In this document: in pieces, positions 1-64,000 of the stretch
Position numbering within the stretch: position 1 is the stretch's first letter
Layout of the letters: every line of letters starts with the position of its first letter
Origin: Octopus vulgaris
Taxonomy: Eukaryota
Assembly (NCBI GenBank): GCA_951406725.2
Contig: OX597826.1
Location: forward strand, 9,548,001 to 9,612,000
DNA length: 64,000 bases
Reading direction: 5' to 3'
Program-made: the position numbers and the translations under genes
Notes under the pieces: model-generated
Database searches by the model: none
The model's input: the letters and a program-made list of their open reading frames with translations, nothing else
Told to the model about the DNA's origin: nothing

Positions 1-419
1 GCAAACAACGTGCAACAAGACGTACAAGATAGGAAAGTGTCAAACCTTCAAACCGTTGCTAGTTTCTGTAGATTCTACAGTTTCAGCTCAGCCACAGAGA
101 TTAAGCCAGCCCCTTGTTGTCTAAGCCAACTGTCAGATCCTATTATCATAATCAATATTAATGTTTGAACCTTTAAACATATACTTTATTGATGGAAGAA
201 AGAGGTTATATGTATTTTCCAAGTTCCACATTATATATCCATTTCAATCAAGAAACAAATGTCGTAACCAATTATCTATCATGTCATGATAACCAAACTT
301 TTGCTATTTAAAATGGACAGAATCACCACATTATACGGAAATAAACTTTAGCGGGTCAGCTTGGCCACTGATAGTTTTTATCAGGTGACCAAAGTGAAAT
401 ACTATAGAATACTCAAAAC

Positions 420-620
420 TCTCGGTTGTTGTTGTTGTTTTGTGACAGGTCAGTATTGATTCTGCAAACCTATGATCAAATTAAGTCCAACCATGACCAT
501 CTAGACTTTTTTTCCTCAGCATAATGCATGCAGGACCACATTATGCAATGTATGTGATTTGAGGTAGACTTAGTTGCTATTTCTTGTAGGGGCAAATGAC
601 CATATAGAGGATCTCTCTCT
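420..620 (-). repeat. Old ~200 bp interspersed repeat (core CTAGAAATAGCAGCCAAATCTCCCTCAAATCA ... GATGGTCATGGCTGGAATGCCTTTGATCATAGG ... (CAA)n); representative copy
   Basis: Same degenerate core recurs about 20 times on both strands, e.g. ~2950-3290, 4290-4440, 11560-11735, 16435-16635, 19430-19635, 31780-31940, 40425-40640, 59255-59470, 62195-63150. Confidence 0.7.
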
Positions 621-1254
621 CAAGTTTTAGTCTCTACAGACCATAAGTTTTTAATTTATGCTGTCAACACAGAGCAAAAATGAAATTATTTGTTGAAACG
701 ACGAAAGCTTTTGTTTAAAGAAGCAGAATGCTTATCCCAAACAAAATGCTTATCAGAAAGGGATTATAGTAAAGGGTTTGATAGGTCAGTTTTGCTTGTT
801 ATTCTTCTGGGGTTTTAAAAAAAAGTGTATGTATATATGTTTGTGTGTGTGCGTGTATATGTGTGTATATATATATATTTTAGTTGAGTAATCTCACAGT
901 CCCCCCCACACACACACACACATACATATTCTTACAGAACTAACTTTATGCTAAGTCAGAAAGAAAACCCCTTATCTTTGTTCTTCGTTATTTTAATGGA
1001 TTTGACCAGCCGTTAACTCTCATGATGCTACGTGAAGAAATAAATTGATTGTGTTAATGTACATTAGAGTATAAAATAAATGTGCTTACGTTTTACTTTC
1101 TAACAAGAATTATTTTTAATGTCTTCACTTACTTAAGAGAACAATTCTGTAATAAACTGATTAATTCAGTTGGAGATAGTTGCAAGGACGGGAGGAGGGA
1201 GGGAGGGGGGATTGTTAATATTTAACACAGCAGACATGTAGCAAATGGTAAAAA

Positions 1255-1770
1255 CTTTCTTCTTCCTTTTCATTTCTTCTTCTTCTTCTTCTTCTTCTTC
1301 TCTCCTCTTCTCCTTCCTCTTCTTTTCTCCTCTTCTTCTTCTTCTCTCTCCTTCTTCTTCTCTCTTCTTTTTCTCTCTCCTTCTTCTTCTCTCTTCTTCT
1401 CTCTCCTTCTCTTTTCTTCTTATTCTCTCTTCTTTCATATTCTTCTTCATCTTTCTTCTTCTCTATTCTCTTTTTCATATTCTTTATTTGTTTTCTTTCA
1501 CATTCTTCTTTCCTTCACCTTCTCCTCCACCTTTCATCTTCTTTTTCATATCCTTCTGCCTTCATATTCTTCTTCCTCTCTTTTTCTTCTTCTTCGCATT
1601 CTCCTTGCTTACCTTTTTCTTCCTCTCTTCTTCTTTACCTTCTTCCACAATCTTTTTCTTCTCTCATCTTTCATATTCTTCTACCTTCATATTCTTCCTC
1701 TCTTTTTCACTTTCTTCTTTTTCTTCTTCTTCTTCTTCTTCCCTCCCCCCACCCCATCATATTCTTCTTC
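1255..1770. repeat. Pyrimidine-rich (TTC/TC)n low-complexity tract
   Basis: Directly visible; explains the poly-S/F/L and poly-E/K/R ORFs in the track. Confidence 0.95.
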
Positions 1771-2091
1771 ATATACTGACATTATCCTTATTGAGTTAAT
1801 CAAAACTAATTCATTCTAAATATTATTAACTGCTCAAATACAAGAGTGTGAAGGAATTTGGAACTTTGTGAAGGAAAAAATAATGTTTACCCTATCAGAC
1901 ATTAGGCACCAAGTTGCTTCCTTTTGTTCTTTGCAAGCGATGCAAGTGTGTGGCACTGCTTCGTTTATCCTCTGCATCTCTCTTTCCTTCAGTTTCCTTT
2001 TTTTTTTTTGTTTTTTCTCCATTTTATTACTGTATTTCATTTGTTTTGTTATTGTTATTATGTTTTTGTTTTATTTCTTGCTTATATTGTT

Positions 2092-2475
2092 TATATATAT
2101 ACATATATATTTACGTATATATATATATATATACACACACATACATATATATATATACACATACATATACATATATATATATACACATACATATATATAT
2201 ACACATACATATACATGTATATATATACATACATATACATACATATTAACATATACATACATATACATATATATATATACATACATATACATATATATTT
2301 ACATATATATATACATATATATATATATACATATATGATTGATTGATTGATTCTAGTTTCAGCTTATGAGCTGTGGCCATGCTGGGGCACCGCCATTTAT
2401 ATATATATACATACATATACATATATATTTACGTATATATACATATATATTTACGTATATATACATATATATATC
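2092..2475. repeat. (TA)n/(TACA)n compound microsatellite
   Basis: Directly visible; interrupted at ~2350-2395 by a short SINE-A tail fragment. Confidence 0.95.
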
Positions 2476-3357
2476 TTTTTTTATATCTGTCTTTTAGTTG
2501 CCATTAGTTCTAATATGGGAATATTAAAATAAATAAATAATGTATAAAAAAAACCTCTTTGATAAAACAAAAACAAAGCCAAAATTATCTTTATTTTTGG
2601 TGTCTTTATACATCTACATGCATGCAAACATACATACATATATGTATAAATATATATATGCATATATAGGTGTGTGTGTAGATAGATGTATGGATATAGA
2701 TATGTAGATATATGTGCTCTCTTTTGTTTCATAGTTTCTCTAAGAACTCCCATTTGCTGATTGGATTTTCATCCAAATAAAGAGTTGTTATATGAGGAAA
2801 AATAACGATGTAATCAATGTGGCAGAAGCTCAATCGTTAGGGATGTCTGTGCAGGATCTCAGTCAGCAAAGAAATTATTATGTGATGTTGTACCAATTTA
2901 ATCTATTCCTTCTTTGTTTTTTTCTTATGGTTTCAGTCTGTGTTTGGTTGTTGTTGTTCTGACTGAGTTTAGCCTATGATCAATGAGTCCATTTCATTGT
3001 TTTTATTTTCTTTCCTTTTTGTTTGTTTGTTTGCTTTTAAGCTTGCAGTGTGGGATTAGAGGGAAATTTGGCTGCTATTTCTCACGAGTTTAGTCACCTC
3101 ATAGAGGTTCTTTTGCTGGTGCATTTCTGTGTCCCCAGGTCAACTTTGACAGAGCAACCAAACCAGGGCCATCCCAGCATCAGCAACATTGTCTTTATTA
3201 TCTTTTATATGATGATTAAGTGAGATCTGCAAGGGATTTAGTTGTTATTTCTAGCAAGCTGAGTGACACACAGAGATTCCCTCACCTGCTGTAGGTGGTG
3301 TTTTCTCTTTTCCCCAAAATCAAGCCTTTCAGAACAAATGCCCCAAAATTTCTAGTA

Positions 3358-3765
3358 GGGTGCAGGCATGGCTGTATGGTAAGAAGCTTGCTTCCCAATC
3401 ACATGGTTCTGGGTTCAATTCCACTGTGTAGTACCTCGGGAAAGTGTTTTCTACTATAGCCCTGGGCCGACCAAAGCCTTGTGAGTGGATTTGGTAGACA
3501 GAAACTAAAGGAAGCTCATCATATATGTGTGTGTGTGTCTGTGTGTCTGTATTTACCCCCCCCCCCCCCCATCACTTGACAACTGGTGCTGTTTACATCC
3601 CCATAAATTAGTGCTTTGGCAAAAGTGACCAATAGAATAAGTACCAGACTTTAAAAGAAAGTACTGAGTTTGATTCACTTAACTAAAAAGAATTCTTTAA
3701 GGCAGTGCTCCAGCATGGCTGCAGTCTAATGACTGAAACAAGTGAAAGATAAAAGAAAAGAAAAG
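3358..3765 (+). mobile_element. tRNA-derived SINE family A (CORE-like domain, internal microsatellite, ...GAAACAAGTAAAAGA tail)
   Basis: A-box-like TGGCTGTATGG, B-box GGTTCAATTCC, CORE-like (T/C)GGG(C/A)AAGTGT..CTACTATAGCC, internal (TG)n. More than 10 copies in window. Resembles octopus tRNA-derived OR-type SINEs (from memory, not verified). Confidence 0.85.
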
Positions 3766-4519
3766 GTTTGTCTTTCCCTTTAAGGGATGCAAATAAATTC
3801 TTGTCTTTACGTTAGGGTATTGTCCTATCAATACTTACTTTTTAAAAAATCAAATAATACTGAATAATAACGCAGCTTTTAAAGTTCGAGTATCCATGGT
3901 GATGGTGGGACTCTTATTGTTGTTTGACCCTAGGTCAGCCTTGATTGACTAGTTCTAAGGCCAAATGTATTCCAGCCATGATCTCTCCAACTTTCTGAAG
4001 ATGCCACTATTGTAAAGTAGTTGGCATTTGAAAGGGCATCTAGATGTAAAAACCATGCCAAAACTGACTTCACCTGTGCCTGTGCCATGTAAAAAGCACT
4101 CTATCCACCCTACTGGGTGGCTGATGTTAGGAAGAGCATCCAGCTCCTATCAAACCGTCCCACCCCACTATTTGTTTTTTTGTCTCTGAAGACACCAGAG
4201 TAATTTGTAGGAGATTTGGCTGCTATTTTTATCAAGCTGCACAGCAGCCTAAAAGTCTTTCTTTAGTTTGAGAGTAGTCTTTATAATTCTTGTTGTTATT
4301 TTAGCCCCTAACTCATCTCTGATTAAACAAACATCTGATCAGAAGCATTCAAACCATGACCATCTCAACTTTTTTTCAGATACAGTCTTCCTTGGATTAT
4401 GCTATCTAGTGTGTTTTTTTTTTCATATTCTCTGAGGCTACTGGAAAGAAAAGAGAAAATTGTCCTCAAGCCCAAAAGACCCAGGCTAAATGTCTACTAA
4501 AATCAGATGGTGCTATTAA

Positions 4520-4737
4520 CCCTTTTGATACCAACCTACCTGATGTTGCCCCTGGTCCTATGATACAAACCTCCAGTTTTAAACTAATCTAAGTTAAACT
4601 GTGCACTAAAATTTCCAGTTAATTTATGCTCCAAACACAGTTTAATAATGATAATTATTTGAGTAAATGTTTCATTATTTTTAGAATTAATTGAAACAAA
4701 TTTGGTATATTTCAACAGAAATATGGGAACAAAAGGG
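4520..4737. mobile_element. Degenerate TTAA/piggyBac-type MITE, family 1
   Basis: TTAA-CCCTTTTGATAC ... GGAACAAAAGGG-CTAA; internal sequence homologous to 28027-28246 and 60363-60583. Confidence 0.7.
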
Positions 4738-4781
4738 CTAATCCTTTAGCATTTACATTATTCTATCAAAATTCATACTTA

Positions 4782-5000
4782 AGGCAGCAAGCTGGCAGAA
4801 ATGTTAGCACACCAGGTGAAATGCTTAGCGGTATTTCCTCTGTCTTTATGTTCCAAATTCAAATTCTGCTGAGGTTGACTTTGCCTTTCATCCTTTCAGG
4901 GTTGATAAATTAAGTACCAGCTGCGTACTGGGGCCGATCTAATTGGCTAGCCCACTCCCCATATAAAACAGGTTCGTGCCTAGAGTAGAAAAGAAGATTA
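4782..5000 (+). mobile_element. tRNA-derived SINE family B (Meta/MESC-like central domain)
   Basis: GGCAGCAAGCTGGCAGAA head, central GACTTTGCCTTTCATCCTTTCAGGGTTGATAAATTAAGTACCAG; flanked by ATACTTA direct repeat (4775-4781, 5001-5007). Confidence 0.8.
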
Positions 5001-5019
5001 ATACTTATTTGTTCACATC

Positions 5020-5232
5020 CATCATCTTCATCGATTATCATCTGTCTTCCATGCTGACATGGGTTGGATGGACGTTTTGACAGGAGCTGGATGCTCTTCC
5101 TAACATCAGCCACCCAGCAGGGTGGACAGAGTGCTTTTTACATGGCACAAGCACAGGTGAGGTCAGTTTTGGCATGTTTTTTACATCTAGATGCCCTTCC
5201 AAATGCCAACCACTTTACACTGTGGACTGGAG
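5020..5232 (-). mobile_element. Degenerate RTE 3'-end fragment
   Basis: Reverse complement of ...GAAGGGCATC...GTCCAACCCATG...GCATGGAAG...GATGA. Confidence 0.65.
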
Positions 5233-5709
5233 CTGTGAGATTTTGATGAGACAACTGTTAATTTTTTAGAATGACATTGTAGGGTAAGTGTGAGAAACCA
5301 GATCTGACCAATTTGAACATGAAACAAGTAGAATATCTTGACCGGATATGGCCAGTTTAAATGCTATAGTGTTCAACTAAGCAATGGATTAAGTCTACCA
5401 TTCATTCTCTGTAACACTTGAATAAAAATCCTTCCACTAAAAGCAGAAGATGTTTAGTTCTGCCGCATATATGTTACTGTTTTTATTTATTTATTTTTTT
5501 TTAATCCTTTCATTCAAAGTAGAAAAGATAGCACCTATGATTCTTTACACAGCCTCAAGGATTGAAGGGAGAAAATTATCCTTTCATCAGAAACCTGACT
5601 TTAATGCTTGCAATGGATTGAGCTTTGCTAAAGTTACAAAAGGACCACTGCTAAAGGTACCCAAGAACCAAGTGGTGTTAAACCAGAAAATGGATTTAGT
5701 TTACAAATA

Positions 5710-6274
5710 TTGGGTTGTCTGGAAAGTTTGTGCCGATTTATAGTAGCTTACCTTTTGATTTATTTTAGTACATGGTTTAGTCCATAAAATATGATTTGAC
5801 TACACCTCCATTTAGAGCACAGTTTACGCTGTTTTTGTAGAAGAAGGTTTATGTTCCTATAACCTGTGTTAATTATGTAACCCTTTAAAATGGAAGATAA
5901 GAAAGTTCAATTTCGGCAGTTGATACTTTGGGAACCAGACAAAATTTGCTGCATCTCGGCTGGGTTGTGTTACCCCTCCCTCCATATTCACCAGATATTG
6001 CTCCTTCAGATTTCCACTTATTCAGGTCTCTGCAGAATAGTCTTAATGGTAAAAAATTTTAATTCCTTGGATGACGTAAAAAGATACCTTGATGAATTCT
6101 TTGCCATGAAACCACCTCAATTCTGGGAAGAAGGTATTTTCAAGTTAAAAGAAAGATGGAGACACATTGTGCAACAAAATGGTTCATATTTGATTGATTA
6201 AAAATGTAACGGCAAGTATTTATTGACCTTTTTCTTTTCTTTAAAAATCGGCACGAACTTTCCGAACAACCCAA
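5710..6274 (+). mobile_element. Internally deleted mariner (Tc1/mariner) transposon
   Basis: ~30 bp TIRs (TTGGGTTGTCTGGAAAGTTTGTGCCGATTT / AAATCGGCACGAACTTTCCGAACAACCCAA), left TA. N-terminus MEDKKVQFRQLILWE joined to C-terminal LGWVVLPLPPYSPDIAPSDFHLFRSLQN...FWEEGIFKLKERWRHIVQQNGSY (mariner YSPD(L/I)APSD motif), with a frameshift near 6055. Confidence 0.92.
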
Positions 6275-6312
6275 CAGATATAAATGGACCATGCACATGT
6301 GAATACACACAC

Positions 6313-6540
6313 ACTCTGGAGGTATCCATTGGTCTCACAAGATCAAGTGTCTGCACCTGCAAAGTGTTGCTTTGGCTTTGTTAGCAAAGCAGCATCTGCT
6401 ATGACTATAAAGATCTACATTTGAGGGACAGTCCTGGCTGCAACGGCTGCATTTAAAGACACTGTTTTCTGCCAGTTCTTGTCTTGATGCTTTTTTTTCC
6501 CCTCTATTAATTTTGCTTTTCTTCATCAGAAAACTTCAGT
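6313..6540 (-). mobile_element. Fossil 3' end of an RTE (BovB-like) LINE
   Basis: Minus-strand peptide FKCSRCSQDCPSNVDLYSHSRCC resembles the C-terminal C-x2-C...GLYSH zinc-finger tail of RTE ORFs. Confidence 0.6.
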
Positions 6541-7489
6541 CTTTCCTTTGGTCATTTTATCTCCTTTTCTAATGGAGATTTCACCCCCCCCACCTACAAG
6601 TCTAACAACTACACAAAGCAAACCAGGGTAAGCCCTTGCCCACAGACAAAAATTTTACCTGCATTCAAATTTGAAACTTTCTAATTGACAAAGTACTCTT
6701 AGTATCATAAGAGTGGGTGTTACTGTCAGATCAAAATGTAAGTTGTTTTTGACACTCCATAAAGCACACACAAATTTCTGTTAGTCATAATGCTTGTTTT
6801 TTGATGTTGTTGTTGTTGTCTTTTTTCTTTTTTTTTACATTAACACGCAAGTCAGAATAGCTATAAATTGATAATGTCATAGTTACACCTTTATTAGAGT
6901 CAATTAATATTTGGTATTTTCCCCCCCACCAAAAAAAAAAAATAATAATAGCAACAACAATAATAATAATAACCAATAATAATAAAGAAGAAAAAGAAAA
7001 CACCTTCTCATGAGTCTTAACATTTGTCTAGGCTGGATGTTGGTTGCATCATTACAAATTAAGTGCAGTAATTTTGAATGCTGACAGCATTTGCAGTTAA
7101 TTTTCCTATTTTTATTAAAAGTACTAAATCAATATTGTAAAGTGCATAAATAAACCATTTTGCAATGGCTTCAAATAATAAAAAAGAAAAGCAGTCTGTG
7201 CTCAGTGAATAATGGTTTGATAATTATTTTCACATAGGAACAGAGAGAGAGAGAGTGTGTGTCTGTGTAGGTGTGCGCATACATGCACGTGCTTGCACAT
7301 ATGTGTTATATTAACACAATTTTGACCATGCATAAGAAGTACAAAAAGAAAGAAACTGAGAGGAACTTTGCATTTAGATCATTAGATATGTCCTTGATAT
7401 AAGAAATGGCTATCGAGTCTTCTGTTAAATGTTGCCTAACATACATTACTGGCCTCTATATATAATTCTAATGGGTTTACTGTATAAAG

Positions 7490-8575
7490 TTTTCAGGGGC
7501 ATTACAACTCATCTGAAAATAGTAATAGTAGTGAAATAAAGAAAGACAGCAATGGTAGCCAAAACTGCATCCAGGGTACGGAGGATAAAACACAAGGAGT
7601 CAGGAAAGCAAACAGTAAAAGAGCCATAAAGAGTTATGGTTGTATAAGCACATCAGGTGTAGTGTTGGTAAATTTCAGGAAACATGGAATTTTTGAAGTT
7701 TGAATATGTTTCCAAAAATCATGAAGTGGTGCTCTATTTTTTGATTTTATAAGTGTGTCTGTGGATGGCAGAGATATTGAATTCCAAAAAGTGGCCAAAG
7801 CTGTTCTTTAAAAGCTGATGGATAATCTTATTGGCTTTTACCAAATCAGTCACTAGATGTTAGTACTTTAATGTGATGATGCCCAGAGAAGCAAGATATT
7901 TAAGAAATGCTTGGTGTTTAGTGGAAGGTATTCATTTGGTTGCACTTCTCTGGACAGCTTCCAGCAAACTGATATTCTGGACAAGATGGGATTCCAGACT
8001 GGAGACGTAAACTGTAAGTGTGGACATTTCATAGCAATAAACAACTTCAAATAGATAACCAGTGAATGTCAGAGTCTGAATGCTGGTAAGACACCTTCAG
8101 CCTTTTGATGATTTTAGAAATGTGGTTTGTTCAACACAGATTATTGTTGACAATAAAACCTAGGTCATGTTCACTGGCAAACTTCTCAAGGTTGCTGTTG
8201 TGAAAAGGTAAATTCTAGGATTTCCTCTTCAAATGTATAGCGATGCACTTGTCTACAGTCAGCTTGAGTTGTCTGTCAGTAATACATTGCTATATTATGC
8301 CTAGATTGCAGGTAAGATCTTTGGTGTACAGGATCCATTCTTTTATCTTAAAATACAGTTTAATGTCATCTGTGTATTTTAATACTGTAACATGCTTTAG
8401 TTGCTAAGTTGGCATCTCTGTCATTAATACATACAGCAAAGAGCAGAGGTTTAGGGACAAATTTCAACAGGACACTAGAATGGGTGCTGAATGTTGTCCT
8501 AGTATTGTAACTACCACTTTTCAGCCAAGAATGAAAATCTTCAACCAGTTATAAACATTAGCCCTCGTGCTCATT
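7490..8575 (-). mobile_element. Fossil CR1/L2-group LINE RT fragment
   Basis: Disrupted minus-strand RT motifs: PLLFAVCIND, YTDDIKL (YADD-like) near 8355-8380, KLFIAM..PHLQFTSPVWNP near 7990-8050. Confidence 0.7.
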
Positions 8576-8940
8576 GCAAAGGGCTTCACTATAAGAATGT
8601 ATGTTTTGTATAATGGGACAAGAAATGAGACAAGGTAAAAATATAGAGAAAAAGTAAAAACAAATGGTCATAAAACTGAAAGTTCCTTTGTCAGCTGTTG
8701 ACTGGACATCAAATGTGATTTTGACATTTACTCAATATTGTTCCATCCAGCAGAATTAGTATCATTAGAGCTAGGAGAGATGCAGTCTTGTGATATTTAG
8801 GCATGGAAATTAAACACAAATATAGTGAGCCTTCCTCCTAAGCAAATGAAAAAAGGACAGTACCAGTCATGAATGTGGAGAGTTGGAAGTAAAGCTAAAA
8901 GGGAATTAGTGTTAATGTATGTGTGTGTGTGTGTCTGTAC

Positions 8941-9160
8941 AGGGTGGCAAGCTGGCAGAATCATTAGCATGCCAGGCAAAATGCTTAGTGGCATTTCATT
9001 CATCTTGATGATCTAAGTTCAAATTCCACCAAGTTCGACTTTGCCTTTCATCCTTTCAGGGTCAATAAAATAGATACCAGTTAAACACTGAGGTCAATGT
9101 AATTTGACTTAAACTCATCCCCAGAACTTGCTCATCTTCTGCAAAAATTTTTAATTAAAA
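8941..9160 (+). mobile_element. SINE family B
   Basis: Homologous to 4782-5000. Confidence 0.8.
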
Positions 9161-9717
9161 TGTGTGTGTGTGTGTGCTGATGATGTCTCTAAGTTATAAC
9201 AGTCAATGATTTATTACCCCTCTCTCTCACTCTCCCCTCTTGCTTATGCATACAGAGAGAGAAAGAGACCCATTCATCACCACTCACAGACTGTATAGTG
9301 TATAGGATCTGTTCTTTTTAACCACTCTTTGTTTAATTCGCATAGACACAAAGTCATATAATTGGCTCTAATTATACTGTGTGACCTCTTAATGAGTGGC
9401 AATCTTTTCCTAACTCCTTAGGGATAAGGATAACTTTGTAGGAATTTGACTCTTTTTTTGTTTTTTGCTCAGTTTTTACAGTTGATATCCCCTTCCCATC
9501 ACTGACCACTTTACAGCCTGCGTTTCATACATTATTTTTTTCCTTTCCATCAGCGCTAGAAGTGGTTGTCTGCAAGAAGGACAAGAGAATCCTCTTTACA
9601 TAGCATTTGTGTGTATGCATGTGTAGTGGTGGTGGGGGGAGGTGATTCACTGTTATCTTAGATGGATAGGTTGCCTGTGAATGCAGCTTGCAGGGTTCAT
9701 GTCTCCTCTATTCATTC

Positions 9718-10715
9718 CAGGTATGGCTGTGTGGTTAAGTAGCTCACTCTGCATGGCACCTTGAGCAGAGTGTCTTCCACTGTAGCCCATCAGTAACCAA
9801 TGCCTTTTGAGTGAATTTGATAGATAGAAATTATATGGAAGCCCATCATATACATATATATATATATATTATTCAGAGAAGAATACAGTGTACATTCAAA
9901 CACAAAAGAGATACTCAAAGAATAGAGTATCTGACTCACTAGAAAGAGCAGTTAAACTCCAAGCCACTAATTGTTGTAATTCCAAAAGTGATTGAAAAAT
10001 ACAAACTTTTACCTTAATCCTAGACCCTGCAAGGTTTCTACAGACTTAAATACAGATTGAAATAAGATAATTTCAGTCTACATCTGGCGCTGCGTCTTCA
10101 GCAGGTTGCCAAATATATATATGTCCATGCTGGTGGCACGTGAAAAAACATTCAAGCGAGGTTGTTGCCAGTGCCGCTGGACTGGCTCCTGTGCAGGTGG
10201 CACGTAAAAAACACCATTTGAGCGTGGCCGTTGCCAGTAATGCCTGACTGGTCCTCGTGCCAGCGGCACGTAAAAGCACCCACTACACTCTCAGAGTGGT
10301 TGGCGTTAGGAAGGGCATCCAGCTGTAGAAACTCTGCCAGATCAGATTGGAGCCTGGTGCAGCCATTTGGTTCACCAGTCCTCAGTCAAATCGTCCAACC
10401 CATGCCAGCATGGAAAGCGGACGTTAAACGATGATGATGATGATGATATGTGTGTGTGTGTCTGTGTGTATGTGCATATATGTATGTCTTTGTGTCTGTG
10501 CTTGTGCCACCCACCCCACTCATCTACTGATTGGAAACCAGTGTTGGTTTGTTTATATCCCCCTAACTTTCCAGTTTGGCAAAAGAGACAGAATAAGTAC
10601 CAAACTTAAAAAATAAGTACTGTGGGGGAGCAATCTGTTCAACTGGAACCCTTCAGGACAGTGCCTCGGCATAGGTTCAATCCTATTTTTGGAACCAGTG
10701 AAAAGTAAAAGATAT
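9718..10715 (+). mobile_element. SINE family A split at its internal microsatellite (head ~9718-9870, tail ~10448-10715)
   Basis: Head GTATGGCTGTGTGGTTAAG...GAAGCCCATC, tail ...GCAAAAGAGACAGAATAAGTACC...GAAAAGTAAAAGA; RTE 3' fragment lies between. Confidence 0.65.
10123..10447 (+). mobile_element. RTE 3'-UTR fragment with three tandem units and (TGA)n tail
   Basis: Homologous to 3' UTR of the LINE at 47787-51132. Confidence 0.85.
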
Positions 10716-12642
10716 CTTTTATAGCCATGGGAGAACCTAATCATAGGAAGACGTTGGCATCTGTCAGATTTATGATATATTTACACATGAACACACACAC
10801 ACACACACACACTTGGGTATGACATAAACATGTGCAGTCATTCACTGACACCAATGCATATATAAAACATCGATCGCTGTTCATGAAATCAAAAACTCCA
10901 AATAATATATTCCATAAAATGTAACTCTATCAATTGTCATCAACATCATCGTTATCATTATCATCATTATAATTATCGCCGTCACTTCCTCCACTCTTTT
11001 CTTGATATTCTTTAATTCCAGGAGTTCATTCAAACATGAAATCATTCCCTATACCACTACCACTTTCTCATCAACTCCCAGAAAACTGTAGACATTCCTA
11101 TCACTGGTGGAAGGAAAGATGGAGACAGGGGCATAAAATGAAAAAAAAAAAAAAGTGTTTCCTTGAAATGAATGTTTGTGCTGTCAGTCTTATTTACATA
11201 AATTTGACTGATTGAACATCCTGTTTAATCTGATAAACATTCCTGCATTGCTTTCGAGTTCATCTTTGATCACTTGAGGATCTTGGCTCAATTGCCTGGT
11301 TCTATTACCCACTATCATCACTATACACCAGATTTTGATGTATTGCCTGCCATTAACCATTATTACCACTATATGTAGATTTGATGTATCGGCTTCGCAT
11401 AACATCATCTCCACCCCAACAACCACCTCACATCATAAATATAGCTGTATTGTCAGACAGGACTCAACTACCATTTTTGAAGAACCCCCAGCCAATCCTG
11501 CCTGCATTTACCTATCAATTTACTACAGAGACAATTTCAAGCTAGTGAGTTGAACATTGACAGAGTTATTTCTCTGGCTAAAAGTAGTAACCAAATCTCC
11601 CTCAAATAACACCTTTGTTGTGTTGAATCAGAAATGACATATTTAGACAACATAGCTGTCTAAATGATCCTAGCTGGAACACCTTTGGTCTTGGGTCTCC
11701 TCAATCAAATCTGGCTGAGGGCTAAACAGCAACAATAGCAAATTAGCAAACCTGTCTGTCTTTGCCTTTTTACCTCTCATCATCAATCATTACCTATTTA
11801 TCCATCTATTGAGAAACCCCCGTGCTTGACTTTTTGATCTACTAACACCAGTACTCCCTTCTTTTTCATTATTTTATCATGTCTTCACTTTTGTGATACT
11901 CCTTTTTCCCCCATCTCTTCCTCTTACTCTATATCTCTTCTCAAACCCCTTTCACTCTCTTTGTACACTGTTCCTCTTTCTCCATCTTTCTTTCTGTTTC
12001 TTGCCATCTCTCTTTCATTCTTACTCTACCACTCACTCTCTTTCTTTTTGCTCTCTTAATCTTTTTCTCCTTACTCTTCTCTTTCTCTCTCTCACATCAT
12101 TTCTATACCATGCCTCGCTCTTCTCCCCCCCCCGTCCTCTCTCACCCTCCCCTCCACTTACATCTACCACCTTTATATCCTGCCTACAAACAGGTATGGT
12201 GATAGCAAGCAATTAAATAAGTGTTTCTAATTCTAAACAACAACTGCACCACCCACTACTTTGGGGTTGTCTCTATCAAAAGAAGTCAATGAGCCTGACA
12301 TAGACTTAAGTTACTCCATTGAACCCTTCACAAAACTGCCAATTACCTCTTCTCATGAGCCCCTCTTAACACCACCACCACCATTGCCCCCACACACACC
12401 TTCCACCGCCACCGCCACCTTTGAATACATTCAAAACAAACTACTTTCTACATGTTGGATCTACCTACTACCTATAACAGCACTACAAACAACACTCAAC
12501 CCATTTCACCAGTGAACTGGGGTAAGGGGAAAAAAAAAAAAATTACACTTCCCTTTAGGAAATAATTTCTAAAATCAGAAAGCAAAAAAAGGAACAACTC
12601 TCACTTTTCCTACCTGTTCCCAGTACTCCTTCTTTCTGCACG

Positions 12643-12693
12643 TCTCTCTCTCTCTCTCAATCTATCTGTCTGTCTGCCTGTCTGTCTGTCTGC

Positions 12694-12785
<92 letters not shown>

Positions 12786-12830
12786 CTATCTATCTATCTA
12801 TCTATCTACCTATCTCTATCTATCTACCTA

Positions 12831-12881
<51 letters not shown>

Positions 12882-12993
12882 CTCTCTCTCTCTCTCTCTC
12901 TCTCAATCTATCTATCTATCCATCTATCTATCTATCTCTATCTATCTACCTATCTCTCTCTCTCTCTCTCTCTCTATTTATCTATCTATCTAT
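12643..12993. repeat. Compound (CT)n/(CTGT)n/(CTAT)n microsatellite
   Basis: Directly visible. Confidence 0.95.
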
Positions 12994-13712
12994 CCCCCCA
13001 CCATCCTACTTCTCTCTCAAGGAGGGAGGCGGAAGAGAGAGAGGAGATGAATGCATGTGTTTATCTTCAATATTTCACTTCCCATATTTATAGGATGTGA
13101 TCCTTCTGATAATATCTCATAGGGGTGGAGTGGGTTTCTCTTTCATAAATGGCTCTAAGTAGTTTTTTTTTCTATGTGTTATGCGTGTTGCTTTCTTTAA
13201 TGGCTTGGTTTAGCAGATGAGGGTTTGTGACCATGGCCTACACAAGTCCACGTCTTCTGGGACTCGCTAAAATCAATGTAGTTGATGTTTCTTTTTATGA
13301 GTAGATGGTTGCGTGTATGCTTCTATGTGCCTGTGTATACATTTCAACATGCATGTATGTATATGAGTGTGTAAGTTTGCATTTTTGTGTGTGTGTGCTT
13401 GTGTACGTTCATCTGTATGTCCATGTTTGTGCGTGTGTGTGTGTGTGTTGAATCTTAGTATGCCTGTCTGCATGTATATGTACATATGTGTGTAAACACC
13501 ATGTTTATGTGATTTTATGTGTGTGTGTGTGTGTGTATATACTTGTCCTACATTACTTTATTTTCTATTTTACTTTCTTAACCTCCGTATGATGTAGTTG
13601 ATTGATTGCATAAGTCTTCCTCATTTTATTACTGGTATTTATTACTTGTGCTTATTTTTACCAACCCAAGAGGATGAATGGTGGGGACGATGCCAGCAAA
13701 GTTTAACAAGCC

Positions 13713-14213
13713 TGGTCAGCCTGTAATGATATGCATAAGATCTGGTCATAAAATCTAAGTAGAGACTTCAAACTTGAAATCTTCAAAGCCACAGTCGAAC
13801 CAATTCTACTATATGGCTCAGAAACCTGGACGTTATCAAAGAAGCTTGAGAAGCGGTTGGACAAAACTTACACTCGCCTCCTTATGAGAGCTCAAAATCT
13901 CCCGTGGAAGCGTCAACCAACCAAAGTACAAATATATGGGAAACTACCACCTGTGTCATCTCTTGTGAAAGGTAGGAGAGTCCAGTTTGCTGGACATTGT
14001 TGTAGAGCTGAAAACGAGGCAATTTCTACTCTTCTCCTCTGGAAGCCATCTGCTCGCGATACCAGAGGGCGCACACTCTCTTACCCTGATGTAATCTCCA
14101 GGGATACAGGCATCCAGCGACAGGACCTCCGTAATGCTATGATGGACCGTGAAGTCTGGCGTAACATAGTAAATTCTATTGTCTCGACCACGGTCGAACA
14201 ATGATGATGATGA
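13713..14213 (+). mobile_element. 5'-truncated RTE-like LINE (second family)
   Basis: Encodes ..PILLYGSETWTLSKKLEKRLD..VQFAGHCCR..MMDREVWR..VEQ*, (TGA)n tail, 10 bp TSD TTAACAAGCC (13703-13712, 14214-14223); homologous to 57393-58004. Confidence 0.92.
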
Positions 14214-14393
14214 TTAACAAGCCGACTAAAAAAGTACTAAACTAGTTATTGGACTGCATTTTAGTCCAATAATAAATACATAGGAACAAACAAATGCATA
14301 AACTTGTTGTTTCACCTTAAGTTGGCTCTGATCAATCAACGTATCATCAAAAACCAATCAACCATGACCACCTTTTATCATTACCATTTGTTT

Positions 14394-14790
14394 TTTTACT
14401 TGTTTCAGTCATTGAGCTGTGACCATGCTGGGGCACTGCCTTGAAGGGTTTAGTTGAACATATCGACCCCAGTATTTATTTTTTAAAGTCTGGTGGCTTA
14501 TTCTATTGGTCTCTTTTCCTTAACTGCTAAGCTAAAGGGATGTAAACAAACCAACACCAGTTGTTGGACGGTGGGAGGGGACAAACACAAATATAAAGAC
14601 ACACACACACACACAATCATACATACATACATACATACATACATGTATATACGATGAGCTTCCACACCATTTCCATCTACCAAATTTCCTCTTGTGGTAT
14701 TGGTTGGTCAGGTGCAATGATAGAAGACACTTGCCCAACGTGCCACACTATGGGACTCTTCTTTAAACACACAACAATACCTGTGCCTTG
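14394..14790 (-). mobile_element. SINE family A (degenerate)
   Basis: Reverse-complement match to 3358-3765. Confidence 0.75.
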
Positions 14791-15002
14791 GTATTTTTTC
14801 CAAACATAGTTTACCTTGGAAAATGCTAACCAATGTAGCCTTCTATTTTTAAGGTGGTATGTTTAATTTCAAGGAAATTTCACTGCCATATATCTTCACC
14901 TGTAACAAATAAATCTTCCAAATCTTCCACTGTTTTTGTACACAAAACTTAGAGGTAGAGGGGCATGGTCAATTGAATTGACTGATAAAATGACTAATTT
15001 AA

Positions 15003-15633
15003 CTTTTTAGCATTTAAACCAGCTATCTCTGGCCAAAATATTCTACCTGTTTTATACTTAAACTGACCAAATGTGGCCTCTCACACTTATCGTACAATGG
15101 TATTCTAAAAGCTAACAGTCATCTCAATAAAATTTCATAACTCTTTTACTCTTTTACTTGTTTCAGTCATTTGACTGTGGCCATGCTGGAGCACTGCCTG
15201 TAGTCGAGCAAATTGACCCCAGGACTTATTCTTTGTAAGCCTAGTACTTATTCTTTTGCCGAAGTGCTAAGTTACAGGGACGTAAACACACCAGCATCGG
15301 TTGTCAAGTGATGTTGGGGGGACAAACACAGACATACAAACATAGACACACACACATATATATATACATACACATATATACGACAGGCTTCTTTCAGTTT
15401 CCGTCTACCAAATCCACTCACAAGGCTTTGGTTGGCCCAAGGCTATAGTAGAAGGCACTTGCCCAAGGTGCCATGCAGTGGGACTGAACCCGGAACCATG
15501 TGTTTCGTAAGCAAGCTACTTACCACACAGCCACTCCTATGCCTATGATTAATTCGCCTAAGTACATGATTAATTCAAAGCAATGTGAATAAAGATGCAT
15601 TACTTTTGACAGAATAATGTGAATGCTAAAGGA
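15003..15633. mobile_element. TTAA MITE family 2 interrupted by SINE-A
   Basis: TTAA-CTTTTTAGCATTT ... AATGCTAAAGGA-TTAA; reverse orientation relative to 60737-60956. Confidence 0.65.
15141..15544 (-). mobile_element. SINE family A, near full length
   Basis: tRNA-like head with anticodon-loop-like TTACGAA (Arg ACG) on minus strand, CORE-like domain, internal (TG/TA)n, (GTAAAAGA)2 tail. Confidence 0.9.
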
Positions 15634-17356
15634 TTAATTTATTAACCTTGAGAGAATGAAAAGCTAAGCGACCCTGATGAAACTTGAACCCAGACTCAGT
15701 GTACAGAAGAATGCGAAAAAACTGTTAAGAAATCTATCACTATATCTTCTCTGCCAATTTTGTATCCTGACAACAACATCAACATCAACATTCTTACACA
15801 GTACTTGTTAACATTGAATCTAATTTTTGTATAAATATATTATTGTTGTTGTTGTTATTTTTTTTTTTTATATTTATATCACATTTTGGTGATCATTAAT
15901 GTTGTTGATTACAGGTTTCCAATGGAGCAATTGCTAGTTCACAGTATTTCTAATGGTGAAAGTGACAAGCAATTGTCTGTGCAACCCAGACAGAACAAAT
16001 AACACACTTGCTATTTTTATTCCAAAAACTGCTTGTTGTCTCTTTTCTCACTATTGTTTTACATCTTTTGTCAATAACACATCCTCAACACACACACACA
16101 TGCAGATGCAGATACAAAAACGACAGATTTCTGTACAGCTTCTGTCTACAAAATTTCATTCACAATGCATTCATCAAACCTGAGGCTATTTATTATAAAA
16201 GACACTTGACCAGGATGCTGCAAAGTGGGATCAAACCCAGAGCCATGGGAATTAAATTTTTTTAACCATACAGCCATACCTGTATGCACATATACATATC
16301 TAGAAAACTGTTGTATTTCTGGTTTAATTGATATTAGAATTTGTGCTGCATGGCTCCATTAGGATATATGCAAAAACGAAAATATTTCCTGTAAAATTGC
16401 CAGCTATTTATATAGCATCTAATGAGCCAATGAGGGAAGCTCTGCATGGTCATACAATCTACCAGAAATAGCTGCCAAATACCCCATAAATCACATCATC
16501 TCATTGTCTTGAAAAAGAACAGGATACATTAAATGATGTAGACATAAATAATCCTAAAAAAAAAAAACAGGATGGCTAATGGCTGAAATACCTTTATCAT
16601 AGGGTTGGTCAAGTAGCCTAGGGCTAAACAACATCATAGTGTTTTAAGTATGTATCTAAGACCATGTGTGTGTGTGTGTGTGTTTGTGAGTGTGAGCATG
16701 CTCGTTTATGAGTATATCTTTAGTAATGACTTATGTTATCTCTTATGATAATTGTATAATAAAATGACAAAGCAGTTTCCTAAATTATATTTGTTTCTTT
16801 TAAACTGATTAAACAAGTATATGTATTATTAAATGTGTCTTTTGTGTATTTACTCTGTGGATGGGACGAGGGTGGGTGGGTGGGTGGGGAGGAGTGGGGG
16901 TGGATTCTATGTAAAAATTGGTTCCTTACCAAATTACCATATACTGTTTGTATTGTTTGTATGTCTGTACAAATATTTTATAATGACAATCCAACCTTAT
17001 TTACCTTTCATTGGTGTTTGCATTTCTATATACGTGTCGGTAAAATATTTCCATTATTAATTGATTTCTCTGATTTTAAACCGCAGTGTGTGTGTGTGTG
17101 TGTGTGTTTGTGTATGTATGTGTGCGTGTGTAAATGTTTTGAGATGTACAAACAGGAGAAAAGTACTCAATAGATTTAGGAGTTAATTTGTATCAAGTTA
17201 GTGATTCATTCTGTTGCTAGGTGCTGTCTGTCCTTCAGGTGAAAATGAAAACAAAAAAAAAGATGTACATGACAGGATCAGACATAGCAAGAAACCTTGA
17301 GTAGTAATAGTGAAAAACATGAACCAGGAATGTGTGTGTGTATGTGTGTGTGTGTG

Positions 17357-17535
17357 TTGGTGGTATGTAAAAAGCACCAAGCCCATGCTGTAAAATAGTT
17401 GTCAATAGGAAGGGCGTCCAGCTGTAGAAAACATGGGACATGATGCAGTGCTTCGTCCCATTAGATCTCGTCACACCATCCAACCCATGCTGGCATGGAA
17501 TGTGGACAGTAAATGATGATGAAGATGATGATGAT
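17357..17535 (+). mobile_element. RTE 3'-end fragment (diverged)
   Basis: GTAAAAAGCACC...GGAAGGGCGTCCAGCTGTAGAAA...CCAACCCATGCTGGCATGGA...(TGA)n. Confidence 0.75.
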
Positions 17536-17554
17536 GTGTGTGTGCGTGTGTATA

Positions 17555-17913
17555 AATTTAACAGAATGAGATAAAAATCCAAGGCTGTGAAAGATTTCAG
17601 AACATTGATAAACAGAAGGTCTTACAGCTGTTTCTGGGATATTTTATATATCTCTTCATCGGAGACGGTGAGAGAAAATGGTTATGCAATAGTTATTCCA
17701 GATAGGATATGAAATAGAGAGTGAAGTGGAGGAATGAAAATAGACGTGAGATATTTCATATCTTATCTAGAATAACTATTGCTTAAGCATTTTCTCACAC
17801 CGTCTCCGATGAGGGGATATATAAAATAACCCGGAAACAGCTGTAAGGACTTCTATTTATAAATGTTCTGAAATCTTTCACAGCCTTGGATTTTTATCTC
17901 ATTCTGTTAAATT
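17555..17913. mobile_element. Foldback with 162 bp arms, each carrying a hammerhead-like motif; probable Penelope-like element remnant
   Basis: Arms 17555-17716 and 17752-17913 are reverse complements with a 35 bp spacer. Confidence 0.7.
17802..17850 (+). ncRNA. Minimal type I hammerhead-like motif (variant core CCGAUGA); inverted copy at 17619-17666
   Basis: GTCT-CCGATGA-stem II-GAAACAGCTGTA-AG(G)AC: palindromic stem III, GUA site; stem I GTCT/AGAC is perfect in the minus copy. U4 to C change and a mismatch at the base of stem II make activity uncertain. Confidence 0.5.
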
Positions 17914-18060
17914 GTTTAATATATACAGATGCTGATATGACCTACGTTGGATCTACGTGATCACTTTGACACCTGACTTGTGATACACTGTGCACCTGAT
18001 CGTGCAACATCAATTTGATGGGGGGAGTGAGCTAATGTACAGCACATACATTTGGTCATT

Positions 18061-18469
18061 CTCTTTCTCTCTCTTTCTCTTTTACTTGTTTCAGTCATTT
18101 GACTGCGGCCGTGCTGGAGCACCGCCTTTAGTCGAGCAAATCGATTCCAGGACTTATTCTTTGTAAGCCTAGTACTTATTCTATTGGTCTCTCTTGCCGA
18201 ACCACAAAGTTATGAGGACGTAAATACACCAGTATCAGTTGTCAAGCGATGTTGGGGGAACAAACACAGACACACAAACACACGCACACATATATATACA
18301 TATATACGACGGGCTTCATTCAGTTTCTGTCTACCAAATCCACTCACAAGGCTTTGGTTGGCCCAAGGCTATAATAGAAAACACTTGCCTAAGGTGCCAT
18401 GCAGTGGGACTGAACCCGGAACCATGTTGTTGGTAAGCAAGCTACTTACCACACAGCTACTCCTGCACC
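18061..18469 (-). mobile_element. SINE family A nested in an older SINE-C-related copy (~17960-18060 and 18470-18543)
   Basis: Flanks CATTTGGTCA | CTATAAACAAATCAT are contiguous in the uninterrupted copy at 18588-18890. Confidence 0.85.
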
Positions 18470-18587
18470 TATAAACAAATCATTTGTGCAGGTCATCCAG
18501 CAAAAGCTGAACACTCATACATCATCTTTGATGAGAGAGTCCATCATATATATATATATGTGTGTATGTATATATGTATATATAAAG

Positions 18588-18890
18588 AGTGAAGGTGCAT
18601 GGCTTGGTGGTTAGGGTGTTGCACTCATGATTGTGAGATCATGGTTTCAATTTCCTGACCAGGCGTCGCATTTTGTTCTTGAGCAAAACACTTCATTTCA
18701 AGTTGCTCTGCAATCATTTCATCATTTCACACGTGGTATGTTGTGCACCTGTACAGGTAATGTCGATTTGATGGAGGGAAATGAGCTTATGTGAACACAG
18801 ACATTTGATCACTATAAACAAATCATCTGTGCGGTTGATCAGCAAGAAATTGCAGAACCCTCATGCATCATCTAACAAAGGAAGAGTCCA
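18588..18890 (+). mobile_element. tRNA-derived SINE, family C-related (older)
   Basis: GGTGCATGGCTTGGTGGTTAGGG head, CORE-like TTCTTGAGCAAAACACTT; second copy 34882-35185. Confidence 0.75.
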
Positions 18891-19287
18891 TGATTTGAGT
18901 GGAATGGGTCAAACATAGGTTACATATGTCCCTCAACTTGCTGAAGTTCATTACAGAGATCTTATGCAGTGAACTCTCCTCAGTGTAGCTGGTCATCTGG
19001 CCAAAATTACCACCATGAAGTTTGCATTGCCACAAGGTATAAACAAACAATGAGTCACTTATATTCGCTTCGTAGCAGCATTAGTTGTTAAATGATGTGT
19101 TGTATGGAAACAATCAACTTATCGAAATTCCTCAATATGGGAAAAAATGTATAACTTACGATCTTAATAGATTTTTATTTTATCATATACTCTCCACTTT
19201 TTGTTTTTGTATACTAGATGGCTATTGCTCAAAGCCAACTAACTCCTACACTCGGTTCCTAGATTGCACTCATCTACATATATATGT

Positions 19288-19318
<31 letters not shown>

Positions 19319-20275
19319 AAAAAAGAGTGAGAGAGAGAGAGAGAGAGAGACAGAGAGATCTGTCCAATGCTAATGATTTACACCAATTTCCGATATGAAG
19401 CTCAGATACAATTAAGCTAATGTGAGAGCTTCTATGTGTCACTAGAAATGTTAGAAATAGCAGCCAAATCTTCCTGAAATCAACACTCTCCTTATTATTT
19501 TACTGAAAAAAAAAAGGACACATTGGACAATGTAGTCTCAAATATGCTGTATTTGAATTCAAGGCAGAATGGTCATGATTGGAACATCCTTTGATGGTAG
19601 GTCTGCGAGCTGGCCTGTGCTTGTACAACAACCACAGATTTAATATTCTCTTCTTTAGAAAATCTCTCAAAAGGCATAAATGATGGAAGCTAATCTTCTC
19701 TCTGGGAAAGTTTATTTTGAGCTTATAGAATTAATTATTTAAGGTGCTAGTCAAGCGATTCAAAGATCACAGGATCCTGCTGTTGTTAATTAGCTCCAGG
19801 TCAACCCTGATCGAGCAGAAATATAAGTAGCACCTCCTACTTCACAGTTGATTGGGTGATATATGTAAGGAAGTGAAATCCAACTGTAATTCATGCAGAT
19901 ATGTGTATTTACAGAATCGTTCCAATCATGCTGAAAAATGGTTTATAAAAAGAGGGGGAAAAAAATGGATATTTTGATATTAAAAATACCTGGCCGACTC
20001 AGGCAAGCATGGAGAAAACAAGCATAAAATAATGATGGTGATGATGATGATGATGATAGTTGTTGATCCTTTCTTAAATATGGAATTCCTGTAACAACGA
20101 TCCTAAGATTTTTGTAAGGTTTACTTTCTAAAGTTTATCACCGCCACCACTAGTTGTGAAATAAAAAGATATACATGTATGTATGCGTATACACACGCAC
20201 ACGCAGGTGAACGTGCAAGCATACTTACATTCACATACAACACATTCACACACAGACACACACACACACATTCAC

Positions 20276-20314
<39 letters not shown>

Positions 20315-21096
20315 AATGCACATACATGCACTTGCACATCAGATGAAAGGGATCCAAAATTAGTTATTGGTCAAACTGACCAGGAAGAATAGGATTTTCC
20401 TCTTCTTTCTTCTCTCTCTCTCTCTCCACTCCTCTTTTCTCTCTCTCCCTCTTTCTTTCTCTCTCTCTCTCCCTCTCCCCTTAACAATGATTATGTCTTT
20501 CTTTGTAAAACTCTCTATAATACCAGAATTACTCCATTCTTTTCATCTTTATTAATGCTCTTATTGACAATTCAATTTTCCATCAAACATAATGAAGATT
20601 GCTTTCATTTTTGTTCCTTCTATTTTCTTCCTTTCACATAAATCCCCTAATACACTCTTCACTCATAACCCCTTTGCCACCCCACTACCTCGTTGTGTTG
20701 CATCTCTGGGTGGATGCTTATATAAAAAAAAAAAAATAATAAATAAATAAATGACTTACTCAGCAAAGTACATACAACAGATACCCTTACCAACCCATTG
20801 ACTCATTCATCTATAATTATAGACTATAAAAACCATTCTTGGTCGTTTTTGCTAATGTTATTTCTATGATAATACTTTTTTTCTCTGCCTAGAACTGATG
20901 AGGGGGGAAAAAACAAAAATACATCATTGACCTTACACTATCGTTAATTGCTGCTACAAGCTAATATCAATACTTCGCTTGTTGACTCTGAATCTTAATA
21001 ATATTGACTCCTTGCATTGGCACTTGACCAAATTTTTGTAGAGTAAAGAGATAGATCCAAATCAATTTAATCAATCCTAATATATTACAGGTACTT

Positions 21097-21546
21097 CAAA
21101 GCAGCTAACTGGCAGAATCATTAGCAAGTTGGGTAAAAATGCTAAGCGACATTTCATCTGTCTCTACATTCTGAGTTCAAATTCCACCAAGGTTCACTGC
21201 TTTTCAATTTTCAGAGTCAATAAAATAAGTACCAGTTGTGTACTGGAGGCGATGTAATCAACTAGCATCCTCCACTGCAATTGCTGGCCTTGTGCCAAAA
21301 TTTGGAACCAATGTATTACTGGTATTTTAAGGTGGCAAGCTGGCAGAATCATTAGCAGGCCAAGCAAAATGTTGAGTGGCATTTCATCCATCTTTATGTT
21401 CTGGGTTCAAATTCCACCGAGGTTGACTTTGCTTTCATACTTTCAGGGTCAATAAAATAAGCACCAGTTGAGTACTGGGGTTAATGTAATCGACTAGCAC
21501 CCTCCTCTGAAATTGCTGGCCTTGTGCCAAAATTTGAAACCAATAT
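21097..21546 (+). mobile_element. Two tandem SINE-B copies
   Basis: Copies at ~21097-21309 and ~21328-21541, separated and flanked by the same ~18 bp direct repeat. Confidence 0.85.
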
Positions 21547-21805
21547 ATTACTGGTACTTAATCGTTTTAATCCTAGGGGCAGCTAGAAGCAGAACCTGAT
21601 ATGGTTTGAAATCAAATAGGAAATGAAAGAAATTTTTTCTTTGCTTTTTTTTAAAAAAAAACTGTTTATACCCTCCAGGGGTGATAAGACAAATATTGTT
21701 ATGCGCCTTCTGAACAGTTTCAAATTGGTAGCTGGGGAGGTAAAAAAATGGCAAGGAGGAAATTCCAGAGGGGCAATGTTCTGAGGAATAAGGATTGGGT
21801 ATTTA

Positions 21806-21977
21806 GCACCCACTATATATCTCGGAGTGGTTGGTGTTAGAAAGGGCATCCAGCTATAGAAACTCTGCCAGATCAAGACTGGAGCCTGGTGCAGCCATCT
21901 GGTTTGCCAGTCCTCAGTCAAATCGTCCAACCCATGCTAGCATGGAAAGCGGGCGTTAAACGATGATGATCATGATA
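21806..21977 (+). mobile_element. RTE 3'-end fragment
   Basis: GCACCCACTA...GTCCAACCCATGCTAGCATGGAAAGCGGGCGTTAAACGATGATGA. Confidence 0.85.
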
Positions 21978-23089
21978 GTGCAGAATCTGGGGCATAGGCA
22001 GACACTGTATAGTAGACAAGAGAGTTGGGGGTGCCTGAGAGGAGACGGTACAAGGCCAGCTAGTTCTGAAGAGCAGTCTAAATAAATACTAAAAAGCAAA
22101 TGTTTAGCTTTCTCCCTCTTTTCGTGGTGCAAGTCATTTAGGTTTGTGTGCGTGTAAGGGATAAATTTCTTCAGAATAGGATGCTAATCTATATTCATTA
22201 ACATTCCTTGACAATTTTGGTACATATTCTCTAAACGGATGAGTAAAATAAGGTGCCACTGACTGACTGAGTTGATGACAAAATGCTTGGAATGGATTTA
22301 AACTCCAAACTTACAATATGGTTCCCCTATATTATATATCTCATAAGGCAAAATTTACTGCCATAAATATCTAATTACTTTTGCCAAATCTTTGATTTCT
22401 TTTGACCATCACCACCATCTTCACAATCATCATCATTGTTTAACATCTGTTTCCCATGGTGACACAGGTTGGACTATTTAACAGGAACTGACAAACCAGG
22501 GGACTGTGCTGTGCTCCAATGTCTACTTTAACATGGTTTCTACTTGGGACCGTTTTTAATGATGCAATAATGATAATTTATGCAGGAAAAGGGAGATGTA
22601 GTTAATTGATTGACACCTACTGTGAAATCCAGAAAGTAGGTATTAAATCTATAAATTTGAGTTTATTTTGAAGTAGAAGTGAAGTTATCACTACAAGTTC
22701 TTCTCAACGACAACAAAACAACAACAACATGGGTATGTACAATGTTGTTGCTTACCTTCCGATTTGAGAAGAACAATGATGAAAGACTTCCCAACCATTC
22801 AACACTTTTTATTATTCAGACATAGAATCTGGCACATTAGCAGCATCTTTAGAGCATTAGGTTAACTCTCTTGAAATAAGGTGGCGCACTGGCAGAACCA
22901 TTTGCATTCTGGACAAAGTGCTTGGCTGAAATCATTGATATGGAGTTAGCCATTCAATTTTTGTTCATTTCTTTGTTCATTATATCTTATTGCCTGTGCT
23001 ATATGAATACATGATGTGGTTCTACAGTCAGTTTTGACTGCTATTTCTGGCATAGTGGTGCTTCTTTGGTACCCTTAATTATATATACA

Positions 23090-23247
23090 CAACAGGCTTC
23101 TTTCAATTTCCATCTGTCAGAACCACTTACAAGCCTTTATTCGACCTGAGGCTATAGTAGAAGACACTTGCCCAAGGTGCCACGCAGTGGGACTGAACCC
23201 AGAACCACGTGGTTGGGAAGCAAGCTTCTTACTACACAGCCATGCCT
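23090..23247 (-). mobile_element. SINE family A head
   Basis: tRNA-like plus CORE-like portion only. Confidence 0.8.
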
Positions 23248-23516
23248 GATTCAAAACAATGTGAATAAATATCATTGCATTTGACAGAGTAATCTAAATG
23301 CTTAGAGAGTTCTGATAGCTTGGTGCAATTTGAAAATCTAACAAAAATATGTTACTAGAAAAGCAGGCATGGCTCTACTGGTTGAGAAGTTGTTTGGCTC
23401 CAAGTCTGCTAGCTTTGATCTCACAGCACAGCACTTTTGGCAAGAGTCTTCCACTGCAGCTTCAGGTTGACTAATGCCTTTGGTAGATGGAAACTGTGAG
23501 GAACCCTATTATGTAT

Positions 23517-24385
23517 TCTTTTATTCTTTTACTTGTTTCAGTCATTTTGACTGTGGCCGTGCTAGAGCACCACCTTAAAGGGTTTTTTAGTTGAAGAAAT
23601 CAACCCCAGGACTTATTCTTTGTTAGCCTTGTACATATTCTATCAGTCTCTTTTGCCAGACCACTATGCTACAGGGACATAAACACACCAACATCAGTTG
23701 TCAAGTGATGGTGGGGAGACAAATACAGACGCTGAGAGACACATATATAAATATATACGTGCATATATATGTGTGTGTGTATATATCATGTAAAAAGCAC
23801 CATCCGATCGTGGCTGTTGCCCGCCCCGACTGGCCCCCATGCCGGTGGCACGTAAAAAGCACCATCCGATCGTGGCCGTTGCCAGCCTCGCCTGGTCCCC
23901 GTGCCGGTGGCACGTAAAAAGCACCACCCGACCGTGTCCGTTGCCAGTGCCGCCCCGACTGGCCTCCGTGCCGGTGGCATGTAAAAGGCACCATCTGATT
24001 GTGGCCGTTGCCAGCCTCACCTGGCCCCTGTGCCGGTGGCACGTAAAAAGCACCATCCGTCCATGGCTGTTTGCTAGCCCCGTCTGGCACCTGTGCGGGT
24101 GGCACGTAAAAAGCACCCACTACACTCACGGAGTGGTTGGCGTTAGGAAGGGCATCCAGCCATAGAAACACTGCCAGATCAGACTGGAGCCTGGTGCAGC
24201 CTTCTGGCTTCCCAGACCCCAGTTGAACCGTCCAACCCATGCTAGCATGGAAAGCGGACGCTAAATGATGATGATGATGATGATGATATACACACACGCA
24301 CACACACGCGATGGGCTTCTTTCACTTGCTATCTACCAAATCCACTCACAAGGCTTTAATCAGCTATAGTAAAACAAACACTTTA
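23517..24385 (-). mobile_element. SINE family A split at its internal microsatellite by an RTE 3' fragment
   Basis: Tail 23517-23740, microsatellite, partial head 24305-24385. Confidence 0.8.
23787..24287 (+). mobile_element. RTE 3'-UTR fragment with six tandem ~62 bp units and (TGA)n tail
   Basis: GTAAAA(A/G)GCACC recurs at 23790, 23852, 23914, 23981, 24043, 24106; distal part matches the LINE 3' end. Confidence 0.9.
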
Positions 24386-24879
24386 TCACTATAAGCAAGT
24401 CTGTGAGTGACCACCACGTGTGAGTGTTTTTGTGTGCATATATCTTTCGACAAGGTGTATCAACCAGGGGATGTTAACATTGGTCAGTAACCAGTGCCCT
24501 CCAAACGAAGTCCTTTGCACTGAATTGTAGCTGCTCTCTTGTCTTTCTATTTCTCTCAGGAACACACTAAACAAGCAAAACAAGTGATTGGCTTATTGGA
24601 AACCTGTAACTAACATTAATATTTTTCACAGATCTGATACCAAATAAATAAAGCATTTGAATAAACAAATAATTGTTAGTTAATAGCATTCAGCCATTGC
24701 TCATCATAACAATTAATTATTGTCTTGATACTGTGACTAATGTTGTTACATCTTTGCTAATTGTTATGTTCTTTTTATCTTGTCTATATTGTTACATCAC
24801 AATATGGCAAATTAGTAGAATTGTTTGAGTGGTGGACGAATTCCTTGAGAAAGTGCTATTCAGTTACAGCTGTTTGTGT

Positions 24880-25261
24880 TCTCTTTTACTTGTTTCAGTC
24901 AGTTGACTGTGGCCATGCTGGAGCACCGCCTTTAGTCGAGCAAATCGACCCCCAGGACTTATTCTTTGTAAGCCTTGTACTTATTCTATCGGTCTCTTTT
25001 GCCGAACCGCTAAGTTTAGATGAACGTAAACACACCAGAATTGGTTGTCAAGCGATGTTGAGGGGACAAACACACAAACATATACACACACACACATGTA
25101 TATATACGACGGGCTTCTTTCAGTTTCTGTCTACCAAATCCACTCACAAGGCTTTGGTCAGCCCGAGGCTATAGTAGAAGACACTTGCCCAAGGTGTCAC
25201 GCAGTGGGACTGAACCCAGAACCATGTGGTTCATAAGCAAGCTACTTACCACACAGCCACC
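24880..25261 (-). mobile_element. SINE family A, near full length
   Basis: Matches 15141-15544. Confidence 0.9.
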
Positions 25262-25424
25262 CTCAAATCCTATCAGGCTCCACTTTGACTTTCATCTGTT
25301 GAGGGTCAATTAATAAATGTACCAGCCAAATACTGGAGGACAATCCAACCAACTGTATTCTCATCACCACAAAAAAAAAAGAAGTAATTTGTAGCTTAGT
25401 ACTAATGTTAGACATCAATATCAT

Positions 25425-25860
25425 TATCATCATCATTTTAACATCCACTTTTCCATGCTTCCATGGGTTGGACTGAGTTTGTTGGAGAAGATTTTCCAGG
25501 GGGAGATGCCCTTCCTATGACCAACCTTCATCTGTTTCCAAATAAAGTAATGTTTTCTCTTGGCCAGACATGTTTTCACAGGATATTGGAAATGAACGAC
25601 ACTGCTTGCATGACAGTGACACTCATTTACAACTATCATGCAAGGAGACACTAACACACACATACATGTGTGTGTGTGTGTTGTGTACATACTCTAGGCT
25701 TCTTTCAGTTTCCATCTACCAAATCCACTCGTAAGGCAATGGTCAGCCCAAGGCTATAGTAGAAGACATTTTCCCAAGGTGCCACACAGTGGGACTGCGG
25801 AATAACCTGAAGCCATATGGTTGGGAAGCAAACTTCATAACTACAGAGCTACACCTGTAC
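25425..25860 (-). mobile_element. SINE A' (SINE-A head plus RTE-homologous 3' tail)
   Basis: Minus strand: SINE-A head, microsatellite, then GGTTGGTCATAGGAAGGGCATC...GTCCAACCCATGGAAGCATGGAAAAGTGGATGTTAAAATGATGATGA. Confidence 0.75.
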
Positions 25861-25896
25861 CTATGCAATTAACAATATTATTACCTCAAAAAAGAA

Positions 25897-26108
25897 AAGC
25901 AAGAAATTGGTAGAATTGTTAGCATGCCGGACCAAATGCTTAGCAGCATTTCATCCATCTTCTGAGTCTAAATCTGCTGAAGTCAACTTTGTCTTTCATC
26001 CTTTCAGGGTTGATAATATAGGTATCAGTTGAACACTGGGGTTGATGTAATTGATTTACCCACCTCTCCCAAATTGCTGGCTTTGTGCCAAAATTTGAAG
26101 CCAATATC
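25897..26108 (+). mobile_element. SINE family B (degenerate)
   Basis: Homologous to other B copies. Confidence 0.75.
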
Positions 26109-26139
26109 ATTACCTGAAAATTAAATAATCCAAGCATTT

Positions 26140-26601
26140 ACATTATTTACAGTTGACGGATATTTGTCCTCATCTTGTTTGTTGTTAACGCAGTGTTTCG
26201 GCTGATATACCCTCCAGCCTTCATCAGGTGTCTTGGGGAAATTTTGAACCTGGGTTCTCATTTTTTAGGTATCTTTTCGATATTGTTATTATTATTATTG
26301 TTATTATTCAGGTCACTGCCTGGGCATATGGTGTAGTGGTTAAGAACTTGGGCTACTAATCCCAAGATTCCAAGTACGATTCCAGGCAGTGACCTGAATA
26401 ATAATAATAATAACATCGAAAAATACCTTAGGAATGAGAACCCAGGTTCGAAATTTCCCCAAGACACCTGATGAAGGCTGGAGGGTATATCAGCCGAAAC
26501 ATTGTGTTAAAGAACAAACAAGATGAGGACAAATATCCATCAAATGTAAACAATATAAATAATGTACATAATTCCTCATCTCTTAGATATAGAACTGTAC
26601 C
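26140..26601 (+). mobile_element. tRNA-headed, hammerhead-containing element preceded by an inverted partial copy of itself
   Basis: 13 bp TSD AATCCAAGCATTT (26127-26139, 26602-26614); 26140-26323 is the reverse complement of ~26382-26566; tRNA-like head at 26322-26386. Confidence 0.85.
26463..26508 (+). ncRNA. Minimal type I hammerhead ribozyme motif (Penelope-type); inverted, more decayed copy at ~26187-26232
   Basis: GACAC-CTGATGA-A-GGCTG(gagggtatat)CAGCC-GAAAC-ATT-GTGTT: intact core, 5 bp stem II, stem I GACAC/GTGTT. Stem III reads ACAT; ancestral palindromic ACGT is inferred (CpG decay). Confidence 0.7.
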
Positions 26602-26635
26602 AATCCAAGCATTTGTTTCACATCATAAAGATATT

Positions 26636-26849
26636 CTTTTCTACTCTGGGCACAAGGCCCGAAATTTGGGGGGGAGGGTGCAGTCGATTAGATTGACCCC
26701 GGTACGCAACTGGTACTTAATTTATCAACCCCCGAAAGGATGAAAGCAAAGTCAACCTCGGCGGAATTTGAACCCGGAACGTAAAGACAGACGAAATATC
26801 GCTAAGCATTTCGCCCGGCATGCTAACGTTTCTGCCAGCTCACCGCCTT
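26636..26849 (-). mobile_element. Young SINE family B copy
   Basis: 16 bp TSD ACATCATAAAGATATT (26620-26635, 26850-26865); CpGs retained. Confidence 0.92.
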
Positions 26850-28026
26850 ACATCATAAAGATATTAAGAAGCAGATGGGTCATCTTCGTTTGTCATTATA
26901 TTTTCTTTCAAGATGCTTGATCTGTTGACTTGTTTTCCTTTTTGTGTAGTTTTCGTTTAGCCCCAGGTCAGTCCTGATCAGGTATACCTATCAGTCAACT
27001 ATGACCATCCTGTTTTTAATTTCAATCCCGCACGTAATGTTTCTTTCCTTTTATAAAATGACAGTTTTCTGTTAATTACACTCTGTCATCATGATCATTG
27101 TCATTGAAAGCGGATGTTAAACGATAATGAGGATAATGATGACAGTGTGTGTGATTAACAGAAAATTGCCTGCTATTTCTAGCAGGTTGAGTGACAGCAT
27201 ATAGGCTTCCTTGTTGGTCTGCAATCTACAAGGCTTGGATATTGCCTTACTTAAAAATAAAAAGAAAGAAGAAATATAAACATCAATTAATATTGGTTTG
27301 TTTTCTTACATAGTATACTATCTGAATATACTTTGGAATTTTTCTTATTTCTTTTAAATATTAAATACACATTCTCAAAACTAGAGCTCCAGCATGGGCT
27401 TGGCTTTGATAGCTAAAAACAAACTGTGAGACTAAAGAACCTGCAGCATTGTCTTAGTATCAAAGTCGTTGGTATCTTATAGTATTTTTCTTACTCTCGC
27501 GTGGTATATGTGTGTGTGTGATTTAGAGTGTTTACCTCATAGCTCTACACCTAAATACTTCATTTAGTACAGCGAGTCAACGCTTTCACTGATAAAACCT
27601 TCATAAAAATGTAAAATATATCGAGACTTATCTACTGTATTTACCAATGAAAAAGAAAATAAAATTAATATGTGCTATCAACTAATATCTTTTTTCACTT
27701 TTTTTTCTCTGCATATCTGAATATATCTTAGCTTTTTAATAATATTAAGTATACTTTCATCTACTTAACTGTCCATTTGCAACAATCTGTTTGTGACATC
27801 TCTAGCATGAGTAGAACCATTTCATGCAGAAGTCTTCTTTAGTTTGAACATTTTTCATAGAATTAATAATACTCAGCGCAAGATGTTATTGTTGCTGTTT
27901 AGACCCAAGTAAGCTTTCATCATACTGATTCACAATCAAAGACACTCTTGCCACGACCATCTAGTCTTTGTATCTTCTTTTGTTATGGTGGTAGTTACAT
28001 TATGAACTATGTCCCTTTTTTTTTAA

Positions 28027-28246
28027 CCCTTTCGTTACCAACCTGGCTGAAACCGGCTCTGGCTCTCAGTACAAATGTCTTGTTTTCATAAGTTTTGAAT
28101 TAAAATCTTCCACCAAACCTTAGTCACAATTTATGTTCCTAACACTAGTTCAATGTTAACTAAGTTATTTTACTAAATTCTTTGTTATATTTAATGTAAT
28201 TGAAAGAAATACAGAGCATCTCAAAATAAATACAGTAACGAAAGGG
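28027..28246. mobile_element. TTAA/piggyBac-type MITE, family 1
   Basis: TTAA TSDs, perfect TIR CCCTTTCGTTAC / GTAACGAAAGGG; near-identical copy at 60363-60583. Confidence 0.92.
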
Positions 28247-29059
28247 TTAAGAAGCTAGGTATGATTTGAGTGATGTTTGACTGTTGTTTTTTGTAATTTA
28301 AGTGACCCTTTTAGAGGTTTCTTAATTCACTCGGGGTAAAATGTTGTGATGTTAGGTGGTAGCATTAACAGTGTTCAGTACAATAAAGTGATTTGACACA
28401 GCTTGAAATTGGGTCGTAGACTCAGATCAGAACAGCACTTACTCTCACACATCACATCACAAGTAAACTCTAAGTAGTAAAAGATGTATGAAGTTATAGC
28501 TCTGATCCTCTCTCTCTCTCTCATCTGTTGAGTATTTATTATTCTGCTGCAACATATTTCGAACAATCTAAATGGCAGTAAAACACAAGGCAACATTAAT
28601 ACTAACAGAAGTTTAGAAATAAAGAGATAGTTTCTGAGAATTCTCCTTCATAAGTTTCAAGTCAAATGGAAAGAGATATATTATTCACATGTCCGCTATG
28701 CGCTTCACAAAATCTATTGTGTATGGCAATGAAAACATTCTGCTGAGTTATAAAAAGCTACTTCAAAGACTCATTAAAAATACCCTTCAAAGACTACGGC
28801 ATTAACATTACAGTTTGGAAACTACTGGTTACAACATCCTAAATTCATGAACGGAGGCCAAAGCTACCGAGATACTAATAAGTAGGAAGAAAATCCCACT
28901 AAAAGCAGTCTGTCCAAAATCACAACCATTTGGCGCTTGGATGCCATTATCAGAGTCCACTCTATTGTAAGCATTTGGCCCAGGTTTCTGATATGAAGAA
29001 AATCTATTATTAAAGTTGTGCTCCCTCTTTTCCTCAACCCTTCCTCTTCTGACCACACC

Positions 29060-29066
29060 ATTATTA

Positions 29067-29115
<49 letters not shown>

Positions 29116-29187
29116 CATTATTATTATTATTATTATTATTATCATTATTATTATTATTATTATTATCATTATTATTATTATTATCAT
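29060..29187. repeat. (ATT)n microsatellite
   Basis: Directly visible; source of the poly-I and poly-N ORFs. Confidence 0.97.
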
Positions 29188-29571
29188 AAGACTTCAAATT
29201 TTATCCATGTGTGCACTACATATGGAGGAGACATCTTCACCTAGATTGACCTGACCTGGCTAGTCTTCTTTGAATATGCTATTATTTGTAATTATCTGAG
29301 ATCATAATCATCATTTGCCTGCAGTAGATGATTAACATAGGATTAATTAATTACAAAGAATTTAATGGAAAATAATTTAGTCTTTCTCTAGTTATTTGAA
29401 TTCATTAAAATAATTACGTTGTGTTATTGGAATTCATTAAAATAATTTACTACTGTTGCATTATTAGAAGTTTGCTAAGAGAGAGAAAAAGTACGGCCAT
29501 AGAAAGCAGATGATTGTTGATACTATTTTGAAAGTATGGTCATGTGAAAAGAAGAAATAATACTTCTTACT

Positions 29572-29961
29572 GCACAGGCATGGCTGTGTGGTAAGAAGCT
29601 TGCTTCCCAACTGCATGGTTCCAGGTTCAGTCCTACTGCATGGCACCTTGGGCAAGTGTCTTCTACTATAGCCTCAGGCTGATCAAAGCCTTGTCAGTGG
29701 ATTTGTTAGACGGAAACTGAAAGAAGCCCATCGTATATATATATATCTATGTGTGTGTGTGTATCTTTGTATTTGTCCCCCACTACCACTTGACAAACCA
29801 GTGTTGGTGTGTTTACGCCCTCATAATTTAGCAGTTCAGCAAAATAGATCAATAGAATATGTACCAGGCTTAAGAAAAAAATTAATGTAGTGGGGTTGAT
29901 TTTTTTTAACTAGGTGATGCCCCAGCATCACCACTGTCTGACTGAAACAAGTAAAAGATAA
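29572..29961 (+). mobile_element. SINE family A
   Basis: Head, microsatellite and tail all present. Confidence 0.88.
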
Positions 29962-30034
29962 GTGGGCAGTTTTTTAATATATTTTTGTTTCACTTTAAGC
30001 CGCTAAATCCTACATAATCTTGAAATCTTAATAA

Positions 30035-30255
30035 TAATTCTTTCTAAATTTGGCCTGAGGCCAGCAATTTTGAAGGGAGGGTGCAAATTGATTACATCAA
30101 CCCCAATATTTGACTGGTATTTCATTTTACTGAATCAGAAAGAATGAAAGCCAAAATTGACTCCTAATGGTATTTGAAATCAGAATGCAAAGAGCTGGAA
30201 GAACTGCCACCAAGCATTTTGTCCAATACACTAATGTTTCAGCCAGATTGCTGTT
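30035..30255 (-). mobile_element. Old SINE-B-related copy
   Basis: Degenerate reverse-complement match. Confidence 0.55.
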
Positions 30256-30304
30256 TTAATTATAATTACCATAATAATTATTTCCAATTTAGGTACAACT
30301 TTAG

Positions 30305-30532
30305 GTAAAAGCACCTATGTGGTGCCACTTAAAAGCGCTTGTTACAGTGCCACGTAAAAGTACCCAACACATTCTGTAAAGTGGTTGGCATTAGGAAGGG
30401 CATCCAATTGTAGAAACCATGCCAAATCAGACTGGAATTTGGTGCAGCACCCCAGCTTGTCAGCTCTGGTCACACCATCCAACCCATGCCAGCATGGACA
30501 GTGAATGTTAAATGATGATGATGATGATGATG
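30305..30532 (+). mobile_element. RTE 3'-end fragment (diverged subfamily)
   Basis: Short GTGCCACGTAAAAG units, conserved terminal region, (TGA)n. Confidence 0.78.
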
Positions 30533-30651
30533 ACTAGTCAATACCATCAACTCTAGTACTTTATTTTATCAACCCCAGAAGGATGAAAAAGCAAAATTCT
30601 ACTTGTTCACTACTGCCCTAATAATAATAATAACAATATGTAGTATTATGT

Positions 30652-30988
30652 ATGAAGGTGCATGGCTCAGTGATTAGAGAGTTGGGCTCACAATCATAAG
30701 GTAATGAGTTTGATTCTTGGACCGGGTTGTGTGTTGTATTCTTGAACAAGACACTTTATTTCACGTTGCTCCCGTTCACTCAGTTGTAGAAATGAGTTGC
30801 GACATCACTGGTGCGAAGCTGTAGCAGCCTTTGCCCTTTCCCTTGGACAACATCAGCAGCATAGAGAGAGGAGGCTGGTGTCCATGGGCTTTTGATGGTC
30901 TTCCATAAGCAACCTTGCTCAGACTTGAACCTCTGGAGAGTAACTTTCTAGGTGCAATCCCATGGTTATTCATGACCGAAGGGGGTTC
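30652..30988 (+). mobile_element. tRNA-derived SINE sharing its head with family C but with a different tail
   Basis: GGTGCATGGCTCAGTGATTAGAG...TTCTTGAACAAGACACTTTATTTCACGTTGCTCC..CACTCAG..GAAATGAGTTG matches the head of 44708-45022. Confidence 0.7.
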
Positions 30989-31223
30989 TATTAGTATTAT
31001 GTGACCCCACCCATCAACTCTTGGAGTGGTTATTTCACTTTTTCTATGGACTCCATTGGCTGGTGTGAGAGACACATTTCATCGTCTGAGTAGTACAAAT
31101 TATGTTTATCAAAGGCAAAAGGTTTTAAAGTTCAGAAGTGGTCGTTACAGACATGTCATTAAACAGTGAAATTAACGCTAAAAGAAGCATTACAGTAATT
31201 TATATGATAGTATTTCCTTTTGT

Positions 31224-31678
31224 CTTTTGTTTCAGTCATTGGGATGTGCCCATACTGGGGCATCACCTTGAAAGGTTTTAGTCAAACAGGTTGACCACCA
31301 GTACTTATTTTTTCTAAGTCTGGTACTTATTTTACCCATCTGTTTCGCCGAACCTCTAAGTTATGAGAACATAAACAAACCAACACCAGTTGTCGAGTGA
31401 TGGTGGAGGAACAAATACTGGTGCATGCACACATACACACTCACGTATGTGCATGTGCACATACACACATACACGTGTGTGTGTGCATGCACGCGCATAT
31501 ATGATTGTGTATGTATGTGTGTGTACACAAGCTTACTGTGAGAATTGTACCAAATCCATTCACAAGGCACTGGTCAACTCAGGGCTTTCATAGAAGACAC
31601 TTAACCCAGATTCCATGCAATGGAACTGAACCTAAAACTACTTGATTGAGAAGCAAACTTCTTAACCACACAGCTATG
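31224..31678 (-). mobile_element. SINE family A (old)
   Basis: Degenerate match. Confidence 0.7.
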
Positions 31679-32575
31679 ATTTCATAAACTGACCCTGGGC
31701 TGCAAATGTCCAGTTGATCAAATCAACTGCATTATGTACCCTTTAGTTGCTACCTCGATATATCTAACCAACAAAGGAGCCACCTCGTGACTTTTAACCT
31801 GCTAGAAATAGCAGACAAATCTCCCTCAAATCATATCCTGCACTATGGCTGAATAAAAAGCAGGGGTAGTCATAACTAGAACGCTTTTGATTATAAGTAT
31901 CCTCAACCAAAACTGATATGGTCTAAACAATAACAATAATTTCAGCATAGAGTTTGTAATCAAATCTTCTCCTGTGTGTTTTGGGACAAGGACTTTATTT
32001 TCCATTAACCTAGCTCTCAGAATAGGCCCCAGATCATCTGGGAATTTAATCTGTGGTAACTCTATATTCTGTCCAGGAGAAGATTTATCACTCAATCGCA
32101 TAAAGCCATGAAACTTAAGTTAAGTACCAACACTTAAAAGCTTCTCAGGGCTGAAGAAGAATTTGTAGTTTTACGTTTCAATTTACAATATATGTCATGT
32201 ATTTATTTTATTAAGCCCAAGGGGACAGAAAATGAAAAACCTTGCCCAAAAATCTAACATGAACAATAAGGGTTTTTAATTTTGTCATGAGGCCACAAAT
32301 TTAAGGAAAGGGTTTTAGTTCATTTGAGTGATCATAGTATGTGACAACAGATACTTATTTTATTGATCCTATGGGGATGAAAGACAAAGCCTACTCCATT
32401 ACAATTTCAGTTTACAAAATACAGAGACAAAACTATAGATATCATAAAGTACATGGTTAGATGCTCTACCAATTATGTTATTTCACTACCCTAATAATAA
32501 TTTCTCATGTCAGCACATGACTGTAAAATGTGTTGGGGAGAGGTCTTCAATTGAATTAACCCTGTACATGACTGA

Positions 32576-32636
<61 letters not shown>

Positions 32637-32638
<2 letters not shown>

Positions 32639-32857
32639 TGGCAGAATTGTTAGCAGGCTGAGCAAAATACTTAGCGGCATTTTGTCTGTCTTCACATTCT
32701 GAGTTCAAATTCTGGGATGGTCCACTTTGCCTTTCTTCCTTTCAAGGTTGATAAAATAAGTACTGGTTGAGCACTGGGGTTGATGTAATTGACTTAACCA
32801 CTCCCCCAAAATTGCTGACCTTGTGACAGCAATTATGCCAAAATAGGAAACCATTAT
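32637..32857 (+). mobile_element. SINE family B
   Basis: Homologous to other B copies. Confidence 0.8.
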
Positions 32858-33264
32858 CATAAAGGAGAATGATGGGCAAAGTAAGTCCTGTAATTGTTCT
32901 AAATTAGAAGAAACAGGGATAGAATTATACACCGTAAAGTATTTAGTCCAAGGTTCTTTCTGTTTCGGAACCTCTATGTGGATCCTTGACTTGCTAGAAA
33001 TAGCAGACAAATATCTTTCAGATCAAACCCTACCATCCTAGAAAAGAAGACTACATTGGATGATGTGTGATCTTAGGGGTATGGTTTCTAGAAGAAAGAA
33101 AGATGTTTCAAAATATGTGGATACTTGACTTGCAAGAAATAGCAGACAAATATCCTTCAAATCATACCCTACCATCTTAGAAAATAAGGCTACATTAGAT
33201 TATGTGACCCAAATTGTACTACATCTTGGGGTGAAAAATGAGTTTTCAGGATACAAGACATTGC

Positions 33265-33631
33265 TGCTAGTCTAACGAAATTTACTTCAGCATTGAATAT
33301 GTTTCAGCCATAGTAATAATACATGTTTCGATAATGAATATATCACAGCTAGTTTCAATATTGGACTTATCGCAGGTAGACTAATAAATATATGCTTCAA
33401 TATTGAACATATCCCAGCTAGATAAATAAATGCAAATGTCAGTACTGAACATATCATAGCTAGTTTGGCACTACATGTCTCAGTATTGAACAGCTAGATT
33501 AATAAATACATGTGTCAGCATAGAAGATATCTCAAATAGACCAAACAGTACATGCTTCAGTATTGAAAATATCCCAGTTAGTCTAAAAATACATGCTTCA
33601 ATATTGGAAATGTCCCTGCTAAACTAATAAA
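33265..33631. repeat. Degenerate ~42 bp minisatellite (about 9 units)
   Basis: Consensus approx. CATGCTTCAGTATTGAACATATCCCAGCTAGACTAATAAATA. Confidence 0.75.
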
Positions 33632-34612
33632 TCCCAAAAAAAAAAAAAGAAAAAAAAAGTAAGAAAGGAAGAAAGGAATATTAAATCCATCATCAGTTAC
33701 AATTCTGTAGTTTTCACCACTATGTAGTCTGATTCCATGTTACCACTTATCTCTCTCTAGCCATCTCTGTCTTTTTCTCTCGTTAAATTACCTCATTATT
33801 GATGGATAGATTTTGCATGTGTTTATCATTGTATTTGTTAATAATGATAACAGAAACATTATTATTATTATCATCATCTTCATCATCATTTTCTATTGTT
33901 CCTCTCATCGTTTGCCCTGGTGGCGAATAAAAGAAATCATTATTATTGTTATCAATAATAATAATAATGATAATTTTTCATTTTAATTGCTCTGGCAATG
34001 TAGTCTACTTATCACTTAGCTGACATATCACTCCATCCTTTGATAATACAGAACATTAATTCCTTATTTTTACGTTCTGCTATACTGTAGCCTTTAACCA
34101 TTATTACTTAGATTATTAACAAATTGATGTGCATTTCACAGAAGCAAAGTACTTCATTCAATTTTTCCCTGTTTTGTTTTTTCTATTTCCTCTCATCTAA
34201 TCTAAGAATCTAATGAGAAGATCTGAAGCATTTTTTGCTTCTACCCTGCCAAAATTTGGATCATTCTTCCATCATATTTGATCTTCATATGTATAACTGT
34301 TTAACATCACTATATTTTTTGTATTTTTAATTTTTTTTGTTTTATAATCATTTTACAACTATATTTTTTTTAAATAAGTATTCGTATGGGTTAGAAAGCT
34401 TTATAGTTATCCGTATTTGTAAAAGAATAGTTATTTTGTTATTGGTTTCAGTCATTGCATTGTGGCCATGCTGGGGCACCACTTGCAGCCCTTAGTATTT
34501 TGTTTCACTCTGGTATATATTTTATCAATCTCTAATTGACTGACTGCTACTACAGGACATAAAAGGACAAAGACATAGACAGCACAAGTTTTTAGACTAC
34601 ATACACAATATA

Positions 34613-34849
34613 TATATATTTCTTTACTACCCACAAGGGGCTAAACACAGAGGGGACAAACAAGGACAGACAAAGGGATTAAGTCGATTACATCGACCCC
34701 AGTGCGAAACTGGTACTTTATTTATCAACTCCCGAAAGGATGAAAGGCAAAGTCGACCTCGGCAGAATTTGAACTCAGAACGTAACGTCAGACGAAATAC
34801 AGCTAAGCATTTCGCCCAGAGTGCTAACATTTCTGCCAGCTCTCCTATG
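34613..34849 (-). mobile_element. Young SINE family B copy (long-tail subfamily)
   Basis: 20 bp TSD TAGACTACATACACAATATA (34593-34612, 34850-34869). Confidence 0.92.
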
Positions 34850-34881
34850 TAGACTACATACACAATATAGTGTGTGTGTGT

Positions 34882-35185
34882 GTGAAGGCAAGTGGCCTAG
34901 TGGTTAGGGTGTTGCACTCGTGTTTGTTAGATTGTAGGTTCAGTTCCTGGACCAGACAACACTTTGCATTCTTGAGCAAAGCACTTCATTTCACATTGTT
35001 CTGAGATCATTTCAAAATCTGACGTGTGGCACACTTGTGCACTCGTACAGGAAATACTGGTTTGATGGAGGGGGTGAACTTATGTGAACACAAACATTTG
35101 ATCAATACAAACAAATCATCTGTGTGGTTGTTCAGCAAGTAATTGCAAAACCCTTGTCCATTGTTTAATGATGGGAGAGTCCATA
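34882..35185 (+). mobile_element. SINE, family C-related
   Basis: Homologous to 18588-18890. Confidence 0.78.
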
Positions 35186-35356
35186 ATATATATGACAGGC
35201 TTCTGCACAGTTCCTGTCTATCAAATTCTACTTGGAAGATATTGGTCAACCCAAGGCCTTCTTTTGACTTTCTGAAAGATTGGATGTAGTAAGAAACTCT
35301 GAGTAGTAATGAAACAAATCATCAACTTTAGAGGAATGATGATCTCTACTAAGTTA

Positions 35357-35735
35357 CTCTCTTTTACTCTTTAACTTGTTTCAGTCATTTGACTGTAGTC
35401 ATGCTGGTGCACCACCTTTAGTCGAGCAAATCGACCCCAGGACTTATTCTTTGCAAGCCTAGTACTTACTCTATTGGTCTCTTTTGCCGAACTGCTAAGT
35501 TACAGACAATGTTGGTGGGACAAACACAGACACACAAACACACACACACACATATATACATATACATATATACGACAGGCTTCTTTCAGTTTCCATTTAC
35601 CAAATCCACTCACAAGACTTTGGTTGGCCCAAGGCTATAATAGAAGACACTTGCCCAAGGTGCCACGCAGGGGGACTGAACCCAGAACCATGTGGTTGGT
35701 AAGCAAGCTACTTACCACACAGCCACTGCTGTGCC
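35357..35735 (-). mobile_element. SINE family A
   Basis: Matches 15141-15544 with an internal deletion. Confidence 0.88.
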
Positions 35736-36199
35736 TGAGTATTTTTATTTAATTATATTACTATTGTCTAATACTTACCAAACTTGTAAGATAGAACTTC
35801 AAGGTTGATTTGGGCAAAGAGGGCCCTAAATTGTTCACACACACATATACAATTGCTCAGTTTTCATCTTTCAAATTTCTGCCACAAGGTTTCGGTAGAC
35901 AACACTTGGTCAAAGTGCAGAGCTGTGATATCAGACTTGGAACCCCCTGATTGCCAAGTAAACCTAATGACACAGCTGTCTTTGAGATTGCCAGAGAAAT
36001 TGTAAGTCCAAGCGTTTATACTTATAGCAACCTCAAGGTGTTCGTTGTTCATGGATGATGGGTCCTGTTCAGTACAGTTTCTTTGGTATTTGTCTAGCTA
36101 TGATCAAAGGCAATACAGCCATGTCCAATCTCCTTTTTCTCAGACACAAGCAAACCCAGCACAGCATGAAGCCATTGTGTTCTTTTCTAAGATTGTAAT

Positions 36200-36675
36200 G
36201 TTACACTCTCAGAGTGGTTGGTGTTAGGAAGGGCATCCAGCTGTAGAAACCTTGCCAAAGCAGGCACTGGAGATCCACATGGCCCTCAGGCCAGTCAGAT
36301 CCTGCTGAACCATCCTACCCATGCCAGATGGACATTACATAATAATAATAATAATCCTTTCTACCATAGGCACAAGGCTCGAAATTTATGAGGAGTGGGT
36401 AAGTTGATCCCATCTATCCTAGTACCTGACTGGTACTTAAATCTATTGACCCCAAAAGGATGAAAGATAAAATCAACCTCAGCAGAATTTGAACTTGTAA
36501 TGTAATGCATGCCAGGCAAAATACTTAGCAGTATTACGTTCTGAGTTCAAATTCTGCCAAGGTTGACTTTGCCTTTCACCCCTTTCAGGGTCGATAAGAT
36601 AAGTACCAGTAGATATAATAGACTGGCCCCCTCCCCTTAAGTTGCTGCCCTTGTGGCAAAATTTAAAACCATTAT
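36200..36675. mobile_element. RTE 3' fragment (+, 36200-36340) followed by two head-to-head partial SINE-B copies (- 36355-36493, + 36505-36675)
   Basis: Sequence matches to the families above. Confidence 0.7.
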
Positions 36676-37372
36676 TATTATTATTAAAGAAATTATTATT
36701 ATTATTATTATTGTTGTTGTTGTTATTGAGTGAGAGAGAGAGAGAGAGCAACACATGCCATCAAAGAGACACTGGGGTACAAATATATGAAGCCCAATAT
36801 ACCCATCATGACTACTAATCTGATAAGGGTACACCAGGCACTTGCATCACTACTATATGTATGCAATATAGTAATCTCATATCATGATAAACAGCACATG
36901 ACCTTGCAGCTGGGGTCCAGGTAGAATTTTCTTCAGGTTGAGTAGACCATCCTACACAGAAGGTTCCTGAATAAAGGTTATTTAAGGATGTTGAATGAAA
37001 TACCCATGTTTCCAGAGGTGAATTATCCAAACCCCGAAGAATTCCTCTCAACACATGGCAATGATGCTGTTATTATTATGTTAACACAAACATTTGATCC
37101 CTATAAAAAACAATCATCTGTATGGTTGTCCAGCAAGAAATTCATGGAACCCTTGTTCATTGTTGAATGACAGAAATTCATAATATATATATGACAGGCT
37201 TATAATAATGGTTTCAAATTTTGGCACATAGCCAGCAATTTTGGGGTAGGGAGTAAGTTGATTACATCAAACCCCAACAGGACGAAAAGCAGAGTCGACT
37301 TCAGCAGAATTTGAACTCAGAACATAAAGATTTTGCCCAGAATGCTAACGATCTTGCCAGCTTGTTCCTTGT

Positions 37373-37419
<47 letters not shown>

Positions 37420-38440
37420 CACCACCATCATGTAGTAGTAGTAGTATGAATCTAAAGGAGCTTTGTTTTGCTATTTCTAACCTGTGGCCATGTAAAAGCT
37501 CTGTCATTTACTCAAGAAAGGCTGAAGAGGGGCAAAAGAGTCATCACCGTTTCTGTCAGTGTGGGTGAGTGTGGTTAGCAAGGAAAGAAAGAAGTTGGTT
37601 ATTAATGTAAGAAAGAGCTTCAGAAATGAAACCAACATATGTCGTGCAACTGAGCATGTGCCATCATTGTCCTGGTGGTGGTGTTCACTTTACATTTGCT
37701 TTTTACGCTGGCATGAGTCGGATGGGTTGTTGCTACTCTCTTAGATGGGGTGAATGACCACATCTTTTGCATTTTATTATTTTCCTTTTGCTTCTCCTCT
37801 TTTTCCCTTTAGCTTGTTTCCCCACCACTGTCATACCCTATGACAGGAATTCTATATATGTGTGTGTATGCATGTGTGTGTGTGCATACATGTGCGTATG
37901 TGTGTATGCATGGATGAGCATGTGTGTAAATTCCATCATTTCTTCTGTCGTATCTTGCCTGAAGGACCCTGTTCAACCACAGATTTATTTCCTGCAAGTT
38001 TGACAAATACCTGACAATGAAATTGTTGATTTCCAGATAAGAAAGAAAATGTGTGCCAATATTTATTACTTTCCCAAAGGTATTAAAGAAAATGGTAAAA
38101 CACTGACTTTCCATCTTTTCAGAATTAAAATAGTACCAATTACATTTTGAGTTTAGTAATATTGGCTCTACTCCTTCCTCTACAATCTTGTATCTTTCCA
38201 TCAGTTCACTGTTAGAAGAATGGGCAAAATTTTTAGAGCAGCAGATATAATGCCTTGCAGTGTTAGTTAGAGTTCCTTATTTCCTGAGTTCCAATCCTGT
38301 CATGGTAAACTTTGATCAAATAAAGTAACAGTCATATACTGGAGTCAATATAATTGATTATTCTCTTTTCTGAAATATCTAGCCTTGTATCTGATTTGAC
38401 TCTTAGAACAAATGTTTAGTGGTATTTCTTTTCACTTCTT

Positions 38441-38750
38441 AAGGCGGTAAGCTGGCAGAAACGTTAGCACGCCAGGCGAAATGCGTAGCCGTATTTCGTC
38501 TGCTGCTATGTTCTGAGTTCAAGTTCCGCCAAGGTCAACTTTGCCTTTCATCCTTTCAGGGTCGATAAATTAAGTACCAGTTACGCACTGGGGTCGATAT
38601 AATCGACTTAATCCATTTGTCTGTCCTTGTTTGTCCTCTCTGTGTTTAGTCCCTTGTGGGTAGTAAAGAAATAGGTATTTCGTCTGCCGTTACGGTCTGA
38701 GTTCAAATTCCGCCAAGGTCAATTTTGCATTTCATCCTTTTGCGGTCAAT
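38441..38750 (+). mobile_element. SINE family B long-tail copy followed by a partial second unit
   Basis: Full unit to 38673, then restarts at internal GGTATTTCGTCTG. Confidence 0.88.
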
Positions 38751-39053
38751 TAAAGTGAGATGGTCTCACTTCAAACACTACTAAGGTTAACTTTGCCTTT
38801 CATCTTTCCAGAGTCAATAAAATAAAGCACCAGTCTAGTACTTGGGCTGAAGGTGTTGACTAATCCCTGTCCTTCAGAAGTGCTGGCCTTGTGCTAAAAG
38901 AAGAAACCATTACAAAAGTGGTGAAATGGCACAATCGTTAGAGTATCAGAAAAAATACTTACCCAAAATGCTGTGCAGTGGGATTGAACCTGAAACCACA
39001 TAGTTGCAAAGTGATCTTCTCAACCACACAGTAATTAGTGCACCTATACATCA

Positions 39054-39232
39054 AGAGTGAGAGAAAGTTGTGGTGAAAGAGTCAGCAGAAGTTCGCCATT
39101 ACCTTCTGCTGGAGAAGCGTGGAGCTTAGCTGTTTCGCTCATAAACACACACATTGCCCAGTCTGAGATTCGAACCTGCGATTTCTCAACCGCGAGTCCG
39201 CTGCTCTAACCACTAGCCCATGTGCCTCCACT
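39054..39232 (-). mobile_element. Short tRNA-derived SINE
   Basis: Minus strand GGAGGCACATGGGCTAGTGGTTAGAGCAGCGGACTCGCGG...CAGGTTCGAATCTC (A and B boxes) followed by a non-tRNA tail; single copy in window. Confidence 0.7.
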
Positions 39233-39400
39233 CACAAATATGTGCACAGTGAAAAATCATTCTTGCTGGCTACTGATTGACAAGAGAACCTGCGCCAGAG
39301 AGAGAGTGCTTGTTTTGTTGCTCAACCGGGCAGACACAGCAGTCAAATCTTATAAAAAAAAGAACAAAAACACACACACTCACACTCACACTCACACACA

Positions 39401-39432
<32 letters not shown>

Positions 39433-40872
39433 TATACACACATGGAATAATGCAGTCTTGGATATATTATACTGATAATCATAATTTGAAAATCTTTGAT
39501 CATAGTATTACTCAACCACAGCTGACCCAGGGCTACATGACAGCAACTGCACACTTTTGCACTGACACTTTACACTCACAAACTTGCATTTCAATAAACA
39601 GGAAGAAAATAGACGAAGAACATGAAATGATTTCAGAGGTTTTCTTCTTTTGGTTTTACCTTTTTTTTTTTTAATGATTGATTCAACACCTGCTGGTCTG
39701 TTAATTAACTCTTTTCAATATTAATCTATGTCATTACAATCTGCCATCCCCTGCCTCACACACACACACACACACACACACGTGTGTGCGCACTCACACT
39801 GGCACACACATTCGCGTTCACACATTGAAAAGAAATACCTGTATTTGTATGTAATTATGCGGATTGTTTTCTTGACATCAGGATTAAGATTTAAATGGAA
39901 ATTACAAGATTTTAAAAGAAATTTCTAGGATTTTGATAGATTAACTCTATCAAGAGAACATATTACTCTAACATGTATGTTTGGTTTATATATGTTTGTG
40001 TTTTGGTGTAAATAAATACATAGAAGACGGACAAATTATTGAGAGATAATCAGCGGGTGGTAAGAAGGAAATGTGGAGATGTGCCAAACAATTTTTGATT
40101 AATAAAGCTATGATGTCTGAAGCATTTAAAAAAGAAAAAAAATTACAGAAGCTTGTGACAGAATGGCTTGATTATAGAGAGGTGTTTAACATTATTTGCC
40201 ATTCATAACTCTTGCGATCAGTGCACTGCTCTAAAGTACCTGCTGCTGTTGAAATGCTTACATAGACTTCTTTGACTCTTCTTAAATTGATAACTAAATG
40301 CATGATGAGTCGTCTCTGGTGAAAGCAGTCTAACTGTGCTTCATTATATTTTGGTGTTAATTCCACTAAACTCACCAGCTCTACTAAACCCACTGGCATT
40401 TCTCCTACTAAACTCGGACAGTTTGTTGTTCAACCCTAGGTCTGGCCTCATTGAGAAGACAGATCTATGAACATAGTCATCCCCATGATTACAACTCTGT
40501 CTTTTCGGGTGTATCTAGGATTGCATTATCTAAGGTGTTCTTCCTTTTCCCAAGTTAGGGTGTGATTTGAAAATGATTTGGCAGCTATTTTCAGCATTTC
40601 AAGAGACCACATAGAAAAATTATCCTTTATTGGCTCAAAATTTTCAGGTAGTTATATATTAGGGTTTTAATAGGTAAGAAACACATATAAAACCCCTGAT
40701 TTCTTCTCTGATGACTTAGTTATCTACAGTAGAAATATATGCAATGTTGAGAAACAGCTAAATTGAGTAATAAACATCTTTTCACTAATATAAGGATGAC
40801 AGTTGGTGATAACATGTTTATACTTGACAGTTGAATGTGGGAAAGCTGTTTTCTAATATTAAAAACATTCCA

Positions 40873-41157
40873 TAAGGCAGCAAGCTGGCAGAATCATTTG
40901 CACACCAGGTAAAATGTTCGTGGCATATTGTCCAGCTTTGGACCTAAGGCAATGAGCAGGCAGAATCATGAGCTCACCATGGGAGGCATTTTGTCTGTCT
41001 TTACATTCTAAATTCAAATTCCACATAGGTCAACTTGACTCTCCATCTTTTTGGGGGTTGATAAAATAAGTACCAGTTAGACACTGGGGTTGATGTAATA
41101 GACTTTATCCCTCTCTTAATAATGTTGGCCTTGTGCCAAAATTTGAAACCAATATTA
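40873..41157 (+). mobile_element. SINE family B with duplicated head
   Basis: TAAGGCAGCAAGCTGGCAGAATC and TAAGGCAATGAGCAGGCAGAATC in tandem. Confidence 0.7.
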
Positions 41158-41229
41158 AAGACATTCACATTCCTCTTTCTTCTGTCTTTTACACAATGAA
41201 TGTTACAAGTACCTAAACATTTATGAAAA

Positions 41230-42177
41230 TGTACCCAAAAACGAAAATGTAATCAAAGTGTATTATTTCATCAGACTTTAACAAATACAGTTTATGTAAG
41301 GATCATCAGAAAGCTAACTGGAAATAATTATGTGATGAGAACACTACAATGTTAATTTTTCTGGTGAGCTCAGAATTCCTGGCATGTTTCAATCTTATTC
41401 TGACCTCATTTACAAAGTATAGCCCTCACAGTTACTTTGTGATTCTTTGATCATTAACCTGTATGGTATCACTCAGACCACGTTTGCTAAACAACAACAA
41501 ATGCATCAATCAGGTGCTCAGAAGTGAGGAGAGCAATGTCCTGTAAGAGGGTGTGAAACAGCTCAAGAATTATTTGGTTCCTGAAGATGTCTCATGCAAT
41601 CCCAGGACTGACGAATGGATTTACTTCAACAAATACTTGAAAGATAAATACTCTGTAGACCGATTAAAAGGACTTCCCAAATTCCCCCAGAAATTTGAGA
41701 TTAATGTCAATATATTGTAAGGAAGTATCAATTCTTGCAAACTACATTACATTTCAAAGGTCATAATTTTGCTAAACAATGGCTGGAAGTTGCTACTAAA
41801 TACATGTGGAACAAAAGCAAGCGTGAATTGCTTAAACCCTCAAAGACACAATTGAAAAGGCTGATTATATTACATGTCTGTGGGAGACTTTATACATAAT
41901 CAACAGCTGCCCCGAAATGTCAAGATCCATACTGCCTTTCTATGCTGTATGACATTGTTGCTAAAACAATATACAATACCATTAGAAAAGATCACTGGAG
42001 ATAAATATAGAAAATATTTCTGATATTCAATACATCCATATGTTTCAATGGAAGGAATATTGGTGGAACATTCCCATCAAAACTTTCTAAACATAACAAA
42101 TCAGATATGATTGTCTGAGACAGAATGCAAAGAGTGTGTACTGTCTGTTGCAGTCAGTTGCCCAGCAGAGGTAAACT
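41230..42177 (+). mobile_element. Fossil R4/Dong-like non-LTR retrotransposon (restriction-like endonuclease region)
   Basis: Broken frames give YDIVAKTIYNTIRK, KEYWWNIPIKT, KHNKSDMIV*DRMQRVCTV, AVSCPAEVN, matching the RHD...H-N-(R/K)-P-D...E-x-S-C-P pattern of REL-endonuclease LINEs. Left boundary uncertain. Confidence 0.65.
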
Positions 42178-42449
42178 GTTCATTCTAAATCACTGAGAAA
42201 AACTAAATATAACAACTTTAAAGCAGGTATACAGAGAAACCACTTCATGGTTAGTCAATCTGTTTGCAATAGCAAATAAATCCTCAAATCACACCCAATC
42301 ACTTTGCCTGAAAATTAAATGGTTTAGTCATGGGTGGACCAACAATCCCTTCGATCACAGGTCTACTCAGTCTTGAGTTGGATTACTGTTTTGAAACCTA
42401 TAACTTCCCTATGCAGAGTAGAGGTTTACATTTGTACATATTATACACT

Positions 42450-42764
42450 TGTGGCACATAAAAAGCACCATCTGAACGTGGCCGATGCCAGCGACACATT
42501 GACTGGCTTCCGTGCTGGTGGCACATAAAAAGCACCAACCGATCATGGCCGTTGCCAGCCTCCCCTGGCACCTGCGCCGGTGGCATGTAAAAAGCACCCA
42601 CTGCACTCACGGAGTGGTTGGTGTTAGGAAGGGCATCCAGCTGTAGAAACACTGCCAGATCAGACTGGAGCCTGGTGCAGCTTCCTGGCTTCCCAGACCC
42701 TGGTCAAACCGTCCAACCCATGCTAGCATGGAAAACAGACATTTAACGACGACGATGATGATGA
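42450..42764 (+). mobile_element. RTE 3'-UTR fragment with three tandem units
   Basis: Same as 23787-24287. Confidence 0.88.
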
Positions 42765-43121
42765 CTGTGTTATTAAAGGTTTAATTATTTCATAAAACTG
42801 GAATTTCTAAGTCAAAAGTGAAATGTGTGTGAGAGAGAGAGAGAGACGCACACAGAGAGAAAGAGGGGGAGGGAGACATAGAGAAAGAGCACATTCCTTT
42901 CTTTGTTCATTTATATTTCAGCAAAGTCCTGCCTTATTTCCTGATGTGGCAAATAAACTTGATGTAACTGGTGTGGTAAATAGCCTACGTGTCTCAGCTG
43001 GTAGTCTTATGGAGTCAAGTTCCATGGCTGGTATGGTAAATGGAGAGTGATTTCATGCATATGGTGTGATAAATAGCATAGAGTGTTATATATGATACTA
43101 CGAATGGAGTGAGATATTGTG

Positions 43122-43540
43122 TGATGATGATCATCACCCTTTTAATGTCCATTTTCTATACTTCCAAGGGTCAGATGGCGATAACTGAGGCAGATTTTCT
43201 ATGGCCAGATACCCTTCCTGTCATCAACCCATACCTGTTTCCAGGCAAAGTAATGTTTTTTCCATGGCCAGACATGGTTTTGCATATTTATCAGAAATGA
43301 ATATCAATGTTTGTATGGCAGTGATACTGATTTGCGACTAACACTATGTTAAGACAAGGAGACAGAAGCATAGACACACACACACACACACACAATGGGT
43401 CTCTTTCAGTTTTCGTCTCCCCAAATCCAATCACAAGGCTTTTGTCAACACAATGCTGTTGCAGAAGTTAATTGCTTTTGGTACCATGCAGTGGGACTGA
43501 GCCCCAAACCATTTGGTTGGAAACAAACTTCTTAACAAAA
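43122..43540 (-). mobile_element. SINE A' (old)
   Basis: Same organisation as 25425-25860. Confidence 0.65.
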
Positions 43541-43925
43541 AAAGGATCAAGGACATACCTAGTATGCTCAATGTAGTAATAAAGTGTGGGAGTAGGCAAT
43601 GGCACAAATGGAATCTAAGAACGTTAATTCTTTCAAAAGTTTTGCATAGATAAATTCTTGAATGTATTTCAAATTGAACAATATAAGCTTTTAAATAGGG
43701 AACAAAAAATATGGAGAACTGATAAATATGATGGCATTTAATCTTTTCTCCATAACTTCAACATTTCCCAGGGGAGGGGAACATGGACTAAACAATTTAA
43801 TTTCAGTGGGATATTGAAAAAAGATTGAGAATTTATTACTACATGGAAAATTCCATTAAAAACGTAATTGAATATATATGATTTACACACGCATACACAT
43901 ACACACAAACACACACACATATATA

Positions 43926-43961
<36 letters not shown>

Positions 43962-44707
43962 TGTGTGTACACAAATACACACACCTGTAAACTCATGCAC
44001 ATGTACAAACAGAAACACACAAATGTAAAAGTATATATGTGTGTCTGCATGCGTGTACATGTGTATAGACATATACGTATATATAATGTGTGTGTGCGTA
44101 CACACACCAAACATACACATACATGTAGGTACATAGATATGTATGCAAACAAAGCTAAAGACCACTCGTTACATTTTATAAAGTTTATTTATTTGTATTA
44201 ACATCTGACTCGGAATTACATTACTTCAAGTTTCACAGAAGTGAGTTTCACAAAACTGAGACAAACACTCTTGAAGTAATATGAATAATATGTGTGTGCA
44301 TTTGAGCTTGTGTGCATGTGTGCATACACACACACACACATACACACACACACATGCGCATCTTATTCGATAAGCACTGGCATTGCTATGTGGTTAAGTT
44401 GTGTGTTTTTTTCAACCGTGTGGTAGGTACCGAGTTCAGTCCCACTGAACAACACATTGGGCAAGTGACTTCTACCACAGCTCTAAGCCAATCAATGCTT
44501 TGTGAATGACTTTGGTAGACTAGGACTATCACACACCCATTATGTGTGTATGTTTATGTGTGTGTATGTGTGTGTGTGAACATTCTGCATTTCACATGCA
44601 AAAGCATGGAGCTTCAGACAGTTGATATTTGTTGATATCATGTTGTGGCTTTTCACTTTCAAAGTGAAAATTCTTGACTTTGAAAACACATGTATATAAA
44701 CTAATAT

Positions 44708-45022
44708 TAAAAGACTCCGCCGGTTACGACGACGAGGGTCCCAGCTGATACGATCAACGGAACAGCTTGCTCGTGAAATTAACGTGCAAATGGCTGAGCA
44801 TTCTACAGACACGTGTACCCTTAACGTAGTTCTCGGGGATAATCAGCGTGACACAGAGAGTGACAAGGCTGACCCTTTGAAATACAAGTACAACTCATTT
44901 TTGCCAGCTGAGTGGACTGGAGCAACGTGAAATAAAGTGTCTTGCTCAAGGACACAACGCGTCGCCGGGAATCGAACTCACAACCTTACGAATGCCCTAA
45001 CCACTAAGCCACGCGCCCTCAC
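44708..45022 (-). mobile_element. Young tRNA-derived SINE, family C
   Basis: A box TGGCTTAGTGG, B box GAGTTCGATTCCC, CORE-like GTCCTTGAGCAAGACACTT; 12 bp TSD ATAAACTAATAT (44696-44707, 45023-45034). Confidence 0.9.
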
Positions 45023-45046
45023 ATAAACTAATATATGTGCACATGA

Positions 45047-45300
45047 ATCATCATCATCATCATCATTGTTTTAATGTGCACTTGTTCTTGCTTGCATGGG
45101 TCAGATGTAATTCACAGAGACAGATTTTTCTATGGCCGGATGCCCTTCCTATCACCAACCCTCATTTGTTTTCAAGTAAGGTAATCATTGCTTTTCCCTA
45201 AAGATGTTTCCATGGAATATCAGAAACTATGGAAACCACTCGTATGATGATGATGCTCATTAGAAATTTCAAGTAACATCAAGACAAGAAGCCACACACA
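45047..45300 (-). mobile_element. SINE A' tail
   Basis: Matches 25425-25650 and 58860-59101. Confidence 0.65.
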
Positions 45301-45366
45301 TTACACACACCACATACGTATGTACGTACATACATACATACATAAATACATATATGCATACATACA

Positions 45367-45397
<31 letters not shown>

Positions 45398-45578
45398 GGT
45401 CAAGTCAAAAAACTGAACATGGAAAATAACAATAATAAACAGCAAGAGGATGTGCAAATGGAATGAGAGAGAGTTTTTGACATTTCAAGCATAGCTCTTC
45501 ATTGGAGAAGAAAGCAGAAAAGCCCAGAGAAAGAAGGAAAAAAAAATCACCAACAGCACATGTGTAGTTACATTGCTG

Positions 45579-45610
<32 letters not shown>

Positions 45611-45616
<6 letters not shown>

Positions 45617-45792
45617 TATTTATATTAAGGGCATTACTATACATAAATGCCTCACGCCAGGAGGGACTCTTTAAGTCAAAAACTATCATAATAAACACAT
45701 TTGGTACAATGTGTTTATTATGGTAGTTTTTTACTTTAAGGGTCCCTTGAGGCATTCATTTATAGAAATGCCCTTAATATAAATAAATATAT
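45611..45792. repeat. Imperfect ~180 bp palindrome with 6 nt loop
   Basis: Arms ~45611-45701 and 45708-45792 centred on ACACATT-TGGTAC-AATGTGT. Confidence 0.85.
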
Positions 45793-45933
45793 TTAAAGGG
45801 AATAATTAATAAATTTTTCCCTTATGAGGTTTTTCACGCTAATTACTTGATAAATTCTTATAAAGATTTTATCCTATTTTTAAATGATATATATATATAT
45901 ATATACATATATATACACACACACACACATATA

Positions 45934-47776
45934 TCATCATCATCATCATCATCATCGTTTAACGTCCGCTTTCCGCGCTAGCACGGGTTGGACGGTTTGA
46001 CCGGGTCTGGGAAGCCAGGGGCCGCTCCAGGCTCCAGTCTGAATCTGGCAGAGTTTCTACGGCTGGATGCCCTTCCTAACGCCAACCACTCCGTGAGTGG
46101 ATTGGGTGCTTTTTACGTGCCACCTGCACAGGGGCCGGAGGGTCCGGCATCGTCACGATCGGATTCGAGCATTTTAACGTGTCAGCGGCACGGGGGCAAC
46201 GAGGTCCGGGGTACTTTGGGGATTGGGGTATTTTGGGGATCCAGGGTACTTTGGGGATCCGGGGTACTTTGGGGATCCGGGGTACTTAGAATGGGTAGGG
46301 GGGTACTTAGAATGGGTAGGGGGTATGTGGAATTGCTGCAGAAAGCAGCCCGGGTCTTTGTAGTCACAGCATATCTCCAGAGATCTCGGTCCTTCGCCAT
46401 TGCCTCAGTGAGGCCCAATGCTCTGAGGTCATGCTTGACCACCTCATCCCATGTCTTCCTGGGTCTACCTCTCCCCCTGATACCTTCAACTGTTTGGGAG
46501 TGGCACTTCTTCACACATCTCTCTTCATCCATCCGCAGCACATGACCATACCATCGCAAGCGTCGCTCTTGCACACCACATCTGATGCTTCTTATATCCA
46601 GCATTTCTCTCAGGATACTTACACTCTGTTTTGCGTGCACACTGACACTACACATCCAGCGGATCATGCTAGCTTCATTTCTTTCAAGTCTACGCATGTC
46701 TTCTGCAGTCACAGCCCATGTTTCATTACCGTGAAGCATGGCAGTTCGCACACATGCATCATATAATCTACCTTTTGCTCTGAGGGAGAGGCCTTTTGTT
46801 GCCAGTAGGGGTAGGAGCTTTCTGAACTTTGCCCAGGCTATTCGTATTCTAGTGGTGATACTCTCTGTGCATCCACCTCCGCTACTAACTTGGTCTCCCA
46901 GGTAGCGGAAACTATCAACTACTTCTAGTTTCTCTCCCTGGAGTGTGATGGAATCTGTTTTCTGAGTGTCTGTTGTGTCTATTGTCCCTGTGCATCTGCC
47001 GCACATGAAAGCTATCTTATCTGTTAATTTCCCTTTAATGTTGCTGCACCTCTTATGTGTCCATAACTTACATTGGGTGCATCTTATGGAGTTTCTACCT
47101 GTACCTTTCCTACAGGTTGAGCAGGGCCACCTACCCGAGGGGATGTGTGTTGAGTACCTCTTGCTGCTTACTAATACTTTGGTCTTTGCTACATTTATTC
47201 TAAGGCCCTTTGATTCCAACCCTTGCTTCCATACCCGAAATTTCTCTTCTAGTTCCGGTAGTGATTCTGCTATGAGAGCTAGGTCATCGGCATAGAGGAG
47301 CTCCCAGGGGCATCCCGTTTTGAATTCCTCTGTTATTGCTTGAAGTACTATGATGAACAAAAGGGGACTGAGGGCTGAGCCCTGGTGCACACCTACTTCT
47401 ACTCGGAATTCTTCACTATATTCGTTGCCAATCCTAACCTTGCTAACAGCCTCTCTGTATAGAGCCTGTACAGCCCTTATTAGCCATTCTTCAATCTCCA
47501 GTTTCCGCATCGACCACCAGATAAGGGAACGGGGAACCCTGTCAAAGGCTTTCTCCAAGTCTACAAAAGCTATGTAGAGGGGTTTATCTTTAGCTAGGTA
47601 CTTCTCCTGCAGTTGTCGGACCAGGAATATAGCATCAGTGGTGCTTCTACCTGGTACAAAACCGAACTGCATTTCATCTAAACAAATTCTCTCCCTAATG
47701 AGATTGGTTATGACCTTCTCTGAGACCTTCATCACCTGGTCCAACAGTTTGATACCTCTGTAGTTATTTCTATCTA
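45934..47776 (-). mobile_element. 5'-truncated RTE LINE, copy 2
   Basis: Intact RT-region ORF, 3' UTR, (TGA)n tail; both ends abut (TA)n. Confidence 0.95.
46182..47744 (-). CDS. RTE reverse transcriptase (N-terminally truncated) with internal PHD finger
   Basis: QFGF, AFVDLEKAFD, GVHQGSALSPLLF, LLYADD, FRYLG motifs; C4HC3 at 46992-47123. The frame is open upstream to the truncation point, so the track start is not a real initiation codon. Confidence 0.93.
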   Translation of the reverse strand: MDQVMKVSEKVITNLIRERICLDEMQFGFVPGRSTTDAIFLVRQLQEKYLAKDKPLYIAFVDLEKAFDRVPRSLIWWSMRKLEIEEWLIRAVQALYREAVSKVRIGNEYSEEFRVEVGVHQGSALSPLLFIIVLQAITEEFKTGCPWELLYADDLALIAESLPELEEKFRVWKQGLESKGLRINVAKTKVLVSSKRYSTHIPSGRWPCSTCRKGTGRNSIRCTQCKLWTHKRCSNIKGKLTDKIAFMCGRCTGTIDTTDTQKTDSITLQGEKLEVVDSFRYLGDQVSSGGGCTESITTRIRIAWAKFRKLLPLLATKGLSLRAKGRLYDACVRTAMLHGNETWAVTAEDMRRLERNEASMIRWMCSVSVHAKQSVSILREMLDIRSIRCGVQERRLRWYGHVLRMDEERCVKKCHSQTVEGIRGRGRPRKTWDEVVKHDLRALGLTEAMAKDRDLWRYAVTTKTRAAFCSNSTYPLPILSTPLPILSTPDPQSTPDPQSTLDPQNTPIPKVPRTSLPPCR

Positions 47777-47786
47777 TATATATATA

Positions 47787-50700
47787 TCATCATCATCATC
47801 ATCATCATCGTTTAGCGTCCGTTTTCCATGCTAGCATGGGTTGGACGGTTCTACTGGGGTCTGTGAAGCCAGAAGGCTTCATCAGGCCCAGTCAAATCTG
47901 GCAGTGTTTCTACGGCTTGATGCCCTTCCTAACGCCAACCACTCCGTGAGTGTAGTGGGTGCTTTTTACGTGCCACCCGCACTGGTGCCAGACAGAGCTG
48001 GCAAACGGCCACGAACGGATGGTGCTTTTTATGTGCCACCGGCACGGAGCCAGGCGAGGCTGGCAACGGACACGAAACGGGGCGGTGCTGGCAACGGTCG
48101 CGAAACGGAAAGTTCTCTTACATGCCACCGGCACTGGTAACACATCTGCAATTTCCATTGATCGATTTCCATTGATCGATTTCGATTCTGATCGTCACTT
48201 GCCTCAACGGGTCTTCACAAGCAGAGTTTTGACATGCCACCGGCACTGGTAGCACATCCGCAATTTCCATTGATCGATTTCGATTCTGATCCTCACTTGC
48301 CTCATCACGTCTTCACAAGTAGAGTTTTGTGTCCCAAGAAGGGAAGGTATGCATACGTAGGCTGGCTCCATCCCATGTAGAAGGCCACAGATTATGGACT
48401 CACTTGTCCTGCCGGGTCTTCTCGCGCACAGCACACTTCCAGAGGTCTCGGTCTCTAGTCATTTCCTCAGTGAGACCTAAAGTTCGAAGGTCGTGCTTCA
48501 CCACCTCGTCCCAGGTTTTCCTGGGTCTGCCTCTTCCACAGGTTCCCTCAACCGCTAGGGTGTGGCACTTTTTCACACAACTATCTTCATCCATTCTCGC
48601 CACATGACCATACCAGCGCAAACGTCTCTCTTGCACACCACAACTGATGCTTCTTAGGTCCAGCTTTTCTCTCAAGGTACTTACACTCTGCCGAGTGTGA
48701 GTACCGGCATTACACATCCATCGGAGCATACTGGCTTCATTTCTAGCGAGCTTACGCATATCCTCAGCAGTCACGGCCCATGTTTCACTGCCATGTAGCA
48801 TGGCTGTTCGTACACACGCATCATACAGTCTGCCTTTCACTCTGTGCGAGAGGCCTTTTGTCACCAGCAGAGGTAAGAGCTCTCTGAACTTTGCCCAAGC
48901 TATTCTTACTCTAGCAGTTACACTTTCAGCACACCCGCCCCCGCTGCTGACCTGGTCACCTAGGTAACGGAAACTATCAACTATTTCTAGTTTTTCTCCC
49001 TGGAAAGTGACGGAAGTTGGTCTCAGAGCATTTTCAGTGTTTATTGTTCCTGAGCATCTGCCACATACAAAAACCATCTTCCTAGTTAGCCTTCCTTTGA
49101 CATTGCTGCATCTCTTATGTGTCCATAGCTTACACTTGGTGCATCTTATAGAGTTTCTACCTACACCTTTTCTACAGATCGAGCAGGGCCATCTACCTGA
49201 AGGTGTTTGTGATTTGTCTACCTTCCTACTGATTACGACTTTGGTTTTAGCTAGATTGACTCTGAGGCCCTTCGATTCTAATCCTTGTTTCCACACCTGA
49301 AACTTCTCCTCCAGTTCTGATAGCGACTCAGCAATTAGAGCAAGGTCATCAGCATAGAGGAGCTCCCAAGGGCATCCTGTCTTGAATTCCTCCGTTATTG
49401 CCTGGAGGACTATGATAAATAGGAGGGGGCTGAGTACTGAGCCTTGGTGGACTCCTACCTCTACCCGGAATTCTTCACTGTACACATTTCCAACCCTCAC
49501 CCTACTAGCAGCATCCCTGTACATGGCCCGCACAGCTCTCACTAACCATTCATCTATCCCTAGTTTCCTCATTGCCCACCAGATAAGGGATCGGGGGACC
49601 CTGTCGAAGGCTTTCTCCATGTCAACAAAAGCCAGGTACAGGGGCTTATCTTTGGCTAGGTATTTCTCCTGCAGCTGCCTTACCAGGAATATAGCATCAG
49701 TAGTACTTTTCCCTGGCACAAACCCAAACTGCATCTCATCTAAACTAACTCTCTCTCTAATTAGTTGGGCTATGACCCTCTCCGTAACCTTCATCACCTG
49801 GTCCAACAGCTTGATACCTCTGTAGTTATTTGTATCTAGGGCATCACCTTTACCTTTGTAGCAGTTGACTATTATACTGCTACACCAGTCATTGGGTATG
49901 ACCCCTTTGTGTATCACCTGATTAACTATACGGGTGACTAGGCTATAGCCGACACTACCAGACATTTTGAGCATCTCTGCAGTGATTCCTGATGGGCCTG
50001 GGGCTTTCCCTGTCTTCATGCTTCTAATTGCCTTAGCTACCACGGAACTATCAACTCGGATAGCTGGTCCCTCTGTTGGGTCAACATTCGGCAGACTCTC
50101 TTTATCCCATTCATTTTCTTCATTCAGCAACCTTTCATAGTGGCATCTCCAAACCTCTCTCTTTGCATCTTCATTTAGCGCAAGTGAACCATCTTCCATG
50201 CGAACACACTTCTCTCCTACCACATCACGATTCTCTCTCACACACTGTCTTGCAACACGAAACACCTCCAGTCTTTGGTCCTCACGGCGCAGAACATTGG
50301 CAAATTTTTTCTTATCTGCTTCCCCTCTGGCTAAATAAACCTGTCTCCTAGCTTCTCTTTTGGCAGTCTGATACAATCCCCTGCTACCCCCATTTTTCCA
50401 GACCTTCCAAGCCTGTCTCTTTTCTCTAATAGCCCTGTCTACAATATTGTTCCACCACCACGTTATTCTAGGTCGAGAGGGGACTTTGCACCAGCCACAG
50501 ATCTGGTCAGTGGCTCTCAGCAGGTTGTCCCTTAGAAACGTCCAGCTGTCTTCTACCCCCTGTGATGCTCTATCCCCTTCTACTTCGTCAGAGGCTTCAA
50601 GTAATATGTCCCTAAATCTCTGTCCATTTGCAGGATCTTTAAGCTTCCAGATCCTTCTTCTCCATATTTGTCGTCTTCTGGTTGTCCTCCTAGTCCTGAT

Positions 50701-51132
50701 CCTAAAGTCACTAACTACCAGTCTATGTTGTGGGGTACATTCTTCACCTGGGAAGGTTTTGGCATTTATAAGCAGCCATCTCTCCCTTTGCCTTGTAAGG
50801 ATGTAGTCAATTTGGCTGGTATGTTGGCCCGATTGGTAAGTGACTAGATGGCTGGTAGGTTTCCTGAAGTTAGTGTTGCAAATCATAAGATTATTTGCAT
50901 CGCAGAACTCCAGCAGCCTGGTTCCCTCCTCGTTGCGGGAGCCATAGCCATAGCCTCCATGTACGCCATGGAAGCCCACAGCATGTCGTCCAACGTGACC
51001 ATTGAAGTCACCAGCCACAAAGATAAGGTCTCTGTCGTTCGTCAACGAGGTAGTCTGCAGTAGAGTGTCATAGAATCGGTCTTTCTGTCCATCGGGTAGC
51101 CCCGACTGAGGAGCATAGGCTGATATAATGGT
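47787..51132 (-). mobile_element. 5'-truncated RTE LINE, copy 1 (3.3 kb)
   Basis: Partial APE endonuclease plus RT in one uninterrupted frame, ~600 bp 3' UTR, (TGA)n tail; both ends in (TA)n. Confidence 0.97.
48400..51132 (-). CDS. RTE APE endonuclease/reverse transcriptase polyprotein (5'-truncated) with internal PHD finger
   Basis: EN motifs [26 protein letters not shown]; RT motifs [35 protein letters not shown]. First ~15 aa of the track ORF are microsatellite. Confidence 0.96.
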
Positions 51133-51176
51133 TATATATATATATACACACATATATATATATATATATATACACA

Positions 51177-51261
<85 letters not shown>

Positions 51262-51319
51262 ATATATATACACATATATATATATATACACATATATATA
51301 TATATATATACACATATAT
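51133..51319. repeat. (TA)n/(CA)(TA)n microsatellite between two oppositely oriented RTE insertions
   Basis: Directly visible. Confidence 0.95.
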
Positions 51320-51757
51320 AAAGCACCAGTGGCACGTAAAAGCACCATCCGTTCGTGTCCGTTGCCAGCCTCGCCTGGCCCCCGTGCCGGTGACACGTAA
51401 AAGCACCATCCGTTCGTGGCTGTTTGCCAGCTCTGTCTGGCCCTGTGTCGGTGGCACCTAAAAGCACCATCCGTTCGTGTCCGTTGTCAGCATTGCCTGG
51501 CTCCGTGCCGGTGACACGTAAAAGCACCATCCGTTCGTGGCCGTTTGCCAGCTCTGTCTGGCACCTGTGTAGGTGGCACGTAAAAAACACCCACTACACT
51601 CATGGAGTGGTTGGCGTTAGGAAGGGCATCCAGCCGTAGAAACACTGCCAGATCTGACAGGGCCTCACGAAGCCTTCCAGCTTCACAGACCCCAGTTGAA
51701 CCGTCCAACCCATGCTAGCATGGAAAGCGGATGCTAAATGATGATGAAGATGATGAT
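51320..51757 (+). mobile_element. RTE 3'-UTR fragment (five units), same subfamily as copy 1, opposite orientation
   Basis: Shares diagnostic CATCCGTTCGTGGCCGTTTGCCAGCTCTGTCTGGCAC and GGGCCT...GAAGCCTTC..GCTTCACAGACCCC with 47787-48075. Confidence 0.9.
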
Positions 51758-51801
<44 letters not shown>

Positions 51802-54197
51802 TTCATATGTACAAAAAAAAAAAGGCAGAGACAGGTGAGAGAACAAGCAAGGCGTATTAGTTTGACATGTCAGGATTAATAGTTCTACATGCTGAAATGA
51901 CCAGAAGGAAGAGGTCAGTGGAATGGGATATAACTGTGACCTGGCTAAACTGGAGCATGCAAGCGCATGTGTGTGTGTGAGGTCGGTGTGTGTTAGTGTA
52001 TATGTGTGTGTGGGCAAGCGCATATGTATGCATCAACAAGATGAGCATCTTTCAGTTTCTGTCAACCACTCACAAGATTTTGGTCAACCTGCATAGACAT
52101 ACATAGTTATGTACTCACACACTTGCACGTACATATGTATATATATGTATATATATCATGATACATCTATGTTACTGGGATGTGCTCCCAGTCTCAGTGA
52201 AGATAGGCAAGTCTACCTAGGCAAGTCTACCTACCCAAATGAAAACTGTATATATGAAGACTGTTAAACACCAAAAAATTATTTCCAGTTCCTTATAAAA
52301 TTCCTAATTCGTGGTTGTAATTTAGTGTGTTATTCAGCGAATGGCTCCAATTTTGATGTTACACAATCACATATTGCTCTGCCTTTCATGTTTAATCTAT
52401 ATACCAAGCATAGCAGTATTAATTGCATGTGCCATGAGTCAGTTCCCTAATTCAAAAAATATAGTGAAAAATAGAGGCTGAATGATATATGCTTACACAC
52501 TATATCATCACAGTGTGAGGAATGTGCATGATGTGTATGTTGACTTTACACGTCTTTGATTGTGTTGATTGAACTAATTTTAAGATAGATTTTATTTTAT
52601 GCAAGTGTATAAAAGAGCAATATTGAAACTATGTGTGTGTCTGTAAATAAAAGTGTGTAAAGATACACAAATATGTGTATTGATATGTTTGTTGACATGA
52701 GTGCAAATGTACAACTACGTGAGTTTTTTTTTTCCTAAATATGTGTTTGATTGGTGGGGTGTTATGTAATATCATCATCATTCTCTTCATCCTCATCATT
52801 TTATGTCTACTTTTCATAGATTGGATAGGTTGATTGAGTCAGATACAGCTCACTTATATGCTTCATCTTTAGTATGTCCTCCTCAACAATAACCACTTTA
52901 CAGAGTGTACTGAGAGCATTTTAAGATGGCACCAGCATTAGAAGAGTTGTATTGTCCTCTGCAAGACTAAAGAGTCCTCTCTTTTCCATGTTTTCTCCAT
53001 TATTTCAAAGCAAATGAAATCAAAAGAGTAAATTGAAGATAAGGGTATGTGTGTATTAGAGAGAAAAAAGAGTAATAGGACTGAGAGTTTGATAAGGGAA
53101 GGAGTAATGGAAGCAGGATACAGTGATAGCTACATGATGGTTGTTGGTAAGAATTTTTAATTTCTCTTGTAGAAATTTTAATTTCTCTTGTAAACTTGTT
53201 ATTGTAGGTCACTTGCATATAAGCATTTATTTTAGTTTTAAGTAAATGCACATCAATATTTATAGCGCAATATTGCAGAGACATTTTTCTTTGTTTGTTT
53301 CAAACTCCTTAGTTTGTCCCTTAAAAACCTGCAGCATGTAATAGGTTGCCATCACTGCAATAGGAGAACCAATTAAGTATAACCGTTTTCAAAGAATCTT
53401 GTAGATGATTTATTTGAAGACTCACCAGTAGTACGTCTGCGTTATCAGCCTCTTTGTTCTTGTGTTTTTTTTTTGTTTTGTATATTAAGAAGCCTGTAGT
53501 CTTCCACTATAACCTACACTGTAACTTTACTTCCAAACACCAAATCTTACAAAAATTATTTCATATATATATATATATATGAAATCACAATTAACTCTAG
53601 TTAATTATGGTTTGGTAACATACATTTTGGCCTAGGGGTTTTTTCGGTCTGCTATGAATTTGTAAGCAAAAGTCATTATTCTTGCATTAAATTGACTTTT
53701 CTGTTTTGTTTTTTGTTTTGCTTTATTCATACTATGCAATTTAAATATATTACAATAATTATTTACCAACCTAACTAGATTATTTCTTCCAGCATCTAAT
53801 TATTCTCTTTGATTCAAGTTTACCAGCTGACAGCTTCCATCCAGTTAATTCACCAAATTTATGGACAGTATAGAATGAGTCATGGACCTCTGAATTATCT
53901 TGACATTGCCGGAGCATAATCTAAACTTTTGATTCCCATTGCCGTCAACATATTGTGCACTTTTTTTTTTGTCTTGTCCTTTCTGCTAATCCATTCCAGT
54001 ATAAACATTCTCTTATCTTTCATGATATGCAAACAGAATTTACTGATTCCGGCTCTTTCACAATAAACTTACTTCAACCTTGACCAGTATAATTTGACAA
54101 ATAAGTAGTACAAATCTTCACAGCCAGAGATATATATTTCAGGCAAGAAAAAAGAAAAAAAAGACCTTTAATTTATGCAGCAGTGTGATTTTATTTA

Positions 54198-54259
<62 letters not shown>

Positions 54260-54417
54260 ATGTTTATACATATATTATTTTTTAGTTCAGATGCATAGAT
54301 CATAACAAAAGTTGTAAATATATCAGAATGGCTTCTCTGCTTGAACCCTGTTGGCATTCGGATCAATAAATACTTGCTCTTGCTGCTGCCTGGAATATAT
54401 CATTAACACTTACATAC

Positions 54418-54483
54418 CATTTCCATTCTGGAATCGGCTACTCTTGAGATGCTCTCAATAACAGATATATCGAAAATTCTCTT
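54418..54483 (-). CDS. Candidate host exon (KRIFDISVIESISRVADSRMEM)
   Basis: ctactttag acceptor, gtatgt (or gtaagt 4 nt further) donor, open frame in phase with 54842-54952. No homology recognised. Confidence 0.25.
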
Positions 54484-54841
54484 CTAAAGTAGAGTCACTT
54501 TAAGTGTTCATAAACTGAATTGGTGTTATGTAAACTAAACGGCTTCTGTTTTCATTACCGCAGACTATTGCTCGCGAATTATACATTTGAAATGAGATCA
54601 ACTTTTATAACCTATTAGAAATTTTATGCTGATTAAGTCTTGAGTTGTGATGTTTTTACAGTGATAGATCAGAAGTTGTATGATTTAGTAGGTGTTAGCT
54701 AAAGTCATTACTGTGGGCCCCTGTCAAATAAGTATAATGGAAGAAAGATCGACTTCTATGGAATGTTAAAGAATTGTCATGCTATGGTTCCATCCCAGAC
54801 TTAGTAGTACTTTCTGAAAGACGGTAGAGCACTAAACCTAC

Positions 54842-54952
54842 AGTTTTATGTCTCCCTGTAGAAGATTCGTCTAAATCAACTTTGCCATTTTTCTGTTCTT
54901 TTGTATGAAGATTGTGAGCTTGAATAAGTTTGTATCCCTTTGCATCTGAGAT
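54842..54952 (-). CDS. Candidate host exon (ISDAKGYKLIQAHNLHTKEQKNGKVDLDESSTGRHKT)
   Basis: aatttttctag acceptor, gtaggt donor, 111 nt open phase 0-0. No homology recognised. Confidence 0.3.
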
Positions 54953-55118
54953 CTAGAAAAATTAAGATTTTCTATTTCTACTACAAAAGAACTAAATTGC
55001 AGCATCAGATTCCCAATCTCTCCATGCTTCATGAATTTCACTGTACATTCTTTGCTGGTACAGGCCACTGCCAGTTTCCTCAAGTTGTTTTTCCTTTTCA
55101 CTGTTCTTTTGTTTGTGT

Positions 55119-55322
55119 GCCTTCACATTACACTATGGCCTTCACATTACACAATGACTTTTACATTACAGTATGGCCTTCACATTACACTATGACTTTT
55201 ATATTACACTATGATTTTCACATTACACTATAGTCTTCACATTATGCTATAACTTCCACATCACGTTATGGCCTTCACATTACACCATCTACCTTCACAT
55301 TACACTACATTCATTCACATTA
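55119..55322. repeat. 19 bp minisatellite GCCTTCACATTACACTATG (about 11 units)
   Basis: Directly visible. Confidence 0.9.
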
Positions 55323-56839
55323 GGCCATCTGTGGTCTGGTTTTGTTGGTTGTTGGATTCATTATTGTGAGGTCATGTTTTTGATTAAGGCTCTTCGTTTC
55401 ATGTTACTCCAGTCCTCCCTGTTGTAAACGAATACAAGTAAGAATTGGGGTTAACCTGATGACAAATTTGCATCTCATCTGGCAGGAGTCTTCAACTGTT
55501 GAAGTAGTGATTACCCGACATTTCATTTGTGCTCCAGAAAATTTATCACAATAGCCCAAGTTTCCCATGGCCTCTACACCCACACATACACACACACACT
55601 TCAATTTATTTTAGCTATCACAGATAAGACTATGCTGGAGCATTGTGTATAATTTGTTGAATAAAATATGTACTTAATAAAATAAGTTAAATAGATAAAT
55701 AAAAAACAATAAGTAAGAACTTAGTTCACTATCAATAATAGTATTGATTTAGTATTGTTTTACAGTCTCTTACTTGTTTTGAATAATTCTGCTTTTAGTA
55801 TTCTTACCAACCAATCATTTATCTGTAAAATATGTTCTATCTACCCCTTTCATCCTAGTTATTTTTCTTTTATTCTAAATGGTGTCATTTAGTTGTTTGA
55901 TAAGTCAGTGAAGAGAACCTATATGTAGTCAATCAATTTGCTAGAAATAGCATCCAAAAATCCCTCAAATTCCACTTGTCATCATTATTGTTTCAACATC
56001 TACTTTTCCATGCTAGCATGGGTTGTATGGGGTTTATTGGGGCAATTTTTCTTTGACCAGATGCTCTTCCAGTCACTAACCCTCACTTGTTTCCAAACAA
56101 GGTAATATTTCCTCATGGCCAGACATGTTTTGCAGAAGACTGAAAAGGAATAACCTTCATTTACAACAATCACACAATGTCTTAAAAAAGGGAAGGACCC
56201 TCTGAACTAGTAGTTTTGGATGCAGGAATGCTCTGAAGTTAAGAAGTTTGTGCTTCACATTCATGACATTCTGGGTTCAGTCTCATTGCATGCCACCTTG
56301 AGTAAATGTCTTTTACCATAACTGCAGATCAACCAAAGCTTTTTGAATGAAATTGGACGTAAACTGCACAGAATTCCATCCAGAAGTCAGGTCATCTGTA
56401 CATGTTCTGTGGCAGTAGACTTAAGCTCTCACCCAGTTGAACACCACTAACTGGTCTTTCAGTACTTTGATCCAAATCCACACTGTAACAGGTATTTGGA
56501 CCAAGTATCTGGTCTGGAGATAACCTATGGGTTGTGGTTCAATCTTTCTTTTGTCCAACCAGCCTTGAGACTTTGGCTAAGTTATAACCAGTAAAACAGA
56601 CATATAAATCATGATGTCTGAAGAAAAAAGGTGAAATGGTTCTGGCTAGAACTTCAGCATCACAAGTCATCAATATATACATACCAGCTGCCAGGAATGT
56701 GTTTGATATGTAAAATTGGTAGACCCAATAATATTACAGCGCAATATTTTGTGGCTATTTAAGAAATGAGTTTGAGGATGGTTAATGTGTTTGGATGTGT
56801 TGTTGATGAAAGAGCAAGAACTCTTGAAGTACCCATTAC

Positions 56840-56930
56840 CCATTTCTCATCTTCAATCTCATTGTTGTTTACATCAGGCATATTCAGATATGATATGTCA
56901 TAACGAATGGTTATAATTTCTACAGAAAAC
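56840..56930 (-). CDS. Candidate host exon (FSVEIITIRYDISYLNMPDVNNNEIEDEKW)
   Basis: ttatctttacag|G acceptor, gtaatg donor, ends in phase 0 compatible with 54842-54952. No homology recognised. Confidence 0.3.
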
Positions 56931-56944
56931 CTGTAAAGATAACA

Positions 56945-57049
56945 AACCACATGCTTACCAACCATATGGGCAAATGTCTCTTACTATAGCCTCGAGCCAA
57001 CCAAAGCCTTGTGAGTGGATTTGGTAGACGGAAACTGAAAGAAGCCCGT

Positions 57050-57083
<34 letters not shown>

Positions 57084-58085
57084 TATATGTTTGTATGTTT
57101 GTGTTTGTCCCCCCGCCATTGCTTCACAATTGATGTTGGTGTGTTTATGTCCCCATAACTTAATGGTTCAGCAAAAGAGATTGATAGAACAAGTACTAGG
57201 CTTACAAAGAATAGGTCCTACTACAAAACAACTATATTGCAGCATCAGATTCCCATTCTCTCCATGTTACATGAATTTTACTGTACCTTCTTTGCTGGTA
57301 GAGGCCACTGCCAGTTTTCTCAAGTTTTTTTTTCCTTTTCACTGTTCTTTCGTTCATGTGCCTTCACATTACACAATGGCCGTCACATTACATCATCATC
57401 ATCATTGTTCGACCGTGGTCGAGACAATGGAATTTACCATGCTACGCCAGACTTCACGGTCCATCATGGCATTACAGAGGTCCTGTTGCTGGATGCCTGT
57501 ATCCCTGGAGATTACATCAGGGTAGGAGAGTGTGCGCCCCCTGGTATTGAGAGTAGATGGCTTCCAAAGGAGAAGAGGAGAAATTGCCTCGTTTTCAGCT
57601 CTACAACAATGTCCAGCAAACTGGACTCTCTTACCTTTCACAAGAGATGATACAGGTGGTAGTTTCCCATATATTTGCATTTTGGTTGGATGGCGCTTCC
57701 ACGAGAGATTTTGAGCTCTCATAAGGAGGTGAGTGTAAGTTCCATCCAACCGCCTCTCAAGCTTCTTTGATAACGTCCAGGTTTCTGAGCCATATAGTAG
57801 AATTGGTTTGACTGTGGCTTTGAAGATTTTAAGTTTGAAGTCTCTACTTAGATTTGATGACCAGATCTTATGCATGTCATTACAGGCTGACCAGGCCATA
57901 CCCTTTCTAGTTAGAAAGTCTTTTCCAGATGATGATATGTATGACCCAAGATATTTGTAATCAGAAACCATATTTAAGGGCGCATTGTTGAGAGTATGGA
58001 TGATACATTACACTATGGCCTTCAACTAAAGGTGTTGCTCCAGCGTGGCCACATTCAAATGACTGAAACAAATAAAAGGAAAAGA
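56945..58085 (+). mobile_element. SINE family A interrupted by a duplicated segment and a nested LINE
   Basis: SINE 56945-57219, resumes at ~58021 (AACTAAAGGTGTTGCTCCAGC...GAAACAAATAAAAGG). Confidence 0.85.
57393..58004 (-). mobile_element. 5'-truncated RTE-like LINE (second family)
   Basis: Open frame YKYLGS...LLYGSETW...FAGHCCR...VEQ*, (TGA)n tail, 8 bp TSD ACATTACA (57385-57392, 58005-58012). Confidence 0.93.
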
Positions 58086-58282
58086 ATAACCTTAACAAGT
58101 CCTTTATCATAAGTCTGCTGGATCAGGGCTGCCATTGAACTAAACAGCAGCCACAGCAGACATCTAGTAGCTTTTTATATATTGCCTGTCATGTTTACAT
58201 GTTTTAGTCTAGCCTAAAACATTTCCTTCATCGTTAAGTACTTCTGATTCATTTTATTCAACTGTTCTATCAGTGCAAGCTT

Positions 58283-59101
58283 AGTTATGTAGTTAAGAAG
58301 CTTGCTTTCATTCATGTAGTTTTGGGTTCAATCCCACTGTGTAGCTTCTTGTGTAAGACCATCAAAGCCTTGTGGTAGACAGAACCTGAAAAGAAGCTTG
58401 TCATGTGTGTCTATGTGTATGCATATTTGTCATTTCTTTATTGCCCACCAGGGGGGGCTAAACACAGAGGGGACAAACAAGGACAGACAAACGGATTAAG
58501 TTGATTACATCAACCTCAGTGCATAACTGATACTTAGTTTATTGACCCTCGAAAGGATGAAAGGCAAAGTCGACCTCGGTGGAATTTGAACTCAGAATGT
58601 AATGGCGGATGAAATACCTATTTCTTTACTACCCACATGGGGCTAAACACAGAGAGGACAGACACTGACAAACAAACAGATTAAGTTGATTATATCGACC
58701 CCAGTGTGTAACTGATATTTATTTAATCGACCCCGAAAGGATGAAAGGCAAAGTCGACCTCGATGGAATTTGAACTCAGAACGTAAAGGCGGATGAAATA
58801 CCACTGAGCATTTCGCCCAGCATGCTAACGTTTTTGCCAGCTCGCCACCATGTGTATGCATGTTTGTGTGTACTTTTGTCCATGTAAATGGCTGTTAATG
58901 AACATCACTGTTGTACAAGTGATGTTGTCCATTTCCAGTCTTCCATGAATACATGTCTGGCCATAGGAAAATATTACCCTGCTAAGAAACAGGTGAGGGT
59001 TGGTGATAGAAAGAGCATCTGGCTGTAGGAAAAAAATCTGCCTCAACTAATTTCATCTGACCCATACAAGCATAGAAAAGTGGACGTTAAATGATGATGA
59101 T
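58283..59101 (+). mobile_element. SINE A' (head ~58283-58405, tail ~58860-59101) with SINE-B dimer inserted in its microsatellite
   Basis: Tail ends GACCCATACAAGCATAGAAAAGTGGACGTTAAATGATGATGA. Confidence 0.7.
58432..58848 (-). mobile_element. SINE family B dimer (full unit plus head-less unit)
   Basis: Junction ...AAAGAAATA|GGTATTTC... on minus strand at ~58618. Confidence 0.88.
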
Positions 59102-59839
59102 GTTCCTTTGGGCAATTAATTATCATTGATCATTGCTGATTGATCAAATCTGGTCCAGAGTAAATGGCATTGTTGGAGAAGAATCATAAACATTTGATGA
59201 TAATCAATTACTGCAATATACCAAATCAATACTACAGTTGCTGCTACTGCTGTTGTTGTTGTTGTTGTTGAGTCATAAGTCATCTCCAGTCTAGCAAACT
59301 TATGATCAAAGTCGTTCCTACCATGACTGTTTCATGGTTTTAAATTTATGATTAGCATGACATTATCTAATGTATCCTTTCTTTTCCCAAGACAGTTGGG
59401 AGTGATATGAAGGAGATTTGACTGCTATTTCTAGGAGGTCCAGTAAACACATAGAGCCCTTTCGTTGGCTCTTTGTTATTATTCTCATTGAATTATCATC
59501 ATCATCATCTTCATGTTATATTATCATGGACCAGAGAAATTCCTCTTTATTATTATGGTGGACTTTAATGGAATATTCACAGATCTAAACCATTTCTTTC
59601 CAAATCTGAAAAATGTCCCAGGGTATTGACCCATCAGTTTTCAGATATAAAGTTCTGTTCCTTTGTAAAGCATTCTTTTGTGTATTTGGCCAAATTAGGT
59701 GCTTCCTCCCCTCTTTGGATTAGTATCTGAAGGAATGGGCCATGGTCGTGTCTTTTACAGGCCTATCCAATACTGATGAGATTGGTATTAGCATTTGTCT
59801 CAAACAATTGTAAGGTTGCAAGAAAGACCGTGCTCCAGA

Positions 59840-60110
59840 GGGATAACATTCTAGAAGGAAGGATTGAGAATAATGGTTAATGGCTTGAATAATGGTTAAT
59901 GGCTTGGGAGATGGAGATTCGATGGGTCGTAGGAGATGGAAAGATGATTGAATCTGGAGTACCTGAGTGGAGGTGATACAAAACCAGCCAGCCCGGAGGT
60001 GCTGCAGCAAAGGCAGAGAGAGGAGACAGCATGTCTGTGACTTAGAAGTTGGAGTTTGTTGGTGAGCAATTTCTTGTCAATCAAATAGTCTTTCTTTAGA
60101 TGTAGTCTAG
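59840..60110 (-). mobile_element. Possible fossil CR1/L2/Jockey-group LINE 3' fragment
   Basis: Minus peptide LIDKKLLTNKLQLLSHRHAVSSLCL resembles the post-RT L..L.HRR.VASL.LFY segment; weak. Confidence 0.4.
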
Positions 60111-60362
60111 GATACCTGTATGTGTAGAAGCATTTGAGAGGGGCGGAGGTGTTATGCTCAAGTGTTGAGAGGCTAAAGTATGATCGAAGGACAAACACCT
60201 TTCCCCTATAGAAAGGTGTTTTTATATAGGCTACCTCATAATATATAAGGGTGGGAAGTAGTAGCTGCAAAGAAGATTGAGACGGTAGTGATGGAATGCC
60301 AGAATGAACTCTCAACATACTATATTTATATTGAGAAATCTTCCTTAGTTATTGTTGCTTAA

Positions 60363-60583
60363 CCCTTTCGTTACCAGCCCGGCTGAAAACGGCTCTGGCT
60401 CTTTAGTATAAATGTCTTGTTTTCATAAGTTTTGAATTCAAATCTTCCACCGAATCTTAGTTAAAATTAATGTTCCTAATACTAGCTTAATGATAACGAA
60501 GTTAATTTACTAAATTCTTTGTTATATTTAAAATAATTGAAAGAAACACAGAGCATCTCAAAATAAATACAGTAATGAAAGGG
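60363..60583. mobile_element. TTAA/piggyBac-type MITE, family 1
   Basis: TTAA TSDs and CCCTTTCGTTAC / GTAATGAAAGGG TIRs. Confidence 0.92.
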
Positions 60584-60736
60584 TTAACCCTAAATCAGTA
60601 CTGCTTGCACACTTACCTTTGGTCAAAAGTATTCTTTCTGCAACCACCCTTACTGGGATACTTATTATTATTGATTGTAAATAGCTGAGGCAGAAATTAG
60701 AACAGGATCTAAGTTTAGGCTTAATACAAGAATTAA

Positions 60737-60956
60737 TCCTTTGGCATTCAGACTCTTCTGTCAAATGTAATGCTTATTTATTCACTTCGTTTTGAATTTA
60801 TCCTCCATTATCCAGTAATCTCGAGATTTCAATGATCCGAATATTTATTTTTGGACTGACATTGTAGGATAGGTGTAAGAAGCTGGAGCTGGCCAGTTTG
60901 AACATAAAACAGGTAGAATATTTTAGCCAGGTATGGCTGGTTTAAATGCTGAAAGT
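60737..60956. mobile_element. TTAA MITE family 2 (degenerate, uninterrupted)
   Basis: TTAA-TCCTTTGGCATTC ... TTTAAATGCTGAAAG. Confidence 0.65.
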
Positions 60957-62469
60957 TTAGACTTGGAATTTTTATTTAGCAAGTTGTAATTGAAATCACT
61001 TTGTACATTCACATCATGTTGTGTCACTCTGACATTCTCTCATTTAACACAATCCTTAAAATACACGGAATTTCTTTTTCCTTTCTCCTTATTCCATCTT
61101 ATAATAGCTTCCTAGTTTGTATCTGTAAACCCGTCTTAGAGATAAGGTCTCTTGGAATAAACATCTGGTCTTCCCAACACTTACAACACAACAATGCTGG
61201 AAGTGGGGCATAGAAGATGGGATGGCATTGTTTGGGGGGATGTGTGGGATCTGTATTGATAGTCATCTTTAACAAAACCAAACTTCTTACACAACGTAGA
61301 AGCTTCTAAACCCATTGATTGTCCAATAGAGGAGGACAACATTGTTGTACTTGCTTGTAATTCTTGTGCAATGACTAAGCAAAATGGTATTAGTTTTTGT
61401 TTTTTTTGCCACTGTTCTTGTCATATCAAACCAACAACCACTATAATCTAGACAAAACCATCAGCAATGAAAATAAAAATGAAAACAATAAGGAATGGAA
61501 AGACAAAATCTCTGGAATAATTCCTCATGACTGAACATTTTTATATTATTTTTGTAGAACAAGATCATGCCAGTTGTTAGTAATAATTTGTTTTGTTTTA
61601 TTTGTCTTTATTTTGCCTGTGTTATTGTTGTTGTTGTTGTTGTTACAATGAAATGATGGTATGCTTCACTTATTCTGCACAGAGTTGTGATTGTGAAGTT
61701 GCATCGCACCAGGGTAATTTATTAATTATTCTTTACAATAGCATTTGTGGATCCCTGCCACATTTTTCTTTTCTTCTTTTTTTTTTTACAAGGAAATACC
61801 TGTATTTCTTTTCTAGTACTACCACCAATACCAACCACCACCACCACCACCACACTACATCATACCAATACCAGCACCATTGTAAAGCTACACCAAACAA
61901 TGGGTATTTATTAATTATTAAGTGTTCTTGTAATAAACTTTCTGGACTTCAAACTACCCGACACCCACTCTCCCTTTTCGTTGATTGAAGAAATAGTAAC
62001 TTGTACTACTTTTATCTTGTACTACTACCAACTTGCAACAACCACAGTATGTGCCATGCCTGTACTACTGCCATCAGTACTAAGAATGCATCGCCACACA
62101 CATCAATAACATTAGGCTTAACAGACCAAAGCTACTACGTAAACAAAAACAACAACAATGACAACGACAAAGTACCATCTATGGTCGCTGGACCTATATT
62201 GCTAGAAATAGCAACTAAATCTCCCTCATGTCATACCTACCATCTTAAAAAAAAAAAGAAAGTAGCAAGAAAGACACATAGAACGGTGTGGTTCTAGATT
62301 CCCCTGAAAAATTTGTGTTGGTCATGGCTGGAATGCCTTTAGTTAGCCTGATCAGAACAGATTCAAGGGTAAGCAACCTCAGTAACTATAATAAGCCAAC
62401 AAGGAAGTCTGTACATAGTCACGTGGCTTGCTAAAAATAGCAGCCAAATTTCCTACAAATTATCTTTTA

Positions 62470-62637
62470 TTTGTTTAAGTCATTAGACTGTGGCCATGCT
62501 GGGGCACTACCTTGAAGAATTTTTTAGTCAAACTTATCAACCTCAGTCCCCTTTTCTTTTTTGTAAAGCCTAGTACTTATTCTATTGGTCTCTTTTGCTC
62601 TTTTGCCAAACTGCTAAGTTACAGGGATGTAAACACA
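62470..62637 (-). mobile_element. SINE family A tail fragment
   Basis: Sequence match. Confidence 0.7.
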
Positions 62638-63175
62638 TATTCTTGGTTAGAGGTTAGCAGGATCTGGCTAACTTGGGATTAAATGTGAACAAATATCATG
62701 AGTTAAAGAGAATGGCTTGCAGGTGGTTGCTCGCCCAGCTAGAAATAGTAGCCAAATTTCCCTTAAATCATATTTTGATGTCTTAAATAAAGTAGTGTAT
62801 ATTGAGTAATGTAGTCCTAAGTATATTGTCTCTGAAAATGAGATTAATGGTCATAGTTGGAATGCTTTTAACCATAGATCAGCTTGGACTGGCAGACCTG
62901 GACCTAGACGAGAAAAAGCATCATCATCATCATCGTCGTCATCATCAGTAATTGGTACTGTCAAATCAACAATAGAGCTTCGACCTGCTAGATATAGCAG
63001 CTATGTCCCCTTCAAATGAAACCTTCAGTAAGGGCAGGGTGGCGATGGATATATTTTTTGATGTAGTCCTGGAAAGAATCTCCTGAAATGACAGAATGGC
63101 CCTGGTTGGAGTGCCTTTGGACTTACTCATACAAAAATCAACCTGGGACTGAATAACATTAACAGCAGCCGTGTA

Positions 63176-63209
63176 ACACACACACACACACACACCACCA
63201 CCACCACCT

Positions 63210-63300
<91 letters not shown>

Positions 63301-63490
63301 CACCACCACTACTACCACTCACCCAACTGCCCCAACTAATACCACCACCACCACTACTACCACTCACCCAACTGCCCCAACTAATACCACCACCACCACC
63401 ACCACACCATCAAAGTCCCTATTACAACCCCTACAATTATTACTATCAACACATCGTCATTAGTATTACTACTACTACCACTACTACTAT
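63176..63490. repeat. (CA)n/(CCA)n/(CTA)n compound microsatellite with a duplicated ~45 bp block
   Basis: Directly visible; source of the poly-S/G/V ORFs. Confidence 0.95.
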
Positions 63491-63689
63491 GATTAATTTT
63501 TTATTTTAATTTTATTCATTCAATAATTAATTGATCGTTTTTCAAGGTTGACTATTTGATACAGTTATCAATTATGACTACCTGTTAGTTGTAGCGTGAC
63601 AAAGGTGTTAGCTATGTCTATATATGTGTGCACGTGTGTGTGTGTGTATTGCTTTTTGTGTCTGAGGATATTTATAAATGAAAGAGGCA

Positions 63690-63720
<31 letters not shown>

Positions 63721-64000
63721 AGGCACGTGTGTGTGTGTGTTTGTCAGTAAGAGACATAAGCAGGGTGTGGTCAGAGAGAACCTGTGTTTGTATGCTTGTG
63801 TGTGTGTGTGTGTGTCTTAGAGAGAGTGAAATGTGGATGTGTGAGAAAAAGAAAGCGAGAATGTGTGTATGTGTACACACATGCATGTGTGTGTGTTTGC
63901 GTGTGTGTGTCCGTGTGCATTTGTATTTACACGATTGTTTTTCTATGTGACTACACAAAGTTTACAGCTGCCACATTTGTCCGTGGACACAGGACTACGG

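Follow-up and report, generated by a model that had tools for sequence, protein, structure and literature searches.

In the available parts of the sources, the 3′ tails of stringent-type LINEs comprise a terminal stem-loop and a non-poly(A) trinucleotide tail (PMC3747384, PMC4176376), and in plant RTE LINEs the tail is (TTG)n or (TTGATG)n (PMC3747384). Where the papers found describe a LINE 3′ signal, it is a single terminal stem-loop. Kojima (2018) described bipartite RTE-derived elements and Ceph-SINEs with a conserved RTE 5′-UTR domain; as far as the accessible text goes, an RTE 5′-UTR block is joined in them to an RTE 3′ tail (PMC5786205). From the viral side, the accessible account of the TMV upstream pseudoknot domain has it stimulating translation and being replaceable by poly(A) (PMC5382211). 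An octopus RTE element has been reported with a 3′ UTR that, in the part of the source available, is mostly microsatellite and thus appears different from the LINE described below (PMC9115989), and the available part of PMC4758252 contains nothing about the array that is our subject. No description of this array was found in the literature searched, the repeat databases (Repbase, Dfam), subscription papers and figure alignments lying outside the scope of the search.

The locus lies in a window of 64,000 nucleotides (the whole stretch of Octopus vulgaris DNA that was analysed, from an assembly of 2.8 Gb in 227 contigs) and consists of an array of five 62–67 bp units inside the 3′ UTR of a 5′-truncated LINE copy. 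Like the tails of stringent-type LINEs, this UTR closes with a terminal stem-loop and a trinucleotide tail; unlike them, it carries a variable array and a 5′-UTR-type block between the ORF and the hairpin. With the bipartite elements and Ceph-SINEs, as available in PMC5786205, it shares the joining of an RTE 5′-UTR block to an RTE 3′ tail, but here the arrangement terminates an autonomous LINE; GGAAGGGCAT has no match in the text and supplement of that paper, figures excluded, and the block is at most a candidate for Kojima's domain. As in the TMV domain, predicted small pseudoknots stand in a 3′ UTR before a structured non-poly(A) end; the variable unit number, many broken units and hairpin spacers set the array apart from what is available on that domain, and any function of its own is putative. 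Two features are new here: a 25-nt core that is older than the 62-bp unit and has arrays of its own, and the 5′-UTR-type block behind the array.

A tandem array at positions 23790–24117 is reported by TRF (period 62, 5.2 copies, 81% matches), which also gives a 129-bp dimer period. Exact cores of the form GTGC-N-GGTG-GCAC-GTAAAAAG-CACC start at 23901, 24030 and 24093 on the plus strand and at 46105 and 47958 on the minus strand, and GCCAG-loop-CTGGY hairpins at 23881, 23943 and 24010. The copy, all on the plus strand, begins behind a (TA)/(TG) microsatellite with the 5′ truncation junction and the 3′ half of a cut core (23787–23801); in sister copies the sequence goes on through further units and a pre-array segment to the ORF, whose C-terminus upstream places the array in a LINE 3′ UTR. 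Unit 1 (23802–23863) has lost part of the 5′ arm of its hairpin (about 23816–23834), and its core (23838–23863) has one A–C mismatch at a CpG site. Unit 2 (23864–23925; hairpin 23881–23896, core 23900–23925) has a short loop and unit 3 (23926–23992; hairpin 23943–23963, core 23967–23992) a long one; they are followed by unit 4 (23993–24054; hairpin 24010–24025, core 24029–24054) and unit 5, the last and best-kept position (24055–24117; core 24092–24117). Behind the array come a linker with a small CACTC/GAGTG inverted repeat (24118–24134), the conserved GGAAGGGCATCC block (24135–24176), the terminal stem-loop (24229–24260) and a (TGA)7 tail (24266–24286). The tandem hairpin-plus-core units of about 62 bp, the stem-loop and the non-poly(A) tail are thus present where the sequence-only reading had placed them, and the four letters it cited for the variable base N (C 23905, G 24097, A 10195, T 42516) are correct. 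Its picture of the array needs correcting for unit 1, with its damaged hairpin and mismatched core; four of the five cores pair fully.

The host element is an active LINE lineage, likely of the RTE clade, a label taken over from the earlier reading. Two young families lie on the minus strand of the window: family A (47787–51130), with an EN-RT-PHD ORF, three partial and two complete units and the common 3′ end, and family B (45934–47786), with a piece of an RT-PHD ORF, 18/20-bp repeats and two units, of which one is broken and the other complete, before a 3′ end shared with family A. Both ORFs encode RT and PHD, only the longer also an endonuclease, and both lead into the same 3′ block. Pfam domains RVT_1 and Exo_endo_phos_2 fall on the 924-aa frame, the endonuclease N-terminus is legible in loci L251 and L253, and the homologues, at 45–55% identity, nearly all lack an element name. 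A PHD-like finger behind the RT domain (residues 664–707 of the frame; window 48400–51130, minus strand) is common to many relatives, and tandem monomers of about 600 bp stand at the family A 5′ end, upstream of the ORF (L251, L253). Short-repeat (TGA)n tails replace poly(A) in this lineage. Three insertions are clustered in (TA)n tracts of the window (45934–51130, minus strand; 51329–51760, plus strand), and most tails of these LINEs run into TA or CA microsatellites, flanks that suggest a target preference. Contigs from four runs coded as four organisms contain the 3′ UTR, which has no bearing on expression.

The explanation in which we place moderate confidence is that the array is a slippage-grown, variable part of the 3′ UTR of an active LINE, whose hairpin and last 25-nt core are likely retained as folded RNA and whose additional units are likely dispensable. 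The array would grow and shrink through copying slips between short direct repeats, arising presumably in reverse transcription (template jumps) or through unequal exchange. In a non-random sample of fetched blocks (1,664,000 bases, among them three 100-kb blocks without any copy), the downstream anchor occurs 191 times; 107 of these copies belong to the present type, 37 to an older one and 7 to a third, and 40 are unassigned. An ORF start follows the anchor in none of the 191. The 107 copies of this type, truncated ones included, carry no core in 5 cases, one in 32, two in 22, three in 31, four in 11, five in 4, six in 1 and nine in 1, and 18 have the ORF end upstream. Among the 30 best matches of the window copy, 13 keep the pre-array marker, with 5–10 cores each, and 11 have the ORF C-terminus upstream. 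Unit number therefore varies as had been claimed, but its range, put at about 2–6, was set too low, since it reaches 9–10. Intact arrays of this subfamily often alternate long- and short-loop units.

Other traces in these UTRs fit slippage as well. Unrelated duplications of 14, 18/20 and about 110 bp occur in them, and deletions between TGGC(AC) direct repeats remove S1a and S2a in 6 sampled cores, all in last units; 2 of 30 family A copies show the same type of deletion. In the older family the 25-nt core (GGTGC/GCACC, weak S1) forms tandem arrays by itself, which makes it older than the 62-bp unit; core arrays have formed with periods of both 25 and 62 bp. This family sometimes carries two copies of core, linker and downstream block; at 4016–4144 (plus strand) and 5029–5214 (minus strand) of the window lie older elements in which the downstream block is doubled, the second standing behind a core. 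In the young families, at least 40 genomic copies each share an identical ORF end of 501 bases: 27 of 30 family A copies have two complete cores and the other three have one, and all 30 family B copies have a single complete core, besides a broken unit and the unrelated 18/20-bp repeats. Since successful families have only one or two complete repeats, the array is probably not an RNA device that acts by dose but a side effect of copying slips. Even if nothing but slippage is at work, the array is a clean record of unit gain and loss in a LINE tail.

The retention of RNA structure was examined in 267 cores, from which 11 without the downstream anchor and 12 without a homologous S1a were left out, leaving 244 scored. 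The core has two interleaved complementary stems, as an H-type pseudoknot does, and would fold compactly, with S1 of 4–5 bp, L1 of 1–2 nt, S2 of 4 bp, a variable hinge base and an A-rich L3; a simple hairpin of similar energy is the alternative fold. At the position between S2 and S1, 200 cores have G, 38 A, 33 C and 14 T, which we infer to fit a hinge base with a 4-bp S1 and a 2-nt L1 better than the 1-nt L1 originally proposed. A one-base L1 spanning a 4-bp S2 may be strained. Pairing is better kept in last than in internal units (S2 263/282 versus 377/450; S1 264/282 versus 399/450), and, CpG decay included, both stems are fully pairable in 106 of the 244 cores (49/94 last, 57/150 internal). 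The non-consensus rate is 6.8% in 19 paired non-CpG columns versus 30% in 15 unpaired ones (p = 1e-4, the columns not being independent). L1 and the hairpin loop vary freely while the stems and L3 stay fixed; L3, with a rate of 6.9%, and three spacer columns are as invariant as the stems. The spacer hairpin is better supported than the core: its stem is constant under about ten different loops, and in family B GCCGG/CCGGC replaces GCCAG/CTGGC, a fixed A–U to G–C swap. The contrast between stems and loops and the better-paired last units speak for the slippage explanation. What speaks against it is that internal units also keep their stems far better than their loops and that 7 of their 10 types (one after correction by hand) have an intact knot; drift alone is a poor explanation of this unless those units are recent copies.

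The same conservation also speaks for an additive array, in which each unit would be a functional hairpin plus H-type pseudoknot aiding stability, translation or RT recruitment in the manner of tobamoviruses. We consider this unlikely. In its favour, conservation tracks the predicted knot, L3 included, core arrays exist at both periods, and the pairing pattern is rare by chance: in 3000 dinucleotide shuffles of one unit, a 5+4 bp Watson–Crick H-type pairing appears 9 times and one with an A-rich L3 never, the pattern having been chosen post hoc. Furthermore, a C/G difference between old and young cores at the stem junction is paired in both states, with the G of L3 (25/33) or with the C of S1. 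An A–U outer pair in the older family, considered as a further case, occurs once (p = 0.34) and was dropped. Against the additive array, both stems pair in only 57 of the 150 internal units and no covariation in S1 or S2 is seen over the 244 cores, at low power. Double changes are close to independence (T–A 28 versus 28.2 expected and A–T 11 versus 8.7, both at CpG sites, and 6 versus 3.2 for another T–A pair), and mutual information, which ranks the best predicted pair 64th of 1378 (two S2 pairs unscored), gives the pairing no support. Thus, of the H-type pseudoknot claimed for each unit, the fit to the conservation pattern stands and covariation is missing. This bears on the preferred reading too: no compensatory S1/S2 change directly supports folding, and one unit type, in five elements, is without the last knot, so that even the last core may be unneeded in cis.

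Energies are equally indecisive. By rough estimates the knot (−7.1 kcal/mol) is level with or behind a 6-bp triloop hairpin (−8.6 kcal/mol), which is possible if N is C, and values so close cannot choose between the folds. Folded without pseudoknots, the 504-nt region is no better than shuffles (z = −0.87), which likewise gives the structural part of the slippage explanation no help; the terminal hairpin alone stands out (z = −2.8), and its stem shows an A–U to G–C change between families A and B. An Rfam scan of 23600–24400 returned only microsatellite-driven and chance matches, none relevant at E values up to 5, the tobamovirus upstream pseudoknot domain included. Compact luteovirus-type frameshift pseudoknots and preQ1-I aptamers resemble the core in the size of their stems and loops and in having an A-rich L3; unlike them, the core lies outside any reading frame and is without an Rfam match. 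No known self-cleaving ribozyme was recognised: there is no Rfam model match and, by eye, no hammerhead core; the strand order of HDV-like and pistol layouts does not fit the core. A tobamovirus-like tandem domain implies that several knots are needed, and the young abundant families contradict this with their one or two complete cores. The proposed copy-number-variable structured domain survives as variation and a constrained hairpin, and its additive role runs against the success of those families. If the core is a real functional pseudoknot, it would be an additional cis-acting RNA element in one of the genome's most abundant young repeats, for which the natural 1- to 10-unit variants are a ready dose series.

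An array acting on RT had also been expected to leave a mark on 5′ truncation. The junctions of 120 copies were curated by hand: 54 fall within the array, where a further 4 copies are inverted, and 10 within the linker; 49 copies read through and 3 are chimeric. Truncation inside the array is indeed frequent, yet no more so than its length predicts: per base, the hazard comes to 0.0033 both for the array and for the stretch beyond (for the latter an upper estimate, partners being absent in rare subfamilies) and to 0.0038 for the linker. Within units, 13 junctions lie just 5′ of S1 (7.1 expected) and 11 in L3 (7.1 expected), a departure from uniformity that is not significant (p = 0.075); the L3 excess fits microhomology with (TA)n targets. 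At the 3′ foot of the knot, where a stall would leave them, there are 2 junctions versus 6.9 expected. Truncation points are thus enriched neither in the array nor at that foot, and RT stalling was rejected on the flat hazard. The additive array retains some weight because the power to detect covariation is low, yet two signatures that it predicts are missing. Recognition by RT most likely takes place at the terminal stem-loop, by analogy with stringent LINEs as described in the available part of PMC3747384; the enzyme would be recruited by this stem-loop and the (TGA)n tail, not by the array.

A wholly neutral repeat, with stems derived from internal GTGC/GCAC repeats and conservation inherited from few founder lineages, is improbable in our view. 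Unit clustering gave 17 types, each present in three or more elements and together covering 134 of 256 units. Twelve are intact (11 by script, one after a one-base register correction by hand) and the other five broken or deleted; in no type does the core have a compensatory change outside CpG sites. The spread of broken-stem types agrees with neutrality, and relatedness among units makes the columns non-independent; against it, the 17 types differ mostly where bases are unpaired and the last unit is better kept. The distribution of the unit suits both neutrality and slippage: among the best 79 of more than 578 loci from a metagenome scan, the 18 relatives with a readable 3′ end have a short UTR that lacks an array, and a search of 191,692 bases with the unit profile gave no match. 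The relative L113 has a similar terminal hairpin and TGA tail.

The GGAAGGGCATCC block is conserved more widely than the array. Its profile finds 19 matches in 15 metagenome loci, mostly short non-coding elements, many of which end in tails of neighbouring LINEs; a scan of viral contigs for the block gave no match. Two matches lie directly before an endonuclease N-terminus, in L111 (positions 221–256, E = 1e-4) and L176 (240–281, minus strand, E = 1.3e-5), so that the block, internal here, is homologous to an RTE 5′ UTR, as in bipartite elements. Because two relatives have it in their 5′ UTR, we regard this 3′ end as a likely patchwork; we infer that the lineage took it from a bipartite element (5′ UTR plus tail) of the kind described in the available text of PMC5786205, the block behind the array having come from a 5′ UTR, likely by capture of such an element's 3′ end. 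Family A's own 5′ UTR was rejected as the source of the array: in 20 loci, including many truncated ones, the upstream 1,540 nt, where the 600-bp monomers lie, contain neither unit nor block on the sense strand. For the block one can draw a pseudoknot that encloses a hairpin, its TGCC strand having an ambiguous partner in this genome and, by eye, favouring the upstream partner in L111 and L176, and the block may be the functional RNA proper. Its apparent transfer to the 3′ UTR of an autonomous LINE is a test case for its role. One could go further and regard the whole as a 5′-UTR module moved 3′, with an amplifiable pseudoknot that replaces poly(A) or blocks decay and a unit number that tunes RNA or protein output, in effect an enhancer of translation or stability like those of viruses, but in a retrotransposon; we give this little credence.

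Finally, that the conserved letters are DNA- or protein-binding sites rather than base pairs is very unlikely: the core is conserved without compensation, C>T transitions that keep a wobble pair (42) and G>A transitions that break a pair (46) are equally frequent, and L3 and the three spacer columns are as fixed as the stems, but nearly all fixed columns have a complementary partner, and the hairpin stem survives its many loops and, in family B, a full A–U to G–C swap. On this alternative alone bear TACGTGC, on the minus strand of each core, which we take to resemble a hypoxia response element, and TGGC-N5-GCCA, in the spacer of some units, which we take to resemble an NFI site. Among the curated copies, four (9, 17, 18 and 65) have 5′ inversions that begin in the array, of the sort known as twin priming, and two others (128 and 181) share a foreign 5′ segment some 70 nt long, joined at an identical core position and possibly marking a chimeric short element.
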